Assembly: GCA_034189385.1 (NCBI GenBank)
Contig: JAXHVD010000001.1
Location: 224,001 to 288,000, forward strand
DNA: 64,000 nucleotides
Origin: Thermodesulfobacteriota bacterium
Lineage (GTDB): Bacteria > Desulfobacterota > Desulfobacteria > Desulfobacterales > C00003060
Direction of reading: 5' to 3'
The translations under genes and the position numbers were made by a program. The notes below the pieces were generated by a model, which ran no database searches, was not told the DNA's origin, and was given only the letters and a program-made list of their open reading frames with translations. Numbering within the stretch: the stretch's first letter is position 1; every line of letters starts with the position of its first letter. Of the stretch, positions 1-64,000 are shown piece after piece.

Positions 1-198
1 AAAGTGGCAGAAAGAATAAGGGAGCAGTTTGAGGCCGTAGCGTTCACTCCTGCCGAGGGCATACACGTTGATGCCACCATTAGCGTGGGGATTGCGGAGT
101 ACCAACCAGACGAGGGGCTGACGGAGTTTGCAAAAAGGGCCGATGAGGCCATGTACAACGCAAAAAGGCAGGGAGGAGGCCAGACGGTTCTTGCGTAA
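1..198 (+). CDS. Diguanylate cyclase (GGDEF domain), C-terminal part; begins before the window
   Basis: AERIR..TISVGIAEY..RADEAMYNAKRQG is the typical GGDEF C-terminus. Confidence 0.85.
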   Translation, partial: KVAERIREQFEAVAFTPAEGIHVDATISVGIAEYQPDEGLTEFAKRADEAMYNAKRQGGGQTVLA

Positions 199-206
199 GG
201 CCCCTG

Positions 207-2591
207 TCACTTCGTTACTATCTTCACAATGGTAACACCCAGGTTGCTCTCGTTTAGACCTCCGGGACGGGTGGACTGCACCAGGGGGTGTTGGTTTAAA
301 AATGGGATGAGGTGATTGCGAAGGGCTCCAGATCCTACCCCATGAATGATTCGAACCTCCTTTAGACCGGCCAGCAGGGCATCATCCAAGTACTTGTCCA
401 CCACTTCCAATGCTTGCTCCACACGCATCCCACGCATGTCGGCTTCAGGTCGCACCCTATCGGGAACAGGTATCTCGACTCGGAAAACGCGGTCTGTTGA
501 GGGCTGGCCGCCATCTTCAGCCAGGCCCAATTCTTCCCTGGGCACGTGGGCTTTGAGTTTTCCAAAGGCCGTGAGGACACGACCGGTCTGATCTTGCTCA
601 GAGAGCACCGTACCGGTCATGCCGGTGCGTCTCCAAGCCACCCGGCTTCCTGGCCGAAATGCCGTTTTCAAAGGGGCTTTGCTGTCACCGGGCTGGGGAG
701 GGGGTTGGCGTTGAATTTGCCTCTTCACCGTCTCTTTTTCTTTCTGGATAAGCCCCTTGGCTTTACGGATGCCTTCCCTGGTGGCACCGGTCTCCCGAAT
801 GGTCCTTATGGCCTGTTCCACGGTAGCGTTTGCCTGGTCGACAATGGCCCCTGCTTCTTCAGCGGCCCTGTTCCGTAGCCCCTCTGCCTCGCGTTCAAAG
901 CCAGCTTGCGTCTCCTCAACCTGTCTTTTCAAGCGATCCACTGCGAGCCTTTCTGAGTCTAAATCCCTTTTTAATCGCTTATTTTCCTCGATCTGCTGCT
1001 CAAGCCTCAGGATCAACTCCTCCAGCCGATTGGCTTGACTGCCCATCAAGGTCCTGGAGCGGGCTACCACCTCCTCTGGAAGTCCCATCCGTTTGGCGAT
1101 CTCAAGGGCATAGCTGGAACCAGGAATGTCGGCTCGGAACCGGTACGTAGGGGTCAGGGTTTGTGCGTCAAAGGCCATAGATCCGTTGGCAATCCCTGGA
1201 GTTTGATGGGCAAAGGCCTTCAACGCCCCGTGATGGGTTGTCACCACAGTCATGACACGACGACCCGTCAGGGCCTCTAATACGGCCATGGCCAAGGCCG
1301 CCCCCTCCTGGGGGTCGGTGCCGGTGCCGATCTCGTCGATAAGGACCAGGTCTTGGGAGGTCGCCCCCTCCACGATCCCTTTCATCTCATGAAGGTGGGC
1401 TGAGAAGGTGGAGAGATCCATCTCAATGGATTGGGCATCGCCCACATGGGCAAAGATACGGCCAAAGAGCGGGATCTGAGAATCGGCATCGGCTGGCACA
1501 TGAAGCCCGCAGGAGACCATGAGTGTCAGGAGTCCCAGGGTCTTCAGGGCAACGGTCTTTCCCCCGGCATTTGGCCCCGTGATCACTAGTGTATGAAAGG
1601 CATTGCCCATAGAGAGATTTAGAGGCACCACACTGGAGGTGGGACCTTTCTTTAAGGCAAGCAGGGGATGGCGGCCGTTTCTTATCTGAAGAATGCCATC
1701 TGTATTAACGGCTGGCTCGTGTTGATTCAAGGCCTTGGATGCCAGCCCCATGGCGTTTACACAATCAAGGGTGACAAGGGTGTCAGCGTTTCGGGTCAGG
1801 TCAAACAGGTGCTCGCGCACCTTCTCGGTCAAGGCGTAGAGGATCTTTTCAATTTCGTGATACTCTTCTACTTCAAGACGACGGATCTGGTTATTCAGCT
1901 CCAATGTCACCAGTGGCTCCAAGAAGACCGTCGCCCCGCTGGCGGACTTGTCATGGAGGACCCCTTTTACCAGATGTTTGTGCGTCTCTTTCACCGGCAG
2001 GACCCATCTTCCTGAACGCATGGTGATCAGGCGTTCCTGGAGCACGTCCTGACGCCCCAGCCTGTGGAGGAGGGCTTCCATCTGGCTGCGCACCTGTTCA
2101 CGGGCACGGGCCATCTTGCGACGGATGGCGGCCAGGGCCGGGCTGGCCCGGTCTAGAATGTCGAAAGATCGCAGGTCAATCACCCTGGTGATCTCCTTTG
2201 CCAGGCCAGGGTTGGGGACAAGATCTGTCGCAGCTTCGTGGAGGAGGGGAAAATGGGTCTGATTTTTCTTGACAAAGGCGTGAATGCTGGCGCTCAATTC
2301 CAAAATTCTGTGAATTTGGCGAAAGGCCTTCGGCTCCAGACGGCTTCCTTCCACGGTCAATGACTTGAGATGGGGCCCTATGTCGTCAAAAGCATCCATG
2401 GGAAAGGTCCCGCCAGAATCCATCCATGTCCGGATCTCTGATATTCTTGCCAGGCTCTCTAACGCTAGCTCAGGGCTTGAAAGGGGTTTCAGCCGCTGAA
2501 GGCGTTCGGCCGCAACAGGGCAATGGGCGCGGCGGGCCAGGTCCTCTAGGACCTTGTCGAATTCTAGGGTCTGATAAAGAGGATTGCTCAA
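207..2591 (-). CDS. mutS2: Endonuclease MutS2
   Basis: TLEFDKV N-terminus, ITGPNAGGKT Walker A, IDEIGTGTDP, TTHH, C-terminal Smr domain (DMRGMRV..IIHGVGSG). Start placed at TTG 2591; ORF is open to 2666. Confidence 0.95.
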   Translation of the reverse strand: MSNPLYQTLEFDKVLEDLARRAHCPVAAERLQRLKPLSSPELALESLARISEIRTWMDSGGTFPMDAFDDIGPHLKSLTVEGSRLEPKAFRQIHRILELSASIHAFVKKNQTHFPLLHEAATDLVPNPGLAKEITRVIDLRSFDILDRASPALAAIRRKMARAREQVRSQMEALLHRLGRQDVLQERLITMRSGRWVLPVKETHKHLVKGVLHDKSASGATVFLEPLVTLELNNQIRRLEVEEYHEIEKILYALTEKVREHLFDLTRNADTLVTLDCVNAMGLASKALNQHEPAVNTDGILQIRNGRHPLLALKKGPTSSVVPLNLSMGNAFHTLVITGPNAGGKTVALKTLGLLTLMVSCGLHVPADADSQIPLFGRIFAHVGDAQSIEMDLSTFSAHLHEMKGIVEGATSQDLVLIDEIGTGTDPQEGAALAMAVLEALTGRRVMTVVTTHHGALKAFAHQTPGIANGSMAFDAQTLTPTYRFRADIPGSSYALEIAKRMGLPEEVVARSRTLMGSQANRLEELILRLEQQIEENKRLKRDLDSERLAVDRLKRQVEETQAGFEREAEGLRNRAAEEAGAIVDQANATVEQAIRTIRETGATREGIRKAKGLIQKEKETVKRQIQRQPPPQPGDSKAPLKTAFRPGSRVAWRRTGMTGTVLSEQDQTGRVLTAFGKLKAHVPREELGLAEDGGQPSTDRVFRVEIPVPDRVRPEADMRGMRVEQALEVVDKYLDDALLAGLKEVRIIHGVGSGALRNHLIPFLNQHPLVQSTRPGGLNESNLGVTIVKIVTK

Positions 2592-2780
2592 GGCTTGATG
2601 GACTCGCAGACAAAGACTTGTCGATAGGTCGTCACCTTTGGACCGGATAATAGGTTGACCACGCATAACCTCTCATGTATGGATTGTCAACGCCAAAAGG
2701 GGCGCACAGAAGAGGCGTGCGTTGGAGGTTCTGAGGCCTACCTTGCCTTGAACTGTGTTGAGAGAAGAAAGAGAGGGGCA

Positions 2781-3164
2781 TTGAAAGAGGAGATCCAGAA
2801 GAGGGCACTGCGGGCCATCAGGGCCATTCCAAAGGGCTACTTGAGCGACTTGGTGGTGAAAGAAACCATTCGGTGCGTCCTGTATGAGTTTTTAAAGGAA
2901 AAGGGTCTTCGACCCGTTCCTGCCTTCCGGAATCCTCGCTTTCCAGAGGGCCCTGTGGACATCGTGGGTGTAAAGGAAGATCATGCCGTTGAGATTGCCT
3001 TTTCGAGCAACCCTACGATTGAGCTCAAAGACATCAAGAGTCTGGAACGGGTGGCCTGTGAGAAGAAATTCGTGCTCAGCTTTTCTCCCAATCAAGAAAA
3101 GGTTAAGATGAGCACCTTTTTCCTAAAACCCGGCATCGAGCATATTGATATCTACGAAAGGTGA
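2781..3164 (+). CDS. Hypothetical protein, possible PD-(D/E)XK-like fold
   Basis: TTG start after GAGGGG; GPVDIVG..VEIAF pattern; product is inference. Confidence 0.55.
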   Translation: MKEEIQKRALRAIRAIPKGYLSDLVVKETIRCVLYEFLKEKGLRPVPAFRNPRFPEGPVDIVGVKEDHAVEIAFSSNPTIELKDIKSLERVACEKKFVLSFSPNQEKVKMSTFFLKPGIEHIDIYER

Positions 3165-3321
3165 GCCTTTGCCCTTCAGCCCGGAGACGCCAAGGTCGCG
3201 ACCGTAGCTGTTGAGCTGTTGGCTCATGAGCTGATTGGCTTACCAGCTTTCTTCCTCTGCACTTTGCTGTAGACGACTTTGCCTCTGGTTTTTCCGGGCC
3301 TCTTAAGATGAGTTCAGCCAT

Positions 3322-4077
3322 ATGAGCCAAACATTTCCTGTCATTGATACCCATGCCCATTTAGACGAGCTTCCGGACCCACAGGAGGACATCGAAAGGG
3401 CCAGGGAGGGGGGCGTTGTCGGCATCGTGGCCGTGGGCCAAGACATCACCTCCAACGAGAAGACCTTAGAGATAGCAAGTCAGAACCAGGGATTGGTCTT
3501 TCCGGCCCTGGGGTATCATCCTTGGCGGCTCAACCCGGACGATGATGAAAAGACCCTTGCCCAGATTGAGACACACCTCCCCCAGTGCGTTGCCCTGGGC
3601 GAAGTGGGCCTGGACTACAAGGCCAAGACCAAGAAAAAGGTCCAAAAGGCCATGTTTGTTAGAATCTTGGCCATAGCCAAGAAACACGACAAACCGGTCA
3701 TTGTGCACTGCCGGTATTCCCACCAAACAGCTTATGAGATGATCAGAGAGGCTGGCCTCAAGATGGCGGTTTTTCACTGGTACAGCGGCCCCCTGGAATT
3801 GATCCCCCTTATCGCAGCTGCGGGCTATTACATGTCTGCCTGTCCGGCCCTTCTCTACAACCCTTATCATGAAAAGGCCATAGCGGCCGTGCCCCTTTCC
3901 AACCTTCTTCTGGAGACAGACACACCGGTCCAGTATCAGGAATTGGTCTCAAGGCCAGTCCATGTCCAGGTTACCTTAAAAGAAGCGGCCCGCGTCAAGG
4001 GAATCAGCGCTGAGGAAATCGCAGCGGAGACCACGGAAAATGCCAGACGGTGCTTTGGCTTAAAGGGGCCGGCCTAA
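3322..4077 (+). CDS. tatD: TatD family hydrolase
   Basis: IDTHAHL, GYHP, GEVGLDY, VHCR, FHWYSG, LLETD motifs. Confidence 0.93.
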   Translation: MSQTFPVIDTHAHLDELPDPQEDIERAREGGVVGIVAVGQDITSNEKTLEIASQNQGLVFPALGYHPWRLNPDDDEKTLAQIETHLPQCVALGEVGLDYKAKTKKKVQKAMFVRILAIAKKHDKPVIVHCRYSHQTAYEMIREAGLKMAVFHWYSGPLELIPLIAAAGYYMSACPALLYNPYHEKAIAAVPLSNLLLETDTPVQYQELVSRPVHVQVTLKEAARVKGISAEEIAAETTENARRCFGLKGPA

Positions 4078-4091
4078 GGACCTTCCTATTC

Positions 4092-4303
4092 TGAACCGAT
4101 TAAGCGAGCGCATTTTCCACAGGAGAGCTACGGCAGCCCCCGTAGGTTCTGCCTGACGGCAGTGGTTCTGCGCGTTGGCAGTGCTAGCGCGGAGCGGGCT
4201 GCGGGGTTAGCGAGCGTATATAAAATGAGACATATTCCTTACGGTCGCTGCGACGCACTGCCGCTAGGTAGAACATTCCCTGCAGCTTGCTGCAGGGTCT
4301 TCA
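4092..4303. repeat. REP/MITE-like repeat family A, copy 1
   Basis: Starts TGAACCGATTAAGCGAGCGCATT, ends CCCTGCAGCTTGCTGCAGGGTCTTCA; recurs at 7416, 31798, 32345, 39728. Confidence 0.9.
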
Positions 4304-4951
4304 ATGATATTGTGGCAGCATCATTTGTAGGCTCCAAAAAGGTCAAGGCCCAGCTCTCTTCCGTCTTCCGTTGTCTCTTTTCATTTCGTCTTGTGAGCGG
4401 ACACTGCGAGAGATACCAGCAGGTTCTGCAGACGAAGACCCATCAACCCTGAGGGGGGATCCACATGAAAAGGCCACTGAAAGCATGCCTGCCCAGCTCC
4501 TGACAGGGTGGCCTGTGTCAAATCCTTGGTAACGTTCAAAAGTTGCGGCAAAGGCCTTCAGCAGGCAGTCAGAGGGATAGGGGTGATCGCTAAACGCAGG
4601 CATACAGCCATTGCCATCTACACAAATGGCATAGGCGACCTAAAGGCATTGGATGCCGAAGAGAAGCGATTATCCCTATCTCGAAGTTGGTCGTCCAGAA
4701 ATCCACCAAGTCAACACTTTTGAACGTTACTAAATCCTTAGGCCAACGGCACAAAAAGTTGGCCTAATGCCTTAAAGGTATATTATATATATCATCGCCT
4801 TAGCGTTCGATCCCAGAAGGTCTGAAAGAAACAAGAGGAAGCATGGCATGATGCTGCACGGCGATCGCTTTACAGCTTCAGATAGCCTTTTATGCTTTGC
4901 ATCCCCGCCGCTGGTTCGGCGCAAACCTATTGAAGGCTGGATTTCACGCCG

Positions 4952-5185
4952 TTGAGACCTGAGACCAGACGCAAGATTGATTTGTGGCTGGGGAAACCAT
5001 GCTGCGCCGTTCTCACGCTCCTTGCGAAGATGGGAGACCGAAGGGGCAAAGGCAACGACCCAAGCGCACCGCCCCAGAAGATTCTGCTGCTAAAACTGAT
5101 TGAACAGGGCACCACGGTTTTGGCCTGTCCTGCAATGACAACCGCTGTCTGCAGCAGATTTCAGTGGCGCAGGTTTTTGAAATAG
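4952..5185 (+). pseudogene. N-terminal fragment of a GT9 (heptosyltransferase-like) glycosyltransferase
   Basis: RKIDLWLGKPCC..KILLLKLIEQGTTVLA resembles GT9 N-termini; truncated at 77 aa. Confidence 0.55.
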
Positions 5186-5337
5186 TACGGGATCTTCTCT
5201 CAAAGGGGAGGGTGGCGGGTAGGAAGGTCAAGAGTATACAAAAAGAGGCGTGAAGCGACACCCAAACTCCTAACCTCGCCGCTTATGTGTAGCACGGCGC
5301 CGGCATCTCGCCATCTGAGTCAGTCAACGAGGAATGC

Positions 5338-7245
5338 ATGAACATCACTGCAAAAGCTTCTCTTATGCGCGCCTGCACCCTTTTCCTTCTGAGCCTGGTG
5401 GTGTATCTCCCAGCCATACCAGGGGATTTTCTCTGGGACGACAATATCCATCTCACTGACAATCTATTGACCAGAGAAAGCGGCCTCTTTCGTTCTTGGT
5501 TTACAACGGAGCAATGTAACTACTGGCCTTTGACCTGGACAGTACTTTGGGTGGGATGGCAATTTTGGGGATCGGATCCGCTAGGCTACCACGTCATTAA
5601 CATACTTCTGCACGCGGCTATTTCATTACTCATCTGGTGTATTTTACGGCGACTTCGGGTGCCAGGGGCCTGGCTTGCGGCAGTCATCTTTGTGGTGCAC
5701 CCAGTGAACGTGCAGACCGTGGCCTGGATTACCCAGATCAAGAATCTGTTAGCTATGTTTTTCTATTTGTTGGCTATACTTGGCTACCTAACATTCGAAC
5801 ATAAGAAACTAACGCGCTGGTATTTCTGCTCGCTCCTTGCCTTTCTTATGGCAGGTTTGAGCAAGACTTCGGTGGTCATGCTCCCGTTTGTGCTTATAGG
5901 GTGCGCTTGGTGGCAACGAGGTAAGATTTCCAGAGAAGACTTGATGAGAAGTCTCCCGTTCTTTGCCCTCGGCGGAGTCCTTGGTATTAATGAGATTTGG
6001 TTTCAGTACAGTTCGATAGGTGAGGATGTTGTCAGACCTGAGGGGTTCTTTTCTCGTCTTGCCGGGGCGGGTTGGGCCGTTTGGTTCTATTTGTATAAAG
6101 CCCTCATTCCCTACAAACTGAGTTTTATATATCCCCGATGGAATATAGACCCCGTCTCGATCATCTCTTATCTGCCTGCCATCATGTTGTTGGCGCTCTT
6201 TGTACTCTCCTGGCGTTATCGGGGACATTGGGGAAAGGCCTTTCTATTTGGACTCGGATACTTTGTGGTCACACTTTTTCCCGTACTGGGCTTTTTCGAC
6301 ATTAACTTCATGCGGTTTTCTCTGGTGGCGGATCACTGGCAGTATACCTCAATCATTGGCATCATTGCACTGGCAGTCGGGACAACAGTTTCTACTTGGC
6401 ATCATTGGCAAAGCCGACTCCGTAATTTGGGAATTGCCATTGCAGCCGTCCTGGTCGGCTTGCTCAGTGTTTTCACCTGGGTTCGGTGCCACGGTTATAG
6501 TAATCCGGAAGCACTTTACCGTAACACAATTGCCAAGAATCCCAAGGCATGGATGGCACACAGTAATTTGGGGACATTACTGGCGGCTGAAGGCAAGTTT
6601 GATGAGGCCATAGAGCATTGTTCCGAAGCCCTTCGCATCAACCCTACCCATGCGTGGATACATGGTGCCTTGGCCAATGCACTGGTTGGACAAGGAAGGT
6701 CTGATGCGGCCATTCGTCATTTCTATGAGGCCGTCAGACTCAAACCAGACTTCGCCGAAGCCCACAATGATCTCGGGCTAGCTTTAAAGAAGCAGGGCAG
6801 GGTGGATAAGGCTATCTCTCATTTTTCTGACGCAGTGAAGATTGAACCAGAATTCGTAGAGGCTTGTCTTAACTTAGGACTCACCCTGGCTGAACAGGGA
6901 AGGATCAATCAGGCGGTCCATCATTTTTCCGAGGTGGTGAGGCTTAAACCCGACTCGGCGGATGGGCATTACAGTCTTGGCCTCGGCCTTGCTTTGCTGG
7001 GCAACAGAGACAGAGCCGTTTTTCACTTTTCTGAAACATTGCGGATCAGACCGCATCATGCGGAAGCTCATCTCAACCTGGGCGCCGTGCTTGCGAGTCA
7101 AGGCAGACTCGACGACGCCATCCGCCATTTTTCAGAGGCCCTTCGAATCAAGCCTGACCTCGTTCAGGCGAAGCAGTATTTGACACAGGCCTTGAAGGAT
7201 AGTGGGCGGCCATTGGGGAAATGGAGCAGCCCTCCAGACCGCTGA
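5338..7245 (+). CDS. TMTC-like membrane protein (GT-C-type N-terminus) with C-terminal TPR repeats
   Basis: FLWDD, YWPLT, HPVNVQTVAWI, DHWQY motifs, many TM segments, about 6-7 TPRs. Confidence 0.85.
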   Translation: MNITAKASLMRACTLFLLSLVVYLPAIPGDFLWDDNIHLTDNLLTRESGLFRSWFTTEQCNYWPLTWTVLWVGWQFWGSDPLGYHVINILLHAAISLLIWCILRRLRVPGAWLAAVIFVVHPVNVQTVAWITQIKNLLAMFFYLLAILGYLTFEHKKLTRWYFCSLLAFLMAGLSKTSVVMLPFVLIGCAWWQRGKISREDLMRSLPFFALGGVLGINEIWFQYSSIGEDVVRPEGFFSRLAGAGWAVWFYLYKALIPYKLSFIYPRWNIDPVSIISYLPAIMLLALFVLSWRYRGHWGKAFLFGLGYFVVTLFPVLGFFDINFMRFSLVADHWQYTSIIGIIALAVGTTVSTWHHWQSRLRNLGIAIAAVLVGLLSVFTWVRCHGYSNPEALYRNTIAKNPKAWMAHSNLGTLLAAEGKFDEAIEHCSEALRINPTHAWIHGALANALVGQGRSDAAIRHFYEAVRLKPDFAEAHNDLGLALKKQGRVDKAISHFSDAVKIEPEFVEACLNLGLTLAEQGRINQAVHHFSEVVRLKPDSADGHYSLGLGLALLGNRDRAVFHFSETLRIRPHHAEAHLNLGAVLASQGRLDDAIRHFSEALRIKPDLVQAKQYLTQALKDSGRPLGKWSSPPDR

Positions 7246-7415
7246 CATGGAAGTCTTAATAAGACTGCAGCTTTTTTGTTTATACGCTTCCACCCCCAAC
7301 ACTGCTTTTTCCAGACGATTTAGCCTAAAAGTCTATTCTGCCTGCCACCGCAGCTGTTGTAGCTCAAGAAAGGCCTGCTATGATCAGGGAGGAACCAGGG
7401 GCACTGCTGAAGAGT

Positions 7416-7634
7416 TGAACCGAATAAGCGAGCGCATTCTCCATAGGAGAGCTACCGCAGCCCCTGCAGGTTCTGCCCGTTGGCGGTGCTTGCGCGGCAA
7501 AGGCTGCGGGGTTAGCGAGCATATAGTTAAAAAGAGAACAACCTTACGGTGAACATTGCCCGTGGGTTCTGCCTGACGGCAGTGGTTCTGTCCGTTGGCA
7601 GTGCTAGCGCGGCGCAGGCTACGGGGAGGGTTCA
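7416..7634. repeat. REP/MITE-like repeat family A, copy 2 (composite)
   Basis: TGAACCGAATAAGCGAGCGCATT ... GGGGAGGGTTCA; internal module present twice. Confidence 0.85.
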
Positions 7635-7913
7635 AAACAAGTTGATGTCATTTTCAAGGAAGTCCTTTAAAAAGTCATGCATTTCGATTCGTCCAAGTAT
7701 ATGAACCTCTTCTTAGTTTCCGGGGGGTATCTCCGTAATTGTCGGCACTCACATGACATACAGCAGACTGGGGTGTTCCCTTTTCGTTTCTAGGGAGGCT
7801 CCCGCCTGGGACCCGGTTCAAGGCCTTGACAATATCCTGCAATGGGTTATGAAAATCTTGGTAGCATCATTTCCGTTCCGGTTTTCACAGGACTTCAAGA
7901 AGGGAGGATCACG

Positions 7914-8402
7914 ATGAAGAAGTGTCTTATCATCATGGTAGTACTGGGGCTGGCCGTGGCTTGGTCATTTACCGGGCTTTGCCAGGACAAGGAAGAGCCG
8001 GCCCAGCGCGAAGGATACGGTCGCAGTTGGCAACTAGGGGGCCGGACAGGGTACGGCTGGGGTCCAGGTTATATGAGGGAGTACAGCTATGCCATGCCCC
8101 CTGATTACTCCATGCCGGGGCCCTTACAGTCTTTGAAGCCAGAGGACCGCAAGAAGTGGGAGAAGATGTGGGCCCAATACTTGATGGAGACCATGGAGAC
8201 CAGAAAGCAAATTGCCGTGAAGCGGATTGAATTAGAGACCCTTTGGGCCCAGCCGGATTTCGACCGGGCAAAGGTTGAGAAGCTTTCCAGTGAGCTGTCT
8301 GAGCTTTACAACCAGCGGATGAAGGCGTGTGACAAATACGTGATAAAGGCGCGGGGAGAGTTCGGGAAGCTCGGATGGGCCTGCCCGCTGGGGATATGGT
8401 GA
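7914..8402 (+). CDS. Periplasmic ZraP/Spy/CpxP-like protein
   Basis: RBS GGAGG, signal peptide, G/Y/M-rich linker, helical ETRKQIAVKRIELETL..PD..KVEKLSSELSEL. Confidence 0.7.
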   Translation: MKKCLIIMVVLGLAVAWSFTGLCQDKEEPAQREGYGRSWQLGGRTGYGWGPGYMREYSYAMPPDYSMPGPLQSLKPEDRKKWEKMWAQYLMETMETRKQIAVKRIELETLWAQPDFDRAKVEKLSSELSELYNQRMKACDKYVIKARGEFGKLGWACPLGIW

Positions 8403-8589
8403 TCTGAAGCCCGGATCAGGCTTTTGTCGCCTCCGGTCCCAGAGGGTCATTTCTGTGGCTGGGGCCATTAGGGGCGCCTTTGATATTTGGTGTAGCGGCT
8501 GAATAGAATATTCACAGAATACAGGAAATGGAACTTGATATCGGCTTCGACGAGAGGTGCCAATGGGGGCTTCAACAAGGACCAAGAGG

Positions 8590-9207
8590 ATGGCAAGTAG
8601 GAAAAGATCCCTCACAATCCTTGTCATGATACTCTTTTCTTTGTTTGGACTACTCTGCGATAAGGCCCTGTCTCATCCACACGTATTCATTGTTCAGAGG
8701 ATAGAGATCGTTTTCGACGATAAAGGGTTGGCAGGCTTTGGAGTGGCTTGGACATTTGACGAGATGTTTTCCAGTATGATCGTGGGGGATTATGATAAGA
8801 ACCAGAACAGATCCTTGGAGCCAGATGAAATCAAAGCCATCAAAAAAGGCGCCTTTTCTTATCTATCGAACTATCATTACTTTACGTTTGTGAAAATTGA
8901 CGGACAACCCTTTGAGGTCAAGTTCGTCACGGATTTTTGGGCAGAGGTGAAGGAGAACAAGCTCATCTACAGATTCTTTGTCCCCTGTCACGTTGCCGCC
9001 AGATCTAGCCACAGGCACATTGTCGCGGCCAACTATGACCCTTCCTACTACACTGCCATCTTTTACGCAGAGGATCGTCCAGCAGCTTTGAAAAATGCAG
9101 GGGCGTTTGACGTAGGAACCGCTATCAGGCAAGATGCATCCACTTCCATATACTATGGCATGGTAAACCCTTGGGCGCTATTCTTAGATTTCCGAAAGAA
9201 GCAATGA
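8590..9207 (+). CDS. DUF1007 family periplasmic protein
   Basis: Signal peptide then HPHVFI, WTFDEMFS, YDPSYY; overlaps the RcnA-like gene (ATGA). Confidence 0.88.
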   Translation: MASRKRSLTILVMILFSLFGLLCDKALSHPHVFIVQRIEIVFDDKGLAGFGVAWTFDEMFSSMIVGDYDKNQNRSLEPDEIKAIKKGAFSYLSNYHYFTFVKIDGQPFEVKFVTDFWAEVKENKLIYRFFVPCHVAARSSHRHIVAANYDPSYYTAIFYAEDRPAALKNAGAFDVGTAIRQDASTSIYYGMVNPWALFLDFRKKQ

Positions 9208-10112
9208 AGAAGAGACTTGTTACAATCATCCTATCATTGTTCATCGCCGCGCTGTCTGTATCTCTTTCCAGCGCCCAGAATCCCTTTGTGACTGAGCCCG
9301 AGACACCAAAGCCAGGGTCTGCCTCTGCCGTGAAGAGCCGGCTGTTTTTGAAAATTCAGATGTGGCAGTACGACTTGAAGGAAACAATGTCTGGGCTCGT
9401 TCACGAAGCCAAGGATAGGGGGAGCGTTCAGCCCTTAGCGTTGCTCTTTCTAGCGGCATTCGCATACGGGGCCATCCATGCAGCCGGGCCGGGACATGGC
9501 AAGGCGATCGCCCTATCCTATATCTTGTCTCGACGGCCGACCTTGTTTCAAGGAATGTTGTTCAGTAATTCCCTCGCTCTTTTTCACGGGGCATCTGGTA
9601 TCATTTTTGTCTTAGCAGTCCGTGTCATTCTGAATCACAGTGTCGCCAAAAACCTTGAAAACGTCACCTACATCACGCAAATTATAAGTTTCAGCCTCGT
9701 TTTTTGTCTTGGTGTGTGGCTCTTCGTGAAAAGCCTCATGGCGTTGAAAAGACGCAAACATGGTGAGAGGCCAGGCTGTTCTCATCAAAGAGGGTCCAAG
9801 CAGTACTCCGGCCCCGTTCTCTCCGCCTTGGCAGTTGGGATGATTCCGTGTTCAGGCGTGGTGATGGTCATGCTCTTTGCCTTGTCACTGGACCTGATGG
9901 TCTTGGGCTTGGCGTTGGGGGTGACGATTTCCGTGGGCATGGCCTTGACTGTCTCTATTGTGGTCCTCATGGCCATGTCAGGCAAGGCCCTGTCCGTTTC
10001 CGCGGCTTCGAAGCACGGGAACCTGCTCACTTATGTGGAGTCCTCCATCGAAATCGTTGCCGGGCTGGCACTAGCCATCCTGGGACTTTTGTTCCTGGGT
10101 GCTAACCTCTAG
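9204..10112 (+). CDS. Nickel/cobalt transporter, RcnA/HoxN(NicO)-like
   Basis: YGAIHAAGPGHGKA and GMIPCSG motifs, multiple TM helices. Confidence 0.88.
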   Translation: MKKRLVTIILSLFIAALSVSLSSAQNPFVTEPETPKPGSASAVKSRLFLKIQMWQYDLKETMSGLVHEAKDRGSVQPLALLFLAAFAYGAIHAAGPGHGKAIALSYILSRRPTLFQGMLFSNSLALFHGASGIIFVLAVRVILNHSVAKNLENVTYITQIISFSLVFCLGVWLFVKSLMALKRRKHGERPGCSHQRGSKQYSGPVLSALAVGMIPCSGVVMVMLFALSLDLMVLGLALGVTISVGMALTVSIVVLMAMSGKALSVSAASKHGNLLTYVESSIEIVAGLALAILGLLFLGANL

Positions 10113-10227
10113 TGCACACCAGTTTCTATTTTTGGCAATCCGTCGCACGCGTCGTACTTGGATTGGTATTCGATGGCCCGGGAACAGCTAATACTGGAGG
10201 GATGGAAGTCCCAAGCTGATCAACGGG

Positions 10228-10680
10228 TTACATGTGGGCTTTGCACTTGGGGCAGTAACCGAACACCTCAAACTTATGACCTTGGACCGCAAAACCGTAT
10301 TTCTCACCCAGCTTCTTTTCAATCCTCTTTAATGATTTCTCACTAAATTCAAAGGTCTTGCCACAGCCTACACACCGAAGATGGCAGTGGTGCTCGTGTC
10401 CGTAGATGTGTTCATAGTGTAAGTGGCCGTCCTCAAAATAGGCCTCTTGAATGAGGCCGCATTCCAGCAAATAGGGAATCAGGCGGTAGATGGAAGGTTT
10501 GGATATCTTCTTGTTCTTTTTTCTTAAGCGCAGATAGAGCTCATCCACGTCGAAGTGATCGTGAGTCGCGAAGATCTCCTTGATGATCGTCTCGCGCTCA
10601 GGGGTGTTTCGAAGGCCCTTTTTCCGAACAAACTCACGGAACACGTCTATTTCGGTTTTCGTCTGTTCTGCGCGAGCCAT
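10228..10680 (-). CDS. fur: Fur family transcriptional regulator
   Basis: GLRNTPER, HFDVDELY, SIYR, HEHHCHLRCVGCG, GYCPKC. Confidence 0.92.
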   Translation of the reverse strand: MARAEQTKTEIDVFREFVRKKGLRNTPERETIIKEIFATHDHFDVDELYLRLRKKNKKISKPSIYRLIPYLLECGLIQEAYFEDGHLHYEHIYGHEHHCHLRCVGCGKTFEFSEKSLKRIEKKLGEKYGFAVQGHKFEVFGYCPKCKAHM

Positions 10681-10951
10681 AGAAGTTGATTTAACAGCTT
10701 ACATGGCTGTTGTCAATACGCAAAGCCGAAAGGAAATTGAGACACAGGTGCAGAAGCGCATCGTAGGATCATCGGCTGTTGGCGCCGACACCACCGGCTA
10801 GGGAGTTGGCGGACGCTTTGGTGTTGACCCAAGGCGTGGGCTATTATACTAAGATAGAAAGCAGAGCTTAGACGGCTGTAAGACGCCTCATTTGGATCAT
10901 TTTTTCTCTTCTTATCTCGCCCAAGGCTATGGGGTTGGAAAGGAGGCTGGC

Positions 10952-11338
10952 ATGAAGGTCGCCATCACTTCAAAGGGCAGAACCCTCGATTCTGAGGTAG
11001 AAACACGGTTTTCCCGCAGCCCTTTTTTTATCTTAGTGGATACGAAAACGGGGGGCTTGCATGCCCTCAAGAATCCAGGGGCGTCGGCTAAGGATGCCGC
11101 TTGTGTCGAAGCGGTGAGATTTCTGGTTGGTGAGGGCGTTCAAGTGGTGTTGACCGGCAACGTGGGACATAATGCCCTTATCACAATGCAGGATGCAAAC
11201 ATCCGGATCTATTTGGGGGCCACGGGCAGGGTTCGTGAAACCCTTGAAAAATTCCATAAGCGCAGACTGAGACGGGCCAGAGAACCCTCCGTGGGCTTTC
11301 AACATGGATTGGGGAAAGATACTATACTCAGAGGCTGA
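10952..11338 (+). CDS. NifB/NifX family (FeMo-cofactor-binding-like) protein
   Basis: RBS AGGAGG; MKVAITSKG..RFSRSPFF..VLTGNVGHNA. Confidence 0.85.
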   Translation: MKVAITSKGRTLDSEVETRFSRSPFFILVDTKTGGLHALKNPGASAKDAACVEAVRFLVGEGVQVVLTGNVGHNALITMQDANIRIYLGATGRVRETLEKFHKRRLRRAREPSVGFQHGLGKDTILRG

Positions 11339-11460
11339 TGCACAAGGTTGTCTTTCGATATGAGAAGACGATTCCGAGATAATCCGTAGAAGGGAAAGAT
11401 CGTGACCGAAGTGGCAGCACCGGTGCCGAGGAAGGACCCCACCCTCGAAGACCTATTCGC

Positions 11461-11682
11461 TCACTCCAGCCACTCATAGATTTCCAGTTCATCGGAGTTG
11501 CATGCCTCGCAGCAGCTTGGACATGAAGCGCCGTGTAGCAATTTGCGGAATTTTGCCTTTCGGATCCACTGTTCCGACATGCCCCTCATGGCATGGGGTT
11601 CCACGCCGAAATGTACAGAAAGATCTGCGAGTGAAGCCACTCGCCATTCAGCGAAGAACGTCTTGACTCCGGGCGGGATCAT
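11461..11682 (-). CDS. FeoC-like winged-helix protein with Cys-rich tail
   Basis: SLADLSVHF..AMRGMSEQWIRK..CPSCCEAC..EIYEW. Confidence 0.75.
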   Translation of the reverse strand: MIPPGVKTFFAEWRVASLADLSVHFGVEPHAMRGMSEQWIRKAKFRKLLHGASCPSCCEACNSDELEIYEWLE

Positions 11683-12107
11683 AATTGCTTTCCCTGCCAG
11701 AGCGCCAAGAAGTAATTAAGAAAGACCCAGGATCAATAATCAGTATGGTGTTTCTTATCAAGAAAAACGTGGAGAAAAACTTTTTTCAGGCTTCTTTTTA
11801 CCTGAAAGTCTTAGCTAGTTATTGTATTTTAATTTTATCAGCGATTGATTTCCTGGGCTGACCAATGATCATTGGAGTGAAATAGCGATAAGATGCCTGT
11901 CGTTATGGGGCGTCAAACAGTTCTTTGAACGGGCCAAGGCGGTTTCCTGCGCTCAACGTATTGACGGACTGAGTCAACGGGACAGATAGTCTCTGCCTGA
12001 GGGCTTTGGACCTAATGATGTGGAAGGGTGGGCGCTAGGAGAGGATTTTGGACCTCTAGTTTTTGAAAAAGTGTTTTCAGAAAACTTGATGATCGGGGTA
12101 GATCCCT

Positions 12108-12752
12108 TCAGATGTTCTCGCGCCCATAGTCGCACAGCTTCAGTAGGGGGCATTCAGGGCACTTGGGCTTGCGGGCAGGACACAAGCGCCTTCCGTGCCA
12201 GATCATCTGGTGTGAAAAGTCTATCCAGTCGTCCTTGGGAATGAGGGCCATAAGATCAAACTCGATCTTCACCGGGTCCTTTTCTTTGGTCAGGCCGATC
12301 CGCTGAGACAGGCGCTTGACGTGGGTATCCACCACGATGCCTGGGATTCCAAAGGAGCTTCCCAGGACCACGTTGGCCGTCTTTCGCGCCACCCCCGGAA
12401 GCTTGACCAACTCCTCCATGGTCCTCGGTACCTTTCCACCGTAGTTCTCCACAAGCATGGTGCAGCACCCTTTGATACTCTTAGCCTTGTTACGAAAAAA
12501 ACCGGTGGACCGGATCATTTCCTCCAGTTCGGGAAGGGGAACCTCTGCGTAGTCCTTGGCCGTTCGCAGCTTTTTGAAAAGGGTCTTGGTCACCTCGTTG
12601 ACCCGTACATCCGTGCACTGGGCGGAGAGAATGGTGGCAATCAACATCTGAAGAGGGGTTCTGTGGTGCAGGGCACTCTTGACATCCGGATAGGTGCTTC
12701 TTAGAATCTTTAGTATTTTGTTAATTCGCGGCTTTGTGATCTTTTGAACCAT
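12108..12752 (-). CDS. nth: Endonuclease III
   Basis: LSAQCTD, LPGVARKTAN HhH, VDTHV, Cx6Cx2Cx5C Fe-S motif. Confidence 0.97.
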   Translation of the reverse strand: MVQKITKPRINKILKILRSTYPDVKSALHHRTPLQMLIATILSAQCTDVRVNEVTKTLFKKLRTAKDYAEVPLPELEEMIRSTGFFRNKAKSIKGCCTMLVENYGGKVPRTMEELVKLPGVARKTANVVLGSSFGIPGIVVDTHVKRLSQRIGLTKEKDPVKIEFDLMALIPKDDWIDFSHQMIWHGRRLCPARKPKCPECPLLKLCDYGRENI

Positions 12753-12820
12753 GGTCTCTACCTCTATTCTCTGTATACTCTGGACTTCGGCGTGCGCCGG
12801 AGTGACAAGGTCTACGACTT

Positions 12821-13858
12821 ATGATGAACTCATCAAAAGGAGACACTTTGAACAAAACGGAAAAAAAGACAAAGCCTAGTGTTGTCCGCGCCCTGGGGAT
12901 CTCCTCAGGGGGTCTGGACAGCATTCTTTCTGCCCTGGTGCTCAAGGATCAAGGCATCGAGGTGGCCTGGGTCAATTTTGAAACCCCATTTTTCAGTTCA
13001 CATAAGGCCCGTCGAGCGGCCCGCATGACAGGGATTCCCCTGTTCGTGAGAAACATCACGAAGGTCTACGTTGAAATGCTCAAAAATCCCAAGTGCGGCT
13101 ATGGAGGGCACATGAACCCTTGCCTTGATTGTCATGCCCTCATGTTTCAGCTCGCAGGAGCCCTAATGAAGAAAAAAGGGTTTGATTTTCTCTTCTCCGG
13201 CGAGGTTCTAGGCCAGCGCCCCATGTCCCAGACCAAGCCGTCGCTCCGCTACGTTGAAAAAAACTCCGGCTTTGAAGGCTACATCCTGCGGCCCTTGAGC
13301 GCCAAACGGCTGGCCCCTACCATTGCCGAACAGGAAGGCCTTGTGGACCGTGACCGCCTGTTAGATATCACCGGTCGGGGACGAAAGGAACAAATCAAGC
13401 TGGCAGAGGTCTTTGGCATTACCGATTACCCGGCTCCGGCCGGCGGATGTCTCCTTGCGGATGTGGGGTTTTCCAGGCGCCTTCGAGATCTCTTTGATCA
13501 CCAGCAGTCCTGTGAGGAGCGGGACTTTGAGCTTCTGAAGTACGGTCGTCACTTTCGTCTGGACGATGAACACAAGGTGATTGTGGGACGTACCAAGGAA
13601 GACAACAAACAGATCTCTACGCTTATGGATACAAAAAAGGACATCACGCTCCGCATGGCCGATATGGCGAGCCCAACAGTCCTGATTCCCAGCGGTGCCC
13701 CGGAAAAGATCATACACGATGCCGCAACCCTTTGTGCGACCTATAGCAAGGCCAAAGAGGGCACCAGCGCCCGTGTGTTCGTGAAGAGCCCCCGTGGTTC
13801 AAAGATAGTCACTATCTTGGTCGTTCCCCGCGAAACATGCTCTCAGTATCTTATATAA
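12821..13858 (+). CDS. ThiI-like PP-loop tRNA sulfurtransferase with C-terminal DUF814/NFACT-R-like region
   Basis: SGGLDS PP-loop, NPCLDC, GEVLGQRPMSQ, PAGGCLL, GRHFR. Confidence 0.85.
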   Translation: MMNSSKGDTLNKTEKKTKPSVVRALGISSGGLDSILSALVLKDQGIEVAWVNFETPFFSSHKARRAARMTGIPLFVRNITKVYVEMLKNPKCGYGGHMNPCLDCHALMFQLAGALMKKKGFDFLFSGEVLGQRPMSQTKPSLRYVEKNSGFEGYILRPLSAKRLAPTIAEQEGLVDRDRLLDITGRGRKEQIKLAEVFGITDYPAPAGGCLLADVGFSRRLRDLFDHQQSCEERDFELLKYGRHFRLDDEHKVIVGRTKEDNKQISTLMDTKKDITLRMADMASPTVLIPSGAPEKIIHDAATLCATYSKAKEGTSARVFVKSPRGSKIVTILVVPRETCSQYLI

Positions 13859-13940
13859 CGTGTGAACGGGGCCGCATCCAAGCTAAATTCGAATGTCAAA
13901 TTTTCCAATGCTCGATAGAAAAGCCGTGGTATTGGTGGTC

Positions 13941-13970
13941 TGTGGAGAATGCCCTCGCTTATTCGGTTCA
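13941..13970 (-). repeat. Partial (terminal 30 bp) copy of repeat family A
   Basis: Reverse complement is TGAACCGAATAAGCGAGGGCATTCTCCACA. Confidence 0.75.
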
Positions 13971-13984
13971 TCCAGGCGGCCTTG

Positions 13985-14503
13985 CTACAGACTATCGTCT
14001 TCAATCCAAAATTCCCACCCGCAGTAATAGGCGTCCGGATGCTCGTCCGGCGGACATGCAATGCACCGGGTCTGAATCCTGGGATCTATTTCTGCGGCAA
14101 AGGTGCTGTACTCCACAATGCCTACCTCCTTGCAGGGAAAATCGGGCAAGCCGCGGCGCTTGCGGGCGCTCTGGACTCGGCAGTCGTTCATAAAAAAGAA
14201 AAGGCGGCCGTCTTTGAGCTCGCTATGTTGTTTGTTGAGTACGGCGTAAAGCCGGTAATCCAGAGCCTTTCTAAGGGCCTCAAGCCCGCCGGCCTCAGGC
14301 AGGCCCAAAAAGCCCTTGATCCGTTTGGCCTCAATGGGCGAAAAGCGGCTCCAGGCCTCGGCATCCAGATGGATGGCCTGTGCCATGCCATGGGCTCGCT
14401 CTACGGCCTGAAACCACAGGCCGTCATGGGCGAGCCAGTTCTTGGCAAAATTCTTGGCCAAACGAAGAAGTTGTTCGTGGGACAGTTTATCGATTGCTGA
14501 CAT
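13985..14503 (-). CDS. DUF6125-like protein (V4R-related)
   Basis: KNWLAHDGLWFQAVE, CRVQSARKR, CIACPPD..YCGWEF. Confidence 0.8.
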   Translation of the reverse strand: MSAIDKLSHEQLLRLAKNFAKNWLAHDGLWFQAVERAHGMAQAIHLDAEAWSRFSPIEAKRIKGFLGLPEAGGLEALRKALDYRLYAVLNKQHSELKDGRLFFFMNDCRVQSARKRRGLPDFPCKEVGIVEYSTFAAEIDPRIQTRCIACPPDEHPDAYYCGWEFWIEDDSL

Positions 14504-14594
14504 GTTATTTCCCTTTACCAGATGCTCTCATTTGTAATGCCGGTGACGACAGGCGCTCTTTTTCACTCCAGATGCTCAAGGGGTGGAAGGCCCA

Positions 14595-15257
14595 TCACCG
14601 TAATTTTTGCCTTTCGGCTTGAAGCTTTCTTAAAGCTTGCCAGATCTCTTCCACTTGCCTTCTGGTGTTTTCAAGAGAACCTTCGTTGTTCACAACAAAG
14701 TCAGCATGCTCCAGCTTGTCATCAATAGGCAACTGGGCCTTGAGCATGTTGGCTGCCTCCTGTCTGCTGATGCCATCTCGCCTGGTGAGACGCTCTATTT
14801 GGAGCTCCTTGGGAATATAGACCACGATGACCCTGTCAAACAAAGACTGGGCGTTTTTTTCAATGAGAAGAGGCACCACCACCTGGATGATAGCCTCTTC
14901 GTCCTTCTCTGTGATGTTGTTGACCTCTTTGAGAAGTTCTTCAAAGATAAAGGGGTGGGTGGCCTCTTCCAGCCTTTTTCTCTTATCGGCATCCTGAAAA
15001 ACGATCTTCGAAAGCCTTTTCCGGTCCAAGGTGCCGTCTTCCTGAAGGAACTCATTGCCAAAGTAGTCAATGATTTCTCTTAGGCCAGGCGTGCCGCGTT
15101 CGACCACCCTCCTTGCAATCAAATCAAGATCGATCAAACCCGCACCGAGTTCTTGCAGTACGTTCGCTACGACAGTCTTTCCGGTGGCGATGCCACCGGT
15201 GACGCCTAGGAAGAGACCTTTCTTTTTTGATTTGATAGCCCCAGCGATCCTTTTCAT
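14595..15257 (-). CDS. coaE: Dephospho-CoA kinase
   Basis: GVTGGIATGKT, LDRKRL, THP, VPLLIE, VVNNEGS. Confidence 0.95.
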   Translation of the reverse strand: MKRIAGAIKSKKKGLFLGVTGGIATGKTVVANVLQELGAGLIDLDLIARRVVERGTPGLREIIDYFGNEFLQEDGTLDRKRLSKIVFQDADKRKRLEEATHPFIFEELLKEVNNITEKDEEAIIQVVVPLLIEKNAQSLFDRVIVVYIPKELQIERLTRRDGISRQEAANMLKAQLPIDDKLEHADFVVNNEGSLENTRRQVEEIWQALRKLQAERQKLR

Positions 15258-15474
15258 GCCAGATGACCTATTTTATTGAATGATATTGATATTATACACT
15301 ACCATAGGTGCCATAGTCGATTGATTTAGTCAAGCCTTAACTGCATTTCCAGCAGGGGAACGCCACAGTCGATCATGTCTCCCTTGCGTTACTCTTTAGA
15401 ACGTTCATTGTAGGCTTTTTGGGGAACCCCTCGGGCTCCGGTGAGCGGAAGCCTTCTCTTACCCTTCAGAATCC

Positions 15475-15502
15475 TTGACAAAAAGCCCTAGCTCATGATA
15501 CT
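15475..15502 (+). promoter_or_regulatory. Sigma70-like promoter upstream of the sodB leader
   Basis: TTGACA-16 nt-GATACT. Confidence 0.5.
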
Positions 15503-15851
15503 TGGCGATGAGGTTTCGGCGCAAACCAGTTATCCAACCCGAAGGGGACTGCATGAAGTCAATATGATCACCCCGTTTCTCCTATAGAGAGATGGGGTGT
15601 TGTATTCTTGGGGGATCAGAAACCGAGCAGGGTAGGGCCCATAACTCTGACTGGGCCCAAGGGACCAGGCGTCAGGGTCTAACACAGAGGAGGATGGCGT
15701 GAGATCGCAGGAAAAAGAGCAAAGGGATGGACGCTGGGCAAAAACATGAACGGAAGGGTCCGGAATGGGGACCACGTCGCAGCGGCCCGATAGGTCTGTG
15801 CAGAGAGGGACTCAAACAACAATTTTGTCAACCGCAGAGAGAGGAGGAATG

Positions 15852-16445
15852 ATGAGTATTACACTACCAAGTTTGCCTTATGAAATGGACGCACTGGCCC
15901 CGTACATTAATAAAGAGACGTTGGAATTCCATTACGGGAAGCATCACAATGCCTATGTCGTAAATGCAAACAAGCTTCTGGAAGGGACAGATCTTGCCAA
16001 AGCGGACCTGGAATCTGTCATAAGAGCAGCGGCAAAGGATGCCTCATTGGGCGGAGTATTCAATAATGCTGCCCAGGTTTGGAATCACTCCTTTTACTGG
16101 AATTGCATGAAGCCGGGCGGGGGAGGGTTGCCTTCAGGGCCCATCGCTGACAAGATAACCTCAGATTTTGGCAGCTATGAGACCTTTGTTGAGCAATTCA
16201 AAAACGCCGGTGCCACGCAATTCGGAAGTGGTTGGGGGTGGCTGATTCTAAAGGATGGTCATCTGGAAATCATGAAGACATCCAATGCAGACACACCGAT
16301 TGCCAAGGGGTTGAAGCCCCTTTTGACGGTCGACGTTTGGGAGCACGCTTATTACCTGGACTATCAAAACAGGCGGCCCGACTATCTGAGTGCCTTTGTG
16401 GGACATCTGATAAACTGGGATTTTGTCAATTCTCAGATGGGCTAA
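15852..16445 (+). CDS. sodB: Fe superoxide dismutase
   Basis: RBS GAGGAGG; HYGKHH, FNNAAQVWNH, QFGSGW, DVWEHAYY. Confidence 0.95.
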   Translation: MSITLPSLPYEMDALAPYINKETLEFHYGKHHNAYVVNANKLLEGTDLAKADLESVIRAAAKDASLGGVFNNAAQVWNHSFYWNCMKPGGGGLPSGPIADKITSDFGSYETFVEQFKNAGATQFGSGWGWLILKDGHLEIMKTSNADTPIAKGLKPLLTVDVWEHAYYLDYQNRRPDYLSAFVGHLINWDFVNSQMG

Positions 16446-16466
16446 GGGCAAACCGCGGAGGAATGT

Positions 16467-17546
16467 ATGGAACAGGGTTCAACTATTCCCACTCCTGAGG
16501 AGTGCGCAACATTCATTTTCAAATATAGCGGCCAGAAGGTGGAAGCCAACACAGCGGCTGACCTGTGGCCCAAGGTGCAGCAACACAAGTGGGTACTGTC
16601 TGAGAAGCTGGGCCGAGATGTGGGGATCAAAGTGGCCTGCCTGGATTTTATGGAAAACGTGGAGCCCATCCATCAAGATCTTCACGATGAAGAGACTGTC
16701 CAGCTTCTGAAAAGGCTGGGAGGGCAGATGCTGGACAAATCGGTCTGGGAGACTATCTCTGACTCTCAACCGCCCAAACAGATCGTGCATAAGAGGATAG
16801 TGCTTCCTTTGACAGCAGTGGAATTGGCTCAAAAGCACGGCGTGGTTCCGCCCAGGACCATCATCTTTTTTGGACCGCCTGGCACTGGAAAGACCCATTT
16901 TGTGCGCGCCATTGCAGGTAGGCTTCAGTGGTGGTACGTTGAGGTGAGCCCCAGCGATCTCATGGTAGACGGCGAAGATCGCCTTGGGGCGAACCTGAAA
17001 AGACTTATGGAAAGTGCCAGGCACTTGGATGAAGTCGTCCTTTTTATCGACGAGTTTGAGGAAATTGCAAGTAGCAGGGACCGGGCCAGCCGCATCGACA
17101 AATCGATCACAAACGAATTCCTGAAACAGGTGCCACTCCTAAAAAGGGAGAAAAAGAAAAGCCTCCTAGTGTGTGCCACCAACTATATACGGGAACTAGA
17201 TGCGGCCCTGTTGCGGCCTGGTCGTTTCGACTGCGTGATTCCCGTGGGTGCCCTGGATCACCAAAGCCGTCGCACTATCTTTGAGCACTACCTGTCCACT
17301 ACCAATCGGGGTGATGTGGATGTGGACAAAATCGTGTCAATGATCTCCCTGTTTACGCCTGCCGATATCGAGTACCTTTTTCAAAAGGTCAGCCAATTTG
17401 CCTTTGAAAGGGAATACATGGCAGGCAAGGACTACGCCGTTACCACTGGAACCTTTCTGGAAATAATCCCTGAAGTTTCGCCAACGCTGACCGATGATAT
17501 CATCCAGGCCTTGGAACAGGATAGCGTGGACTATACGCGATACTAA
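16467..17546 (+). CDS. AAA+ ATPase with N-terminal DUF4032-like helical domain
   Basis: GPPGTGKT, LFIDE, ATN..LDAALLRPGRFD; N-terminal HKWVLSEKLGRDVG. Confidence 0.88.
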   Translation: MEQGSTIPTPEECATFIFKYSGQKVEANTAADLWPKVQQHKWVLSEKLGRDVGIKVACLDFMENVEPIHQDLHDEETVQLLKRLGGQMLDKSVWETISDSQPPKQIVHKRIVLPLTAVELAQKHGVVPPRTIIFFGPPGTGKTHFVRAIAGRLQWWYVEVSPSDLMVDGEDRLGANLKRLMESARHLDEVVLFIDEFEEIASSRDRASRIDKSITNEFLKQVPLLKREKKKSLLVCATNYIRELDAALLRPGRFDCVIPVGALDHQSRRTIFEHYLSTTNRGDVDVDKIVSMISLFTPADIEYLFQKVSQFAFEREYMAGKDYAVTTGTFLEIIPEVSPTLTDDIIQALEQDSVDYTRY

Positions 17547-17681
17547 TATTTGGCCACCGTTGATGAAGCTGAGGCCCACATGGCAGGGGGCAACTTTGGG
17601 GAGCCACAGTCGGCCAGGCAACAGGCGACATCTTTGACGGTTTTTTCTGTCAGTATTTCGTGGCTTAGAAAGCGTCCAGTT

Positions 17682-18545
17682 ATGGTCAACCATACAATCA
17701 ATGAAGGGTTTGTCCCTTTTCGTGGATATCGCACCTGGTATCGTATGGTCGGGGACATGGCCCAAACACAGGCAGGCACCTTTCCTGTCCTCTTGGTCCA
17801 TGGCAGACCTGTCTCCCATGAAAGCCTGAAGCCCTTGGAGTGGCTTGTTCAGACCGGCCGCCCTGTTGTGTTCTATGACCAACTGGGGTGCGGAAACTCA
17901 GACCAGCCTGATGATCCGTCTATTTGGGAGATGAGTCTCTTTGTGGATGAGGTGGATGTCGTGCGGCGCGAACTTGGGCTTGAAAAGGTCCACCTGCTAG
18001 GGCATTCCTGGGGCGGTATGATAGCCATGGAGTATGCACTTACTCAGCCCCACGGCATTGTCAGCTTAACCCTTGCAAGTGCATCTTCAAGCAGAGACCT
18101 ATCAAACGACGATGTCGAGGGGTTAAGGGAAAAGCTCCCGTCATATGTTCAAGAGACTCTTCGGAAACACGAGGAGGCCGGAACCACTGATGATCCGACC
18201 TATCAGGAGGCCGACAAGATCTTTGCCCTTCGCCACATCTTTCGCAAGCATCCTTGGCCGGAATGGCTGATGCAGGCCATGCGGCGCCCCCAAAAGGAGA
18301 TGGTGGATATGGCGGGCTGGGACGTTCGGCCCAGACTGAGCAACATCACAATTCCTACACTTGTTACGTGTGGCCGCTTTGACATTTGCACCCCCGCCCA
18401 TGCCCGGCTCATCTACGAAGCTATTCCTCAAAGTGAGCTGGCCATCTTTGAAAAAAGTTCGCACTACCCCCATGGTGAGGAGACCAATCGCTTTCTGGCA
18501 GTTCTCCACAATTTCATGACACGGACGGAACGCCAGATGGGTTGA
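17682..18545 (+). CDS. Proline iminopeptidase-like alpha/beta hydrolase
   Basis: FYDQLGCGNS, GHSWGG nucleophile, GRFD, SSH. Confidence 0.88.
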   Translation: MVNHTINEGFVPFRGYRTWYRMVGDMAQTQAGTFPVLLVHGRPVSHESLKPLEWLVQTGRPVVFYDQLGCGNSDQPDDPSIWEMSLFVDEVDVVRRELGLEKVHLLGHSWGGMIAMEYALTQPHGIVSLTLASASSSRDLSNDDVEGLREKLPSYVQETLRKHEEAGTTDDPTYQEADKIFALRHIFRKHPWPEWLMQAMRRPQKEMVDMAGWDVRPRLSNITIPTLVTCGRFDICTPAHARLIYEAIPQSELAIFEKSSHYPHGEETNRFLAVLHNFMTRTERQMG

Positions 18546-18645
18546 CCCCAATGTTGCATTAACAACACGGCAAAAGGTCCTAAGAATCAATGATAGTTTC
18601 ACGCTGCGGTGAAAGGTCATCCCCACGCCGCCTCGACCGATGGGT

Positions 18646-19503
18646 TTAGAATTTCAGGCCTATCCTGAGGCCATATGACGTGGTCGTGTTTTCCGGTTCA
18701 TGAACGGTAAGGACTCGTGTGCCGCTTGAGAACTGCGCCGTGTAGGTTTCTGTGTCTGATTTGTCGATCTTCCAGTAGGTCATAAAGGGCTCCAACGACA
18801 GGGCATATCGGTCGCTAAAGTGCCTGTTAAATTGAAGGGAAAATCTTATTCCATATCCTGAATCCTGCCGAAGGTCAGGAAAAGCCTTTGCGTCAACACC
18901 GCTTATCCCTTCCCAGAGAAAATCATACTCCAGACTGGTGCCCCAGGTCCAGTTTTCTGACAATGGACTGTAGGTGTTCACTCCGATGGGGGAATACCAG
19001 TATTGTATCTCTCTTTCATAACCTCCGGTTCCCTTTATGTAGTCATTCCAATAGCGATAACCAATACCTAGAAAAGGGGTCACTACGTGGTCTCCTGTGA
19101 GCACAAAATCGTAGCCGATCAACCCACGGCATTCCACAGTCCAATCCTCCGTATCGGTCCTTCCGGGTGTGTCAATGGTTGCCGAACCTGAAGCATCGGC
19201 CACGATAATTCGGAAGACGCCGTCATAGTTGAGATCCCCAAAAGCGTAGTCCAGGCTGACATTCATCATTACCTTATTATGATATGTGTATCTTCCAACC
19301 ATACCGTAAAGTGGGCCATCTATTTCTATGTCGAGATTCTTTTCCTCGTAATCAAGGTGGGTGGCTCCAACCCCAATTTCAAAGGTGTGTCGAGGAAGGA
19401 TTGACTCGCTGCCTCCTGCACAAGCGATGGAAAATGAGATCAGGAGACAAAGGCCAATGAACAGAGAACCAAATGAAACTTTCATCAGTTTGCTTTTTAT
19501 CAT
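18646..19503 (-). CDS. Outer-membrane beta-barrel protein
   Basis: Signal peptide, amphipathic strands, C-terminal GLRIGLKF. Confidence 0.78.
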   Translation of the reverse strand: MIKSKLMKVSFGSLFIGLCLLISFSIACAGGSESILPRHTFEIGVGATHLDYEEKNLDIEIDGPLYGMVGRYTYHNKVMMNVSLDYAFGDLNYDGVFRIIVADASGSATIDTPGRTDTEDWTVECRGLIGYDFVLTGDHVVTPFLGIGYRYWNDYIKGTGGYEREIQYWYSPIGVNTYSPLSENWTWGTSLEYDFLWEGISGVDAKAFPDLRQDSGYGIRFSLQFNRHFSDRYALSLEPFMTYWKIDKSDTETYTAQFSSGTRVLTVHEPENTTTSYGLRIGLKF

Positions 19504-19553
19504 GTTCTAACTCCCTTTTTTCGATTATCCTCGGCCTGCTAAAACCTTTAGAT

Positions 19554-20405
19554 TCAGAAAAGACGATAAAATGACAACATGACCACCATCCCTCTGGTGG
19601 AGTCAAAATGAAGGTCCAGGTCCTTTCGGTCGGCACAAGAGTTTATGGCCATTCCGACCCCTGGGAGCACGTACAGATTACCATAAACACGAATGTAGCT
19701 TTCAACCCTGAATTGGTACGTTTCATAGCTTGTTACAAGGTCCGATGATGTGTGAAAGGAACCCTGTAAGAACCCATTCAACCCGACTCTTTCGTCCAAT
19801 TCCTTTTCCATACCGAGTCTGATGGCGTGTGTATCCTTTTTCCCATGGTTTCTCTCCGTGAAGCTGTAAACCACATATGGGCGAACGCCATTGGCAACTG
19901 TTACGCTTGCCGCCACAAAGGGGCTTACGTCTGTGCTTCCTGTTCCCCCATCGTTCTCTGATGCCGTATCAAACTTGGTTTCCAGGCCTGCCACCAGCGT
20001 GAACGGTTTGTCTTCTTCATCGAACACTCGATATTTTGCGCCTACATGGAAGTCCCCAAAGCCGTCTTTCCTATAGTGAAAGGTCTGAGGATCGGGGTAG
20101 CTATCGAACCGATTTTTGAGTTTGTCGAAGAACACGTAAGGAATCCACGCTGCCACCTCTAATTCATGACCGAGCCCTAGGCCGAGGTAGTATTCTGACG
20201 CAAAGAAATCGTTTTTCTGATTGCCAGTGAGAAACGAGGGGCTTCCACGATGAAAGTCGGTTGAGTCATGAATATAGAGAAAAGACATGCGGGCCTCTAT
20301 TTCTTTTTTCGAAAGCACATCGGTAACGAAGAGTTTTTCTTCTGCCTGACAAGGAAGCCACGTCAGTGCAAGTCCAACAAAAATCCCGACAATCATCTTC
20401 TTCAT
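19554..20405 (-). CDS. Outer-membrane beta-barrel ('transporter'/MetA-pathway-like)
   Basis: RBS GGAGGAG, signal peptide, GFGDFHVGAKY, GTGSTD, C-terminal F. Confidence 0.75.
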   Translation of the reverse strand: MKKMIVGIFVGLALTWLPCQAEEKLFVTDVLSKKEIEARMSFLYIHDSTDFHRGSPSFLTGNQKNDFFASEYYLGLGLGHELEVAAWIPYVFFDKLKNRFDSYPDPQTFHYRKDGFGDFHVGAKYRVFDEEDKPFTLVAGLETKFDTASENDGGTGSTDVSPFVAASVTVANGVRPYVVYSFTERNHGKKDTHAIRLGMEKELDERVGLNGFLQGSFHTSSDLVTSYETYQFRVESYIRVYGNLYVLPGVGMAINSCADRKDLDLHFDSTRGMVVMLSFYRLF

Positions 20406-21221
20406 AAATGGTCTCCTCCGTCGTAGTTGAACTGCCACGCCGCCACTTCCTGGCACCTATTACAGCAAGAAGTCCGGCGCTTGACACAACTCACTTTCTC
20501 CTCGCTGAAGTCAGCCGAGCACCATGTCTGGTTTAGCGCCATCTCCCCTCATGGGATCTGTCATGGAGTGGCGGAAAAAGGTCGACGGCAAAATTCCGTA
20601 GAACAACAGCCTCTCAAAGTCAAGCTTTTGCGATCGTTTTATATTTTTTACCAGTCAGCCCGTTTGCCTCCACAAATGATCCTTTTCCGCAGTCTCGGTG
20701 CCTGCCCCGTGCAATGTTTACCCCGTGAAATGCAGAGCCCATTCCTCTGGGGTCACTCTGTCCCAATCTTGACGAATTCCGTGTATTTCTTTATGTGATG
20801 TCGGCTTTGGACGAATGAGTGCCCGTCTACTATCTCCTAGAGGATTTCATTTTCTAAGGGCTGTTTGAACGCATTTGGCCCTTTTTGTAAATGATTTTGC
20901 TTGAACTCCCGTTCATCGATCATATGGGCAGACAAGTAGAGCCCCACCAGAAGTGACTCCTTGTCTGACTCTCTCTGGAACCATGGGGGTAAATGGTGTC
21001 ACAATGCCTTTCTTTCTCCTGATGGCTTGAACTGAGATGACGGCTTTTAAACTCATAAAATATAAGTGTGCATCGTGTCCACATCAATGGGGGAAATACC
21101 CTATTTTTCATCTCTGACGGCTGTAGCTGGCGCACTCTTCAAATGGACCCGACTCGACCCTGCTTGGCCAATGGAGCTTCTCAAGGCTTTTTTCACATAA
21201 ATTACGGCCACATTGGTCCCT

Positions 21222-21315
21222 CTAGTGTCAAGTCTAAGAAATGCTTGCAGAGCCCGGAACATGGCTTGGTGGCGGCACTCTACTTTTTAAAGGAACTTCT
21301 GAGACACGACACTAA
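21222..21315. mobile_element. MITE-like element family C, short copy
   Basis: Imperfect TIRs CTAGTGTCAAGTCTAAGAA / TTCTGAGACACGACACTAA; the same ends occur at 30498-30773. Confidence 0.6.
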
Positions 21316-21530
21316 GAGCCTGTCAGAAAGCCATCTTGTTGGAGGCTGATGGAAAATGCGCAGGCGCAAGGGATCCGTCTCTTTTCAAGCCGTTAAGCGC
21401 ACATACTGAGGAAGGCGTATATAGCAGGCCTAAGGTGTTAAGGTTTAAGGCGAAAGGCTGGTGACTCAAGACACAATGGCCGTTAAGAAAGGCCCCTCAC
21501 CTTATTCACGATATCTGAAAAGCTCACTGC

Positions 21531-21773
21531 AGGGCGGAGTTACCAAAGACCCTCGTTAAATACACGACGGCTCAACGGGGCCGCCTAGGACACATATTAG
21601 GCCCCAGCTATCTTATTCCCGCCCTTGACGGGGAAAGCTGATTCCGTACCCTCTGTGTGAGGCCAAGATCTCCTCTGACGTAACAAGGATTTATACCCCC
21701 GACATGGCTCATAGCGCCCTGTCAGGAGTCAGATGCGCATACTTTGAGGTGTGTCTCCATTGGCACTGCCCCC
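21531..21773 (-). ncRNA. Candidate structured non-coding RNA, about 243 nt, unknown class
   Basis: 5' and 3' ends pair; at least 5 internal helices whose G-U pairs work only on the minus strand; TACACT -10-like box 6 nt upstream. Confidence 0.55.
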
Positions 21774-21928
21774 GAATAAAGTGTAAAGATAGTGGAAAGA
21801 ATCTTCTAGGAAACCCCTTGGAATAAAACCTCAAGGAAGTCAAGTTGGCCTCCAAAGTTAAATCCTTGATGTTGATTAGAGCAAAAGGGATGGTCTACAT
21901 AGGCTTGGGCACCCAAGATTATCCCTTG

Positions 21929-22498
21929 TCAAACCTTCGTCCATGTGGGGGATTCATCTTCTAGGTCAGCAATGCTATAGTAAACCGTTTTTCCAAACTC
22001 GAGGATCTGATTACTGTACCACGCGGAACTGGTGAGTTTATGAAAATACGCGGCGTGGGTTTCAGCGTCTATCACTCTTTTAAAGAGTAGAAAATGAAGC
22101 ATCATGAGGGAATTAAAATAGGCAATGCCTTCTCGTTCCATGGATAAAAGGACCTTCTTGTCTTCAGATATGACTGGCAACCTACGTTCAAGGGCACAGG
22201 CAACGAGTTTGTGGTCATTGGTCATCCTGTCTGCATGGCATGTGACCACACTGATAGGCAGGCCCTCGAAGCCGGCCTCGTCCAGCATCTCTTGGGGAGC
22301 GTAAAGTGTGACAGTCCGAGTTAACTCTTCAAAAAAACCCGCTTTGTGCATATAGATGATGGAAGAGGCATCGATAAGGGCCTTGGAAAGGCTTCGAAAC
22401 TGTAACAGCACCCGGTAATGGTCCTTGGAGGTCCATCTTGATGACAGGGAGCTTGCTGATTTTTTGGAGAACTTCCTATTTTTGTTCAAGGGCCTCAC
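21929..22498 (-). CDS. PIN-domain protein (start may be GTG 22411)
   Basis: LIDASS..EMLDE..NDHKL..ISEDKK gives the acidic tetrad pattern of PIN nucleases. Confidence 0.7.
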   Translation of the reverse strand: MRPLNKNRKFSKKSASSLSSRWTSKDHYRVLLQFRSLSKALIDASSIIYMHKAGFFEELTRTVTLYAPQEMLDEAGFEGLPISVVTCHADRMTNDHKLVACALERRLPVISEDKKVLLSMEREGIAYFNSLMMLHFLLFKRVIDAETHAAYFHKLTSSAWYSNQILEFGKTVYYSIADLEDESPTWTKV

Positions 22499-22715
22499 CT
22501 TTCAAAAACCTGCTCATCTCTTGGCCGAAAACGGACCCCAATGCCCACGTCCTTGTACTGCATCCGTGGACGGGCACTCCCCAGAACAATGTCGTTCGCA
22601 AACAATGATCCTTGAAAGCCCTGGAGTGTTATGTACTTCTTTTTCTTGACTTCCCGACAATAGGTGTTACCCTATCTACATCGGGAACATAGTCCAGCCG
22701 CAAAAGGAGCCTAGC

Positions 22716-23207
22716 ATGAAAACAGTTGAAAGTGGTCATTTTGTCAAAATCGATTACACTGGCACATTGGAAAACGGTAATACCTTCGATTCCAGCCGCA
22801 ATTCGCAACCCATTGAGGTTGAAGTCGGAGCAGGAAGGCTAATCAAGGGGTTTGAGCAGGCACTCATAGGCATGGTCTTAAAGGAAAAAAAGACCTTTAC
22901 CCTTTCTCCTGAGGAGGCTTATGGGCCCAGAGATGAAAACTTGGAACACAGCTTCATGCGCTCTGAGCTACCTGAGGGTGTTGATCCGAAGGCTGGCCAG
23001 ATCTTGACGCTGAAGAATCCTGAGGGTGGCCAGTTTCCGGCATTGGTGAAGCATGCGGACACCGAGAAGATCACAGTGGATCTAAATCACCCTCTGGCAG
23101 GAGAGACCCTTACCTTTGAAATAGAGATCCTTGAGATCAATGACATGCCCAGTCCATGCTCGTGCACGCCATCGTCCTGCGAGAGCTGTTGCAGCAGTTG
23201 TCAGTAA
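22716..23207 (+). CDS. slyD: FKBP-type peptidyl-prolyl isomerase SlyD with Cys-rich tail
   Basis: DYTGTLENG..FDSS, GFEQAL, PEEAYG, DLNHPLAG; tail CSCTPSSCESCCSSC. Confidence 0.92.
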   Translation: MKTVESGHFVKIDYTGTLENGNTFDSSRNSQPIEVEVGAGRLIKGFEQALIGMVLKEKKTFTLSPEEAYGPRDENLEHSFMRSELPEGVDPKAGQILTLKNPEGGQFPALVKHADTEKITVDLNHPLAGETLTFEIEILEINDMPSPCSCTPSSCESCCSSCQ

Positions 23208-23235
23208 TCACATAGACAAGCAAGCCTAAAATGAG

Positions 23236-23261
23236 AAAGCCGGCTTTAAAAGCCGGCTTTT
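23236..23261 (+). terminator. Intrinsic terminator after slyD
   Basis: AAAGCCGGCT-TTAAA-AGCCGGCTTTT. Confidence 0.8.
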
Positions 23262-23613
23262 ATATCTCCTGCTTTTGAAGGAACGACGTATAGAGGGCCC
23301 CATACTCTTCTCACCCCCGTCAATTTGTCTTTAGATATAAGAGGTTCTTACAGGAAACCCTGGTGTGGCTAGGCCGGATCCATCGAGGCAGGGACGCCGC
23401 TTTTTTTGATCTTGATCTGTTTAAATAATCCTAGCGGCGTTGTCAATGTGCTGGCCCAGATTTGCCAGGACAGCTCACAAAGCCTTGTCCTCTGGCAGTT
23501 CCTTGACAAACTTGTCAGGGGGCCATATGGTGTATTATGTTTCGTGTCTGTTTCCCGTGAGATCTTATGGGGTTAGGTTTCAAAAACATGCCCACATACG
23601 AGGAGTTTAACCT

Positions 23614-24651
23614 TTGTATCTCGCTCAATGCGCAATAAAGGGACAGGTTCACTATTTTATTAGGGAATCTGTCTGGGATGGCAACTGTTTTAAGAGCCGT
23701 CAGCTCCTGAGCCTGGGTACCAACCCTGGAGACTACATCGTATATCCTGGAGGAAATGCCTACTACATTCACCAGGCCGTGGAAGACAAACTCGATTCTT
23801 TGGGGTGTCCTGCAAAGGGAGATGAGTTAGAAGACCTTTTCTGTCCCTTTATGAAGCCCCGCATCAGACGGCTTGTGGAATCGTTTCGGGAAAGGGCCAA
23901 GGCCAGAGAGAAGAGACTTGGTCTCAAACCAGAAGAAGAACATCGGCTTCGGACAAAGACAGCCGAGTTTGACAAACGGCGTATTCATTACTTGAGGTCC
24001 GGCCGTATGGACCAGGGCCGGATTGGGCGCATGCCTCTTCAGATGTACAAATGGCTGTGTGGAAAATCACGGGACGAAATAGAACAATGCTTCATGAGAA
24101 TGGAGTGCCGCCTCAAGGCATCTGAACTCAAGATCTATACTTACGTGATTTTTAACTTGCAGCGGTTTTTTACTGAGAGTTTTGCAAAGACCATCCCTCA
24201 AGGGTTAAACCAGCAGGAGGTAGAAAAGTATTTTCTCAAAGGGATATGTTCCCTGAATCGTGACCCTTCATTCTGGGCAGGAGAAGAAGTCGGCAGTTCT
24301 TTGCATCCTTATTTGATCCGCTATCTCATCATGTTTTTTGATTACGAATACGGGCCAGACACTTTCTGGCGTGACTACATAAGAGATTTTATGAACGCAA
24401 GGAGGTCCTGGGGACCACTCCAACGAAAAAGCACCATGACCTACAAGGAGGCTAGTGACATATTTGGCGTCACAGAAGTAGCCCTGAAAAAAATGACAAA
24501 ACGAGGCATCGTCAGGTTGTATCGGCGGATGGCTCAAAAACTCCACCCTGACAAGGGGGGATCGCACGAGAAGTTCATTCAACTTACAGAAGCCTATCAT
24601 GATCTTCTTAAAAAGAGGGTTAAGACCACTGTGCGATTTACGAGAAGATAG
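23614..24651 (+). CDS. Protein with C-terminal J (DnaJ) domain
   Basis: YRRMAQKLHPDKGGSHEKFIQLTEAY; RBS GAGGAG before TTG. Confidence 0.85.
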   Translation: MYLAQCAIKGQVHYFIRESVWDGNCFKSRQLLSLGTNPGDYIVYPGGNAYYIHQAVEDKLDSLGCPAKGDELEDLFCPFMKPRIRRLVESFRERAKAREKRLGLKPEEEHRLRTKTAEFDKRRIHYLRSGRMDQGRIGRMPLQMYKWLCGKSRDEIEQCFMRMECRLKASELKIYTYVIFNLQRFFTESFAKTIPQGLNQQEVEKYFLKGICSLNRDPSFWAGEEVGSSLHPYLIRYLIMFFDYEYGPDTFWRDYIRDFMNARRSWGPLQRKSTMTYKEASDIFGVTEVALKKMTKRGIVRLYRRMAQKLHPDKGGSHEKFIQLTEAYHDLLKKRVKTTVRFTRR

Positions 24652-25067
24652 GAGTATCTTGCCTCTTCACCTGCAGTAACCCCCTAGGTCGAAATCAAGG
24701 GGTCTAACCGGTTCTGTTTGGATGACCGGCAAAAGGCTTGCGCAAACAGAAGAAAACCTTGTCCCAAACTTCAACTTAAAGCCCCTTTTTTTGCTGGGCA
24801 GTCACCAGCTGTTGTTCTGAGGGCATATGGTGTCATTAGGCGCTTGTGCCGTTTCCGATCTTACGCAACCGCTTTTCGCTCTTCTGTCATAAGGCTGGGG
24901 TTGTCTCCGCCTATTCCCAATGAATTTCGCTGGTAGGCCTCTTGCAGATGAACAAACTACTTCTGCCCGCTAATGGCTTTCAAGCGCATATAAAAGAAAG
25001 GGGGGCGCCTCACTCTTGCCAACAAATCTTGGCGCGTCCCGCTTCAAGGAAGGTGACGCATGCCAAC

Positions 25068-25376
25068 TCAGTGGAAATCGGGCTCTGGCTCCGGCGCATC
25101 CATCTCGTCAGGGAAGTGGGCAAAAGGAAAAGGGCGCGTGTTTTCGTTCAGAGTTATGTATCTCAACAGCCTGTATTCAAAGACAGCGGCTTTGTTGGAA
25201 AACCGCCGCACAGGATCGCTGTGTCCCACGGTGATGAATAGGTACACGTACTGAAAGAGGACGGCGATCTGAATGATCAGCTTGACGATTTCAAAAATGA
25301 TCAGAAATAAGACGGTGTAAAGGAACCGGATGGCAATCTCCTTGCGGGTCAATAAAACATCTTCCACAGCTTCCAT
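25068..25376 (-). CDS. DUF4389 family membrane protein
   Basis: RBS AGGAGG; IRFLYTVLF..FQY..RYITLNENTRPFPF. Confidence 0.85.
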   Translation of the reverse strand: MEAVEDVLLTRKEIAIRFLYTVLFLIIFEIVKLIIQIAVLFQYVYLFITVGHSDPVRRFSNKAAVFEYRLLRYITLNENTRPFPFAHFPDEMDAPEPEPDFH

Positions 25377-25498
25377 CTTGATGAATCCTCCTTTCGTCGC
25401 TTCCCGACATGGCGCTTTAAGGTGCCCCACCATGGTGTTGATATTCTATCGCTTTAGTGGGGAGGGCAATCCAATTTTTTGCTCAACACCACATACCT

Positions 25499-25789
25499 TT
25501 AATCCAAAGAGGAAAGGAGATCCATGTCTCCGCCCAGGTACTTCAACTCTTCTCTGCTGGGAGGGTCGCAACGGCTTCCCGAGTATGCAGCGATAAGATA
25601 TGATATACGGGAAAGGCAGCCGGGAGAAAAATAGACCACGTAACCGGCAGGAGTGATTTCTCCTTGGAATAGGGCCATGCCTTTTGGTTCTCCCAGGTCC
25701 AGGAATACATACTCAAAGTCATTTGCCAATCCTATGAGTTCGCCTGCCACGACTTGCTGATTTGTAAGCAATGCCTTACACCACGACAT
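25499..25789 (-). CDS. Hypothetical protein
   Basis: RBS AGGAGG; 96 aa MSWCK..VYFSPGC..CDPP. Confidence 0.65.
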   Translation of the reverse strand: MSWCKALLTNQQVVAGELIGLANDFEYVFLDLGEPKGMALFQGEITPAGYVVYFSPGCLSRISYLIAAYSGSRCDPPSREELKYLGGDMDLLSSLD

Positions 25790-26006
25790 AAGCCCTCCTG
25801 TGATGCATGATAGGGATTCCAAACCAGATCCGAACACCTGCCAGGTCTGTCCCTTCCCCTCTGCCTGCACAGATGGCGGCTGGGATGTGCTTCTCAGTTT
25901 AGTTTCTGAGCCCCTTCGGAGTCTGCATAAAGGAAGAGCAGACCTGAAGCTTGATTCCCAAGCATGGGCTGCCCAGTCCCTTTACGAAGCACCAACTCCC
26001 CTTCTT

Positions 26007-27116
26007 TCAGATCATGGTCTCAAGAGGAGTGTATTGGAGGTTAAAGGCCTGTGCAACTGCCTTGTAAGTGATTTTTCCGCCAAAGACATTCACGCCCTTT
26101 GCCAAGGCGGGGTCCTTTTGCACGGCGCCCAAGATCCCCTCTTGAGCGAGTTTAACGACATAGGGTAGAGTGGCGTTGGACAAGGCATAGGTGCTGGTCC
26201 GCGGGACAGCACCAGGCATATTGGTGACGCCGTAATGAAGGATGCCGTCCACTATGTGTATAGGGTCCGAGTGGGAAGTAGGGAGGGTTGTCTCTATGCA
26301 TCCTCCCTGATCCACCGAGACGTCCACAACCACGCTCCCGGGTTCCATGGTTCTGATCATCTCGCGGGTCACCAGACGGGGTGCTCTGGCACCTTTTAAC
26401 AGGACTGCGCCAATGAGTAAATCGGCTGTTTTCACGGCATGGGCAATGTTTATGGGATTGGCACTCAGGGTTGTAAGCCGGCCGTGGAGGATCGGGTCCA
26501 GATACCGGAGGCGGTCCGTGTCTACATCCATCAGAATCACACGTGCTCCCATGCCAAGGGCCACCTGGGCTGCGCTGGTTCCCACCACACCAGCCCCAAG
26601 GATCGTCACATCTGCTGGACGGACACCGGCCACACCGCCCAGGAGTTTCCCGCGACCACCACGGGTCTTTTCCAGACATTGTGCTCCCACTTGAACCGCC
26701 ATGCGTCCAGCCACCTCACTCATGGGGATAAGCAACGGCAGGCTGCCGTCTGGTCGTTCAACGGTTTCGTAGGCGATGCCGGTCACCCCCCTCTTTACCA
26801 TTTCCAGGGTCAGGTCCCTTTCCGCAGCCAGATGGAGATAGGTGAACAACACCAGATCCGGGCCCATGAACCCGTATTCAGAGGGCTGAGGCTCCTTGAC
26901 CTTGACTACCAGGTCCGAACTCCACACGTCTTCTGCTCGGGAGGCCAGAGAGGCTCCGGCTACTTGGTATTCCTCGTCCTTAAATCCACTTTCTTCGCCA
27001 GCCCCTGTTTCCACGCGTACCTCGTGTCCGCTTTCAATCATCTGCCGAACGCCCCCAGGCATCATGGCTACTCGGTACTCGTCCGGTTTAACTTCCTTGG
27101 GCAATCCAATAATCAT
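26007..27116 (-). CDS. ald: Alanine dehydrogenase
   Basis: IGLPKEVK..EYRV, KVKEP, FTYLHLA, PMSEVAG, DQGGC, NMPGAVPRTST. Confidence 0.97.
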   Translation of the reverse strand: MIIGLPKEVKPDEYRVAMMPGGVRQMIESGHEVRVETGAGEESGFKDEEYQVAGASLASRAEDVWSSDLVVKVKEPQPSEYGFMGPDLVLFTYLHLAAERDLTLEMVKRGVTGIAYETVERPDGSLPLLIPMSEVAGRMAVQVGAQCLEKTRGGRGKLLGGVAGVRPADVTILGAGVVGTSAAQVALGMGARVILMDVDTDRLRYLDPILHGRLTTLSANPINIAHAVKTADLLIGAVLLKGARAPRLVTREMIRTMEPGSVVVDVSVDQGGCIETTLPTSHSDPIHIVDGILHYGVTNMPGAVPRTSTYALSNATLPYVVKLAQEGILGAVQKDPALAKGVNVFGGKITYKAVAQAFNLQYTPLETMI

Positions 27117-27195
27117 GTGACTGGCCTCCGTGCCGGTGCTTCAACGACTCTGTTTACGATCGTGCAAGGGGGGGCGATCATGGTCCTGCGGGAGC

Positions 27196-27360
27196 CTATT
27201 TGCCGATCTTGCAGTCTCCGCATCCGCAGACAGGGCAAGGTTCATGGATTCCATGATCAGAGCCTTTGTCATCTGTTAAGACGCGATCCACATAGACCTT
27301 AAAAGCATGACCGCACTCCGGACAAAAGGCATCAACCTTCTCATGCTCTGCTTCTTCCAT
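27196..27360 (-). CDS. Small zinc-ribbon/CPxCG protein, 54 aa (not in ORF track)
   Basis: MEEAEHEKVDAFCPECGHAFKVYVDRVLTDDKGSDHGIHEPCPVCGCGDCKIGK; purine-rich RBS GGAAGGA. Confidence 0.75.
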   Translation of the reverse strand: MEEAEHEKVDAFCPECGHAFKVYVDRVLTDDKGSDHGIHEPCPVCGCGDCKIGK

Positions 27361-27403
27361 CGCTTATCATCCTTCCAATCCTTTTTCTGCCTCTCAATGT
27401 TGC

Positions 27404-28567
27404 CTATCTCTTCTCAATCTTGCGCCAATTCAGGTTCGAACCGATATTTGGGTTGAAACTCGGGCTCTCGGAAAGGACGTATTCTCCAAGGCTGTTGGTC
27501 CAGACGTTGTCGTATCCGGCAGGCAGCTCTACATTCTTTTCCTCTATAGGGTTGTAATATTTGTCAACACCTCTAATGTACTGACTAAAGCTGTCGGCAA
27601 TTTTGTCATTGACTGCCTGTCTCTCATAGAAGGATTTCATGGACATTTCGCTGATTTCATTGCTTGTCTGACTGATGATCTTGCTCAGCTGACCAACACT
27701 ATGAATCTGCTGAATCTGTTTTTGAATCAGGTATTCAACCACCTGGTTATACTTGGCAAACCACTTTGGGCTCAACTCAAAAGAATAGGCTATGGCCTGG
27801 AACGTCTTGGAATGGACATCCAGTCTCCCTTTCTCTGCCTTGAATGAGAAGATGTGGTCAACATACCAATTGATATTCGTCACCACTCCGGCCATGGTCT
27901 GTATAGGGAAGGCCATGGATTGAACGACTGTGTAGATCTCCTCCTCTATGGTGTTGCCCTTTTGGTTGTATTCAATACGTATTTTTCCTCCATCGGCTGA
28001 CACAGAGACACCAGGTTGTGAATGTGTTCCAGCCCCCACTGCTTTGGCGAGGTCGGGAAGGGATTGTTCATTGACGATTCGCAAGTCAGAGACATTCTGT
28101 CTAAACCGTGGAACAACAATTTGCTTGAGCGCTTCCACCGGCCTCGCAAGGGGACGGACTTCGTTTCCGAAATAGCGTGAACCAATGGGGAACATGGATA
28201 GTGTCATCTGATTGTTCGTCCAAAAAAAGGGCTGTGTAGGAAAGACCTCGAATTCTTCTGTACCCTCTGGATTCCAAACCCGAAAACCTGCTGAAGCAGG
28301 CATGCCAGGGTTGTCGAGTACCCATTTGATGCCGCCCTCAAATTGCCACTCCGACGGAATGAGCATGCGAAAGGCCTCCATGCCTGTGCCCTGTCGGTCA
28401 ACGTAGCTGAAGGTCTTGAATCGAAGACCCGTTCCTATTTCACTGGCAGATAGACCTGGCGGTGTAGCGCCCTTCCCCCTGTTTCCAGCTTCATCGGGTT
28501 TTTCACCACACGTCAAGCTGGTGGCAAGGAGCAGCAACAATGCCACAAACACCACCTTTCTTCCCAT
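27404..28567 (-). CDS. Hypothetical lipoprotein
   Basis: RBS AGGAGG, signal peptide ending SLT-C, 387 aa. Confidence 0.75.
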   Translation of the reverse strand: MGRKVVFVALLLLLATSLTCGEKPDEAGNRGKGATPPGLSASEIGTGLRFKTFSYVDRQGTGMEAFRMLIPSEWQFEGGIKWVLDNPGMPASAGFRVWNPEGTEEFEVFPTQPFFWTNNQMTLSMFPIGSRYFGNEVRPLARPVEALKQIVVPRFRQNVSDLRIVNEQSLPDLAKAVGAGTHSQPGVSVSADGGKIRIEYNQKGNTIEEEIYTVVQSMAFPIQTMAGVVTNINWYVDHIFSFKAEKGRLDVHSKTFQAIAYSFELSPKWFAKYNQVVEYLIQKQIQQIHSVGQLSKIISQTSNEISEMSMKSFYERQAVNDKIADSFSQYIRGVDKYYNPIEEKNVELPAGYDNVWTNSLGEYVLSESPSFNPNIGSNLNWRKIEKR

Positions 28568-28628
28568 GGCAAGCCCTCCTTTTCGCATTTTCACTTACTT
28601 TCCATGGTCCGGTGAGGCAGGGTGCCGT

Positions 28629-28883
28629 TCATTCTTTGGAAGACGCCCCGTCCAGCAACCAGGAAAACTCAAGACCTGGACCGACACATCGCCACCCGTC
28701 CTTTTTCAATTGTGTCCCTGTGGCCCTGAAGTCCACGCCTTTCAGCCTTTCTATGACATGAGCCCCGTTCTTCTCGTCAACCCAGAAAGACACGGCCTCT
28801 CCTGACTTGGCAAGGAGGACGCACCCGCCATTTGTGTGCTGAAAGAGCCTCTGTGCTCCTGGGTCACCCTTGGGGTTTCTCAT
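28629..28883 (-). CDS. Small hypothetical protein (84 aa)
   Basis: ATG after AAGGA; co-oriented with neighbours. Confidence 0.55.
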   Translation of the reverse strand: MRNPKGDPGAQRLFQHTNGGCVLLAKSGEAVSFWVDEKNGAHVIERLKGVDFRATGTQLKKDGWRCVGPGLEFSWLLDGASSKE

Positions 28884-29044
28884 GGTCCAGGTCCTTGGAA
28901 ACAGGAAATGATGAAAAAGCTGAGAAGGACAAAAGAGAGACTCAAGGCCCGGGGGCTTGATATCGGAGATGTCGCTCCCGGCTCTTTTGGTCAACCTGCT
29001 TCTATTTACTCGTCGTTGACTACGAACGCAGCCAAGAGCTCTTG

Positions 29045-29206
29045 TCACTTCTGCAACAGCTTCTTGACTTGCGACGCATTCTCTTGGCTCTTCAGATAAG
29101 CGCTATGAGCCGCTTGGAAAAGCTCGTCGCCCTGTTGGGCGCACTCCAAGAGCTCACGCTGGAGTCGCTCAACCTTTGATGCGATGATGTCCTTTTTCTT
29201 GAGCAT
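29045..29206 (-). CDS. Small helical protein, 53 aa (66 aa, to 29006, if the TGA is read through)
   Basis: Strong RBS AAGGAGG; MLKKKDIIASKVERLQRELLECAQQGDELFQAAHSAYLKSQENASQVKKLLQK-TGA. Confidence 0.65.
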   Translation of the reverse strand: MLKKKDIIASKVERLQRELLECAQQGDELFQAAHSAYLKSQENASQVKKLLQK

Positions 29207-29374
29207 TGCCTTTCCTCCTTGAAACAGCCATTGGCAGTCGGGATACTTCTTGGCATTCTTTTCTCTTGGAAGAAATCAGGGTCATATGGCAGCCAATCGG
29301 CTTTGGTTCATTGCTTTCTCGGGGCAGATTCCCTGACAGCAGAAGCACCCTAGGGCAGAGCAAGGCGTTCTTGC

Positions 29375-29704
29375 TCAGCCGAACTGGGCTTTCAGCTTGG
29401 TACACTCATAGCCTCTGCAATATTTTGGCCGGTAGGGATAAATAGTGCACCCTTTTTGGGGCGCCAAATACCAGCAGCCTTTACAGCACTTCTGGCAGTC
29501 CATACAAAATTGTTGCCTATCACTGGGATGAAGGGCGTCGTAGCCTTTGTCGTATTCACCGAAGAAAGGCCCAAAAGGGAATTCATAGAAGCATGCTTCG
29601 CAATAAACGGCGTCGCCATGGTCTACGTCAAAAAGGGCAGTCTCGTCTGTCAGAGTCTTGCCGCATCCCACGCATTGATAGGATTGAGCATATTTATCTT
29701 CCAT
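29375..29704 (-). CDS. Cys-rich protein: N-terminal CxxC..CxxC ribbon plus YkgJ-like CxxCxxCC domain
   Basis: CVGC, CEAC, CMDCQKCC, CTIYPYRPKYCRGYEC. Confidence 0.75.
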   Translation of the reverse strand: MEDKYAQSYQCVGCGKTLTDETALFDVDHGDAVYCEACFYEFPFGPFFGEYDKGYDALHPSDRQQFCMDCQKCCKGCWYLAPQKGCTIYPYRPKYCRGYECTKLKAQFG

Positions 29705-29731
29705 GGTCTCTGAAAGCCGTGTCCAGTTTGG

Positions 29732-29932
29732 TCAACAACGCTGCCCTTTTCTCTTGAGAACACCATGATGGTCCTGTCGCTGGACTTTCTCATGGCAGGG
29801 ATGGTTCTTGTAAACAAGCCGTCTTTTTTTCCTGCAGTAAAGGGCTTGAAAGGTTCGGCAAGATCCAGACCCATCCATTGCATGATCGTCGGGCCAATCT
29901 GCGTACTCGCATTGCATGTCACAAAACTCCAT
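29732..29932 (-). CDS. Small Cys-rich hypothetical protein (66 aa)
   Basis: MEFCDMQCEYA..DGSGSCRTFQALYC..KNHPC. Confidence 0.65.
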   Translation of the reverse strand: MEFCDMQCEYADWPDDHAMDGSGSCRTFQALYCRKKRRLVYKNHPCHEKVQRQDHHGVLKRKGQRC

Positions 29933-30023
29933 TCCTCTGGACCTTATCCTTGCCGCGCTATTTTCGTCTTTCAGCAGGGCCGGCACCTATACCCATTTTG
30001 TTGCTGCTGGCCGGGCCTTCGTC

Positions 30024-30401
30024 TTAAAGTCCAATGTAGAGCTCTACGGGATTCTGATAAAAGGGTAACTTGTGGGAACGTGTATACCAGATGTCCACAT
30101 GGATTATCTTCTCGGACCTGTCTACTTTGACTCTGACATCTTCTCTTGTATAATCAGCATCCGTGGAGTTCAATAATGTGATGATTTCGGCTTCTATGTT
30201 CCTCTGAGTGTCTCGGGGATGGTTTACAAAAGCAAACTCTAATTTTCCTCTGATGGACTCCTGGAGATTGTAATGATCCCAGTAAATCGGCACAAGCTGA
30301 AACCCTGCATAAACAAATGCACCTATGATGGTAAGGGTAAGAATGGCCTTTATCCAGGCCGTTCCACATTCATTGCCTGCTGAGAAAAGACTCTTGTTCA
30401 T
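30024..30401 (-). CDS. DUF4845-like membrane-anchored protein
   Basis: N-terminal TM helix followed by LVPIYWDHY. Confidence 0.6.
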   Translation of the reverse strand: MNKSLFSAGNECGTAWIKAILTLTIIGAFVYAGFQLVPIYWDHYNLQESIRGKLEFAFVNHPRDTQRNIEAEIITLLNSTDADYTREDVRVKVDRSEKIIHVDIWYTRSHKLPFYQNPVELYIGL

Positions 30402-30497
30402 AGCACATGCCCCCTTCCCCCAAGAGACTTGGGGTGCTCCTGTATATAAACATCCTCGGCTCCTTGGCTCCTTCAATCCTTGGACCCTTGTCTCCAA

Positions 30498-30773
30498 CTA
30501 GTGTCGTGTCTCAGAAATTCGTTTAAAAAGCAGAGTGCCGCCTTCAAGCCATTTTCCGGGCTCCGTGAGCATTTCCTGGACGTCAGCTTGGTTCCGCTGA
30601 ATCATGCACGAAGTGAAGCACTGGCGCTAAAACTCTCCGCCAGGGCGGATCAAACAGTTTATGATTCTTAACGCTTCACTCAGCTGACCTCTGATTCCGA
30701 AAATGCTCAATGTCGCACGTAAAAGGCTTTCGGCTGCACAGTAACTAATGGCACTTCTGCTTCATGACACTAG
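30498..30773. mobile_element. MITE-like element family C
   Basis: TIRs CTAGTGTCGTGTCTCAGAA / TTCTGCTTCATGACACTAG; no coding capacity. Confidence 0.65.
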
Positions 30774-31185
30774 ATTTGGAGAAGAACCATATTTTCTAAT
30801 CGGGCCGAAAAGCATGGAGTAGGTTGATAGAGATAGCAGGACGCTATCATAGGGTCGGGGCTTTTCGCCCCACTTTTCAGTCCATTGAGCAGGGACTCCA
30901 GACGTTTGAATCGGAGATTCGTCATTGGACAAGACGGCGGAATCAGGTAATTTCACCGGTGCCGCCCTTTTTTGAGCACCCTTCATGAAGAGAAGAATCT
31001 CTCCTCAACATGCCATGTGGTGCCCTATTCGGCCAAGATCACATCTGTTTGCTATCCTTAGCGTCGTCTGGCCCCATGGGCCTATATGGAAAGCAGACGT
31101 CCGTGGCCGTTCCCAAATGGCGACAAAGCCCACAAACAGACCTCCCCTCTCTTGGGAAGAAAGGCTGGACGCAGCTGTGAGAACC

Positions 31186-31326
31186 TCAGTGAGAATGGGC
31201 GCTGTGCGTCACTGCTACGTGCTCGTGTTGAGGTCCTTGGTGGGAATCGATCATTGCTGTGAGGCTCCCGATGAGAACAACAGCCGTCACTAAGGTGGTA
31301 ATAATGGTCCATACAATCTGCTTCAT
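31186..31326 (-). CDS. Small membrane protein with His-rich tail, 46 aa (not in ORF track)
   Basis: MKQIVWTIITTLVTAVVLIGSLTAMIDSHQGPQHEHVAVTHSAHSH; RBS AAGGA. Confidence 0.6.
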   Translation of the reverse strand: MKQIVWTIITTLVTAVVLIGSLTAMIDSHQGPQHEHVAVTHSAHSH

Positions 31327-31477
31327 GACACTCAATCCTTTCTATTGCAGGAATGAACCTCCCAGCAGCGAATCGACTGCCTTCGTCGAAGTCTAGCTGC
31401 ATGGGTTGGTCCTGCGACAGTCCCCAAAGGCCATAGCTTAAACGCTCTTGTTCCCATACACGGAAAATGATCACAGG

Positions 31478-31655
31478 TCAAATCTTTACGACGCACAGTG
31501 CGAGGCGTTCGATCTTGGTCAAAAGGGCCTCTGCCTGGTCTCGGCTCCCGCGATTGGTGATATCCCCTGAAATAAGAACTGCTTGGGCCTCTGTGATGCC
31601 AGGGATATTCCCTATGCGTGACACAGTCATGAATGTCGCCAATGGCAATTCAAAA
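31478..31655 (-). pseudogene. Frameshifted, truncated metallophosphoesterase remnant
   Basis: IAIGDIHD in one frame and LISGDITNRG in another; stops soon after. Confidence 0.6.
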
Positions 31656-31797
31656 GGGTCCTGTTTCGACCCCACGCATCCTGGTCATGTGTCCTTTTCC
31701 TTTTGTCCTTGGTTCTCTCGGCCACCAGAAGAATGGTGCGTCCTCTTGTTCCCATGGGCTCTGCCCCGTCTGCCGCTCGTCAGCGTCCTCCGTGCAA

Positions 31798-31934
31798 TGA
31801 ACCGATTAAGCGAGCGCATTCCCCGTAGGTTCTGCCTAGCGGCGGTGCTTCGCAGGCTGCGGGGTTAGCGAGCGTATATAAAATGAGACATATTCCTTAC
31901 GGTCGAAGATTCCCTGCAGCTTGCAGGGTCTTCA
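31798..31934. repeat. Repeat family A, copy 3
   Basis: Nearly identical to 39728-39867. Confidence 0.9.
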
Positions 31935-32344
31935 ATCTTGAAGAGGCCCTTGGGCCTCCCAGGGAAGATGGGGGCTTATACCAGATTTCAGGGGGATGTC
32001 TTACAAACGAATACTATGTACGGGAAGGGCTGTGGTCCCCCTCCCCCTGCTAGCCGATCCTGTATTCGTGTGCCTGTCTTGTCCATGGCCCTGAGTCTGA
32101 TCACCGCAACCACTCCGGATTCTAGCCCCTGTCAGGCTGGCATTTCCTATGTGTGCCACTTACATGCAATGATAAAACGTTAGGTGTACTGAGAAGATCA
32201 CCCGTGTTCATGAGTGGATAGGCCGACGGCAAGGGAGAAGGCGGGATGCTCAGGGTTGTCGCCTGCGCAGCCGTTTTGGGACGGATTGGCATGAATAATG
32301 CTTGTAATTGCAAGGGAATCCATGTAATATTATGACGTAGTACT

Positions 32345-32467
32345 TGAACCGAATAAGCGAGCGCATTCTCCACAGGAGAGCTACCGCAGCCCCTGTAGGT
32401 TCTGCCTGACGGCAGTGGTTCTGTCCGTTGGCAGTGCTAGCGCGGCGCCGGCCACGGGGAGGGTTCA
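32345..32467. repeat. Repeat family A, copy 4
   Basis: TGAACCGAATAAGCGAGCGC ... GGGGAGGGTTCA. Confidence 0.9.
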
Positions 32468-32750
32468 ATAACAAACTCGGGGACAAAGGATGATTCCAGG
32501 GAATGGGTAGCCCGACCCACAGGAAAAATGACTTCGGCCTTCGATGGGTGAGCATAAAAGCAGGTAGGTCTGAAAAGGACTCCGGCCAGCTCAACGTTAG
32601 GCCCTTTTTGGGACGAAAATCTTGCTACACAAGCCACTGGTTTAATCTGTCCATGCCGAACTTGATTAAGGATTCAGTCCGACATTGGAGCATCTCGAAA
32701 CTTCCCGAAATCATAACACCTTATTAGCTAGTCCGCTATCCTAATAGTAG

Positions 32751-32779
32751 TTGACAATGGGGGCTTTAGTAAATAAAAT
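32751..32779 (+). promoter_or_regulatory. Sigma70 promoter upstream of the polysaccharide cluster
   Basis: TTGACA-17 nt-TAAAAT followed by AT-rich sequence. Confidence 0.65.
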
Positions 32780-33526
32780 TATATATAATTTTATATCACA
32801 GAAGTGTCTTGGTCTTTTTTTAGTGCGAGGCGCCGTCACTACTTTTTGAAATGATAGTCTTCTGTTTCCCTGCCCGCAATCCAGTGAGAGGAATGTGGCC
32901 ATGGATCTGGGGATGGCCCATCCCGAGCGTGGGGTGCGGGATTTCAGCCCCTGCCAAACAAAAGCCTTGGCTTAGACAGTGAATGGGAAGAGAGGGCCGT
33001 GTGCCAATTGCGCTGTTCGATCTTTATGGTTATTCTATGGCTGAAGCCAACAATCGGATCGTGCCTAGTGGGGTTTGGGAAGTTTGCATTGCCGTGTATG
33101 GCCTAAACCCCCGAGTAGTGCCCCCTTGTTGTTAGCTGTTGCCAGGTGGTGACTGGCCCAAGAAGCGGGGCCCTTATCTCGATAAAGCCATAAAAAGCAA
33201 CAAGTTATCCTCGATTATCCGTGTAATTGAAGGTGCGGAGCTGTATGTTGGATGCAGAATTTTTTGGATGCTTCAACAGTTCTCTGGGGAGGTGGAGAAT
33301 TGTCCGCTACGGTAGCGAAGGGAGAGTAGATGCAGGATATTGAGTTTGCCTGTTGCCGATCAGTGTGGCAGAGAGATGGGAGGACTGAGCGCATTTGTTA
33401 GGGGTCTCCATTGGTTACTTGGGGTTCTGAGGGCAGATTGCCAAGAACTTCATGAAGAGTCTTGAGCTCTGTGCAGTTCGAGGGTCTTTTGGAAGGCTCT
33501 CGTATTTTTGTGCGTGAAGCGGTTCT

Positions 33527-34300
33527 ATGCTACTCAGTGGCTGCAAGGCAATCCAGATGAGGATATGGGCACTGAATAAGGACGTTGTTCTGAGGCGATC
33601 CAAGCAACTTGCTACATTCTTAGGGGCAAGGTTAACGGACCCTTGGCTTTGCCGCTTTCAAGGACTTGTCAACTACATGAGACTCGGTCGTTGGATGCAC
33701 GAACACGGTTTCCAAACAAAACAGCTGGTTCCGGACAGAAATGCAGTCTTTGCTTCTGTTGCACGAAAGGTGCGAAATGAGCGTGTTCTCTATCTTGAAT
33801 TCGGAGTGTTTGAAGGTGCCAGTATCCGTTACTGGTCGCGCGAACTGCAACATCCTGATTCAATTCTTCATGGTTTTGACAGCTTCGAGGGGTTACCTGA
33901 AGATTTCGATGTTTCCTATCACTATTCCTTGGGAAAGGGTGCGTTTTCAACGCAAGGACGGGTACCCGTGATTCACGACAAAAGGGTGAAGTTCTTCAAG
34001 GGCTGGTTTGACCAGGTTCTTCCAGGCTACTCGGTTCCACCTCATAATGTGCTTGTTATCAACATGGATGCGGATCTCTATTCTTCTACTCTCTACGTTT
34101 TACGTCATTTGCGGAAGTGGATACGTTGCGGGACATTCATATACTTCGATGAAATGTCCCGCTTGGAACATGAACCTAGGGCCTTTGAAGTGTTTCTTAG
34201 AGAGAACAAACTGAGTTTCCGGTTGGTCTGCGCTGATCAGTCCCTTAATAACGCTTTCTTCGAGTGCATAGGCGAGGGGGCGGGCGGCTCGCAGGTTTAA
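33527..34300 (+). CDS. TylF/MycF-like class I SAM methyltransferase
   Basis: YLEFGVFEGAS, GFDSFEGLPE, KGWF, DADLYSS, YFDE. Confidence 0.85.
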   Translation: MLLSGCKAIQMRIWALNKDVVLRRSKQLATFLGARLTDPWLCRFQGLVNYMRLGRWMHEHGFQTKQLVPDRNAVFASVARKVRNERVLYLEFGVFEGASIRYWSRELQHPDSILHGFDSFEGLPEDFDVSYHYSLGKGAFSTQGRVPVIHDKRVKFFKGWFDQVLPGYSVPPHNVLVINMDADLYSSTLYVLRHLRKWIRCGTFIYFDEMSRLEHEPRAFEVFLRENKLSFRLVCADQSLNNAFFECIGEGAGGSQV

Positions 34301-34370
34301 CCATCGGTAAAAACCGGTTTTCTGGGAAAGGCGCCTTGACCATCATGAAGCGCTTTCAGGCTACTACATG

Positions 34371-34620
34371 GAGACCCTTGCACAACCCCTTCTCTTTTGT
34401 CCGTATGAACTCTTTGACCTTATCTACGAGCCTGGTCACTAAATTGCCCAAAAACTCTCCGCTTCAGGCAGATCAAACAGTTTACGATTTGCCCATTGAT
34501 ATGGGTCGCTTGCCCCGTTAGATTTCCCGAGGGGAACCGTATTTAATGGGGTGAACTTTGCCCGGGCGGATACTCCATAAAGCTCATAATGGTAGCTCGA
34601 AGTAGTTATGCAAAACTCTC
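34371..34620. mobile_element. MITE family B with IS5-like ends
   Basis: GAGACCCTTGCACAAC ... GTTATGCAAAACTCTC, flanked on both sides by ACATG. Confidence 0.7.
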
Positions 34621-34717
34621 ACATGGCCGTCCCAACTTGGATGAGTCTCTCCGATGAAAAAAACTCGGTGCCTTGTTGTTCAAGAGGATTTGGATTTGAC
34701 TATCAGCCTTTAATTCC

Positions 34718-36619
34718 ATGAATGGGCCCGTGCATTCGACAGAGTTCCGGTTACGCTTAAAGGATTTGTATAAGCAAGGTAATTTTGCGGAAGGATACCG
34801 TTTGCTAGCCCGACGGGCCCTGGCCACTCCGCCCTTCTATGAATACCCCTGGCTTGCCAAAGAGCTGGCAAGGTGTGTGGCAGAACCATTCACATTTCGC
34901 TTGGGCCTTCTGAGCACCTTCACTTTCGAGCCGATCAGACACAGCCTGTCCGCTGTGGCACTGGCCCAAGGATTCGAGTTGAAGCTTTACTTTGGAGGTT
35001 TTCAGCAACTAGAACAAGAAGTAATGATTCTCGGGAGTGGCCTCGCCCGGCACAAGCCACAAGTCATTGTTGTCGCTTGGCGTCTTGCGGACCTTTCACC
35101 GCTTCTGTGGCACTCGCCATTGGATCTAACAGAATCAAAGCTTCAAGGTGAGATAGAGGGCGTCCTTGATCGGGCTGTCGAGCTTGTTCGGGCCTGCAGG
35201 AACAACTTGCCACAGAGTCACCTAATTCTCCACACCGTAGTGCCACCCGACCATCCCGTGTTTGGAGTGGTTGATTTCCAGCATCCTCGAGGGCATCAAT
35301 GGATTACTAACTCAATAAACGCGGGACTTCGGAAGTTGGCAACCGAAACAGAAGGTGTTCATTTGTTGGATTGTGAGGCCGTAGCTAGGCGTATTCATGG
35401 TGAAGCATGGTTTGATGCAAGGCACTGGTACACAGCACGAGCACCGCTTGCTGCTGAGGGATTGGTGGCCTTGGCATACGAATATGTCAAATACCTCAGG
35501 GCCTTGTCAGGAAAAACAAAGAAGGTGCTTGTCACAGATCTGGACAACACGCTTTGGGGGGGAATACTGGGCGAAGACGGTTTTAACGGCATAGCCCTTG
35601 GGGAGACATATCCCGGAAATGCCTTTTTGGCTTTTCAGTGGGAGATGAAGATGCTTTCTAGGAGAGGTGTCCTCCTGGCTATCAACAGTAAGAACAACGA
35701 GGCAGATGTGCGCGAAGTATTTGAGAAACACCAACACATGGCCCTCGATTGGAATGCCTTTGCCGCAGTGCGTGTTAACTGGCAGGACAAGGCCACCAAC
35801 ATGGTCGAACTGGCCGAGGACCTCTCCCTGGGATTAGATAGTTTTGTGTTCATTGATGATAACCCTTATGAATTGGAAATGGTTCATCAGGCACTTCCTG
35901 AGGTCACTGTGATCAAGACCCCCAAAGAGCCTAGCGATTTGCCCGGACTTCTGTCACGTCTCGGATACTTCGAGAGCGTCGTTTATAGCGATGCAGACCG
36001 AAAACGTACCGAATTCTATAGTGCTCAAGCAAAACGGGCAGAGTTAAAGCGCAGTAGTAGAGATTTGGATGCCTTTTATCGGTCCCTTTCGATGAAGTTG
36101 ACCGTCTACGAAGTGGGTGAAGCTGAGACTCCTCGCGTGGCTCAACTCACGCAGCGCACAAATCAATTTAATATGACAACGCGTCGCTACAGTGAGGTCG
36201 ATATCAAGTATTTTCGGAATTCGCCAGCACATCTTCTTCGTGCGTACCATCTTGAAGACCGTTTTGGAGATAATGGGATAATTGCAGTAGTCGTTGTCAA
36301 AATGGATCGCGAAACATGGTATCTTGATTCATTCCTGATGAGCTGCCGTGTCATTGGTCGAGCGGTGGAGACAGCTATCCTGGCGTTATTGATTCAGGAG
36401 GCCAAGCGAGCTAGTGCTGCGGTGCTTAAGGCTGATTTTCTGCCATCAGAGAAAAACACTCCTGCGAGAGATGTCTATGCTAAGCACGGATTCAGAAAGG
36501 TGGAGGAGAGCCCTGAATGTATCCAGTGGGAAATAGACGTTGCCGAAGCCTCTCTGGAGGGTCCGGAATTTTTTGAAGTGATTGATACAACCAAAAAAAC
36601 CGAGGGCAAGAAATTGTGA
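34718..36619 (+). CDS. FkbH-like HAD-IIIC protein (glyceryl transferase/phosphatase)
   Basis: DLDNTLWGG, SKNN, FIDDNP, RTNQFN, DRFGDNG, MSCRV. Confidence 0.93.
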   Translation: MNGPVHSTEFRLRLKDLYKQGNFAEGYRLLARRALATPPFYEYPWLAKELARCVAEPFTFRLGLLSTFTFEPIRHSLSAVALAQGFELKLYFGGFQQLEQEVMILGSGLARHKPQVIVVAWRLADLSPLLWHSPLDLTESKLQGEIEGVLDRAVELVRACRNNLPQSHLILHTVVPPDHPVFGVVDFQHPRGHQWITNSINAGLRKLATETEGVHLLDCEAVARRIHGEAWFDARHWYTARAPLAAEGLVALAYEYVKYLRALSGKTKKVLVTDLDNTLWGGILGEDGFNGIALGETYPGNAFLAFQWEMKMLSRRGVLLAINSKNNEADVREVFEKHQHMALDWNAFAAVRVNWQDKATNMVELAEDLSLGLDSFVFIDDNPYELEMVHQALPEVTVIKTPKEPSDLPGLLSRLGYFESVVYSDADRKRTEFYSAQAKRAELKRSSRDLDAFYRSLSMKLTVYEVGEAETPRVAQLTQRTNQFNMTTRRYSEVDIKYFRNSPAHLLRAYHLEDRFGDNGIIAVVVVKMDRETWYLDSFLMSCRVIGRAVETAILALLIQEAKRASAAVLKADFLPSEKNTPARDVYAKHGFRKVEESPECIQWEIDVAEASLEGPEFFEVIDTTKKTEGKKL

Positions 36620-36867
36620 ATGAGGATACCATTCAAGAGCGGGTTAAAGAGGTCATGGCGGGCATCTTTTCCATGGATCCAGCTGACATCGGGCCCCATT
36701 CTTCACTTAGGACCATAAAAAAATGGGACAGCCTGCAGCACGTGAATTTGATTATAGCCCTTGAACAGGCCTTTGGCTTGCGTATCGCCGTTTCGCAGGC
36801 TGTTGAAATGACATCATTTCCCTCGGTGTGCCGTGTTGTCGCACAATCCTTGGGGGAAGCCTTTTGA
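36616..36867 (+). CDS. Acyl carrier protein
   Basis: WDSLQHVNLI phosphopantetheine site; overlaps fkbH (GTGA). Confidence 0.9.
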   Translation: MNEDTIQERVKEVMAGIFSMDPADIGPHSSLRTIKKWDSLQHVNLIIALEQAFGLRIAVSQAVEMTSFPSVCRVVAQSLGEAF

Positions 36868-37526
36868 GTAGCCCTGAAACCTTACCACAGCCCCGAAAGA
36901 TGACTCGAGATGATTTAAAAGACGTCGTGGACCTCCATGTCCTTTGTTTCCCTCACTATTTTCTTACAGGCTTGGGAGACGGTGTTTTACGCCACTATTA
37001 TACATACGCAATGGATGATCCGCAGAGCCTCGTCATCGTCCTTGAAATACCGGAGTCTGGTCGCGTCGTAGGTCTTGCAGTTGGAACGTTTGACCCGGAG
37101 TTCCAGGCGAAACTGTTTCTTAGTCATCTGTTTGGCTTCTTGTGGGGTGTTCTGCGTGGGGTATTTATGAGTCACACTGTCCGAGAGGGAATTGTGCAGC
37201 GCTTATGGGACATGAAATGGGCTGTGAGAAGTCTATTCAGGGCAACTATTAATCATGTGACAGCTGATCCACAAACTGCTAGTCCTCTGATTACTGACTA
37301 CGCGTGTCTTCTCGTGAACGCAGTGCATCCTGAGTGGCGGGGATGGCAAAGTTCCGAGCGTTTCCTAAAATACTTCACGAATTGTGTGCTCGAGATGGGG
37401 GCTACCGGAATTTGGGGGACGGTATATCCTGAAAACCTTGCCGCTTTGATCCTTTACAAGCGGCTTTCCTGGAATATTGAGAAGCAGGGCCCCAAGCGCG
37501 TGATGGTCTGGCTTGATCTTATGTGA
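36864..37526 (+). CDS. GNAT family acetyltransferase-like protein
   Basis: AVHPEWRG, TVYPENLAALILYKRLSW. Confidence 0.75.
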   Translation: MSSPETLPQPRKMTRDDLKDVVDLHVLCFPHYFLTGLGDGVLRHYYTYAMDDPQSLVIVLEIPESGRVVGLAVGTFDPEFQAKLFLSHLFGFLWGVLRGVFMSHTVREGIVQRLWDMKWAVRSLFRATINHVTADPQTASPLITDYACLLVNAVHPEWRGWQSSERFLKYFTNCVLEMGATGIWGTVYPENLAALILYKRLSWNIEKQGPKRVMVWLDLM

Positions 37527-37747
37527 TTCATTCATGAGTTTGAATGATTTTGACATTGCTTTCCCCAAAGTGAAGAGCTGTGCAGATTGATGACGCCTAT
37601 TTGCCAGTTTCGAGAAGCGAAGTCAATCAAACATGATCTAATCCAGGAGGCCCGTATTCGTTTTTTCAAGGGCAAGCACGGCTTCTGTCTGGAGCTAGCC
37701 GAGGGAACCTGAGTGAGCAGAGAGGAGAGTTTTCGTCCCTGTTCTCT

Positions 37748-37886
37748 GAGACCTTTGAACAACACCTTTCCACTTAGTTCTTTAAGCTTTTCAATCCGCC
37801 AGGGTAGACCGCTCATCCCGACGGAGCCGGGAATGGGTCTCCTCAAAAACCCACAACGACGTTGAAAAGAGTAATCCAGCGGTCTC
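37748..37886. mobile_element. MITE family B, degenerate copy
   Basis: GAGACCTTTGAACAAC ... GGTCTC; internal GACCGCTCATCCCGACGGAG shared with the 59457 copy. Confidence 0.6.
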
Positions 37887-38256
37887 GTTTTAAAGTCAAT
37901 AAGCTAGATGCTAGTCTGTCATAGTGAGGAGAGTCGCCTTCGTTGCCGGCAGGAAGCCCGAAGCAGCGGTCGCCTTTTGCGTGCGACGGATTGCTTCTTT
38001 CGCCAATCTGCCAGCAATGCTGAGGCAAGCCCCCGAGGTCAGTTTGCCTAAGTGATTCTTTCGTCGGCCAAGTATAGTACACGGCAGGAAGGTTCTCTAA
38101 GTAGGCTGAAGTGACTACTCAAACTTAACTCCCGATAATTTGAGAGCGATGGCGCAGCCAGTTGAAGAAGGTGGGTGGCCTGTGGTAATGATCAACCGGT
38201 ATGGCAAATCGAGTAAGTGAGGAAATAGGGTTTATCTCGCTAGAGCGGAGTTCTTA

Positions 38257-39642
38257 ATGACAATAAAGAAGAGTGCCAGACAATTAGGGTTTGGCGTTGT
38301 ATTCTTTGTTTTGACCGGGATATTGCTTGCCAAAGTTATCATGATTTCTCTAACACTGGGAATCATAGCTTTGTCATGTGCAATATTGTTAGTTCTCACA
38401 ATCGTGTTTCGGAAAATGGACTACCTGTTGTATGCATGGCTTGTGCTCACGAGCGTGATCTGGTTTATCATGCTGCGGGGATTGTCACCTGCTTATTATC
38501 AGTTTATCGGCAGAGGCATCTTTTGGGGCATTCTTGTTTGTGCGTTTGCAGCATGGGCTATAGATATTATCCTCAGAGGTCGGCAGTTCACGCCTTTGGA
38601 CAACGTGTCTCTAAAGGCAAGCATACTAGTTTTCGTGCTCTGGTGTACGGCAACGCTGACCACCTCTGTGGACGTCTTATACAGTTTCAGAAAATGGCTT
38701 CATATTATCTTTGCATTAGTTGCTTCCTACATGTTCTATGATTTTTTTTCGCGGGATGAAAAAAACATCAAAAGAATGATCAACATCGTCTCGCTGGTGA
38801 TGGTTCTTGTGTCTTCTTTGACGATAGCTGTTGCCGCTCGGGCGCTGATGCTGGGGATGCCAATTTATAAAGAGATAAATCTCTGGTTCCAAAACCCGAA
38901 TGTGCTCGGCGCATTTTTGATGGTCCCTTTACCTATATTGGTCACCAGCGGATTTAATTTTTGGCCGGTCAGACGGTTTAAGTGGTTGTTCCTGTCTCCT
39001 GTGTTTCTGGCGTTGTTGATTTCCTCTTCTCGGAGTGCTTGGCTGGCGGTACTTGTCGCGCTGACTTTCTTATGTTCCAAGGGGAAAACAAGGTTACCAT
39101 TTGCAGCTGTCACTACTGTTGTTCTTGTCTTAGGTAGTATAACATTTCCATTTTGGGGGACGGATTTCTACGACTTCATAGCAGGGGAGCGCTACACCGG
39201 GCGCAGGGAAATTTGGCAGGCGGCCTTGAGTACTGTCCGCGATTATCCACTGTTCGGGATCGGCCTTGGAAACAGCGCGAAGGTTGTTCCCAATTATATT
39301 GAAAACCCATACTTTGCGAGCCATTTTGTTAATACTCATAATCTGTACCTTCAGAACAGTGTGGAAATGGGTTTTGGTTCCGTTTTAATATTGCTAGTTT
39401 TTTACGTCATCTTTTTTCTTTCTTCAGTCAGAATTGAAAATAGCCTGAAATCGCATGATCTAAAGTTGGTGGTGAGGGGAACTCTGGCGACTTTTTTGGC
39501 GCTACTTGTTCATGGCATTTTTGAATGCGGTAGTTTCCTGACGACGTTTGATGCCGGAGAGTTCACGGTCATGTTGCCATACATCCTTATGGCTTTGCCA
39601 TTTGCAGCAAAGAAGTTGGAAGGGAGGGCACAGCCAGGCTGA
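38257..39642 (+). CDS. O-antigen ligase/Wzy polymerase family protein
   Basis: About 12 TM; NPNVLG, SSSRSAW, GRREIW, PLFGIG, HNLYLQ. Confidence 0.88.
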   Translation: MTIKKSARQLGFGVVFFVLTGILLAKVIMISLTLGIIALSCAILLVLTIVFRKMDYLLYAWLVLTSVIWFIMLRGLSPAYYQFIGRGIFWGILVCAFAAWAIDIILRGRQFTPLDNVSLKASILVFVLWCTATLTTSVDVLYSFRKWLHIIFALVASYMFYDFFSRDEKNIKRMINIVSLVMVLVSSLTIAVAARALMLGMPIYKEINLWFQNPNVLGAFLMVPLPILVTSGFNFWPVRRFKWLFLSPVFLALLISSSRSAWLAVLVALTFLCSKGKTRLPFAAVTTVVLVLGSITFPFWGTDFYDFIAGERYTGRREIWQAALSTVRDYPLFGIGLGNSAKVVPNYIENPYFASHFVNTHNLYLQNSVEMGFGSVLILLVFYVIFFLSSVRIENSLKSHDLKLVVRGTLATFLALLVHGIFECGSFLTTFDAGEFTVMLPYILMALPFAAKKLEGRAQPG

Positions 39643-39727
39643 CGCTGGATACTGGATGCTGCCTAATGGAAATGAGATGTTTGTAAGGATCGTAAGTGAA
39701 TTCTATTCAAACAATGCGGAAATGACT

Positions 39728-39867
39728 TGAACCGATTAAGCGAGCGCATTCCCCGTAGGTTCTGCCTGAAGGCAGTGCTTCGCAGGCTGCGGGGTTAGCG
39801 AGCGTATATAAAATGAGACATATTCCTTACGGTCGAAGATTCCCTGCAGCTTGCTGCAGGGCCTTCA
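39728..39867. repeat. Repeat family A, copy 5
   Basis: TGAACCGATTAAG ... CCCTGCAGCTTGCTGCAGGGCCTTCA. Confidence 0.9.
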
Positions 39868-39889
39868 ATAATGGGCTGGTGGAAATCTG

Positions 39890-41071
39890 ATGAAGCTAGC
39901 AGTCTTCAGTGGACAGTACTTCTGGTTTAATGGCAATAATTATTCAACGGACGAAGCCTTTGTCAAGTTTGTTATGTCCTTTTATCCGAGTTTTGAAAAA
40001 ATTGTATTTTGTGACGCTGTCAAGCAAGAAAGAAAACGACAACCGTATCTTCTGAATCCGAGGAAATTCGAGGTCTGTCCCCTTCCTGATTTTACCATTT
40101 GCTCTTTCGGCAGCATGCTAATCAGCGCTCCTCGGATTTACCGCATAGTGAGGGATAACATGTGGCAGTGGGACCTGATTTGGGTCCATGCCCCACATCC
40201 GGTTAGCTTGATATTTGCATATGTTTGCAGGCAACTGCACAAGCCTTTCTTCCTATTTGTCCGTCAGAACTTCAGGGAATATATCGTAAACAGAAGCCGT
40301 GGGAAGAGGTTTTGGGCAGCACGGATGCTGGCTTTTATTCTGGAACATGCTTTTCGAACGATGAGTTCTCGTGTTTTGACCTTTACCGTGGGAAGGGAGA
40401 TGTACGAGATATACGGGAAAACTGGAAGGAACGTTTGTCAGACGGCCGTTTCCCTCATTCACGATTCAGACATTGACAGTGGCGCAAGCAGGTCGAAGGA
40501 TGCCGCGGTTCTCCGAATGGTCACCGTTGGAAGATTGGACCCTGAGAAGGGGATGATCTATTTGATCGAGGCAGTGAGCGATTTGGTGAGAAGTGGGACA
40601 AAAGGGGTGATGCTAGACATCGTGGGTGACGGATCCGAAGGGATGACACTCCGACGGAAAGTCGATGATGAGGGCCTATCGGACCACGTTGTTTTTCGGG
40701 GATACATACCCCACGGAGAGGCGCTTTTTCGTGTATACAGACAAAGCGATGTTTTGATACTGCCATCATTGACTGAAGGATGCCCCCAGGTTCTTTTCGA
40801 GGCCATGGCATGTGGTGTTGCCATCGTGGCTACCAGAGTTGGAGGTATCCCTTTTTTCATTGAAGACGGGGGCAATGGCTTACTTGTAAACCCCGCAAGT
40901 CCGGGTGAAATAGTTTCGGCGATCCTCCGACTCAAGGGGGATAGAAGCCTGTTATTTCGCCTTGCCAACAAGGGTATTGAGACCGCCAGAAAACACACGG
41001 TTGAGATCGAGAGGCAGCACATGCTTGAATGCATTGAACGGCACTTTAACGCACCTCTTGCCGCAGTTTGA
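39890..41071 (+). CDS. Glycosyltransferase family 4
   Basis: VGRLDPEKG, PSLTEGCPQVLFEAMACG. Confidence 0.92.
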   Translation: MKLAVFSGQYFWFNGNNYSTDEAFVKFVMSFYPSFEKIVFCDAVKQERKRQPYLLNPRKFEVCPLPDFTICSFGSMLISAPRIYRIVRDNMWQWDLIWVHAPHPVSLIFAYVCRQLHKPFFLFVRQNFREYIVNRSRGKRFWAARMLAFILEHAFRTMSSRVLTFTVGREMYEIYGKTGRNVCQTAVSLIHDSDIDSGASRSKDAAVLRMVTVGRLDPEKGMIYLIEAVSDLVRSGTKGVMLDIVGDGSEGMTLRRKVDDEGLSDHVVFRGYIPHGEALFRVYRQSDVLILPSLTEGCPQVLFEAMACGVAIVATRVGGIPFFIEDGGNGLLVNPASPGEIVSAILRLKGDRSLLFRLANKGIETARKHTVEIERQHMLECIERHFNAPLAAV

Positions 41072-41098
41072 TCGAACGCATCGCGCTGAAGCATTCCC

Positions 41099-42277
41099 AT
41101 GAAAGTCGGTTACATCCCGGGGGCTCTTGACGAATTGAGCGGGGCCAACTTCCCCCACCTAATCCACATGCAGGAAAATCTCCGCGCTTTGCGAACTCGG
41201 CTTCCCACTGAAGTTTTGCGAGCTCAGAGGGCCAGCACTTTGTTTGTGAGCTTTCGCGGCCGCCTGGCGGGTAGATGGATGGAAAAGGCCCCGCTTTTTA
41301 TGATGCGACGTCTAGTCCACGTGGTGTTCTTCTGCCACCGATTCTTTGAGTTGAAAGCGAAATTAAGAGATGCAATGTATGATTTCTTCATCGTTAGGCA
41401 CTGCATTTCAAATTACCTCGTGGTGAGATATCTTCACCGGCAGCGTGCCAAACTTCTTCTCGAAATGCACGGCTTCAGGCATATTGAAGACCAGGAGTAC
41501 GGTCAGAGCAAGAGGTCATCACTTTATTTCGAATCCATAGCCCGGATGGAGCGAAGCGTCCTCAACTGGGCAGATGCTGTCACAGTGGTATCTGGCGGAC
41601 TCAGAGCCTTGTGCGTGCGATTGGGCGTTGATGGTCGAAAGATTCATGTCATCCACAACGGAGTCGATCCCGAAAAGTTCCGGGGACCGACGGACCCTGA
41701 GCCGGTGTTGAAGACATACGACCTCAAGAAGGCTGTCGTGGTTGGGTTTGTTGGAAGCTTTGCCCGCTACCATGGTTTAGACATTCTGATTGGCATTGCC
41801 AAGACACTTGCCAACCGCGTTCAGGGTCTAAGGTTTTTGATTGTAGGCAAAAACGTCCATGGATCGGACGACTGGAGGAATGAGGTGGCCATAGGCGGTG
41901 TCGGACAGATTTTTACTTTCACCGGAGAGGTGCCTCACCATCTCATCCCGAAATACATTTCAGCGATGGATATCGCAGTCATACCGGATTTCAACACCTA
42001 TGGTTCGCCCATGAAGCTCTTTGAGTATATGGCCATGGGGCGGGCGGTAGTGGCGCCTGATGTAGGTCCTATTCGAGAGATTGTTTCAAACGGGGAGACT
42101 GGAGTGCTCTTTAAGAAGGGCGATGTCGCGGGCGCGAGCAAGAGCGTTGAGCTACTGATAAGAAACCGGCCGCTGCGAGATGCAATCGGGCAAAGGGCAC
42201 GCCAGAAGGTGTTGAGGCAATATACCTGGGAGCGAAATGCGGCCAGGATACGGCGGATTGCCGAAGGATTGATCTGA
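41099..42277 (+). CDS. Glycosyltransferase family 4
   Basis: HNGVD, GFVGSF..HG, SPMKLFEYMAMG. Confidence 0.92.
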   Translation: MKVGYIPGALDELSGANFPHLIHMQENLRALRTRLPTEVLRAQRASTLFVSFRGRLAGRWMEKAPLFMMRRLVHVVFFCHRFFELKAKLRDAMYDFFIVRHCISNYLVVRYLHRQRAKLLLEMHGFRHIEDQEYGQSKRSSLYFESIARMERSVLNWADAVTVVSGGLRALCVRLGVDGRKIHVIHNGVDPEKFRGPTDPEPVLKTYDLKKAVVVGFVGSFARYHGLDILIGIAKTLANRVQGLRFLIVGKNVHGSDDWRNEVAIGGVGQIFTFTGEVPHHLIPKYISAMDIAVIPDFNTYGSPMKLFEYMAMGRAVVAPDVGPIREIVSNGETGVLFKKGDVAGASKSVELLIRNRPLRDAIGQRARQKVLRQYTWERNAARIRRIAEGLI

Positions 42278-42310
42278 ATGGCCATTGTCGCTTAGAAAGC
42301 TTCTGAAATA

Positions 42311-43285
42311 ATGTCCGCACAGATATCCATTTTTGTCGTTAACTACAATACCCGTGATTTGCTCAGGGGGTGTCTCCACTCTGTATTCGAAAATTGCGGG
42401 GATTCTGAGATAACGGTATTTGTGGCTGATAACAACTCTGACGATGGCAGTGCTGAGATGATGGGCGAGGTTTTTCCTGAGGTATACGTTGTCCGTCATC
42501 GGAACAACCTGGGGTTTACTAGAGCGATTAACAGACTCCTGCCCATGGGTCAAGGGGAATACTTCCTCATCCTCCACCCAGACATGGAGCTTACGGCGGG
42601 GACACTGAGGAGTCTTGTTGCCTTTTTGGAGGCCCATCCTAAAGCGGGTATCGTGGGGGGGAACTTGTACTATCCAGATGGCAGCCCAAACCCTTGCGAA
42701 ATACTCCTGCCCGGTTTCAGTAGTGATCTGCTGTGCTTTGCCTTTCGACTGTTCAGAAAGCTTCGTGAAGGCGTGGATCTGCCGCCAGTCCATAATCCCC
42801 TCGAATGGGACCATAAATCTGCAGTTCGGGTTAACTGGGTTTGGAATGCCTGCATGATGGTTCGTCGGCAGGTTTTTGAAAAGATAGGATTTTTTGATGA
42901 GCGCTTCTTCGTTTGGTATGCTGATTGGGATCTTTGCAGGAGAGCTTTTGAGGCTGGTTGGTCCACCCATTACGTGCCATCTGCAACGGCCATTCATCGC
43001 GAACGACAGAGTTTCAGTAATGCGTACATGACGAGGAAGGAAGTTCGATACAAGCTCGACGGCTGGTTCAGTGCACCGAGGCAGATAGAAGATCGGCATG
43101 TGTTTCTGAGAAAACATGTCAGCTGGGGATCCGTACTCGGTGCCAAGATCATATATGTGTTGGAGAACAGCTTGCGACTGCTTCATGTTCTGGGAAAAGT
43201 GGCCTTGGGGAAAAGTAGGCCCCATGAGACTTCGTATCAACTCAAGGCATGTCTCGAGACCATCCAGTCCATTATTAAGGCGTAG
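42311..43285 (+). CDS. Glycosyltransferase family 2
   Basis: VVNYNT, DNNSDDGS, NLGF, GFFDERFF. Confidence 0.92.
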   Translation: MSAQISIFVVNYNTRDLLRGCLHSVFENCGDSEITVFVADNNSDDGSAEMMGEVFPEVYVVRHRNNLGFTRAINRLLPMGQGEYFLILHPDMELTAGTLRSLVAFLEAHPKAGIVGGNLYYPDGSPNPCEILLPGFSSDLLCFAFRLFRKLREGVDLPPVHNPLEWDHKSAVRVNWVWNACMMVRRQVFEKIGFFDERFFVWYADWDLCRRAFEAGWSTHYVPSATAIHRERQSFSNAYMTRKEVRYKLDGWFSAPRQIEDRHVFLRKHVSWGSVLGAKIIYVLENSLRLLHVLGKVALGKSRPHETSYQLKACLETIQSIIKA

Positions 43286-43291
43286 TCTCAG

Positions 43292-44269
43292 ATGGAACCT
43301 ATCGTTAGCGTGATCATTCCCACGTACAATCGCTCGCGCTTCTTGGGCGAGGCTTTGGACAGTGCTTTGAATCAAACGTACAAAGAGATGGAAATCATCG
43401 TGGTTGACGATGGTTCCACGGATGACACTGCACAACTTGTGCAGAGGTATAAAGGGCGGATACAGTATATTTACCAGAAGCGGTCTGAACGATCCAACGC
43501 GAGGAATCGGGGGGTTCGGGAGTCCTGCGGAGAGTATATTGCCTTTCTGGATTCTGACGACCTTTGGCTGCCGGAGAAGATAGAACGTCAAGTGAAGATT
43601 TTGAATGAGAACGAGCAAATAGGCGTTGTTTACGCTGGGGTCCAGTTCATCGACGAGAATGGAAGAGCGTATGAAGGAAAGATTTGTTGGGAGGCGCTGC
43701 AACGAAAGCGCCAGAGCTTGTATGAAGATCTCATGACTTGCAACGTCATTAGCGGATCGGCGTCCTCAGTCCTATTACGTCGTGAATGCATAGACAGGGT
43801 AGGACCCTTCGACGAAGCCATGAATACCTGTGAGGATTTGGACCTCTGGCGAAGGTTAGCTGGACTTTATCGTTTTCAGAAGATAGATCTGCCCCTCGTG
43901 AAGTTGCGGGTGCATATCGAGAATACTCAGGACAGGTTGAGCGCAATGGCGAAGGGATACGAGACTATACTGTGGAAGATATGGAGGCAGGGAACACCTC
44001 CCGAATCGGCAAGCTATAAGAATGAAGCGATCATCAAACTCCTAGCTCAAATCGCCTCTCTTTACAAACAAGATCACAACTTGTGGCGATTTTTTTGGTT
44101 CTGTGGCAGGTCCGCATTGGAGAGATCGAACTGGTTCCTTACTTGGACCTTTTGGCAGGCTTTTATGCGTTTGTATCGCGAGCACCGTGACCGTTTCAGG
44201 CGTTGTGGTCGCACTGGACGTGCTGTTCAATGGCATGGACCGGAGGGAGAAGGCAATACCACTAGATGA
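43292..44269 (+). CDS. Glycosyltransferase family 2
   Basis: VIIPTYNR, VDDGSTD, FLDSDD, EDLDLW. Confidence 0.93.
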   Translation: MEPIVSVIIPTYNRSRFLGEALDSALNQTYKEMEIIVVDDGSTDDTAQLVQRYKGRIQYIYQKRSERSNARNRGVRESCGEYIAFLDSDDLWLPEKIERQVKILNENEQIGVVYAGVQFIDENGRAYEGKICWEALQRKRQSLYEDLMTCNVISGSASSVLLRRECIDRVGPFDEAMNTCEDLDLWRRLAGLYRFQKIDLPLVKLRVHIENTQDRLSAMAKGYETILWKIWRQGTPPESASYKNEAIIKLLAQIASLYKQDHNLWRFFWFCGRSALERSNWFLTWTFWQAFMRLYREHRDRFRRCGRTGRAVQWHGPEGEGNTTR

Positions 44270-44988
44270 AACGCTTGAAGGATTTGCTGGGGCGAGAAAG
44301 CCGAAAGCGTATCTCAGAGGCTTTGTTTAGAAGGAAATCCTATTACTTGGCAAAATATGGGAGGCGGCGGCGTGATCGAGTCAAAATAGACGCCTATATG
44401 GAGTCCACTTCTTGCAGGAAACTGAATCTTGGCTGTGGAGACAACCTTTTGGAGGGATGGCTGAATTCGGACATTCTGGATACGGGGAACGATAAAATTT
44501 TCGTAGATGCACGAGAGGCCTTCCCTTTCGGAAACGAGACTTTTCGCTTCATCTATTCCGAACACCTCCTCGAACACCTCGATTATGCCGACGGTTTGAA
44601 TTTTCTGAAGGAATCTCACAGAGTGCTTCAATGGGACGGGGTGTTGAGAATTTCAACGCCTGACCTCGGTTTTCTCGCTGATTTTTACGTAAACGATACA
44701 CCAGAAAACCAAACCTACCTCAAATGGGCTTCTCAATTTTACTGGCAATCCTTGGATGTTTTCAAAGCGCTCGTAGTGGATCGGTATTTCAGAAGTTGGG
44801 GCCATAGGTGCATATACGACTTCGACTTAATCAGGGATTCCTGTAAAGCGGTAGGGTTTACACACGTGAAGGCCGTGGAGGTAGGCGAGAGCGATTTCTC
44901 CGAGCTAAAAGGCATAGAACGTCACGGTGAGGTCATCTCCGAGCGATGGAACATTAAGGAATCTTTGGTAATTGAGGCGGTGAAGTAA
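44266..44988 (+). CDS. Class I SAM methyltransferase
   Basis: LNLGCG, WLNSD, EHLLEH, RISTPD. Confidence 0.88.
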   Translation: MKRLKDLLGRESRKRISEALFRRKSYYLAKYGRRRRDRVKIDAYMESTSCRKLNLGCGDNLLEGWLNSDILDTGNDKIFVDAREAFPFGNETFRFIYSEHLLEHLDYADGLNFLKESHRVLQWDGVLRISTPDLGFLADFYVNDTPENQTYLKWASQFYWQSLDVFKALVVDRYFRSWGHRCIYDFDLIRDSCKAVGFTHVKAVEVGESDFSELKGIERHGEVISERWNIKESLVIEAVK

Positions 44989-45010
44989 AGGTGTAGTGCG
45001 GAGAGGTTAG

Positions 45011-45979
45011 ATGCTCCCAGTATCTATCATAGTCCCAGCCTGGAATGAGGAAAAGGTTCTCTCGAAAACATTTCAGGCTTTGGGGGGTGTTGATTACGAG
45101 AGGGAAAAAAGCGAACTCATCGTGGTAGCTGGTGGCGAAGACAAGACTTATGAGGTTGCAAAAGACCTTGCTGGATTGAAGCACCCATTCTCTCGGAATA
45201 TTGTGATTCCTCAGGAAGGGCGGGGAACCAAGAATGCTGCCATTCAGCAAGGTATCAGAGAAGCAAAGAACCCAGTGATCGTTTTACTCGATGCTGACAC
45301 TATCGTGAGCCCTCGCTGGCTTACACAACTGGTTGAGCCCATTGAAAGGGGAGAGTGCGATCTTGCCATTGCCAACTCTGAGCCGATCAGAAGAAACTGG
45401 GTGTCTGATTACTTCATGATCATTAAGACTTCTTCTGCTGAAGAGATCACGACCTATCCTGGTCATTCACTAGCCTTGAGGGCTGACATTGTTTTGCGGG
45501 ATGTCGATCATTTTTTCGACGAAAGTATATGGATGGGCGACGATTATATGTTGGTAACACGAGTAAAGGAAGCGGGAGGAAACACCATGTTCGTGAGGAG
45601 CGCCTTGGTGAAGACCCATTTTCCTTGTTCTCTCAGATATTTCATCAAGATAGAGACCAAGTGGTTAACCGCTTTTATCAATTTCAACGGCGTAAATCCA
45701 AGGACATTGCTGAAGAGTACCGTGATTATGGCGTCGTTGCTGACGCTCATGCCCTTTTCTTGGATCCTGTTTACCGGTTCATTGGTATTCCATGGGGCAT
45801 ACGTAGGTAAGAAGTTGAAAATGTTTCGCCTTGCAGCGAAACAGTACGAAACCAAGACGATTCGTCTTTTTGGCTTTATTTTCCTTTCCTACCTCTATCA
45901 TGTGCTAAACCTGGCAGCCCACATCCGTTATTTTTTGGGCATGTGGCAAGATTCTTACTACCAAGGACAGCGAGGTTGA
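45011..45979 (+). CDS. Glycosyltransferase family 2 with C-terminal TM helices
   Basis: IVPAWNEE, LDAD. Confidence 0.88.
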   Translation: MLPVSIIVPAWNEEKVLSKTFQALGGVDYEREKSELIVVAGGEDKTYEVAKDLAGLKHPFSRNIVIPQEGRGTKNAAIQQGIREAKNPVIVLLDADTIVSPRWLTQLVEPIERGECDLAIANSEPIRRNWVSDYFMIIKTSSAEEITTYPGHSLALRADIVLRDVDHFFDESIWMGDDYMLVTRVKEAGGNTMFVRSALVKTHFPCSLRYFIKIETKWLTAFINFNGVNPRTLLKSTVIMASLLTLMPFSWILFTGSLVFHGAYVGKKLKMFRLAAKQYETKTIRLFGFIFLSYLYHVLNLAAHIRYFLGMWQDSYYQGQRG

Positions 45980-45989
45980 CGGAATAGAT

Positions 45990-46853
45990 ATGGCATCTAC
46001 GGCGTTCAGGGAGTTTTTTCGCCTTTGTTATAACGGCGCATGGAGCATGCCGGGTCTGCGCCGTTTTCTTCAAGCAGTCTTGCACGGATCAAGGCCTCTT
46101 GGGTCCTTATATAGCAAGTTTTTGTTGCAGCCAAGCTTGCCAAATGAGGATGTCGTCCTTGGCTTTGATGACCAACTCATCATTGTGCACAACCCCCGAA
46201 GGAATGTGATTGGACAAGAGATCTTCTTAAAGGGTGTATGGGAACCGGAGGTGACGCGATACATCGCCTCGAGAATCAGGCCGGGGATGACGATTCTGGA
46301 CGTCGGCGCGGATATCGGATACTACACGCTCCTATTTGCAAAAAGAGTAGGACCACAGGGAATGGTCTTCGCCTTTGAGCCGATTCCCGAAGCCTGTGTA
46401 ACCCTTGAGAAGAACATCCGGCTGAACGGGTACCAGAACGTGAGGGTTCTGGACTACGCCTTGTACGATAGTAATGGGTTCTTCGTTCTGGAGGGCCCAC
46501 TTGATATCTCGAGAATCAATCCGCTAAAGGCAGGAGAAGGAGAGAATGATCTGAGAGTCGAAACGAGGGTTTTCGATGATTGCTTGGAGGAACTGGATGT
46601 TGACTGCATCGACCTTGTTAAGATTGATGTGGAGGGGGCGGAGATGAACGTATTGGAAGGCATGAAGAAGTCACTCCAGAAATTCCATCCCGCCCTGTTG
46701 GTGGAGGTCCATCCAAATTATCTTGGAAGCTTCAATCGTGCGAGTGAGGATCTGATGGAGTTTCTTGATGACATGGGGTACAGGATCACTCCAGTGGATA
46801 GGCCTGCTCTGAACTTCCAAAAAGGCAATATAACAATCCACTGTAGGTATTGA
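45990..46853 (+). CDS. FkbM family methyltransferase
   Basis: DVGADIGYY, AFEP, KIDVEGAE. Confidence 0.92.
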   Translation: MASTAFREFFRLCYNGAWSMPGLRRFLQAVLHGSRPLGSLYSKFLLQPSLPNEDVVLGFDDQLIIVHNPRRNVIGQEIFLKGVWEPEVTRYIASRIRPGMTILDVGADIGYYTLLFAKRVGPQGMVFAFEPIPEACVTLEKNIRLNGYQNVRVLDYALYDSNGFFVLEGPLDISRINPLKAGEGENDLRVETRVFDDCLEELDVDCIDLVKIDVEGAEMNVLEGMKKSLQKFHPALLVEVHPNYLGSFNRASEDLMEFLDDMGYRITPVDRPALNFQKGNITIHCRY

Positions 46854-47035
46854 TTCTAATGAAATGCAGGAATAAAAGAGCATTAGCATAGGTGTTGATT
46901 TCCGGAGCCGCTTTAGCCCTTTACTTCCCATGCCAGAGGAGACCAGCAGAGGAAGTTGAGCTGGATATACCCATGCTGGAACGAAAGATCAGAGCTAAGT
47001 TTGAAGGTGCCCCATAGGTTCGTGGATCTGAAATA

Positions 47036-47920
47036 ATGGACGTTTCTGTTGTCATTCGTGCCAAGAACGAAGCCGAGTTTATCGGAGATACGTTGAGGAG
47101 GGTTGCAGAACAGAGGTTCGACGGCACGCACGAGGTAATTGTCGTCGACTCTGAGTCCAGCGATGAGACCCCGAGCATAGCGGAAAGGCATAAGGCAAAG
47201 GTAATTCGAATCGGTGCCCAGGACTTCACCTATGGCAAGGCGCTAAATTTGGGGGCTGATGCGGCTGAAGGGCGATTCATTGTAAACCTGTCTGCTCATG
47301 CCCTGCCGGCAGATGAAGCTTGGCTAGGAAACCTTCTTTGCGAATTTGAAATGCCTGAAGTCGCCGGCGTTTATGGGAGACAGTTGTCACACGGTCATGA
47401 AAACCCATTTGATGCCTGTAGAAACGAAAGTTTTTTCGGCAATACCAAGAAATGCTTCAACAGAGAGAATCGAAAAGCCTTGAGACATGTTCATTTCTCA
47501 AACAGCAACTCCGCCGTTAGAAGGGAGATATGGAAACAGTGCAAGTTTGATGAGGATGTCGGCTATGCTGAAGATGTCCTGTGGCAAAGAGCTGTCATTT
47601 CTGCTGGGTATACCATCGTATACGCTCCGTCGGCAGCGGTGTATCACACCCACCCGCTGCGCCTCCAAAGTGCTTTCAGAAACTCGAGAAACTGTGCACG
47701 AGCATTGGCATCGCTGGCTGGAAAACAACGTTCAACGCTATTGATTCTTTATGATTTGGCGGTGTTTTTGACACTCATGGCGAGTGGATTACACTCTAAT
47801 CTCTCATACATTGTGAAGAACAAACATTTCCATTTCTTAAAGACTACTCCGACGTACGTTTTGGCGGAAGGCTTGGGATGGCTCGTTGGGAGAATGGGCT
47901 ACAGGATAGCAAAATCCTGA
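47036..47920 (+). CDS. Glycosyltransferase family 2 (rhamnosyltransferase-like)
   Basis: VVIRAKNE, VDSESSD, YGRQ, FSNSNS, AED, YHTH. Confidence 0.9.
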   Translation: MDVSVVIRAKNEAEFIGDTLRRVAEQRFDGTHEVIVVDSESSDETPSIAERHKAKVIRIGAQDFTYGKALNLGADAAEGRFIVNLSAHALPADEAWLGNLLCEFEMPEVAGVYGRQLSHGHENPFDACRNESFFGNTKKCFNRENRKALRHVHFSNSNSAVRREIWKQCKFDEDVGYAEDVLWQRAVISAGYTIVYAPSAAVYHTHPLRLQSAFRNSRNCARALASLAGKQRSTLLILYDLAVFLTLMASGLHSNLSYIVKNKHFHFLKTTPTYVLAEGLGWLVGRMGYRIAKS

Positions 47921-47946
47921 CCTTACACAACTCTGATGGCCAAGAG

Positions 47947-48963
47947 ATGGAAGGTGACAAACTGCCCAGAGTTTCCATCATCATCCCCATGAGAAATGAA
48001 GAGGCTTACATCGGCACCTGTTTGCAGTCTGTCGTAGAACAGGATTATCCTGTGACGCTCTTGGAAGTCCTGATCGTGGATGGCATGTCAGAAGATTCGT
48101 CAAGAAATATCGTCCAAAGCTTTTCCAATAACTGCCCTTATATCCGGCTGCTGGAAAACGCGGAAAAGGCAACGACGTGTGCTTTAAACATAGGGATCAG
48201 GGAGGCGACTGGAGATATCATCATTCGGGTGGATGCCCACTGCTTGATCGAGCCGGACTACGTCCGTTCCTGTGTGAGAGAATTAGGAAATACGGACGCT
48301 GACAATGTCGGTGGCCCTATGCGCCCTATCGGAAAGAGCTTTGTCCAAAAGGCTATCGCTCTAGCAATGAGTCATCCCTTCGGAGTCGGTGGCGGTAGAT
48401 TCCATTATAGTGAGAAGGAAATGTTCGTAGACACAGTATATTTGGGGGCATACCGTCGAGAGGTGTTTGAAAGAATCGGACTATATGACGAAGAAGCCCA
48501 TTACAGTGAGGATGATGAACTGAATTATCGTATAACGAGAAGCGGCGGTAGGATTTTGCTCAGCCCCCGGATTCGTTCGCATTACTACCCACGGACATCC
48601 CTTGCGGGTTTGTGGCGCCAGTTCTTCAGCTATGGCATGGGAAAGACACGAACGATGAGGAAGCACGGCAGGCCGATTACTTGGAGACAGTTAATTCCGC
48701 CTTTTTTTGTTTTGTCACTGATAGCTGGTTTCGTAGGATTTCTGGCTGACACAAGATTCGCGTTGCTTCTATTCGGCGTTTTGGGAAGTTATTTCATGTT
48801 GGCAGTCATTGCAGCCGCAAAGATAGGCATGAGAGAGGGTCGGAGGTTTTTTTTGATCATGCCGGTCGTTTTTGCCGTGATTCACGCCAGCTACGGCATG
48901 GGCTTTCTAACGGGAATTGCCATCTCATATTGGGCCGACCCGATTCTAAAGGGAAAAGCCTGA
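47947..48963 (+). CDS. Glycosyltransferase family 2 (ExoA-like)
   Basis: IIPMRNEE, DGMSED, RVDAH, EDDELNYRI. Confidence 0.9.
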   Translation: MEGDKLPRVSIIIPMRNEEAYIGTCLQSVVEQDYPVTLLEVLIVDGMSEDSSRNIVQSFSNNCPYIRLLENAEKATTCALNIGIREATGDIIIRVDAHCLIEPDYVRSCVRELGNTDADNVGGPMRPIGKSFVQKAIALAMSHPFGVGGGRFHYSEKEMFVDTVYLGAYRREVFERIGLYDEEAHYSEDDELNYRITRSGGRILLSPRIRSHYYPRTSLAGLWRQFFSYGMGKTRTMRKHGRPITWRQLIPPFFVLSLIAGFVGFLADTRFALLLFGVLGSYFMLAVIAAAKIGMREGRRFFLIMPVVFAVIHASYGMGFLTGIAISYWADPILKGKA

Positions 48964-49023
48964 ATGTGATGAAGGCGTGATCGGTCGCGCTGACTTCATC
49001 CAGCCGGAGGACGAAAAGGCGGC

Positions 49024-50364
49024 ATGTTAAAGAGAAGTTTTGACATAACTCTATCTCTTATTGGCTTGATTCTTCTTACCCCCTTTTTTTTGGCTATTGC
49101 TATCTTCATCAAGCTCGATTCGAAGGGGCCTGTCTTTTTTCGGCAGACGAGGATCGGAAAAGGCGGGAAACCATTTCGTATGTTCAAATTCAGGACAATG
49201 GTCGACGCAGGACATTGGGTGGGCCCCCTACTTTCTCGCCAAAGTGATCCTAGAGTGACCACCATAGGTGCGATCTTAAGGAGACTGAAATTAAATGAGT
49301 TCCCCCAGCTGATCAATGTCCTTCGGGGTGAGATGAGCTTTGTAGGCCCAAGACCGGAAGTGCCTGAGTTTGTGAAGCTATACACCAAAGAACAGCAGAG
49401 AATACTGTGCGTCAGACCCGGTATTGTCGGGCCGAGTCAGATTCGTATGCGCAACGAGGAAGAGCTTTACCCTGAAGGTGTTGATCCACAGGTGTATTAC
49501 AGTCGCCATATACTGCCGATGAAATTGGGTGTGGACTTAAGTTATGTCGATAATCGGTCATTCGTGAAAGACGTGGGATACCTTTTTCAGGGAATATGGA
49601 CTACCATAACTGGAGCCATAACAGGTCGACATCTCTTTTCAAATTCGGAACAGATTGCCTTGTTTTTTTGTGATATATTCATCTGTGGCCTCTCCTACAG
49701 TCTGGCTTACTTCTTGCGGTTTGACGACGAGTTTAGTCGACTGCACAAGACCGTAGTGGCGCATACGCTCCCCTATGTGGTTGTTACGCGAATGGGGGCT
49801 CTCGCGTACTTCGGCCTCTATAGTTCCATAGTCCAATACTTCTCATTTAATGATGTGATCAAAGTAATTAAGGGAGTGTGCTTTAGCTCAGCATTGGTAA
49901 TACTTTTGGCTTTTCTGGTAGGTGAGCGATCCCATCCACGCTCCGTGTTCGCAATTGACTGGTTCATTGTCATGTTTCTTTTAGTTGGATACAGGGTGTC
50001 CTTAAGAACTCTTAGAGAGCGCTTGAATCAGAGGGAGCGTGAGGTTGAAGAAAAGGTGCTAATTTATGGAGCTGGGGACACGGGAGATCTTGCATTACGG
50101 TATTTGAGAATGCAGGGTATGCTTGATGTGGTGGCATTTGTAGATGATGACCCCAAAAAGCTCAGAAAGACCTTTAAGGGTATCAAGGTCTTAGGAAATC
50201 GAAACGATATCGAGGCATTGGTAAGGCTTCACCATGTCGATCATGTTCTTATTGCCATGGATGATCTAAATCATGAGAGTCTTGAGCAGGCGAAGATTCT
50301 TTGCAAAAAGGCCGGTGTCAGTTATGAAGTCTTTGCCCTGACCAACGGGGGGACTCGAGGTTGA
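49024..50364 (+). CDS. Priming sugar (phosphoglycosyl) transferase fused to a CapD-like TM/Rossmann region
   Basis: KRSFD, FKFRTM, DPRVT, EFPQLINVLRGEMSFVGPRP; C-terminal IYGAG, FVDDD. Confidence 0.9.
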   Translation: MLKRSFDITLSLIGLILLTPFFLAIAIFIKLDSKGPVFFRQTRIGKGGKPFRMFKFRTMVDAGHWVGPLLSRQSDPRVTTIGAILRRLKLNEFPQLINVLRGEMSFVGPRPEVPEFVKLYTKEQQRILCVRPGIVGPSQIRMRNEEELYPEGVDPQVYYSRHILPMKLGVDLSYVDNRSFVKDVGYLFQGIWTTITGAITGRHLFSNSEQIALFFCDIFICGLSYSLAYFLRFDDEFSRLHKTVVAHTLPYVVVTRMGALAYFGLYSSIVQYFSFNDVIKVIKGVCFSSALVILLAFLVGERSHPRSVFAIDWFIVMFLLVGYRVSLRTLRERLNQREREVEEKVLIYGAGDTGDLALRYLRMQGMLDVVAFVDDDPKKLRKTFKGIKVLGNRNDIEALVRLHHVDHVLIAMDDLNHESLEQAKILCKKAGVSYEVFALTNGGTRG

Positions 50365-50591
50365 CGGAGTAATGGAGTGTCAGAGTATTGGAGTAGTGGT
50401 CAGTGCGAAAGGATAAGAACCGCAGATATCAAAAGCTTAGAGTTTGGAATGACGCCATTGAGTATTATGCTGAGAGAGGCGAATGGACTAATCATCATAA
50501 TGGCGAAGGAAAGAAATGCGATTGATAGGAATGGTTGATGCAGTCCTCGACTACTGCGCTACTCCATCACTCCGGTCGGCAGGGAGGATCC

Positions 50592-51578
50592 ATGAAAATT
50601 GAGGGTGCCAAAACGTTAGTCACAGGAGCCGGTGGATTCATCGGAAGTCACCTGGTGGAAGCCCTTGTGTTACAAGGCGCTGACGTACGAGCCTTTGTGC
50701 GCTATAATTCTAGAGGTGACCTGGGACTCTTGGAAAGATTATCAAAAAAGATTTCGACGGAAATAGAGATACTGGTGGGCGATTTGAAGGACTCAGAAGC
50801 AGTGAGGCGGTCAGTGAAACATTGTGATATGATTTTTCATCTCGGCTCACTTATCGCCATCCCTTATTCTTATGTTAATCCAATGGATTTTGTACAAACT
50901 AATGTCGTCGGGACAGCCAATCTCCTGAATGCCTGCCTGGAATCTGGGGTGGAAAAGATAGTCCACACGTCAACCAGCGAGGTATATGGTACGGCAGTGT
51001 ATTCTCCCATCGATGAAAGGCATCCTATCCAGGCTCAGTCTCCCTATTCAGCGACCAAAATTGCCGCAGAAAAGTTGGCGGAAAGCTATCACAGGAGTTT
51101 TGGGCTCCCTGTTGCTGTTGCTCGGCCTTTTAATACATACGGCCCGCGGCAGTCTGCCAGGGCTGTCATACCGACGATTATTCTGCAGGCACTGAATGGG
51201 AACAGCATTAGACTGGGTTCGCTCCATCCTACGCGGGATTTCACCTATGTGGAAGACACAGTGCGGGGGATCGTGGATGTTGCAGAATCGTCATACTCTA
51301 CTGGCGAAGTGCTTAATATAGGCTCGGGTCATGAAATATCTATTGGCGCCCTGGCAGAACGGATTATCTCTATCATGGGAAAGAGGGTGGGAATATTTAA
51401 AGACGACCAAAGGGTTAGACCGGAAAAGAGTGAGGTGGAAAGGCTTATATGTGATGCTTCCCGGGTGAGGAAGTTCCTGGGTTGGAAACCACGAGTAAGG
51501 TTGGACGAGGGTCTTGAGAGAACAGTTGGTTGGTTCAGGTCTTTCTACCAGAGTTCTGGACGAACCTATTTCTTATAA
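50592..51578 (+). CDS. NAD-dependent sugar epimerase/dehydratase (LegB-like)
   Basis: GAGGFIGS, IAIPYSY, STSEVYG, YSATK, PFNTYGPRQS. Confidence 0.92.
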   Translation: MKIEGAKTLVTGAGGFIGSHLVEALVLQGADVRAFVRYNSRGDLGLLERLSKKISTEIEILVGDLKDSEAVRRSVKHCDMIFHLGSLIAIPYSYVNPMDFVQTNVVGTANLLNACLESGVEKIVHTSTSEVYGTAVYSPIDERHPIQAQSPYSATKIAAEKLAESYHRSFGLPVAVARPFNTYGPRQSARAVIPTIILQALNGNSIRLGSLHPTRDFTYVEDTVRGIVDVAESSYSTGEVLNIGSGHEISIGALAERIISIMGKRVGIFKDDQRVRPEKSEVERLICDASRVRKFLGWKPRVRLDEGLERTVGWFRSFYQSSGRTYFL

Positions 51579-51632
51579 TCCCGTTCTGAACGTTAAGAGA
51601 AGCGAAGAGAGAGGCCATGTATAATCGACATA

Positions 51633-53333
51633 TTGCTTTGGAATTTTCTCCAGAAGAAAGCACCCATCTATCCCACGAAACCTGGCAAGATTATACTACA
51701 GACTACTATCAGAAAGCTGAATCGAAATAACGTCATTGGGCATTTCATTGTGTCTGTCGCTGCGGTATCCATTTTTGTCGCCAATATACCGCACTCTGGT
51801 TTGTGGTACCCAGACTCAGCGGGACACGCCCTGAATGGTGTCTTCTACAGGGACATGATTGAAGACGGCGGATTTCTCCACCCTCGGACCTATGCAGAAA
51901 GATATTACGTACAGTATCCGCACCTTACAGTCGCCGCATGGCCTCCGGTCTTTTACAGTATAGAGGCTCTGCTCTTTGGGCTGCTTGGAATATCTTCGGT
52001 CACCGCAAAGTTAGCGGTTTTGCTATTTAGTCTTCTGGGAATTAATATGTTTTTCTTGTTGTGCAGACTCTGGTTCCCCTTGGGTCTGTCAGTGATTGCT
52101 TCCATATTATGCCTTTTGCAGCCCGTCATGTTGTTTGGTCAGAAAAATGTGATGCTAGAAATGCCAGCCCTGGCGGTGAGCATAGCAGCTCTCTACTGCC
52201 TATATATCGGTACGGAAAGGAATAACTCCTGGGCGTTGTTCTTCACACCATTGTTTATGGCTTTGGCGTTTCTTACAAAACAAAGTGCCGTATTTCTGTT
52301 ACCTATGTGGCTATTATGGATGATACTGGGTAAGGAATGGCACACGATTTGGTCGCGGTCCTTTGTCTCAGGAGTTTTAGTTGGTGCCGTGGCCTTGATC
52401 CCGTGGATAATTATAAGCTTTACTTCAAGCCGGTTTTATGTGAGTTCAGCCGTCTTCAAAGCACGTCACATATGGCCCAACTTCCTTTCCTATATGAAGG
52501 ATTCTTCTGAGATCGTTTCAACTATGGTTATCCTTTTGTCGATTGCTTCTATTACCCTCTTCACTAAGCTCAGGTCCAGGCGTGGCTACACGTTTGCTCT
52601 TATGTGGGCGGGGACTGTGTCATTGTGCTTATTACTGTATGATAAACGGATTGTCTCACCGGAGCCTCGGCAAGCCATCTTCCTTGTGCCTGCACTGATA
52701 ATTTTGTGTATGGAAGCAATGTTGTTTTTCAAAAAGAACGCTGAATCTTTCCTTCGCGGCAGGCGAGCCTTTTCAATTGTGCTGATTATTCTAATCTGCT
52801 TGCACCTGAGTCCTGAGAAGTTGTGGGGCGGCCCGGACATTCAGGGGTTTGATAAGGCAGCAGACTTTGTAGTAAAAGATCTAGATTGCGTGTCCGTCCT
52901 TTACGACGGCTATTTCAGTGCTAATTTTGTTTTCCACATGCGGGCGCGAGATAAAGACAGACGTGTATTTGTTTTTCGGTCCAGCAAGGTAGTTTACTCT
53001 ACAAAGTGGCTCCTTCATTTTGATTACAACGAATTGATAACTGAGGAAAGTGAATTCTTTGAACTTCTTGATCGCTATTCGATTAAATATATTGTTCAAG
53101 AGGAAAAGGACTTCTTGGGAACTCCAGCAATTGAAAGGTTGCGTCAATGGGTGCAGAAGGAAGGATTCACAGTGGTTGAAGAGCATTCCATTGACTGTCG
53201 GGCTCTTAGTAGCTTTGGGAGTCTTGTGGTCTATGAGTATTTGGACTATGAAGCCAAGCCAATCAGACGAATAGATCTGGACATGCCAGTCCTCGGGCGT
53301 CAGCTGAGTGTGGAAGTTCAAAAAGGGATGTGA
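51633..53333 (+). CDS. GT-C membrane glycosyltransferase (ArnT/PMT-like)
   Basis: Many TM helices, WYPD, WPP, FLTKQ; start uncertain. Confidence 0.75.
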   Translation: MLWNFLQKKAPIYPTKPGKIILQTTIRKLNRNNVIGHFIVSVAAVSIFVANIPHSGLWYPDSAGHALNGVFYRDMIEDGGFLHPRTYAERYYVQYPHLTVAAWPPVFYSIEALLFGLLGISSVTAKLAVLLFSLLGINMFFLLCRLWFPLGLSVIASILCLLQPVMLFGQKNVMLEMPALAVSIAALYCLYIGTERNNSWALFFTPLFMALAFLTKQSAVFLLPMWLLWMILGKEWHTIWSRSFVSGVLVGAVALIPWIIISFTSSRFYVSSAVFKARHIWPNFLSYMKDSSEIVSTMVILLSIASITLFTKLRSRRGYTFALMWAGTVSLCLLLYDKRIVSPEPRQAIFLVPALIILCMEAMLFFKKNAESFLRGRRAFSIVLIILICLHLSPEKLWGGPDIQGFDKAADFVVKDLDCVSVLYDGYFSANFVFHMRARDKDRRVFVFRSSKVVYSTKWLLHFDYNELITEESEFFELLDRYSIKYIVQEEKDFLGTPAIERLRQWVQKEGFTVVEEHSIDCRALSSFGSLVVYEYLDYEAKPIRRIDLDMPVLGRQLSVEVQKGM

Positions 53334-53423
53334 GTTTTTACTATAGACGGGTTTATTTGGTGACATTTGATTCTGAGCATGTAGGGGGCAGATGGGAATG
53401 GGTCAAGTTGTGCCAAAACAAAC

Positions 53424-53651
53424 GGGCCTTTGTACAACGCATTCTCACCCGGTTGTGTGGGCTTTTTGAGCTAGACACGGTCGCGACTTGTTGGCTAGAT
53501 CGCGAGAACTCTCCGCCTGATGCCGGTCACACAGTTCACGATTTGTCCACTTTCTTGGGCCGCTCACGGCAGCCGGAAGGGTACCCCCATAAGTTCAGCC
53601 CGTTGTTCGATGAATGGCGTCGTCTGTTGACAGAAGCATTGCATGGAGTCT
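53424..53651. mobile_element. MITE family B, degenerate copy
   Basis: GGGCCTTTGTACAAC left end; internal AACTCTCCGCCTG..GGGCCGCTCACGGCAGCCG shared with the 60583 region. Confidence 0.55.
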
Positions 53652-53751
53652 AGGCGAAAATTAGTGCGCTTGAGAATTCACTGAAAAGGTAAATATCGGT
53701 TTGGAGGTATATCTTCGGGGAAAGGGATAACGGACAGCGGAGAACGGACAC

Positions 53752-54477
53752 ATGAGAGCAGTTATCTTGGCAGGAGGCAAGGGCCGACGCTTGCTTCCCT
53801 ATACGACGGTCATCCCAAAACCACTCATGCCGGTGGGGGGGCGGCCCATACTGGAGGTGATCATAAGGCAGCTGAAATCCAGTGGGTTTTCTCGTGTAAC
53901 CCTGGCTGTTGGCTACCTGGCAGAATTAATTGAGGCTTACTTTGGTGATGGGACCAAATACGGAATCCGAGTTGATTATTCCAGAGAAGATAAGCCCTTG
54001 GGCACGATTGGGTCGCTTTCCCTTATTGAGGGGCTCGACGAGACCTTTATGGTCATGAACGGCGATGTTCTCACCAACTTGGATTATGCAGATTTGGTGG
54101 GCTTTCATGATAAACACGGTGCAGTGGCCACTATTGCTACCTGTAATAGGGACGTGAACATCGATTTGGGGATTCTAGAATTGGACGGCGACCTCCAAAT
54201 AATGGACTATATAGAAAAGCCAACCTTCAAACACCATGTGAGCATGGGGGTTTATGCATTTGAGCCCGAAATACTCGACTTTATAGAGGCCGAAAAGTAT
54301 CTGGACTTCCCCGACCTTGTCCTTGCCCTTATAAAGGGCGGCAGGAGGGTGATGGCCTTTCCCTTTGATGGATATTGGTTAGATATTGGGCGACATGAGG
54401 ACTATGCCCAAGCCCTGGAAGAGTTTGAGACCCTCGAGGAATTTGAGACGCTTAAGGAGAAGCTTCACATTGAGTGA
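53752..54477 (+). CDS. Sugar-phosphate nucleotidyltransferase
   Basis: LAGGKGRRL, PKPL, PLGT, NGD, WLDIG. Confidence 0.92.
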   Translation: MRAVILAGGKGRRLLPYTTVIPKPLMPVGGRPILEVIIRQLKSSGFSRVTLAVGYLAELIEAYFGDGTKYGIRVDYSREDKPLGTIGSLSLIEGLDETFMVMNGDVLTNLDYADLVGFHDKHGAVATIATCNRDVNIDLGILELDGDLQIMDYIEKPTFKHHVSMGVYAFEPEILDFIEAEKYLDFPDLVLALIKGGRRVMAFPFDGYWLDIGRHEDYAQALEEFETLEEFETLKEKLHIE

Positions 54478-55828
54478 ATGGAAAGTGCCCCTCTTTGATT
54501 TAGATGTAGGAGACGAGGAGAAGGAAAGCGTAGAGGGGGTTTTGGATTCGAACTGGTTGACCATGGGCGAGGTAACCCGAGATTTTGAGTCTGCTTTTGC
54601 GGACTATGTTGGCATAAAACACACGCTGGCTGTCAGTTCAGGGACAGCTGCCATGCACCTTGCCCATATGGCCCTGGGGTTGGGGCATGGTGATGAGGTG
54701 ATTTGTCCTTCACTTACCTTTGTGGCTACTGCCAATGCGATACGATATACGGGAGCAACACCAGTGTTTGCGGACATACAGAGTCAAGACGACCTTAACA
54801 TATCTCCTGCGGATATCGAGTCAAAGATCACGGAGCAGACCAGGGCGATTGCCGTAGTCCACTACGCAGGCTTCCCATGCGATATGGACAGCATCATGGA
54901 AATAGCGCGGACGCACGACCTTTTTGTTATCGAAGATGCTGCTCATGCCGTTGGCGGGGAATACGTGAGCTCAAGGCTGAGGGCTGAAAGCTCAAAGCAG
55001 GAGAGTGAGGGCTCCAGGCTGAAAATGGGCTCAAAGCTCCCCGGTGAAATGGTCCCTAGTCGTCGGGAATTTCACGGGGCGGGGAACGCTGAAAGCTCAA
55101 AGCCAGAGGCCAGACAACGGAGAACGGACAACGGAGAACAGACAACAGGCAATAGGCAACAGAGACCGGATAACGGACGTAGTCGCAAGCTGGGTACTAT
55201 TGGTGACATTGGGTGCTTCAGCTTTTTTGGAAATAAGAACATGACCACGGCTGAGGGGGGCATGGTTGTCACGGATAGGGATGATTTGGCAGAGAGGATG
55301 AAAATCGCCCGGTCCCACGGCATGACAAGCCTGACCTGGGACAGGTACAAAGGCCATGAATTCAGCTATGACGTGGTCCAGATGGGCTTCAACTATCGAA
55401 TAGACGAACTGCGTTCCAGCCTGGGGATTGCCCAGTTGAAAAAACTGGACAAGAACAACAGGGCACGCAGGTCACTGTGGTCGCTTTACAAGGATAAGTT
55501 GGAGGGTATTGAGGAGATTAGGGTCCCCTTTGCTAAGTTTGATGGGATTTCATCCTGCCACATTTTTCCTGTTTTGCTGTCAGAAAACATCGAGAGAGAT
55601 AGCCTGATGGAATATCTGCGCGGCCAGGGCATCCAAACAAGTATCCACTATCCTCCTGTCCACCTGTTTTCCTACTATAAGAAACTGGGGCTATCAGAAC
55701 CTGATCTGCCTCTTACAGAATATGTGGGCAGAAGAGAGGTAACCTTACCCCTCTTTCCCACTATGGGGGCGGGGGATGTTGAATATGTTGTGAAGGCCAT
55801 ACAAGGATACCTGGCTAATCGATATTGA
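54470..55828 (+). CDS. DegT/DnrJ/StrS aminotransferase with a ~70-aa in-frame insertion
   Basis: SSGTAAMH, TFVATAN, EDAAHA, FSFFGNKNMTTAEGG, GFNYR; RBS AAGGAG before TTG. Confidence 0.92.
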   Translation: MSEWKVPLFDLDVGDEEKESVEGVLDSNWLTMGEVTRDFESAFADYVGIKHTLAVSSGTAAMHLAHMALGLGHGDEVICPSLTFVATANAIRYTGATPVFADIQSQDDLNISPADIESKITEQTRAIAVVHYAGFPCDMDSIMEIARTHDLFVIEDAAHAVGGEYVSSRLRAESSKQESEGSRLKMGSKLPGEMVPSRREFHGAGNAESSKPEARQRRTDNGEQTTGNRQQRPDNGRSRKLGTIGDIGCFSFFGNKNMTTAEGGMVVTDRDDLAERMKIARSHGMTSLTWDRYKGHEFSYDVVQMGFNYRIDELRSSLGIAQLKKLDKNNRARRSLWSLYKDKLEGIEEIRVPFAKFDGISSCHIFPVLLSENIERDSLMEYLRGQGIQTSIHYPPVHLFSYYKKLGLSEPDLPLTEYVGRREVTLPLFPTMGAGDVEYVVKAIQGYLANRY

Positions 55829-56227
55829 TGATTTTCCCTTTGCCGTTGCTCCCTGTTAAATAGACCGTGCATGTATCGGGATAGGAAAGCAGCAGATGAA
55901 AATGAGATCTCTCTGCACTCTAAGGTTTCAGCGAAGTGGGCGGCGAAAAAGTCTATGAAATTATAAGATTAGATCCAACCGGACAGATGGCATTTTTTAT
56001 GCATGTTGTTTTTTGCGGAGCCTGCACCATTGCCGAGAGGCCGATAAAGCACGCACACTCAAGAGGTATTGCCCTGTCATACTAAACATGATATAATTAG
56101 ATAAAATTAATAGTCCATAGGTCAAACGATGTATTCTTTCAGTATGTTATAGCTAGTTTTAGGTATCTCAAGGCTCTTGCTTAGAATTCTTGATAGTATG
56201 ATTCACCAGAAAAGGCACGGAGGGCCC

Positions 56228-56956
56228 ATGACTGGCAGGCTCTTGAAGGTATCCGCTGTATTTATTCTCCTCATCATGCTTGTTGCGTGCTCCACTACAG
56301 AGTCTCTGGGTCCGCAAGGAATGGAAGGGGCCATGATGGCAGAGCCGCTTGGAGACTACCACCTCCGGCCTGGAGATGAAATCCAAATAAGATTTTTTTA
56401 CAATCCGGACTTAAACGAAACACTGATGGTCGGTCCTGATGGAAAGATATGCTTGCCGCTCCTTGATGAGATTCTTGTGGCAGGCTTGACGAGTTCTCAA
56501 GTGGATGACGTTCTTACAAAAGCCTATCTTAAGCACCTGGCAAATGTGAGTATCAATGTGACAGTGAGAGAGTACTCTGGACTGAAGGTGTACGTGGGAG
56601 GTGAAGTGGCCAGACCGGGTTTTTATTCCCTCAAAGGCAACATGTCCGTCCTGGAGGCGATCTTGGCCGCGAATGGGTTTAAGGAGACAGCGAAGCCTGA
56701 GAGTGTGGTCCTTGTGCGAAAAGGACCCGGAAATAGGCCTGTGGCCATGGCTGTGGACCTGAGGCCTGTCCTGTCTGGTGAGCAACTGGAGAACGACATC
56801 TATGTGATGCCATCGGATATTGTCTATGTGCCTAAGACCTTTGTCGCCAAGGCAGGCAAGTTTGTGGACCAGTATCTGAGAAGAGTGTTGTTTCTGGATG
56901 CCATCATGCAGGGCGCAGGCTGGGCACTTGGAGACGAGTGGGTAAGAAGCAACTGA
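56228..56956 (+). CDS. wza: Polysaccharide export lipoprotein (Wza-like)
   Basis: Lipobox LVAC, YHLRPGD, VGPDGKI, VGGEVARPG, DIVYVP. Confidence 0.88.
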   Translation: MTGRLLKVSAVFILLIMLVACSTTESLGPQGMEGAMMAEPLGDYHLRPGDEIQIRFFYNPDLNETLMVGPDGKICLPLLDEILVAGLTSSQVDDVLTKAYLKHLANVSINVTVREYSGLKVYVGGEVARPGFYSLKGNMSVLEAILAANGFKETAKPESVVLVRKGPGNRPVAMAVDLRPVLSGEQLENDIYVMPSDIVYVPKTFVAKAGKFVDQYLRRVLFLDAIMQGAGWALGDEWVRSN

Positions 56957-56972
56957 TGAAGGGTTTCGAATA

Positions 56973-59228
56973 ATGGATTCGGCATACAGACAAGAGAAAA
57001 GGAGGTCTCGCCGTGATGTGGCAGGCGTTCTTTTTCGGAGGAAATGGGCCATCCTAGCGGTTTTTCTGTCCACTGTTATACCAGTCACGGTGTACACTCT
57101 TTTGCAGGCCCCTATTTACCAAGCGGAGTCACGTATTTTGGTAAAGCCCGGCAGAGAGAACATTTATGTTTCACCTGTGGGAGCACCAGAGGGGGCTCAT
57201 CCACCCACGATCGTTCAGCGGGTAGCTGAGGTTATTAATTCAGAGATCGAGATTATCAGAAGCAGGGTTCTCATCCGCAGGGTTTTGGAAGAGGTAGAAA
57301 TTGCCAAGGCCTTCCCTCCTCGAGGGTCGAAAAACTCTGGGGTATCCCACGTCAGTGAATCGCTTCCCGGGAAGGTCTTAAAGAAAGTAGGCCTGGCAGG
57401 GGTTTTCCCTCCTGCCCTTTTGGAAGATTCCGTGGCAGCCCAGGAGGTTGAAGCGCCCCCTTTAGCCGTTGCCGTGCGCAGGGTGTTAGCCAACCTATCG
57501 GTGGAACGACTCAAGGGTACAGATGTTATCAGGGTTGGGTTCAAATCTCCTGACCCCGATATTCCAGCTCGGTTTCTCAATGTCCTTGTGGAACGTTATC
57601 TTGAGCGCCACCTTGAGGTGCACCAAAGCAAGAAATCAGCTGATTTCTTTAAGGCTCAATCAAGGAATCTGGCCCAGAAATTGAGGACCGCCACAAGCGA
57701 GCTGGCAGAATTCAACAAGAAATACGGTATCGTCAATTTTGAACAGAAGAAGGAACTCATCCTTAAGAAATACACCGAGATAGAAGCGGCAATCAAAGAC
57801 AATGAGGCCGAAATCCTGGGTAGCCGACGGAGGATAGAGACCTTGAGGGCAAAGCTTGCAAGAACGCCGGAACACGAGTATGCAGGCCAGCACGAGACGC
57901 CCGATTCTGCTGTCATCAATGATTTGAAGAAAAAACTCGCTGACTTGGAGTTGGAAAAGCTGCGGCTCATGCACAAATACAAGCCGGAGAATCCCAAGAT
58001 CACAAACGTGAATGAGTTGATGGCGAGGGCCAAGGAGATGTTAGAGGTCGAACAGGAGAAATTCCATGGCTCGGTCTCTACCGAAGTGAATGCGAACCAT
58101 CAAAAACTGGAATTTGAGCTGATGATGGAGGAAGTCCGCTTGGAGGCCCTTGAGAGCCAGCAATCGGAGCTGGGGACGCAGTTGATAGAATATGGGCGCA
58201 AGGTTGAGAGGCTGGGCTTGCTGGAGCCGGAACTGAGGGCTCGTGAGAGGACTGTCACGGCCCACGAACAGACTTACAGGCTCTATCTTACGAAGTTTGA
58301 AGAGAGCAGGGTATCCGATGCCATGGATGCCGCCAAGATGGTCAGTGTGACCGTTGTTGAACCAGCCCGGCCTCCTCTTGGCCCCCTTCCGGCTCACAAG
58401 GCATTGAACATTTTTGTGAGCATCTGCCTCGGGGGGCTGGCGGCTTTAGGCCTGGCTTTCTTGGTGGAATACTTTGACCAGAGCTTCAAGGTCCCAGAAG
58501 ATATTAGAGATGATCTTGGGTTGCCCGTACTCGGAGCTGTGAGGGATCTGCGACGCAAGGAAATGGAAGACGTGGAAGCCCTTGGTTATAGTTCCACGTC
58601 TCCCATTCACTATCAGACGATCAAGAGCGGCGTGGTGATGGGTGCTGAGGAAAAAGGGCTTAAACTATTGTGCATTTGCAGCCCTACGCCGCATGAAGGT
58701 TGTTCCACAATTGCCATCAATATTGCCGCATCCCTGGCAAAAGACAGGCGATGTCGAGTGGTCCTAGTGGATGCAAACTTTCGGAACCCTACGTTGCACG
58801 CCAGTTTCAACCTTCCAAACAAGACCGGATTCTCGGATATTGTCCAGGAGGGTACAGATGTTCGAGAGGCGGTCAATGAATCAGCCATTCCCGGTCTCTT
58901 TGTTATCACCAGCGGTGTCAGTATGAAGAACCCGATGGCTGTTCTTGAATCAGATAGAATGGAAGAGGTCATAAAGCTTCTAAAAGAAGAATTTGAATGG
59001 GTACTCTTTGATTGTGCGCCTACAAAGTATTTCCCTGACTCCTCTGTTCTGGCACGCCGGCTGGCCGGTGAGATGGGCGTTGTCTTGGTTGTTCGGGCAG
59101 AACACAAGCACGCGGACATAGCTGTCCAGGCCAAAGAAAGCATGGAGGAAGCAGGTGGAAAGGTTCTTGGCGCAGTGCTTAACCGACAGAGATATGTCAT
59201 TCCTGAAACAGTTTACAGAAGACTGTGA
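56973..59228 (+). CDS. wzc: Wzc/GumC-type co-polymerase with tyrosine-kinase-like domain
   Basis: Two TM helices, periplasmic coiled coil, VDANFRNP, FDCAP, GAVLN; Walker A reads HEGCST. Confidence 0.88.
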   Translation: MDSAYRQEKRRSRRDVAGVLFRRKWAILAVFLSTVIPVTVYTLLQAPIYQAESRILVKPGRENIYVSPVGAPEGAHPPTIVQRVAEVINSEIEIIRSRVLIRRVLEEVEIAKAFPPRGSKNSGVSHVSESLPGKVLKKVGLAGVFPPALLEDSVAAQEVEAPPLAVAVRRVLANLSVERLKGTDVIRVGFKSPDPDIPARFLNVLVERYLERHLEVHQSKKSADFFKAQSRNLAQKLRTATSELAEFNKKYGIVNFEQKKELILKKYTEIEAAIKDNEAEILGSRRRIETLRAKLARTPEHEYAGQHETPDSAVINDLKKKLADLELEKLRLMHKYKPENPKITNVNELMARAKEMLEVEQEKFHGSVSTEVNANHQKLEFELMMEEVRLEALESQQSELGTQLIEYGRKVERLGLLEPELRARERTVTAHEQTYRLYLTKFEESRVSDAMDAAKMVSVTVVEPARPPLGPLPAHKALNIFVSICLGGLAALGLAFLVEYFDQSFKVPEDIRDDLGLPVLGAVRDLRRKEMEDVEALGYSSTSPIHYQTIKSGVVMGAEEKGLKLLCICSPTPHEGCSTIAINIAASLAKDRRCRVVLVDANFRNPTLHASFNLPNKTGFSDIVQEGTDVREAVNESAIPGLFVITSGVSMKNPMAVLESDRMEEVIKLLKEEFEWVLFDCAPTKYFPDSSVLARRLAGEMGVVLVVRAEHKHADIAVQAKESMEEAGGKVLGAVLNRQRYVIPETVYRRL

Positions 59229-59456
59229 TAGGGCCTTCCCTGCCCCCTTGCACAACCCCTTTTCACTCAGTTCTGTGAGCTTCTTAGTCCGCTAGACCGG
59301 TCACAGCAACCAGACTGTTGGTCAAAAAGGGCTGCAATGAAGGTTGGAATGAGTGATTCAAAGCCCTTCCGGCCTGAGACTATCAATGTGATAGGGTGTG
59401 CATCTTATTTATCTGCTATGCACTGTCCCTCTGGACGGGCATGGAAGTTTTTCTGA

Positions 59457-59597
59457 GAGACCTTTGCACAACCTCTTCTTACTGGGTTTTGTAGACTTTT
59501 TGATGCGCCACGGCGGACCGCTCATCCCGACGGAGTCGGGAACGGGTACCCCAAAAAGACCCACAATGAACGTTCGAAAGAGTTATGGAAAGGCCCC
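59457..59597. mobile_element. MITE family B copy
   Basis: GAGACCTTTGCACAAC ... GTTATGGAAAGGCCCC. Confidence 0.65.
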
Positions 59598-59914
59598 TTG
59601 ATTCATTCTGCCCAAAATAGTGGCATATTGTATGAAAAAAAATAGCCACAAGTGGAATTTGCTATTGTAATGTGTTATGGTTGTCTCCGATCTGTGACCC
59701 CCAACACGGATACGTTACATCTACTCCCACTCCGCAATCATCTCTGCCCGTTGGGTGGCGAGCTCCCGGATAGTGATAGCGACAATAATGCCCCAACGGC
59801 TTGACCTGGCACGTTTTTCCCCTTAACAAGAGGAAGTCCAGTGAGAGCGGCAGCGCTGGGTTCGGTTCAGGCAAGCTGGTGGTTATGGAGAATATAGAGA
59901 AAAGGAGTGTTCAT

Positions 59915-60523
59915 GTGAAAAGAAAATCATTTGCGGTAATCTTGAGTCTTATGTTCTGCCTTCTTCTGGCCAATCCTCTGCAAAGTTGTGTGGGACGGCT
60001 TCTCGTTGTTGCGATCAACAACTCCACAGATCAAGTTATCATGGGGCAAATGTTGTCTATCCTGATCAATGAGAGAACAGGGACCACCGTTGACATTATA
60101 CAAGCGGGTGACGTGAAGACGTGCCATGAGGCGGTACTCAAGGGAGAGGCTGACATTTATGTCAATTACATAGGAGATGGACTGGCTTTGACTGGGGGGG
60201 GCGGAGGAGATGACCCTCAAAAGGTCTACACATTGGTCAGCCAGTCCTTTATGGAGAGGTTCGGAATGGTCTGGCTAAAGCCCTTTGGTTTCAAGGGCCC
60301 GTTGACCATAAAGGGCGATTCTAACAAGAAAGGGAGTGGCAGCTTAGCTGCACCAGTCACGACCAAGGATGTATTGAGAAAGTTCCCTGTTCTGGACAGG
60401 CTGATAAACAAACTGGGAGGTAGGGTGGACAACAGTATCATGGAAGAACTGAAGAGAAAGGCAGAAGGCCAAGAAGTCAAAGAGGTCGTGAGGGAGTTTC
60501 TGAAGGCCCACAAGCTGATCTAG
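59915..60523 (+). CDS. OpuAC-like (glycine-betaine-binding-fold) exported protein
   Basis: RBS AAGGAG; signal peptide then CVGR; LINERTGT, DIYVNY, WLKPFGF. Confidence 0.75.
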   Translation: MKRKSFAVILSLMFCLLLANPLQSCVGRLLVVAINNSTDQVIMGQMLSILINERTGTTVDIIQAGDVKTCHEAVLKGEADIYVNYIGDGLALTGGGGGDDPQKVYTLVSQSFMERFGMVWLKPFGFKGPLTIKGDSNKKGSGSLAAPVTTKDVLRKFPVLDRLINKLGGRVDNSIMEELKRKAEGQEVKEVVREFLKAHKLI

Positions 60524-60544
60524 GGATGATCAAGGCCGGTGGCG

Positions 60545-60709
60545 ATCTGCAACAGGTCGGGCGGCCTTATTCGCCAAATCGCGAAAACTCTCCGCCTGAG
60601 GCGGATCAAAAGTTCACGATTTACCCACTATCGTGGGCCGCTCACAGCAGCCGAATGGGTGCCCCAAATAGCTCACAATGACCGTTCGGAAGAGTTATGC
60701 AAAGCTCTC
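60545..60709. mobile_element. MITE family B copy (left end uncertain)
   Basis: Right end GTTATGCAAAGCTCTC; internal modules shared with other copies. Confidence 0.6.
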
Positions 60710-60854
60710 ACCTTGTGTACTGGCTTCACGTATGTTATCTAGCGGGGCTCCACCCTTCAGACAGCAGGTGCAGTCTTTTCGTGAAGGGTCTGGGTCATGA
60801 GCAGAAGTGATGAATCTGAAATAAGCAGATGGAAAAGGGAGGAACCGCCATAAT

Positions 60855-61349
60855 ATGAATAAGTCATTCCTTGCGATTGTCTTGTGCCTGGTTTGGACGG
60901 GATCTGCCTGGAGCCACGGGGACATTTCGAAACTCCCTAGTTCAGTGCAGATTATGCAATATAGACTGGGCCTGTACATGAACCCGGACGATTTAGCTAT
61001 CCGCAATAAACTGGCCATGGCCCTTTACCGAACGAACCAGTTAAGGGAGGCGGAACAGGAACTAAAGCATATACTTGAAACGGATCCCGTGAATTTTGAC
61101 GCCCTTGACGGATTGGGGATTGTGCTTATTAAGATAGGTAGGGACGATGAGGCCCTGGAGCAATTGAAGAAGGCCGTGAAGATCAATGAACAGGATGTGA
61201 TGGTCCATGTCCATCTGTCCGTTGTCTATGACAAGATGAAACTGGTGAATCACGCCCAGAGTGAGCTGGAAAAAGCGAGGTCCCTTACAACGGCTCCGGC
61301 CGAGCTTGAGAACATAGAGAAAGAACGAACGCTGGTGAAAGGTCCTTAG
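60855..61349 (+). CDS. Exported TPR protein
   Basis: RBS GGAGG, signal peptide AWS-HG, about 3 TPRs. Confidence 0.82.
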   Translation: MNKSFLAIVLCLVWTGSAWSHGDISKLPSSVQIMQYRLGLYMNPDDLAIRNKLAMALYRTNQLREAEQELKHILETDPVNFDALDGLGIVLIKIGRDDEALEQLKKAVKINEQDVMVHVHLSVVYDKMKLVNHAQSELEKARSLTTAPAELENIEKERTLVKGP

Positions 61350-61409
61350 TGCGAAGTACTGGTTACGTAGTTTCAATCGGTGACAAGACTTTTAGAGGTT
61401 AAGAATTTT

Positions 61410-62327
61410 ATGAAAAACAGGTGTCTGTTTGGAGTACTATTTGTCGTTGTGTTCTTTTTTTCTGGGTGCCAAGGCAAGGAAGGCGGTGTCTCGGGCAAGG
61501 GAGACACACCCATCAGGATCGGCTACATGATTTGCAACAGTTTACAAGAGAGCATGGCAAGGTTTGAGCCAATAACGGCCTACCTGAGTGAGAAGGTGGG
61601 GCGGCGGTTTGAATCGACGTACGTCAATACTTATGAGTTTGAAGACTTGGTTCGGAAGAAGGAGGTGGATGTTACTCACACCAACTCCATCCTTCCGATC
61701 ATTTTCAAAAAGGAGTATGGACTTGAAATGTTGGCTACCGAGGTGCGAGGAAGGCACGGTCACAAAGACACGGGGGCCATCATTGCATTGAAGAAAAGCG
61801 GCATAAAGACTTTTGACGATATGCGCGGAAAGACCATGGTGTTCGGTCCTGCCCTGGCCCCCTTCGGCTATATGGCACAATATGCTCTGATGCTGGAGAA
61901 CGGATTTGATCCAGAGGAAGACCTCACGTATTACGCCATCCCTTGGGGCTCCTTTAAACATGAAAAGATCATTTATGGCGTGCTCTTTGGGGCCTACGAT
62001 TTGGGAACGGCCCCCCGTTTGGACTTGGACCACATGGCCCAAGAAGGGAAGATCAATTTGGACGATTTTAACATCATCGCCGAAACGATACCCATGCCCT
62101 ATTGAACAGTGGGCGTGATGCCCCACGTGGATCGTGGGCTGGCCAAAAAGATTAAGGAAGTTCTCATCAATCTGAAAAAGGACGAGACCGTTTTGGTGGA
62201 TGGCGAGGTGCGAAGAGTTGCTGAGAGTGCCTGGATAGAGGGATTTGTGGAGGCAATTGACAGCGAATACGACAGCATTCGAGAGCGGCTCAAGCGGTGC
62301 AACATGGCTCCTTATAGGCAGTATTGA
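61410..62327 (+). CDS. PhnD-like ABC substrate-binding lipoprotein; putative selenoprotein (TGA 62103-62105 = U232)
   Basis: Lipobox FSGC, PhnD-like motifs; ORFs 61380-62105 and 62109-62327 are in the same frame, separated only by PMPY-TGA-T; hairpin follows. Confidence 0.8.
62106..62139 (+). promoter_or_regulatory. Putative bacterial SECIS element
   Basis: CCCACG-TGGAT-CGTGGG stem-loop; G-containing loop starts 22 nt after the TGA. Confidence 0.65.
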
Positions 62328-62517
62328 TTCAGCCTAAGACCTAGCCTTTTGAAAAGACCCCAATGGCTCAATATCCTTTGCAAAACAGGGTTCTTGAAAG
62401 GGCTAACGTTTTACGATTCAGCCACTAACGGGTTTTGTACCATATGACAAACATGAGTTTGCACGGCGACCGTTGGCTGGTGGAGTGTCGGAACATATGT
62501 CAAATGGAGGTTCCAAA

Positions 62518-63510
62518 TTGAGGAATGACTTACTTCGTCTCGTTTTCATCAGAGCTGTTTTGCTTTCTTTTTTGGTGATGATTCTCTCCCTTTCCCTGAC
62601 AAGTGTCGCTTTAGGAAAGCCGCTGGTTATAGAAAAGGGTATTATCAAGTCCGATACGACCTGGCAGAACGAAGTGATCATCCGGGGGGACGTGGAGATA
62701 GCTGAGGGTGCCACATTGGTCATCATGCCGGGAACTGTCGTCAAGTTTGCAAAGATACAAGAGAATGGTCCCGCGAATCTTGAGATGGACAAGGCAAAAA
62801 ACTTCACTCGCGCTGAACTGATTATCAATGGAAGGATACTGGCCCAAGGCACGAAAGACAAAGTCGTCGTCTTCACTTCTGCGGAGAAATCTCCTAGCCT
62901 TGCTGATTGGGGGGCCATTAACATGTTGGAGAGCGACAATAACATCTTTGAGTATTGTGACATCAGCTACGGCCATACTGCAGTGCACGGACACGGTGCC
63001 CAGTTCACGGTCGCCAATTGTTATCTCCATGACAACGGCGTGGCGATCGGTTTCAAGAATGTGGATCAATGCAAACCCCAATGCGTCACCGTTCTCTATA
63101 ACCATATTACTCGAAATGGGGGGGGCGTATTGTGCAGCAGGGACTCGAGAGCTGTGGTGAGTCACAACCAAATTGATCACAACAAGTTCTTTGGCATATA
63201 TGGGAAAATGGGATCCCACCTGAGTATCAGGTATAATCACGCCGTTCATAATGGGAAAGGGGTTATTGTCTATGCCATGAAGGGCCTACAGCTTCGAGAA
63301 AACAACATTTCTGACAATGATGAGTATAACATCTCCCTGATGGAGGGTCAGATATGGAATGTAGATGCCCGCCATAATTGGTGGGGCACACCGGACACTA
63401 AGATCATCACAGCGTTGATCTGGGACAAGGATGAGGAGGTGACGCTGGGCACAGTGGACTTTTCTGGCTTTGCAGATTCGCCGATTGATGGCGCGGGACT
63501 TCCACGGTGA
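62518..63510 (+). CDS. Exported right-handed parallel beta-helix (NosD-like) protein
   Basis: RBS GGAGG before TTG, hydrophobic N-terminus, GTVVKF, WGAI, N-rich repeats, DARHNWWG. Confidence 0.82.
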   Translation: MRNDLLRLVFIRAVLLSFLVMILSLSLTSVALGKPLVIEKGIIKSDTTWQNEVIIRGDVEIAEGATLVIMPGTVVKFAKIQENGPANLEMDKAKNFTRAELIINGRILAQGTKDKVVVFTSAEKSPSLADWGAINMLESDNNIFEYCDISYGHTAVHGHGAQFTVANCYLHDNGVAIGFKNVDQCKPQCVTVLYNHITRNGGGVLCSRDSRAVVSHNQIDHNKFFGIYGKMGSHLSIRYNHAVHNGKGVIVYAMKGLQLRENNISDNDEYNISLMEGQIWNVDARHNWWGTPDTKIITALIWDKDEEVTLGTVDFSGFADSPIDGAGLPR

Positions 63511-63517
63511 TTAGATA

Positions 63518-64000
63518 GTGGACTGGTTAGACAGACTGAGCATAGCGGCCATAGCGGCCATAGCGGTGATCACCATAGGCATGTTGGCAAATCAGGCGCT
63601 CATGCAAAGAGGGGAAGAGAATCCTGGTGAGGAAGCCAAGGGAGGGAAGAGCTCCTACGCCTTGCAGATGGAGGAAGACAACAAGCTTTTCAAAGAAGTG
63701 CGTGCTTTTCAGGAACAAGGGCACTATCAGGAAGCCATGGCACAAGCTAAAGATATTATGAAAAGCTATCCAAAGAAATCTATGCCCTATGTTTATCTGG
63801 CACGGCTGCATTTCAAACAGGGAGAACTGAGAGAGACGATCATTAACTATCGACTGGCAGTGGAGATGGAGCCGGACTATGTGGATGAAAGAACACCACT
63901 TTTCATTGGAGAGGAGATCAAACAGATTGTCGAAGAAGGTAGAGAGAAATTTGGACGGGAAAAGGTGCTGAAGCCTGAAGACAGTCAGGTTAGGAACGCC
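63518..64000 (+). CDS. Membrane-anchored TPR protein, runs off the window (not in ORF track)
   Basis: Open frame from GTG 63518: MDWLDRLSIAAIAAIAVITIG..YVYLARLHFKQG..YRLAVEMEPDYVDERTPLFIG. Confidence 0.8.
   Translation, partial: MDWLDRLSIAAIAAIAVITIGMLANQALMQRGEENPGEEAKGGKSSYALQMEEDNKLFKEVRAFQEQGHYQEAMAQAKDIMKSYPKKSMPYVYLARLHFKQGELRETIINYRLAVEMEPDYVDERTPLFIGEEIKQIVEEGREKFGREKVLKPEDSQVRNA

What the first reader, a model, noticed from the sequence alone, without database searches (positions are those of the whole stretch)
61410..62327. Hidden selenoprotein: PhnD-like binding lipoprotein with in-frame UGA and SECIS-like hairpin
Seen: two ORFs in the same frame join across one TGA (..ETIPMPY-U-TVGVMPHVDRGLAKKIKEVLINL..) to give a 305-aa lipoprotein. 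The downstream part looks like the normal PhnD C-terminus. A 6-bp stem CCCACG/CGTGGG with a UGGAU loop lies 22 nt after the UGA. Established: bacterial SECIS elements sit just 3' of the UGA with a G in the apical loop. Inference: Sec232, perhaps acting with the Cys of GYMICNS, gives a binding-protein fold a redox or covalent-capture role. Sec-containing ABC binding proteins are known in some anaerobes, so the family may not be entirely new, but ordinary annotation would split this gene.
Basis: partly seen in the sequence, partly recalled or inferred. Interest (0 to 1): 0.85.

Follow-up and report, generated by a model that had tools for sequence, protein, structure and literature searches.

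The report
Selenocysteine binding lipoprotein beside YedE
Two neighbouring reading frames are really one lipoprotein gene whose internal UGA stands where every full-length relative has cysteine and is followed by a conserved hairpin, so it is predicted to encode selenocysteine, likely in a selenium/sulfur uptake route.

Summary
Window 61410-62327 (+) is one 305-codon gene for a PhnD-fold lipoprotein, interrupted by a single in-frame TGA at 62103-62105.

The selenocysteine reading is strongly supported:
- Cysteine stands at this column in 105 of 105 full-length homologues, and 15 further database proteins end exactly there.
- Ten contigs, 74-100% identical in protein, carry TGA, and all nine complete ones keep the 73-codon frame behind it. 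That frame is under purifying selection (dN/dS 0.03-0.16).
- The hairpin CCCACG-UGGAU-CGUGGG is intact in 8 of 8 distinct TGA forms and in 0 of 23 Cys forms.
- The genome has selA, selB, selD and tRNA-Sec.

No experiment shows Sec insertion.

By profile alignment, Sec232 and the invariant Cys42 take the places of the Tyr/Asp pair that caps the ligand pocket of PtxB. The phosphonate-binding Ser-Thr-Ser motif is absent, and no PhnE-type permease was found. The gene sits in a conserved cluster: OpuAC-like, TPR, this gene, NosD-like, TPR, YedE "selenium transporter", DUF3343.

Function is inferred: covalent capture of a selenium or sulfur species for YedE (about 40%).

This scan has met the cluster before on other DNA, in Cys forms. 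A word search of its notes found no Sec form.

I found no family-specific NCBIfam model and no entry in a 2026 selenoprotein catalogue. Verdict: a new member of a known kind.

The parts
61410..62327 (+). Single CDS of the PhnD-fold lipoprotein: 305 codons plus the terminal TGA, with one internal TGA
   Evidence: PF12974 covers residues 38-287 across the TGA. Full-length orthologues of 297-313 aa are 69-81% identical.
61410..61469 (+). Signal peptide with lipobox FSGC; Cys20 codon at 61467-61469
   Evidence: Read from the sequence. Cys20 is conserved in 118 of 119 homologues. No signal-peptide program was run.
61533..61535 (+). Codon of invariant Cys42 (GYMICNS), predicted partner of Sec232
   Evidence: Cys in 120 of 120 proteins and TGC/TGT in 140 of 140 motif matches in loci. 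It aligns with Asp16 of P. stutzeri PtxB, which hydrogen-bonds the capping Tyr (PMC5700983).
62103..62105 (+). In-frame TGA, codon 232, predicted to be read as selenocysteine
   Evidence: Cys in 105 of 105 full-length homologues, and 15 clusters end here. Motif matches across all loci fetched so far, copies included: TGA in 10, TGC/TGT in 53. It aligns with the capping Tyr203/Tyr208 of PtxB.
62112..62144 (+). SECIS-like hairpin: lower stem 62112-62114/62142-62144; upper stem 62122-62127/62133-62138; apical loop UGGAU 62128-62132
   Evidence: Upper stem is 6/6 in 8 of 8 distinct TGA forms and never 6/6 in 23 Cys forms. Five of its six codons are nucleotide-invariant in 7 TGA forms, against 17% of codons elsewhere, and this is the longest invariant run in the gene.
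59801..60523 (+). OpuAC-like orphan binding protein, upstream cluster member (start codon uncertain)
   Evidence: PF04069, E 1.2e-14. A homologue lies near the PhnD-like gene in 9 of 10 close and 30 of 43 distant loci.
60855..61349 (+). TPR protein of 164 aa, cluster member
   Evidence: TPR families. Conserved directly upstream in close loci.
62473..63510 (+). NosD-like / right-handed beta-helix protein, cluster member
   Evidence: PF13229 E 1.2e-14 and PF05048 E 2.4e-12. Conserved neighbour.
63518..64000 (+). Second TPR protein (runs off the window). The YedE gene follows just outside, at 64052-65125 in window numbering
   Evidence: The next gene scores 389 bits against TIGR04112 seleno_YedE (cut-off 200).

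Best explanation
Window 61410-62327 is one gene for a periplasmic PhnD-fold lipoprotein whose internal UGA (codon 232) is predicted to be decoded as selenocysteine by SelB, guided by the hairpin 16-35 nt downstream. Shown by calls or the sequence: the single frame; the Cys/TGA correspondence; TGA and hairpin kept together across diverged copies; purifying selection behind the TGA; the Sec machinery in the genome. Not shown: actual selenium insertion. I put this core claim at about 0.9. Inferred by homology: Sec232 and invariant Cys42 sit side by side on the lobe-1 cap of the ligand pocket. That is where PtxB has the Tyr that touches the ligand and the Asp that holds that Tyr. The usual Ser-Thr-Ser oxyanion site is replaced by an invariant Ala-Pro-Phe. 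Most likely function (about 0.4): the selenol/thiol pair would capture a selenium or sulfur species covalently in the periplasm. It would then pass that species to the YedE channel encoded 1.7 kb downstream, without an ABC pump. Sec in place of Cys would make the capturing residue more reactive. The Sec form is confined to a few lineages of one genus-level clade, and its relatives use Cys.
For: Gene and fold:
- One frame and one Pfam domain cross the TGA.
- AlphaFold2 model: mean pLDDT 88.3, pTM 0.82.
- Best Foldseek matches are PtxB, ArrX, HtxB, AioX and PhnD, TM 0.7-0.88 normalised to the target.

Sec/Cys pair:
- Of the 120 best homologues, 105 are full length and all have Cys in PMPYCT. The other 15 end at ...PMPY.
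- DNA: TGA in 10 loci (own locus, L090-L093, L096, L097, L103, L105, L113). TGC/TGT in 53 motif matches.
- All 9 TGA loci that are complete keep exactly 73 codons to the stop, as the Cys forms do.

Selection:
- dN/dS behind the TGA between TGA forms is 0.03-0.16, against 0.055-0.115 in front. Synonymous divergence between most pairs reaches about 1-2.6.

SECIS:
- Stem 6/6, about -10 kcal/mol locally, in 8 of 8 TGA forms. Cys forms reach 5/6 at most, and only 4 of 23 do so.
- The hairpin codons are the longest nucleotide-invariant run in the TGA forms.
- All TGA forms encode HVDRGLA, the residues the 3' arm requires.
- The apical loop UGGAU has G at positions 2-3, like the CGGGA loop behind the TGA of this genome's selD.

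Machinery: selB 370 bits, selA 612.6, selD 388.8 (itself with one TGA), tRNA-Sec 72.2. All are above their cut-offs.

Phylogeny: TGA forms fall in three places of the tree, and well-supported branches force at least 2 changes.

Pocket:
- The profile alignment to 5o2j puts C42 on D16 and C232 on Y203. Alignments to 5jvb and 5lv1 also put C232 on the capping Tyr.
- PMC5700983 (passages) says this Tyr packs on the ligand and is held by D16/D22.
- S124-T125-S126 aligns with A150-P151-F152, which are invariant here.

Context:
- The neighbour scores 389 bits on TIGR04112, and a PF11823 Se/S-carrier protein follows.
- A YedE homologue is in 10 of 10 close and 19 of 43 distant loci with at least 3.5 kb of flank (loci not de-duplicated).
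- No PhnE over cut-off in the genome (best 38 bits against 216.7; genome 90% complete).

Paralogues at 27-28% identity lack both cysteines.
Against: - No proteomic or 75Se evidence, and no RNA run was listed.
- The hairpin never varies among the TGA forms, so there is no compensatory covariation.
- Folding the window's own 81 nt is no better than shuffles (z = -0.13).
- The 60-nt minimum free energies do not separate TGA from Cys forms (-17.4 against -17.6 kcal/mol).
- Two outgroup Cys forms (L040, L041) form other local hairpins of -8 to -9 kcal/mol.
- No Rfam family matched.
- The spacing rule for bacterial SECIS (loop 16-37 nt after UGA) is recalled, not taken from a call.
- The C42-to-D16 match lies at the edge of a 17-20% identity alignment with moderate posterior support. 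I could not measure the Cys42-Sec232 distance in the model.
- The ligand is unknown. YedE's role in selenium transport is itself only a comparative-genomics prediction in bacteria (PMC5322559).
- Only 19 of 43 distant loci hold YedE nearby.
- The complex prediction with YedE could not be run.
Confidence: 0.88

Rival explanations
1. Pseudogene or split gene. The TGA would be a true stop. The cell would make a 231-residue truncated binding protein, with or without a separate 72-residue peptide from the GTG at 62109.
For: Public gene calls do end there: 15 clusters of 223-272 aa, one of them named by NCBI as a complete substrate-binding protein. A GTG follows 3 nt after the TGA.
Against: The TGA is kept in copies only 74-80% identical, with the 73-codon frame intact in 9 of 9 complete loci and under dN/dS of 0.03-0.16. 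The break is exactly at an invariant Cys. A hairpin is conserved only in the TGA forms. The Pfam domain and the predicted fold need both parts.
Confidence: 0.04
2. Sequencing or assembly error in the window. The real codon would be TGC or TGT.
For: A single base separates TGA from TGC/TGT. The five orthologues found among the 36 other species genomes held for this genus all have Cys.
Against: Ten loci from several assemblies carry TGA. No other letter is listed at 62103-62105 in contigs of two runs from different studies, including a second strain variant.
Confidence: 0.01
3. The UGA is read through, but not as Sec. This could be near-cognate suppression (Trp, Cys, Arg or Gly) or a reassigned code.
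For: No direct evidence for selenium in the product. Hairpins after stop codons can also promote ordinary read-through.
Against: TGA ends this gene and many homologues at the conserved C-terminus, so it is not reassigned. The column is strictly Cys. The full Sec machinery and other TGA-containing selenoprotein genes (selD, two FdhA-like) are present.
Confidence: 0.04
4. It is a real selenoprotein, but its cargo is not selenium or sulfur for YedE. The Cys42/Sec232 pair would bind a soft metal or metalloid (arsenite, mercury, copper). Alternatively it would act as a redox switch, or the protein would signal like AioX, ArrX or TtrS.
For: AioX, of the same fold, links arsenite to a pocket Cys (PMC5908839). 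ArrX and AioX are among the best structural matches. The sensor domain of TtrS matches weakly (NF040750, E 6.9e-9). A 2026 review says most Sec-bearing transporter parts are tied to metal or metalloid resistance (PMC13188914). The NosD-like neighbour belongs to a family named for copper binding.
Against: No histidine kinase, arsenic or mercury gene appears in the 20 kb examined. The conserved partners are YedE (TIGR04112), a DUF3343 Se/S carrier and further genes downstream. The AioX Cys106 column was not mapped onto this protein, so that parallel is one of fold only.
Confidence: 0.3

Closest known systems
SaoB (NF040727) and SaoX (NF040735), ABC substrate-binding selenoproteins (Haft & Gwadz 2023, known to me only through the table and text of PMC13188914)
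   Same: Extracytoplasmic solute-binding proteins with a predicted Sec. They show that Sec in a binding protein is an established kind.
   Different: No match of this protein to either model at E <= 0.01. Their Sec motifs, CUxxT and UxP, differ from PYUT. They belong to ABC systems with a permease (SaoP), and none is found here. The original paper is not held, so their fold was not compared.
PtxB / HtxB / PhnD phosphite, hypophosphite and phosphonate binding proteins (5o2j, 5jvb, 5lv1, 5me4, 3p7i)
   Same: Same type II binding-protein fold (TM 0.7-0.88) and Pfam family PF12974. His184 aligns with the pocket His155.
   Different: The Ser-Thr-Ser oxyanion motif is replaced by invariant Ala-Pro-Phe. 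The capping Tyr/Asp pair is replaced by Sec/Cys. The protein scores below the TIGR03431 and TIGR01098 cut-offs. No PhnE-type permease was found.
AioX / ArrX arsenic-oxyanion sensing binding proteins (6eu7, 6xl2)
   Same: Same fold. AioX binds its metalloid through a link to a pocket cysteine (PMC5908839), which is a precedent for covalent capture in this fold.
   Different: The AioX cysteine (Cys106) corresponds to Gly65 of PhnD according to that paper, so it is a different pocket position. AioX works with a histidine kinase, and none is nearby here.
SoxYZ - SoxT1A route of Hyphomicrobium denitrificans (PMC11582611, passages)
   Same: A periplasmic protein carries sulfur on a conserved cysteine, and a YeeE/YedE-like membrane protein brings sulfur into the cytoplasm. 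This is the logic proposed here.
   Different: SoxYZ has an unrelated fold. Direct hand-over from carrier to channel is not shown there either.
TIGR04112 seleno_YedE module with DUF3343 (PMC5322559) and TIGR04553 'putative selenate ABC transporter substrate-binding protein'
   Same: The neighbour is a TIGR04112 member (389 bits), followed by a PF11823 protein. TIGR04553 is another PhnD-like family that curators tie to selenium.
   Different: The described YedE module has no periplasmic binding protein. This protein scores 51.7 bits against TIGR04553, whose cut-off is 250, so it is not a member.

Membership tests
Bacterial selenoprotein gene (SelB/SECIS-dependent UGA recoding) | In-frame UGA aligned with Cys in homologues | tested here: met
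   105 of 105 full-length homologues have Cys. Motif matches in loci: 53 TGC/TGT against 10 TGA.
Bacterial selenoprotein gene (SelB/SECIS-dependent UGA recoding) | Stem-loop just 3' of the UGA with a G in the apical loop | tested here: met
   Hairpin at 62122-62138 with loop UGGAU, kept in 8 of 8 TGA forms and 0 of 23 Cys forms. [quoted passage not shown] The 16-37 nt spacing rule is recalled. There is no covariation, because the hairpin is invariant.
Bacterial selenoprotein gene (SelB/SECIS-dependent UGA recoding) | selA, selB, selC and selD in the genome | tested here: met
   All four are over their curated cut-offs.
Bacterial selenoprotein gene (SelB/SECIS-dependent UGA recoding) | Coding sequence behind the UGA is conserved and under purifying selection | tested here: met
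   73 codons kept in 9 of 9 complete TGA loci. dN/dS 0.03-0.16.
Bacterial selenoprotein gene (SelB/SECIS-dependent UGA recoding) | Selenium demonstrated in the protein | not testable with these tools
   This needs 75Se labelling or mass spectrometry. No RNA run was listed either.
PhnD / PF12974 phosphonate-type binding proteins | Domain and fold | tested here: met
   PF12974 at 151 bits against a cut-off of 27. Foldseek matches to PtxB, PhnD and others.
PhnD / PF12974 phosphonate-type binding proteins | Equivalog score (TIGR03431 PhnD; TIGR01098 subfamily) | tested here: not met
   66.7 bits against 261.1, and 63.1 against 112.05.
PhnD / PF12974 phosphonate-type binding proteins | Ser-Thr-Ser plus His oxyanion-binding motif | tested here: not met
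   S124-T125-S126 of PtxB aligns with invariant A150-P151-F152. Only the His is kept, as H184.
PhnD / PF12974 phosphonate-type binding proteins | Cognate PhnC/PhnE ABC transporter | tested here: not met
   No PhnE over cut-off in the 90% complete genome (best 38.1 bits against 216.7). No ABC gene in the 20 kb around the gene. PhnC was not searched.
SaoB / SaoX substrate-binding selenoproteins | Match to NF040727 or NF040735, with Sec motif CUxxT or UxP | tested here: not met
   Neither model is among the five NCBIfam hits at E <= 0.01. The motif here is PYUT.
TIGR04553 putative selenate ABC substrate-binding protein | Score over the curated cut-off | tested here: not met
   51.7 bits against 250.
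Conserved YedE envelope cluster (OpuAC-like, TPR, PhnD-like, NosD-like, TPR, YedE) | Same genes in the same order around the PhnD-like gene | tested here: met
   Pfam and NCBIfam hits of the neighbours. tblastn finds the neighbours in related loci of Desulfobacterota and Nitrospirota.

The most novel reading that the evidence does not exclude
This Sec-bearing lipoprotein is the periplasmic receptor of a binding-protein-dependent, ATPase-free YedE import route. It captures a selenium species through a Se-Se or S-Se bond at a Cys42/Sec232 gate and hands it to the channel. That would make it the first identified receptor of a dedicated bacterial selenium uptake system, and a selenoprotein that feeds selenoprotein synthesis.
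Probability: 0.25. Interest if true: 0.85.

Novelty: new member of a known kind. Interest (0 to 1): 0.62.

Why it matters
A Sec/Cys pair marks the chemically active residue of a protein. Here it falls on the pocket cap of an orphan binding protein that is conserved next to YedE.

A 2026 review states that no specific high-affinity selenium transport system has been identified in prokaryotes (PMC13188914). This finding gives that question a concrete target: one residue pair, one protein and one neighbouring channel to test.

It also corrects annotation. At least 15 public protein clusters of this family are truncated at the UGA.

The family appears to add to the list of selenoprotein families. 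It has no specific NCBIfam model and no entry in that review's catalogue.

Tried and rejected
- Rfam scan of 60500-63500 at E <= 10 gave only four chance-level matches and no SECIS family.
- Whole-segment folding energies do not separate TGA from Cys forms. Only the specific hairpin does.
- SECIS elements of this genome's selD and two FdhA-like genes were folded for comparison. They differ in shape and share little beyond G's in the loop, so they carry little weight.
- Sequencing runs: no RNA holder was listed. DNA contigs were laid.
- Complex prediction:
  - A request with a natural Cys-form orthologue and its own YedE from L030 met a full queue.
  - One retry came too early and was not sent.
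  - The last retry again met a full queue, with the instruction not to try again. Nothing was folded.
- The search of protein representatives was busy twice and was never run.
- Literature:
  - Full-text searches run: selenoprotein / selenocysteine / PhnD; selenoprotein + 'phosphonate ABC transporter'; selenoprotein + PhnD; selenocysteine + phosphonate + substrate-binding protein + UGA.
  - They found nothing on a PhnD-like selenoprotein. The one paper that matched, is an unrelated Bifidobacterium study.
  - One search had a malformed term.
  - Haft & Gwadz 2023 and Haft & Tolstoy 2025 are not held and could list this family. The absence of a specific NCBIfam model argues against that.
  - No paper's supplements were read.
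- No Sec was found at the Cys42 codon in any locus (140 of 140 TGC/TGT).

Full report
**Observation**

The window holds an ORF from 61380 (ATG at 61410) to the TGA at 62103-62105. A second ORF, 62109-62327, lies in the same frame. Read through, the two give a 305-residue protein with a signal peptide and lipobox (..FFFSGC, Cys20). It ends at a second TGA, 62325-62327.

One Pfam domain, PF12974 (phosphonate-type periplasmic binding protein), covers residues 38-287 at E 4.9e-44, so it crosses the internal TGA.

A short lower stem, 62112-62114 with 62142-62144, extends it. The stem begins 16 nt after the UGA, and the loop begins 22 nt after it.

**Is the TGA a selenocysteine codon?**

*Homologues.* A search of 5.8 billion proteins gave 443 hits, of which the best 120 were listed.
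- 105 of the 120 are full length, and all 105 have Cys at the aligned column, in an invariant PMPYCT motif.
- The other 15 (223-272 aa, 72-98% identical over the part they cover) end exactly at ...PMPY.

*DNA of relatives*.
- The aligned codon is TGA in 10 loci: the window's own copy, L090-L093, L096, L097, L103, L105 and L113. It is TGC or TGT in 53 (duplicates included).
- All 9 TGA loci that reach the end of the gene keep exactly 73 codons to the stop, as the Cys forms do. L113 is cut by its contig end.

*Selection.* Between TGA forms from different clades, synonymous sites are near saturation (dS about 0.7-2.6). The 73 codons behind the TGA nevertheless show dN/dS of 0.03-0.16, against 0.055-0.115 in front of it. 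A dead or truncated gene would not behave so.

*Sequencing error.* This is excluded by the independent contigs. In addition, no other letter is listed at 62103-62105 in contigs of runs from two studies, one of which carries a second strain variant.

*The hairpin.*
- By itself the window's hairpin is unremarkable (z = -0.13 for 81 nt). The 60-nt folding energies do not separate TGA from Cys forms.
- The specific stem does separate them. It is 6 of 6 pairs, about -10 kcal/mol locally, in 8 of 8 distinct TGA forms.
- It is never complete in 23 Cys forms. Four close Cys forms keep 5 of 6 pairs, which look like remnants.
- Two outgroup Cys forms fold into other local hairpins of -8 to -9 kcal/mol.
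- In the 7 full-length TGA forms only 17% of codons elsewhere are nucleotide-invariant. Five of the six hairpin codons are, and they form the longest invariant run in the gene.
- Every TGA form encodes HVDRGLA, the residues that the 3' arm requires. Cys forms vary there.
- Because the hairpin never varies, there is no compensatory covariation.

*Sec machinery and other selenoprotein genes.*
- The genome holds selB (370 bits), selA (612.6), selD (388.8, itself with one TGA) and tRNA-Sec (72.2), all above their cut-offs.
- It also holds two FdhA-like genes with an in-frame TGA.
- The selD hairpin also has a 5-nt loop with G at positions 2-3.

*Other points.*
- TGA is an ordinary stop at the end of this gene and of many homologues, so the code is not reassigned.
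- On a maximum-likelihood tree of 31 rows the TGA forms fall in three places, and well-supported branches force at least two changes.
- The same hairpin in all three places, and the remnants in Cys forms, suggest one gain of Sec within this clade followed by reversions. That is inference only.
- Among the 37 species genomes of the family, 6 hold the orthologue and only the window's has TGA.

**What the protein is**

The AlphaFold2 model is confident (mean pLDDT 88.3, pTM 0.82). It matches PtxB, ArrX, HtxB, AioX and PhnD.

The profile alignment to solved chains gives four correspondences:
- Residue 232 falls on Tyr203 of P. stutzeri PtxB. It falls on the equivalent Tyr in the two other PtxB chains aligned, which is Tyr208 in the T. 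erythraeum protein.
- Cys42 falls on Asp16 of P. stutzeri PtxB.
- The ligand-binding Ser124-Thr125-Ser126 aligns with Ala150-Pro151-Phe152, which are invariant here.
- His155 aligns with His184.

According to PMC5700983 (passages), this Tyr caps the pocket and packs directly on the ligand. The Asp, on a loop that latches over the pocket, hydrogen-bonds it.

So the phosphonate site is gone, and a Cys/Sec pair likely sits at the cap. The Cys42 match lies at the edge of a low-identity alignment, and I could not measure the distance in the model.

Cys42 is invariant (120 of 120) and is never TGA (140 of 140 codons). Paralogues at 27-28% identity have neither cysteine.

The protein falls below the cut-offs of TIGR03431, TIGR01098 and TIGR04553. 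No PhnE-type permease was found in the genome.

**Context**

The gene lies in a co-oriented string: OpuAC-like binding protein, TPR, this gene, NosD-like beta-helix, TPR, then a protein scoring 389 bits on TIGR04112 'YedE family putative selenium transporter'. A PF11823 Se/S-carrier-like protein and a kinase-fold protein follow.

Homologues of these neighbours surround the gene in relatives down to about 45% identity, in Desulfobacterota and Nitrospirota MAGs. YedE is in 10 of 10 close and 19 of 43 distant loci with enough flank (not de-duplicated, three distant paralogue loci left out).

Earlier notes of this scan describe the same cluster in other genomes (e1-2603821, e1-3136708) and the operon downstream in this genome (e1-7687759). 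I confirmed the cluster independently. None of those notes, and no word search of the notes, mentions a Sec form.

**Mechanism proposed**

- Shown: one gene, with TGA at an invariant Cys, a co-conserved hairpin, and the machinery present.
- Predicted (about 0.9): SelB-dependent insertion of Sec232.
- Inferred (about 0.4): the Cys42/Sec232 pair captures a selenium or sulfur species covalently in the periplasm and passes it to YedE.

Two precedents support the inferred step. AioX links arsenite to a pocket cysteine in the same fold (PMC5908839). SoxYZ carries sulfur on a cysteine ahead of a YeeE-like importer (PMC11582611).

The main functional rival (about 0.3) is binding of a soft metal or metalloid, or a sensing role.

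**Novelty**

Sec-bearing binding proteins are known: SaoB, SaoX and BtuF in the table of PMC13188914. This protein matches neither Sao model.

The review's text and table hold no 'phosphonate', PF12974 or TIGR01098 entry. NCBIfam has no specific model for the family. Four full-text searches found nothing.

Two relevant papers are not held, so prior description cannot be fully excluded.

It is a new member of a known kind. Its main interest is that it pins a reactive residue onto the periplasmic side of the YedE route.

Noticed in passing
L024, L102, L114, L037 (Cys-form orthologues), 20-36 nt after the Cys codon: Four close Cys forms keep 5 of 6 pairs of the hairpin (local -3.4 to -6.6 kcal/mol). 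They look like SECIS remnants and would fit Sec-to-Cys reversions within the clade.
   Followed up: partly
window 62325-62327: The gene's real stop is also TGA, and the frame stays open for about 40 more codons behind it. Homologues end at the same conserved ...APYR(Q/K)Y with TAA, TAG or TGA, so this one is a true stop.
   Followed up: yes
window 56177-59228 (L167 4177-7228): Directly upstream of the cluster lie polysaccharide export genes: Poly_export/SLBB and a Wzz/tyrosine-autokinase of 751 aa with weak XrtA/PEP-CTERM-type EpsF/EpsG matches. A Wzz-like homologue also lies upstream in several TGA-form loci (L091, L096, L097, L105).
   Followed up: no
G000:C29:10803-11726, G000:C23:30207-32282 and G000:C34:67410-68171 (outside the window): selD and two FdhA-like genes of this genome each carry one in-frame TGA at the expected Sec site (SGU in selD, RL/RI-U-HS in FdhA). 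This confirms that the organism uses Sec.
   Followed up: partly
G000:C1:222828-222911 and 223094-223184 (about 1 kb before the window's start): Two sub-threshold tRNA-Sec model matches (41.6 and 38.3 bits against a gathering score of 47). They are probably long-arm tRNAs such as Ser or Leu. The real tRNA-Sec is on contig C31.
   Followed up: no
L167 12052-13125 (window numbering 64052-65125) and alignment A2: The YedE neighbours have invariant Cys36, Cys39, Cys213 and Cys284, with Cys108 nearly invariant, across 32 sequences. This fits a cysteine relay through the channel.
   Followed up: no
L058-L074 and similar loci (Desulfobulbaceae-type): In these more distant relatives the PhnD-like gene sits beside an amino-acid dehydrogenase and fumarate-lyase-family genes rather than directly before YedE. 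In the window's genome the same genes lie 6-9 kb downstream, which suggests one larger rearranged cluster.
   Followed up: partly
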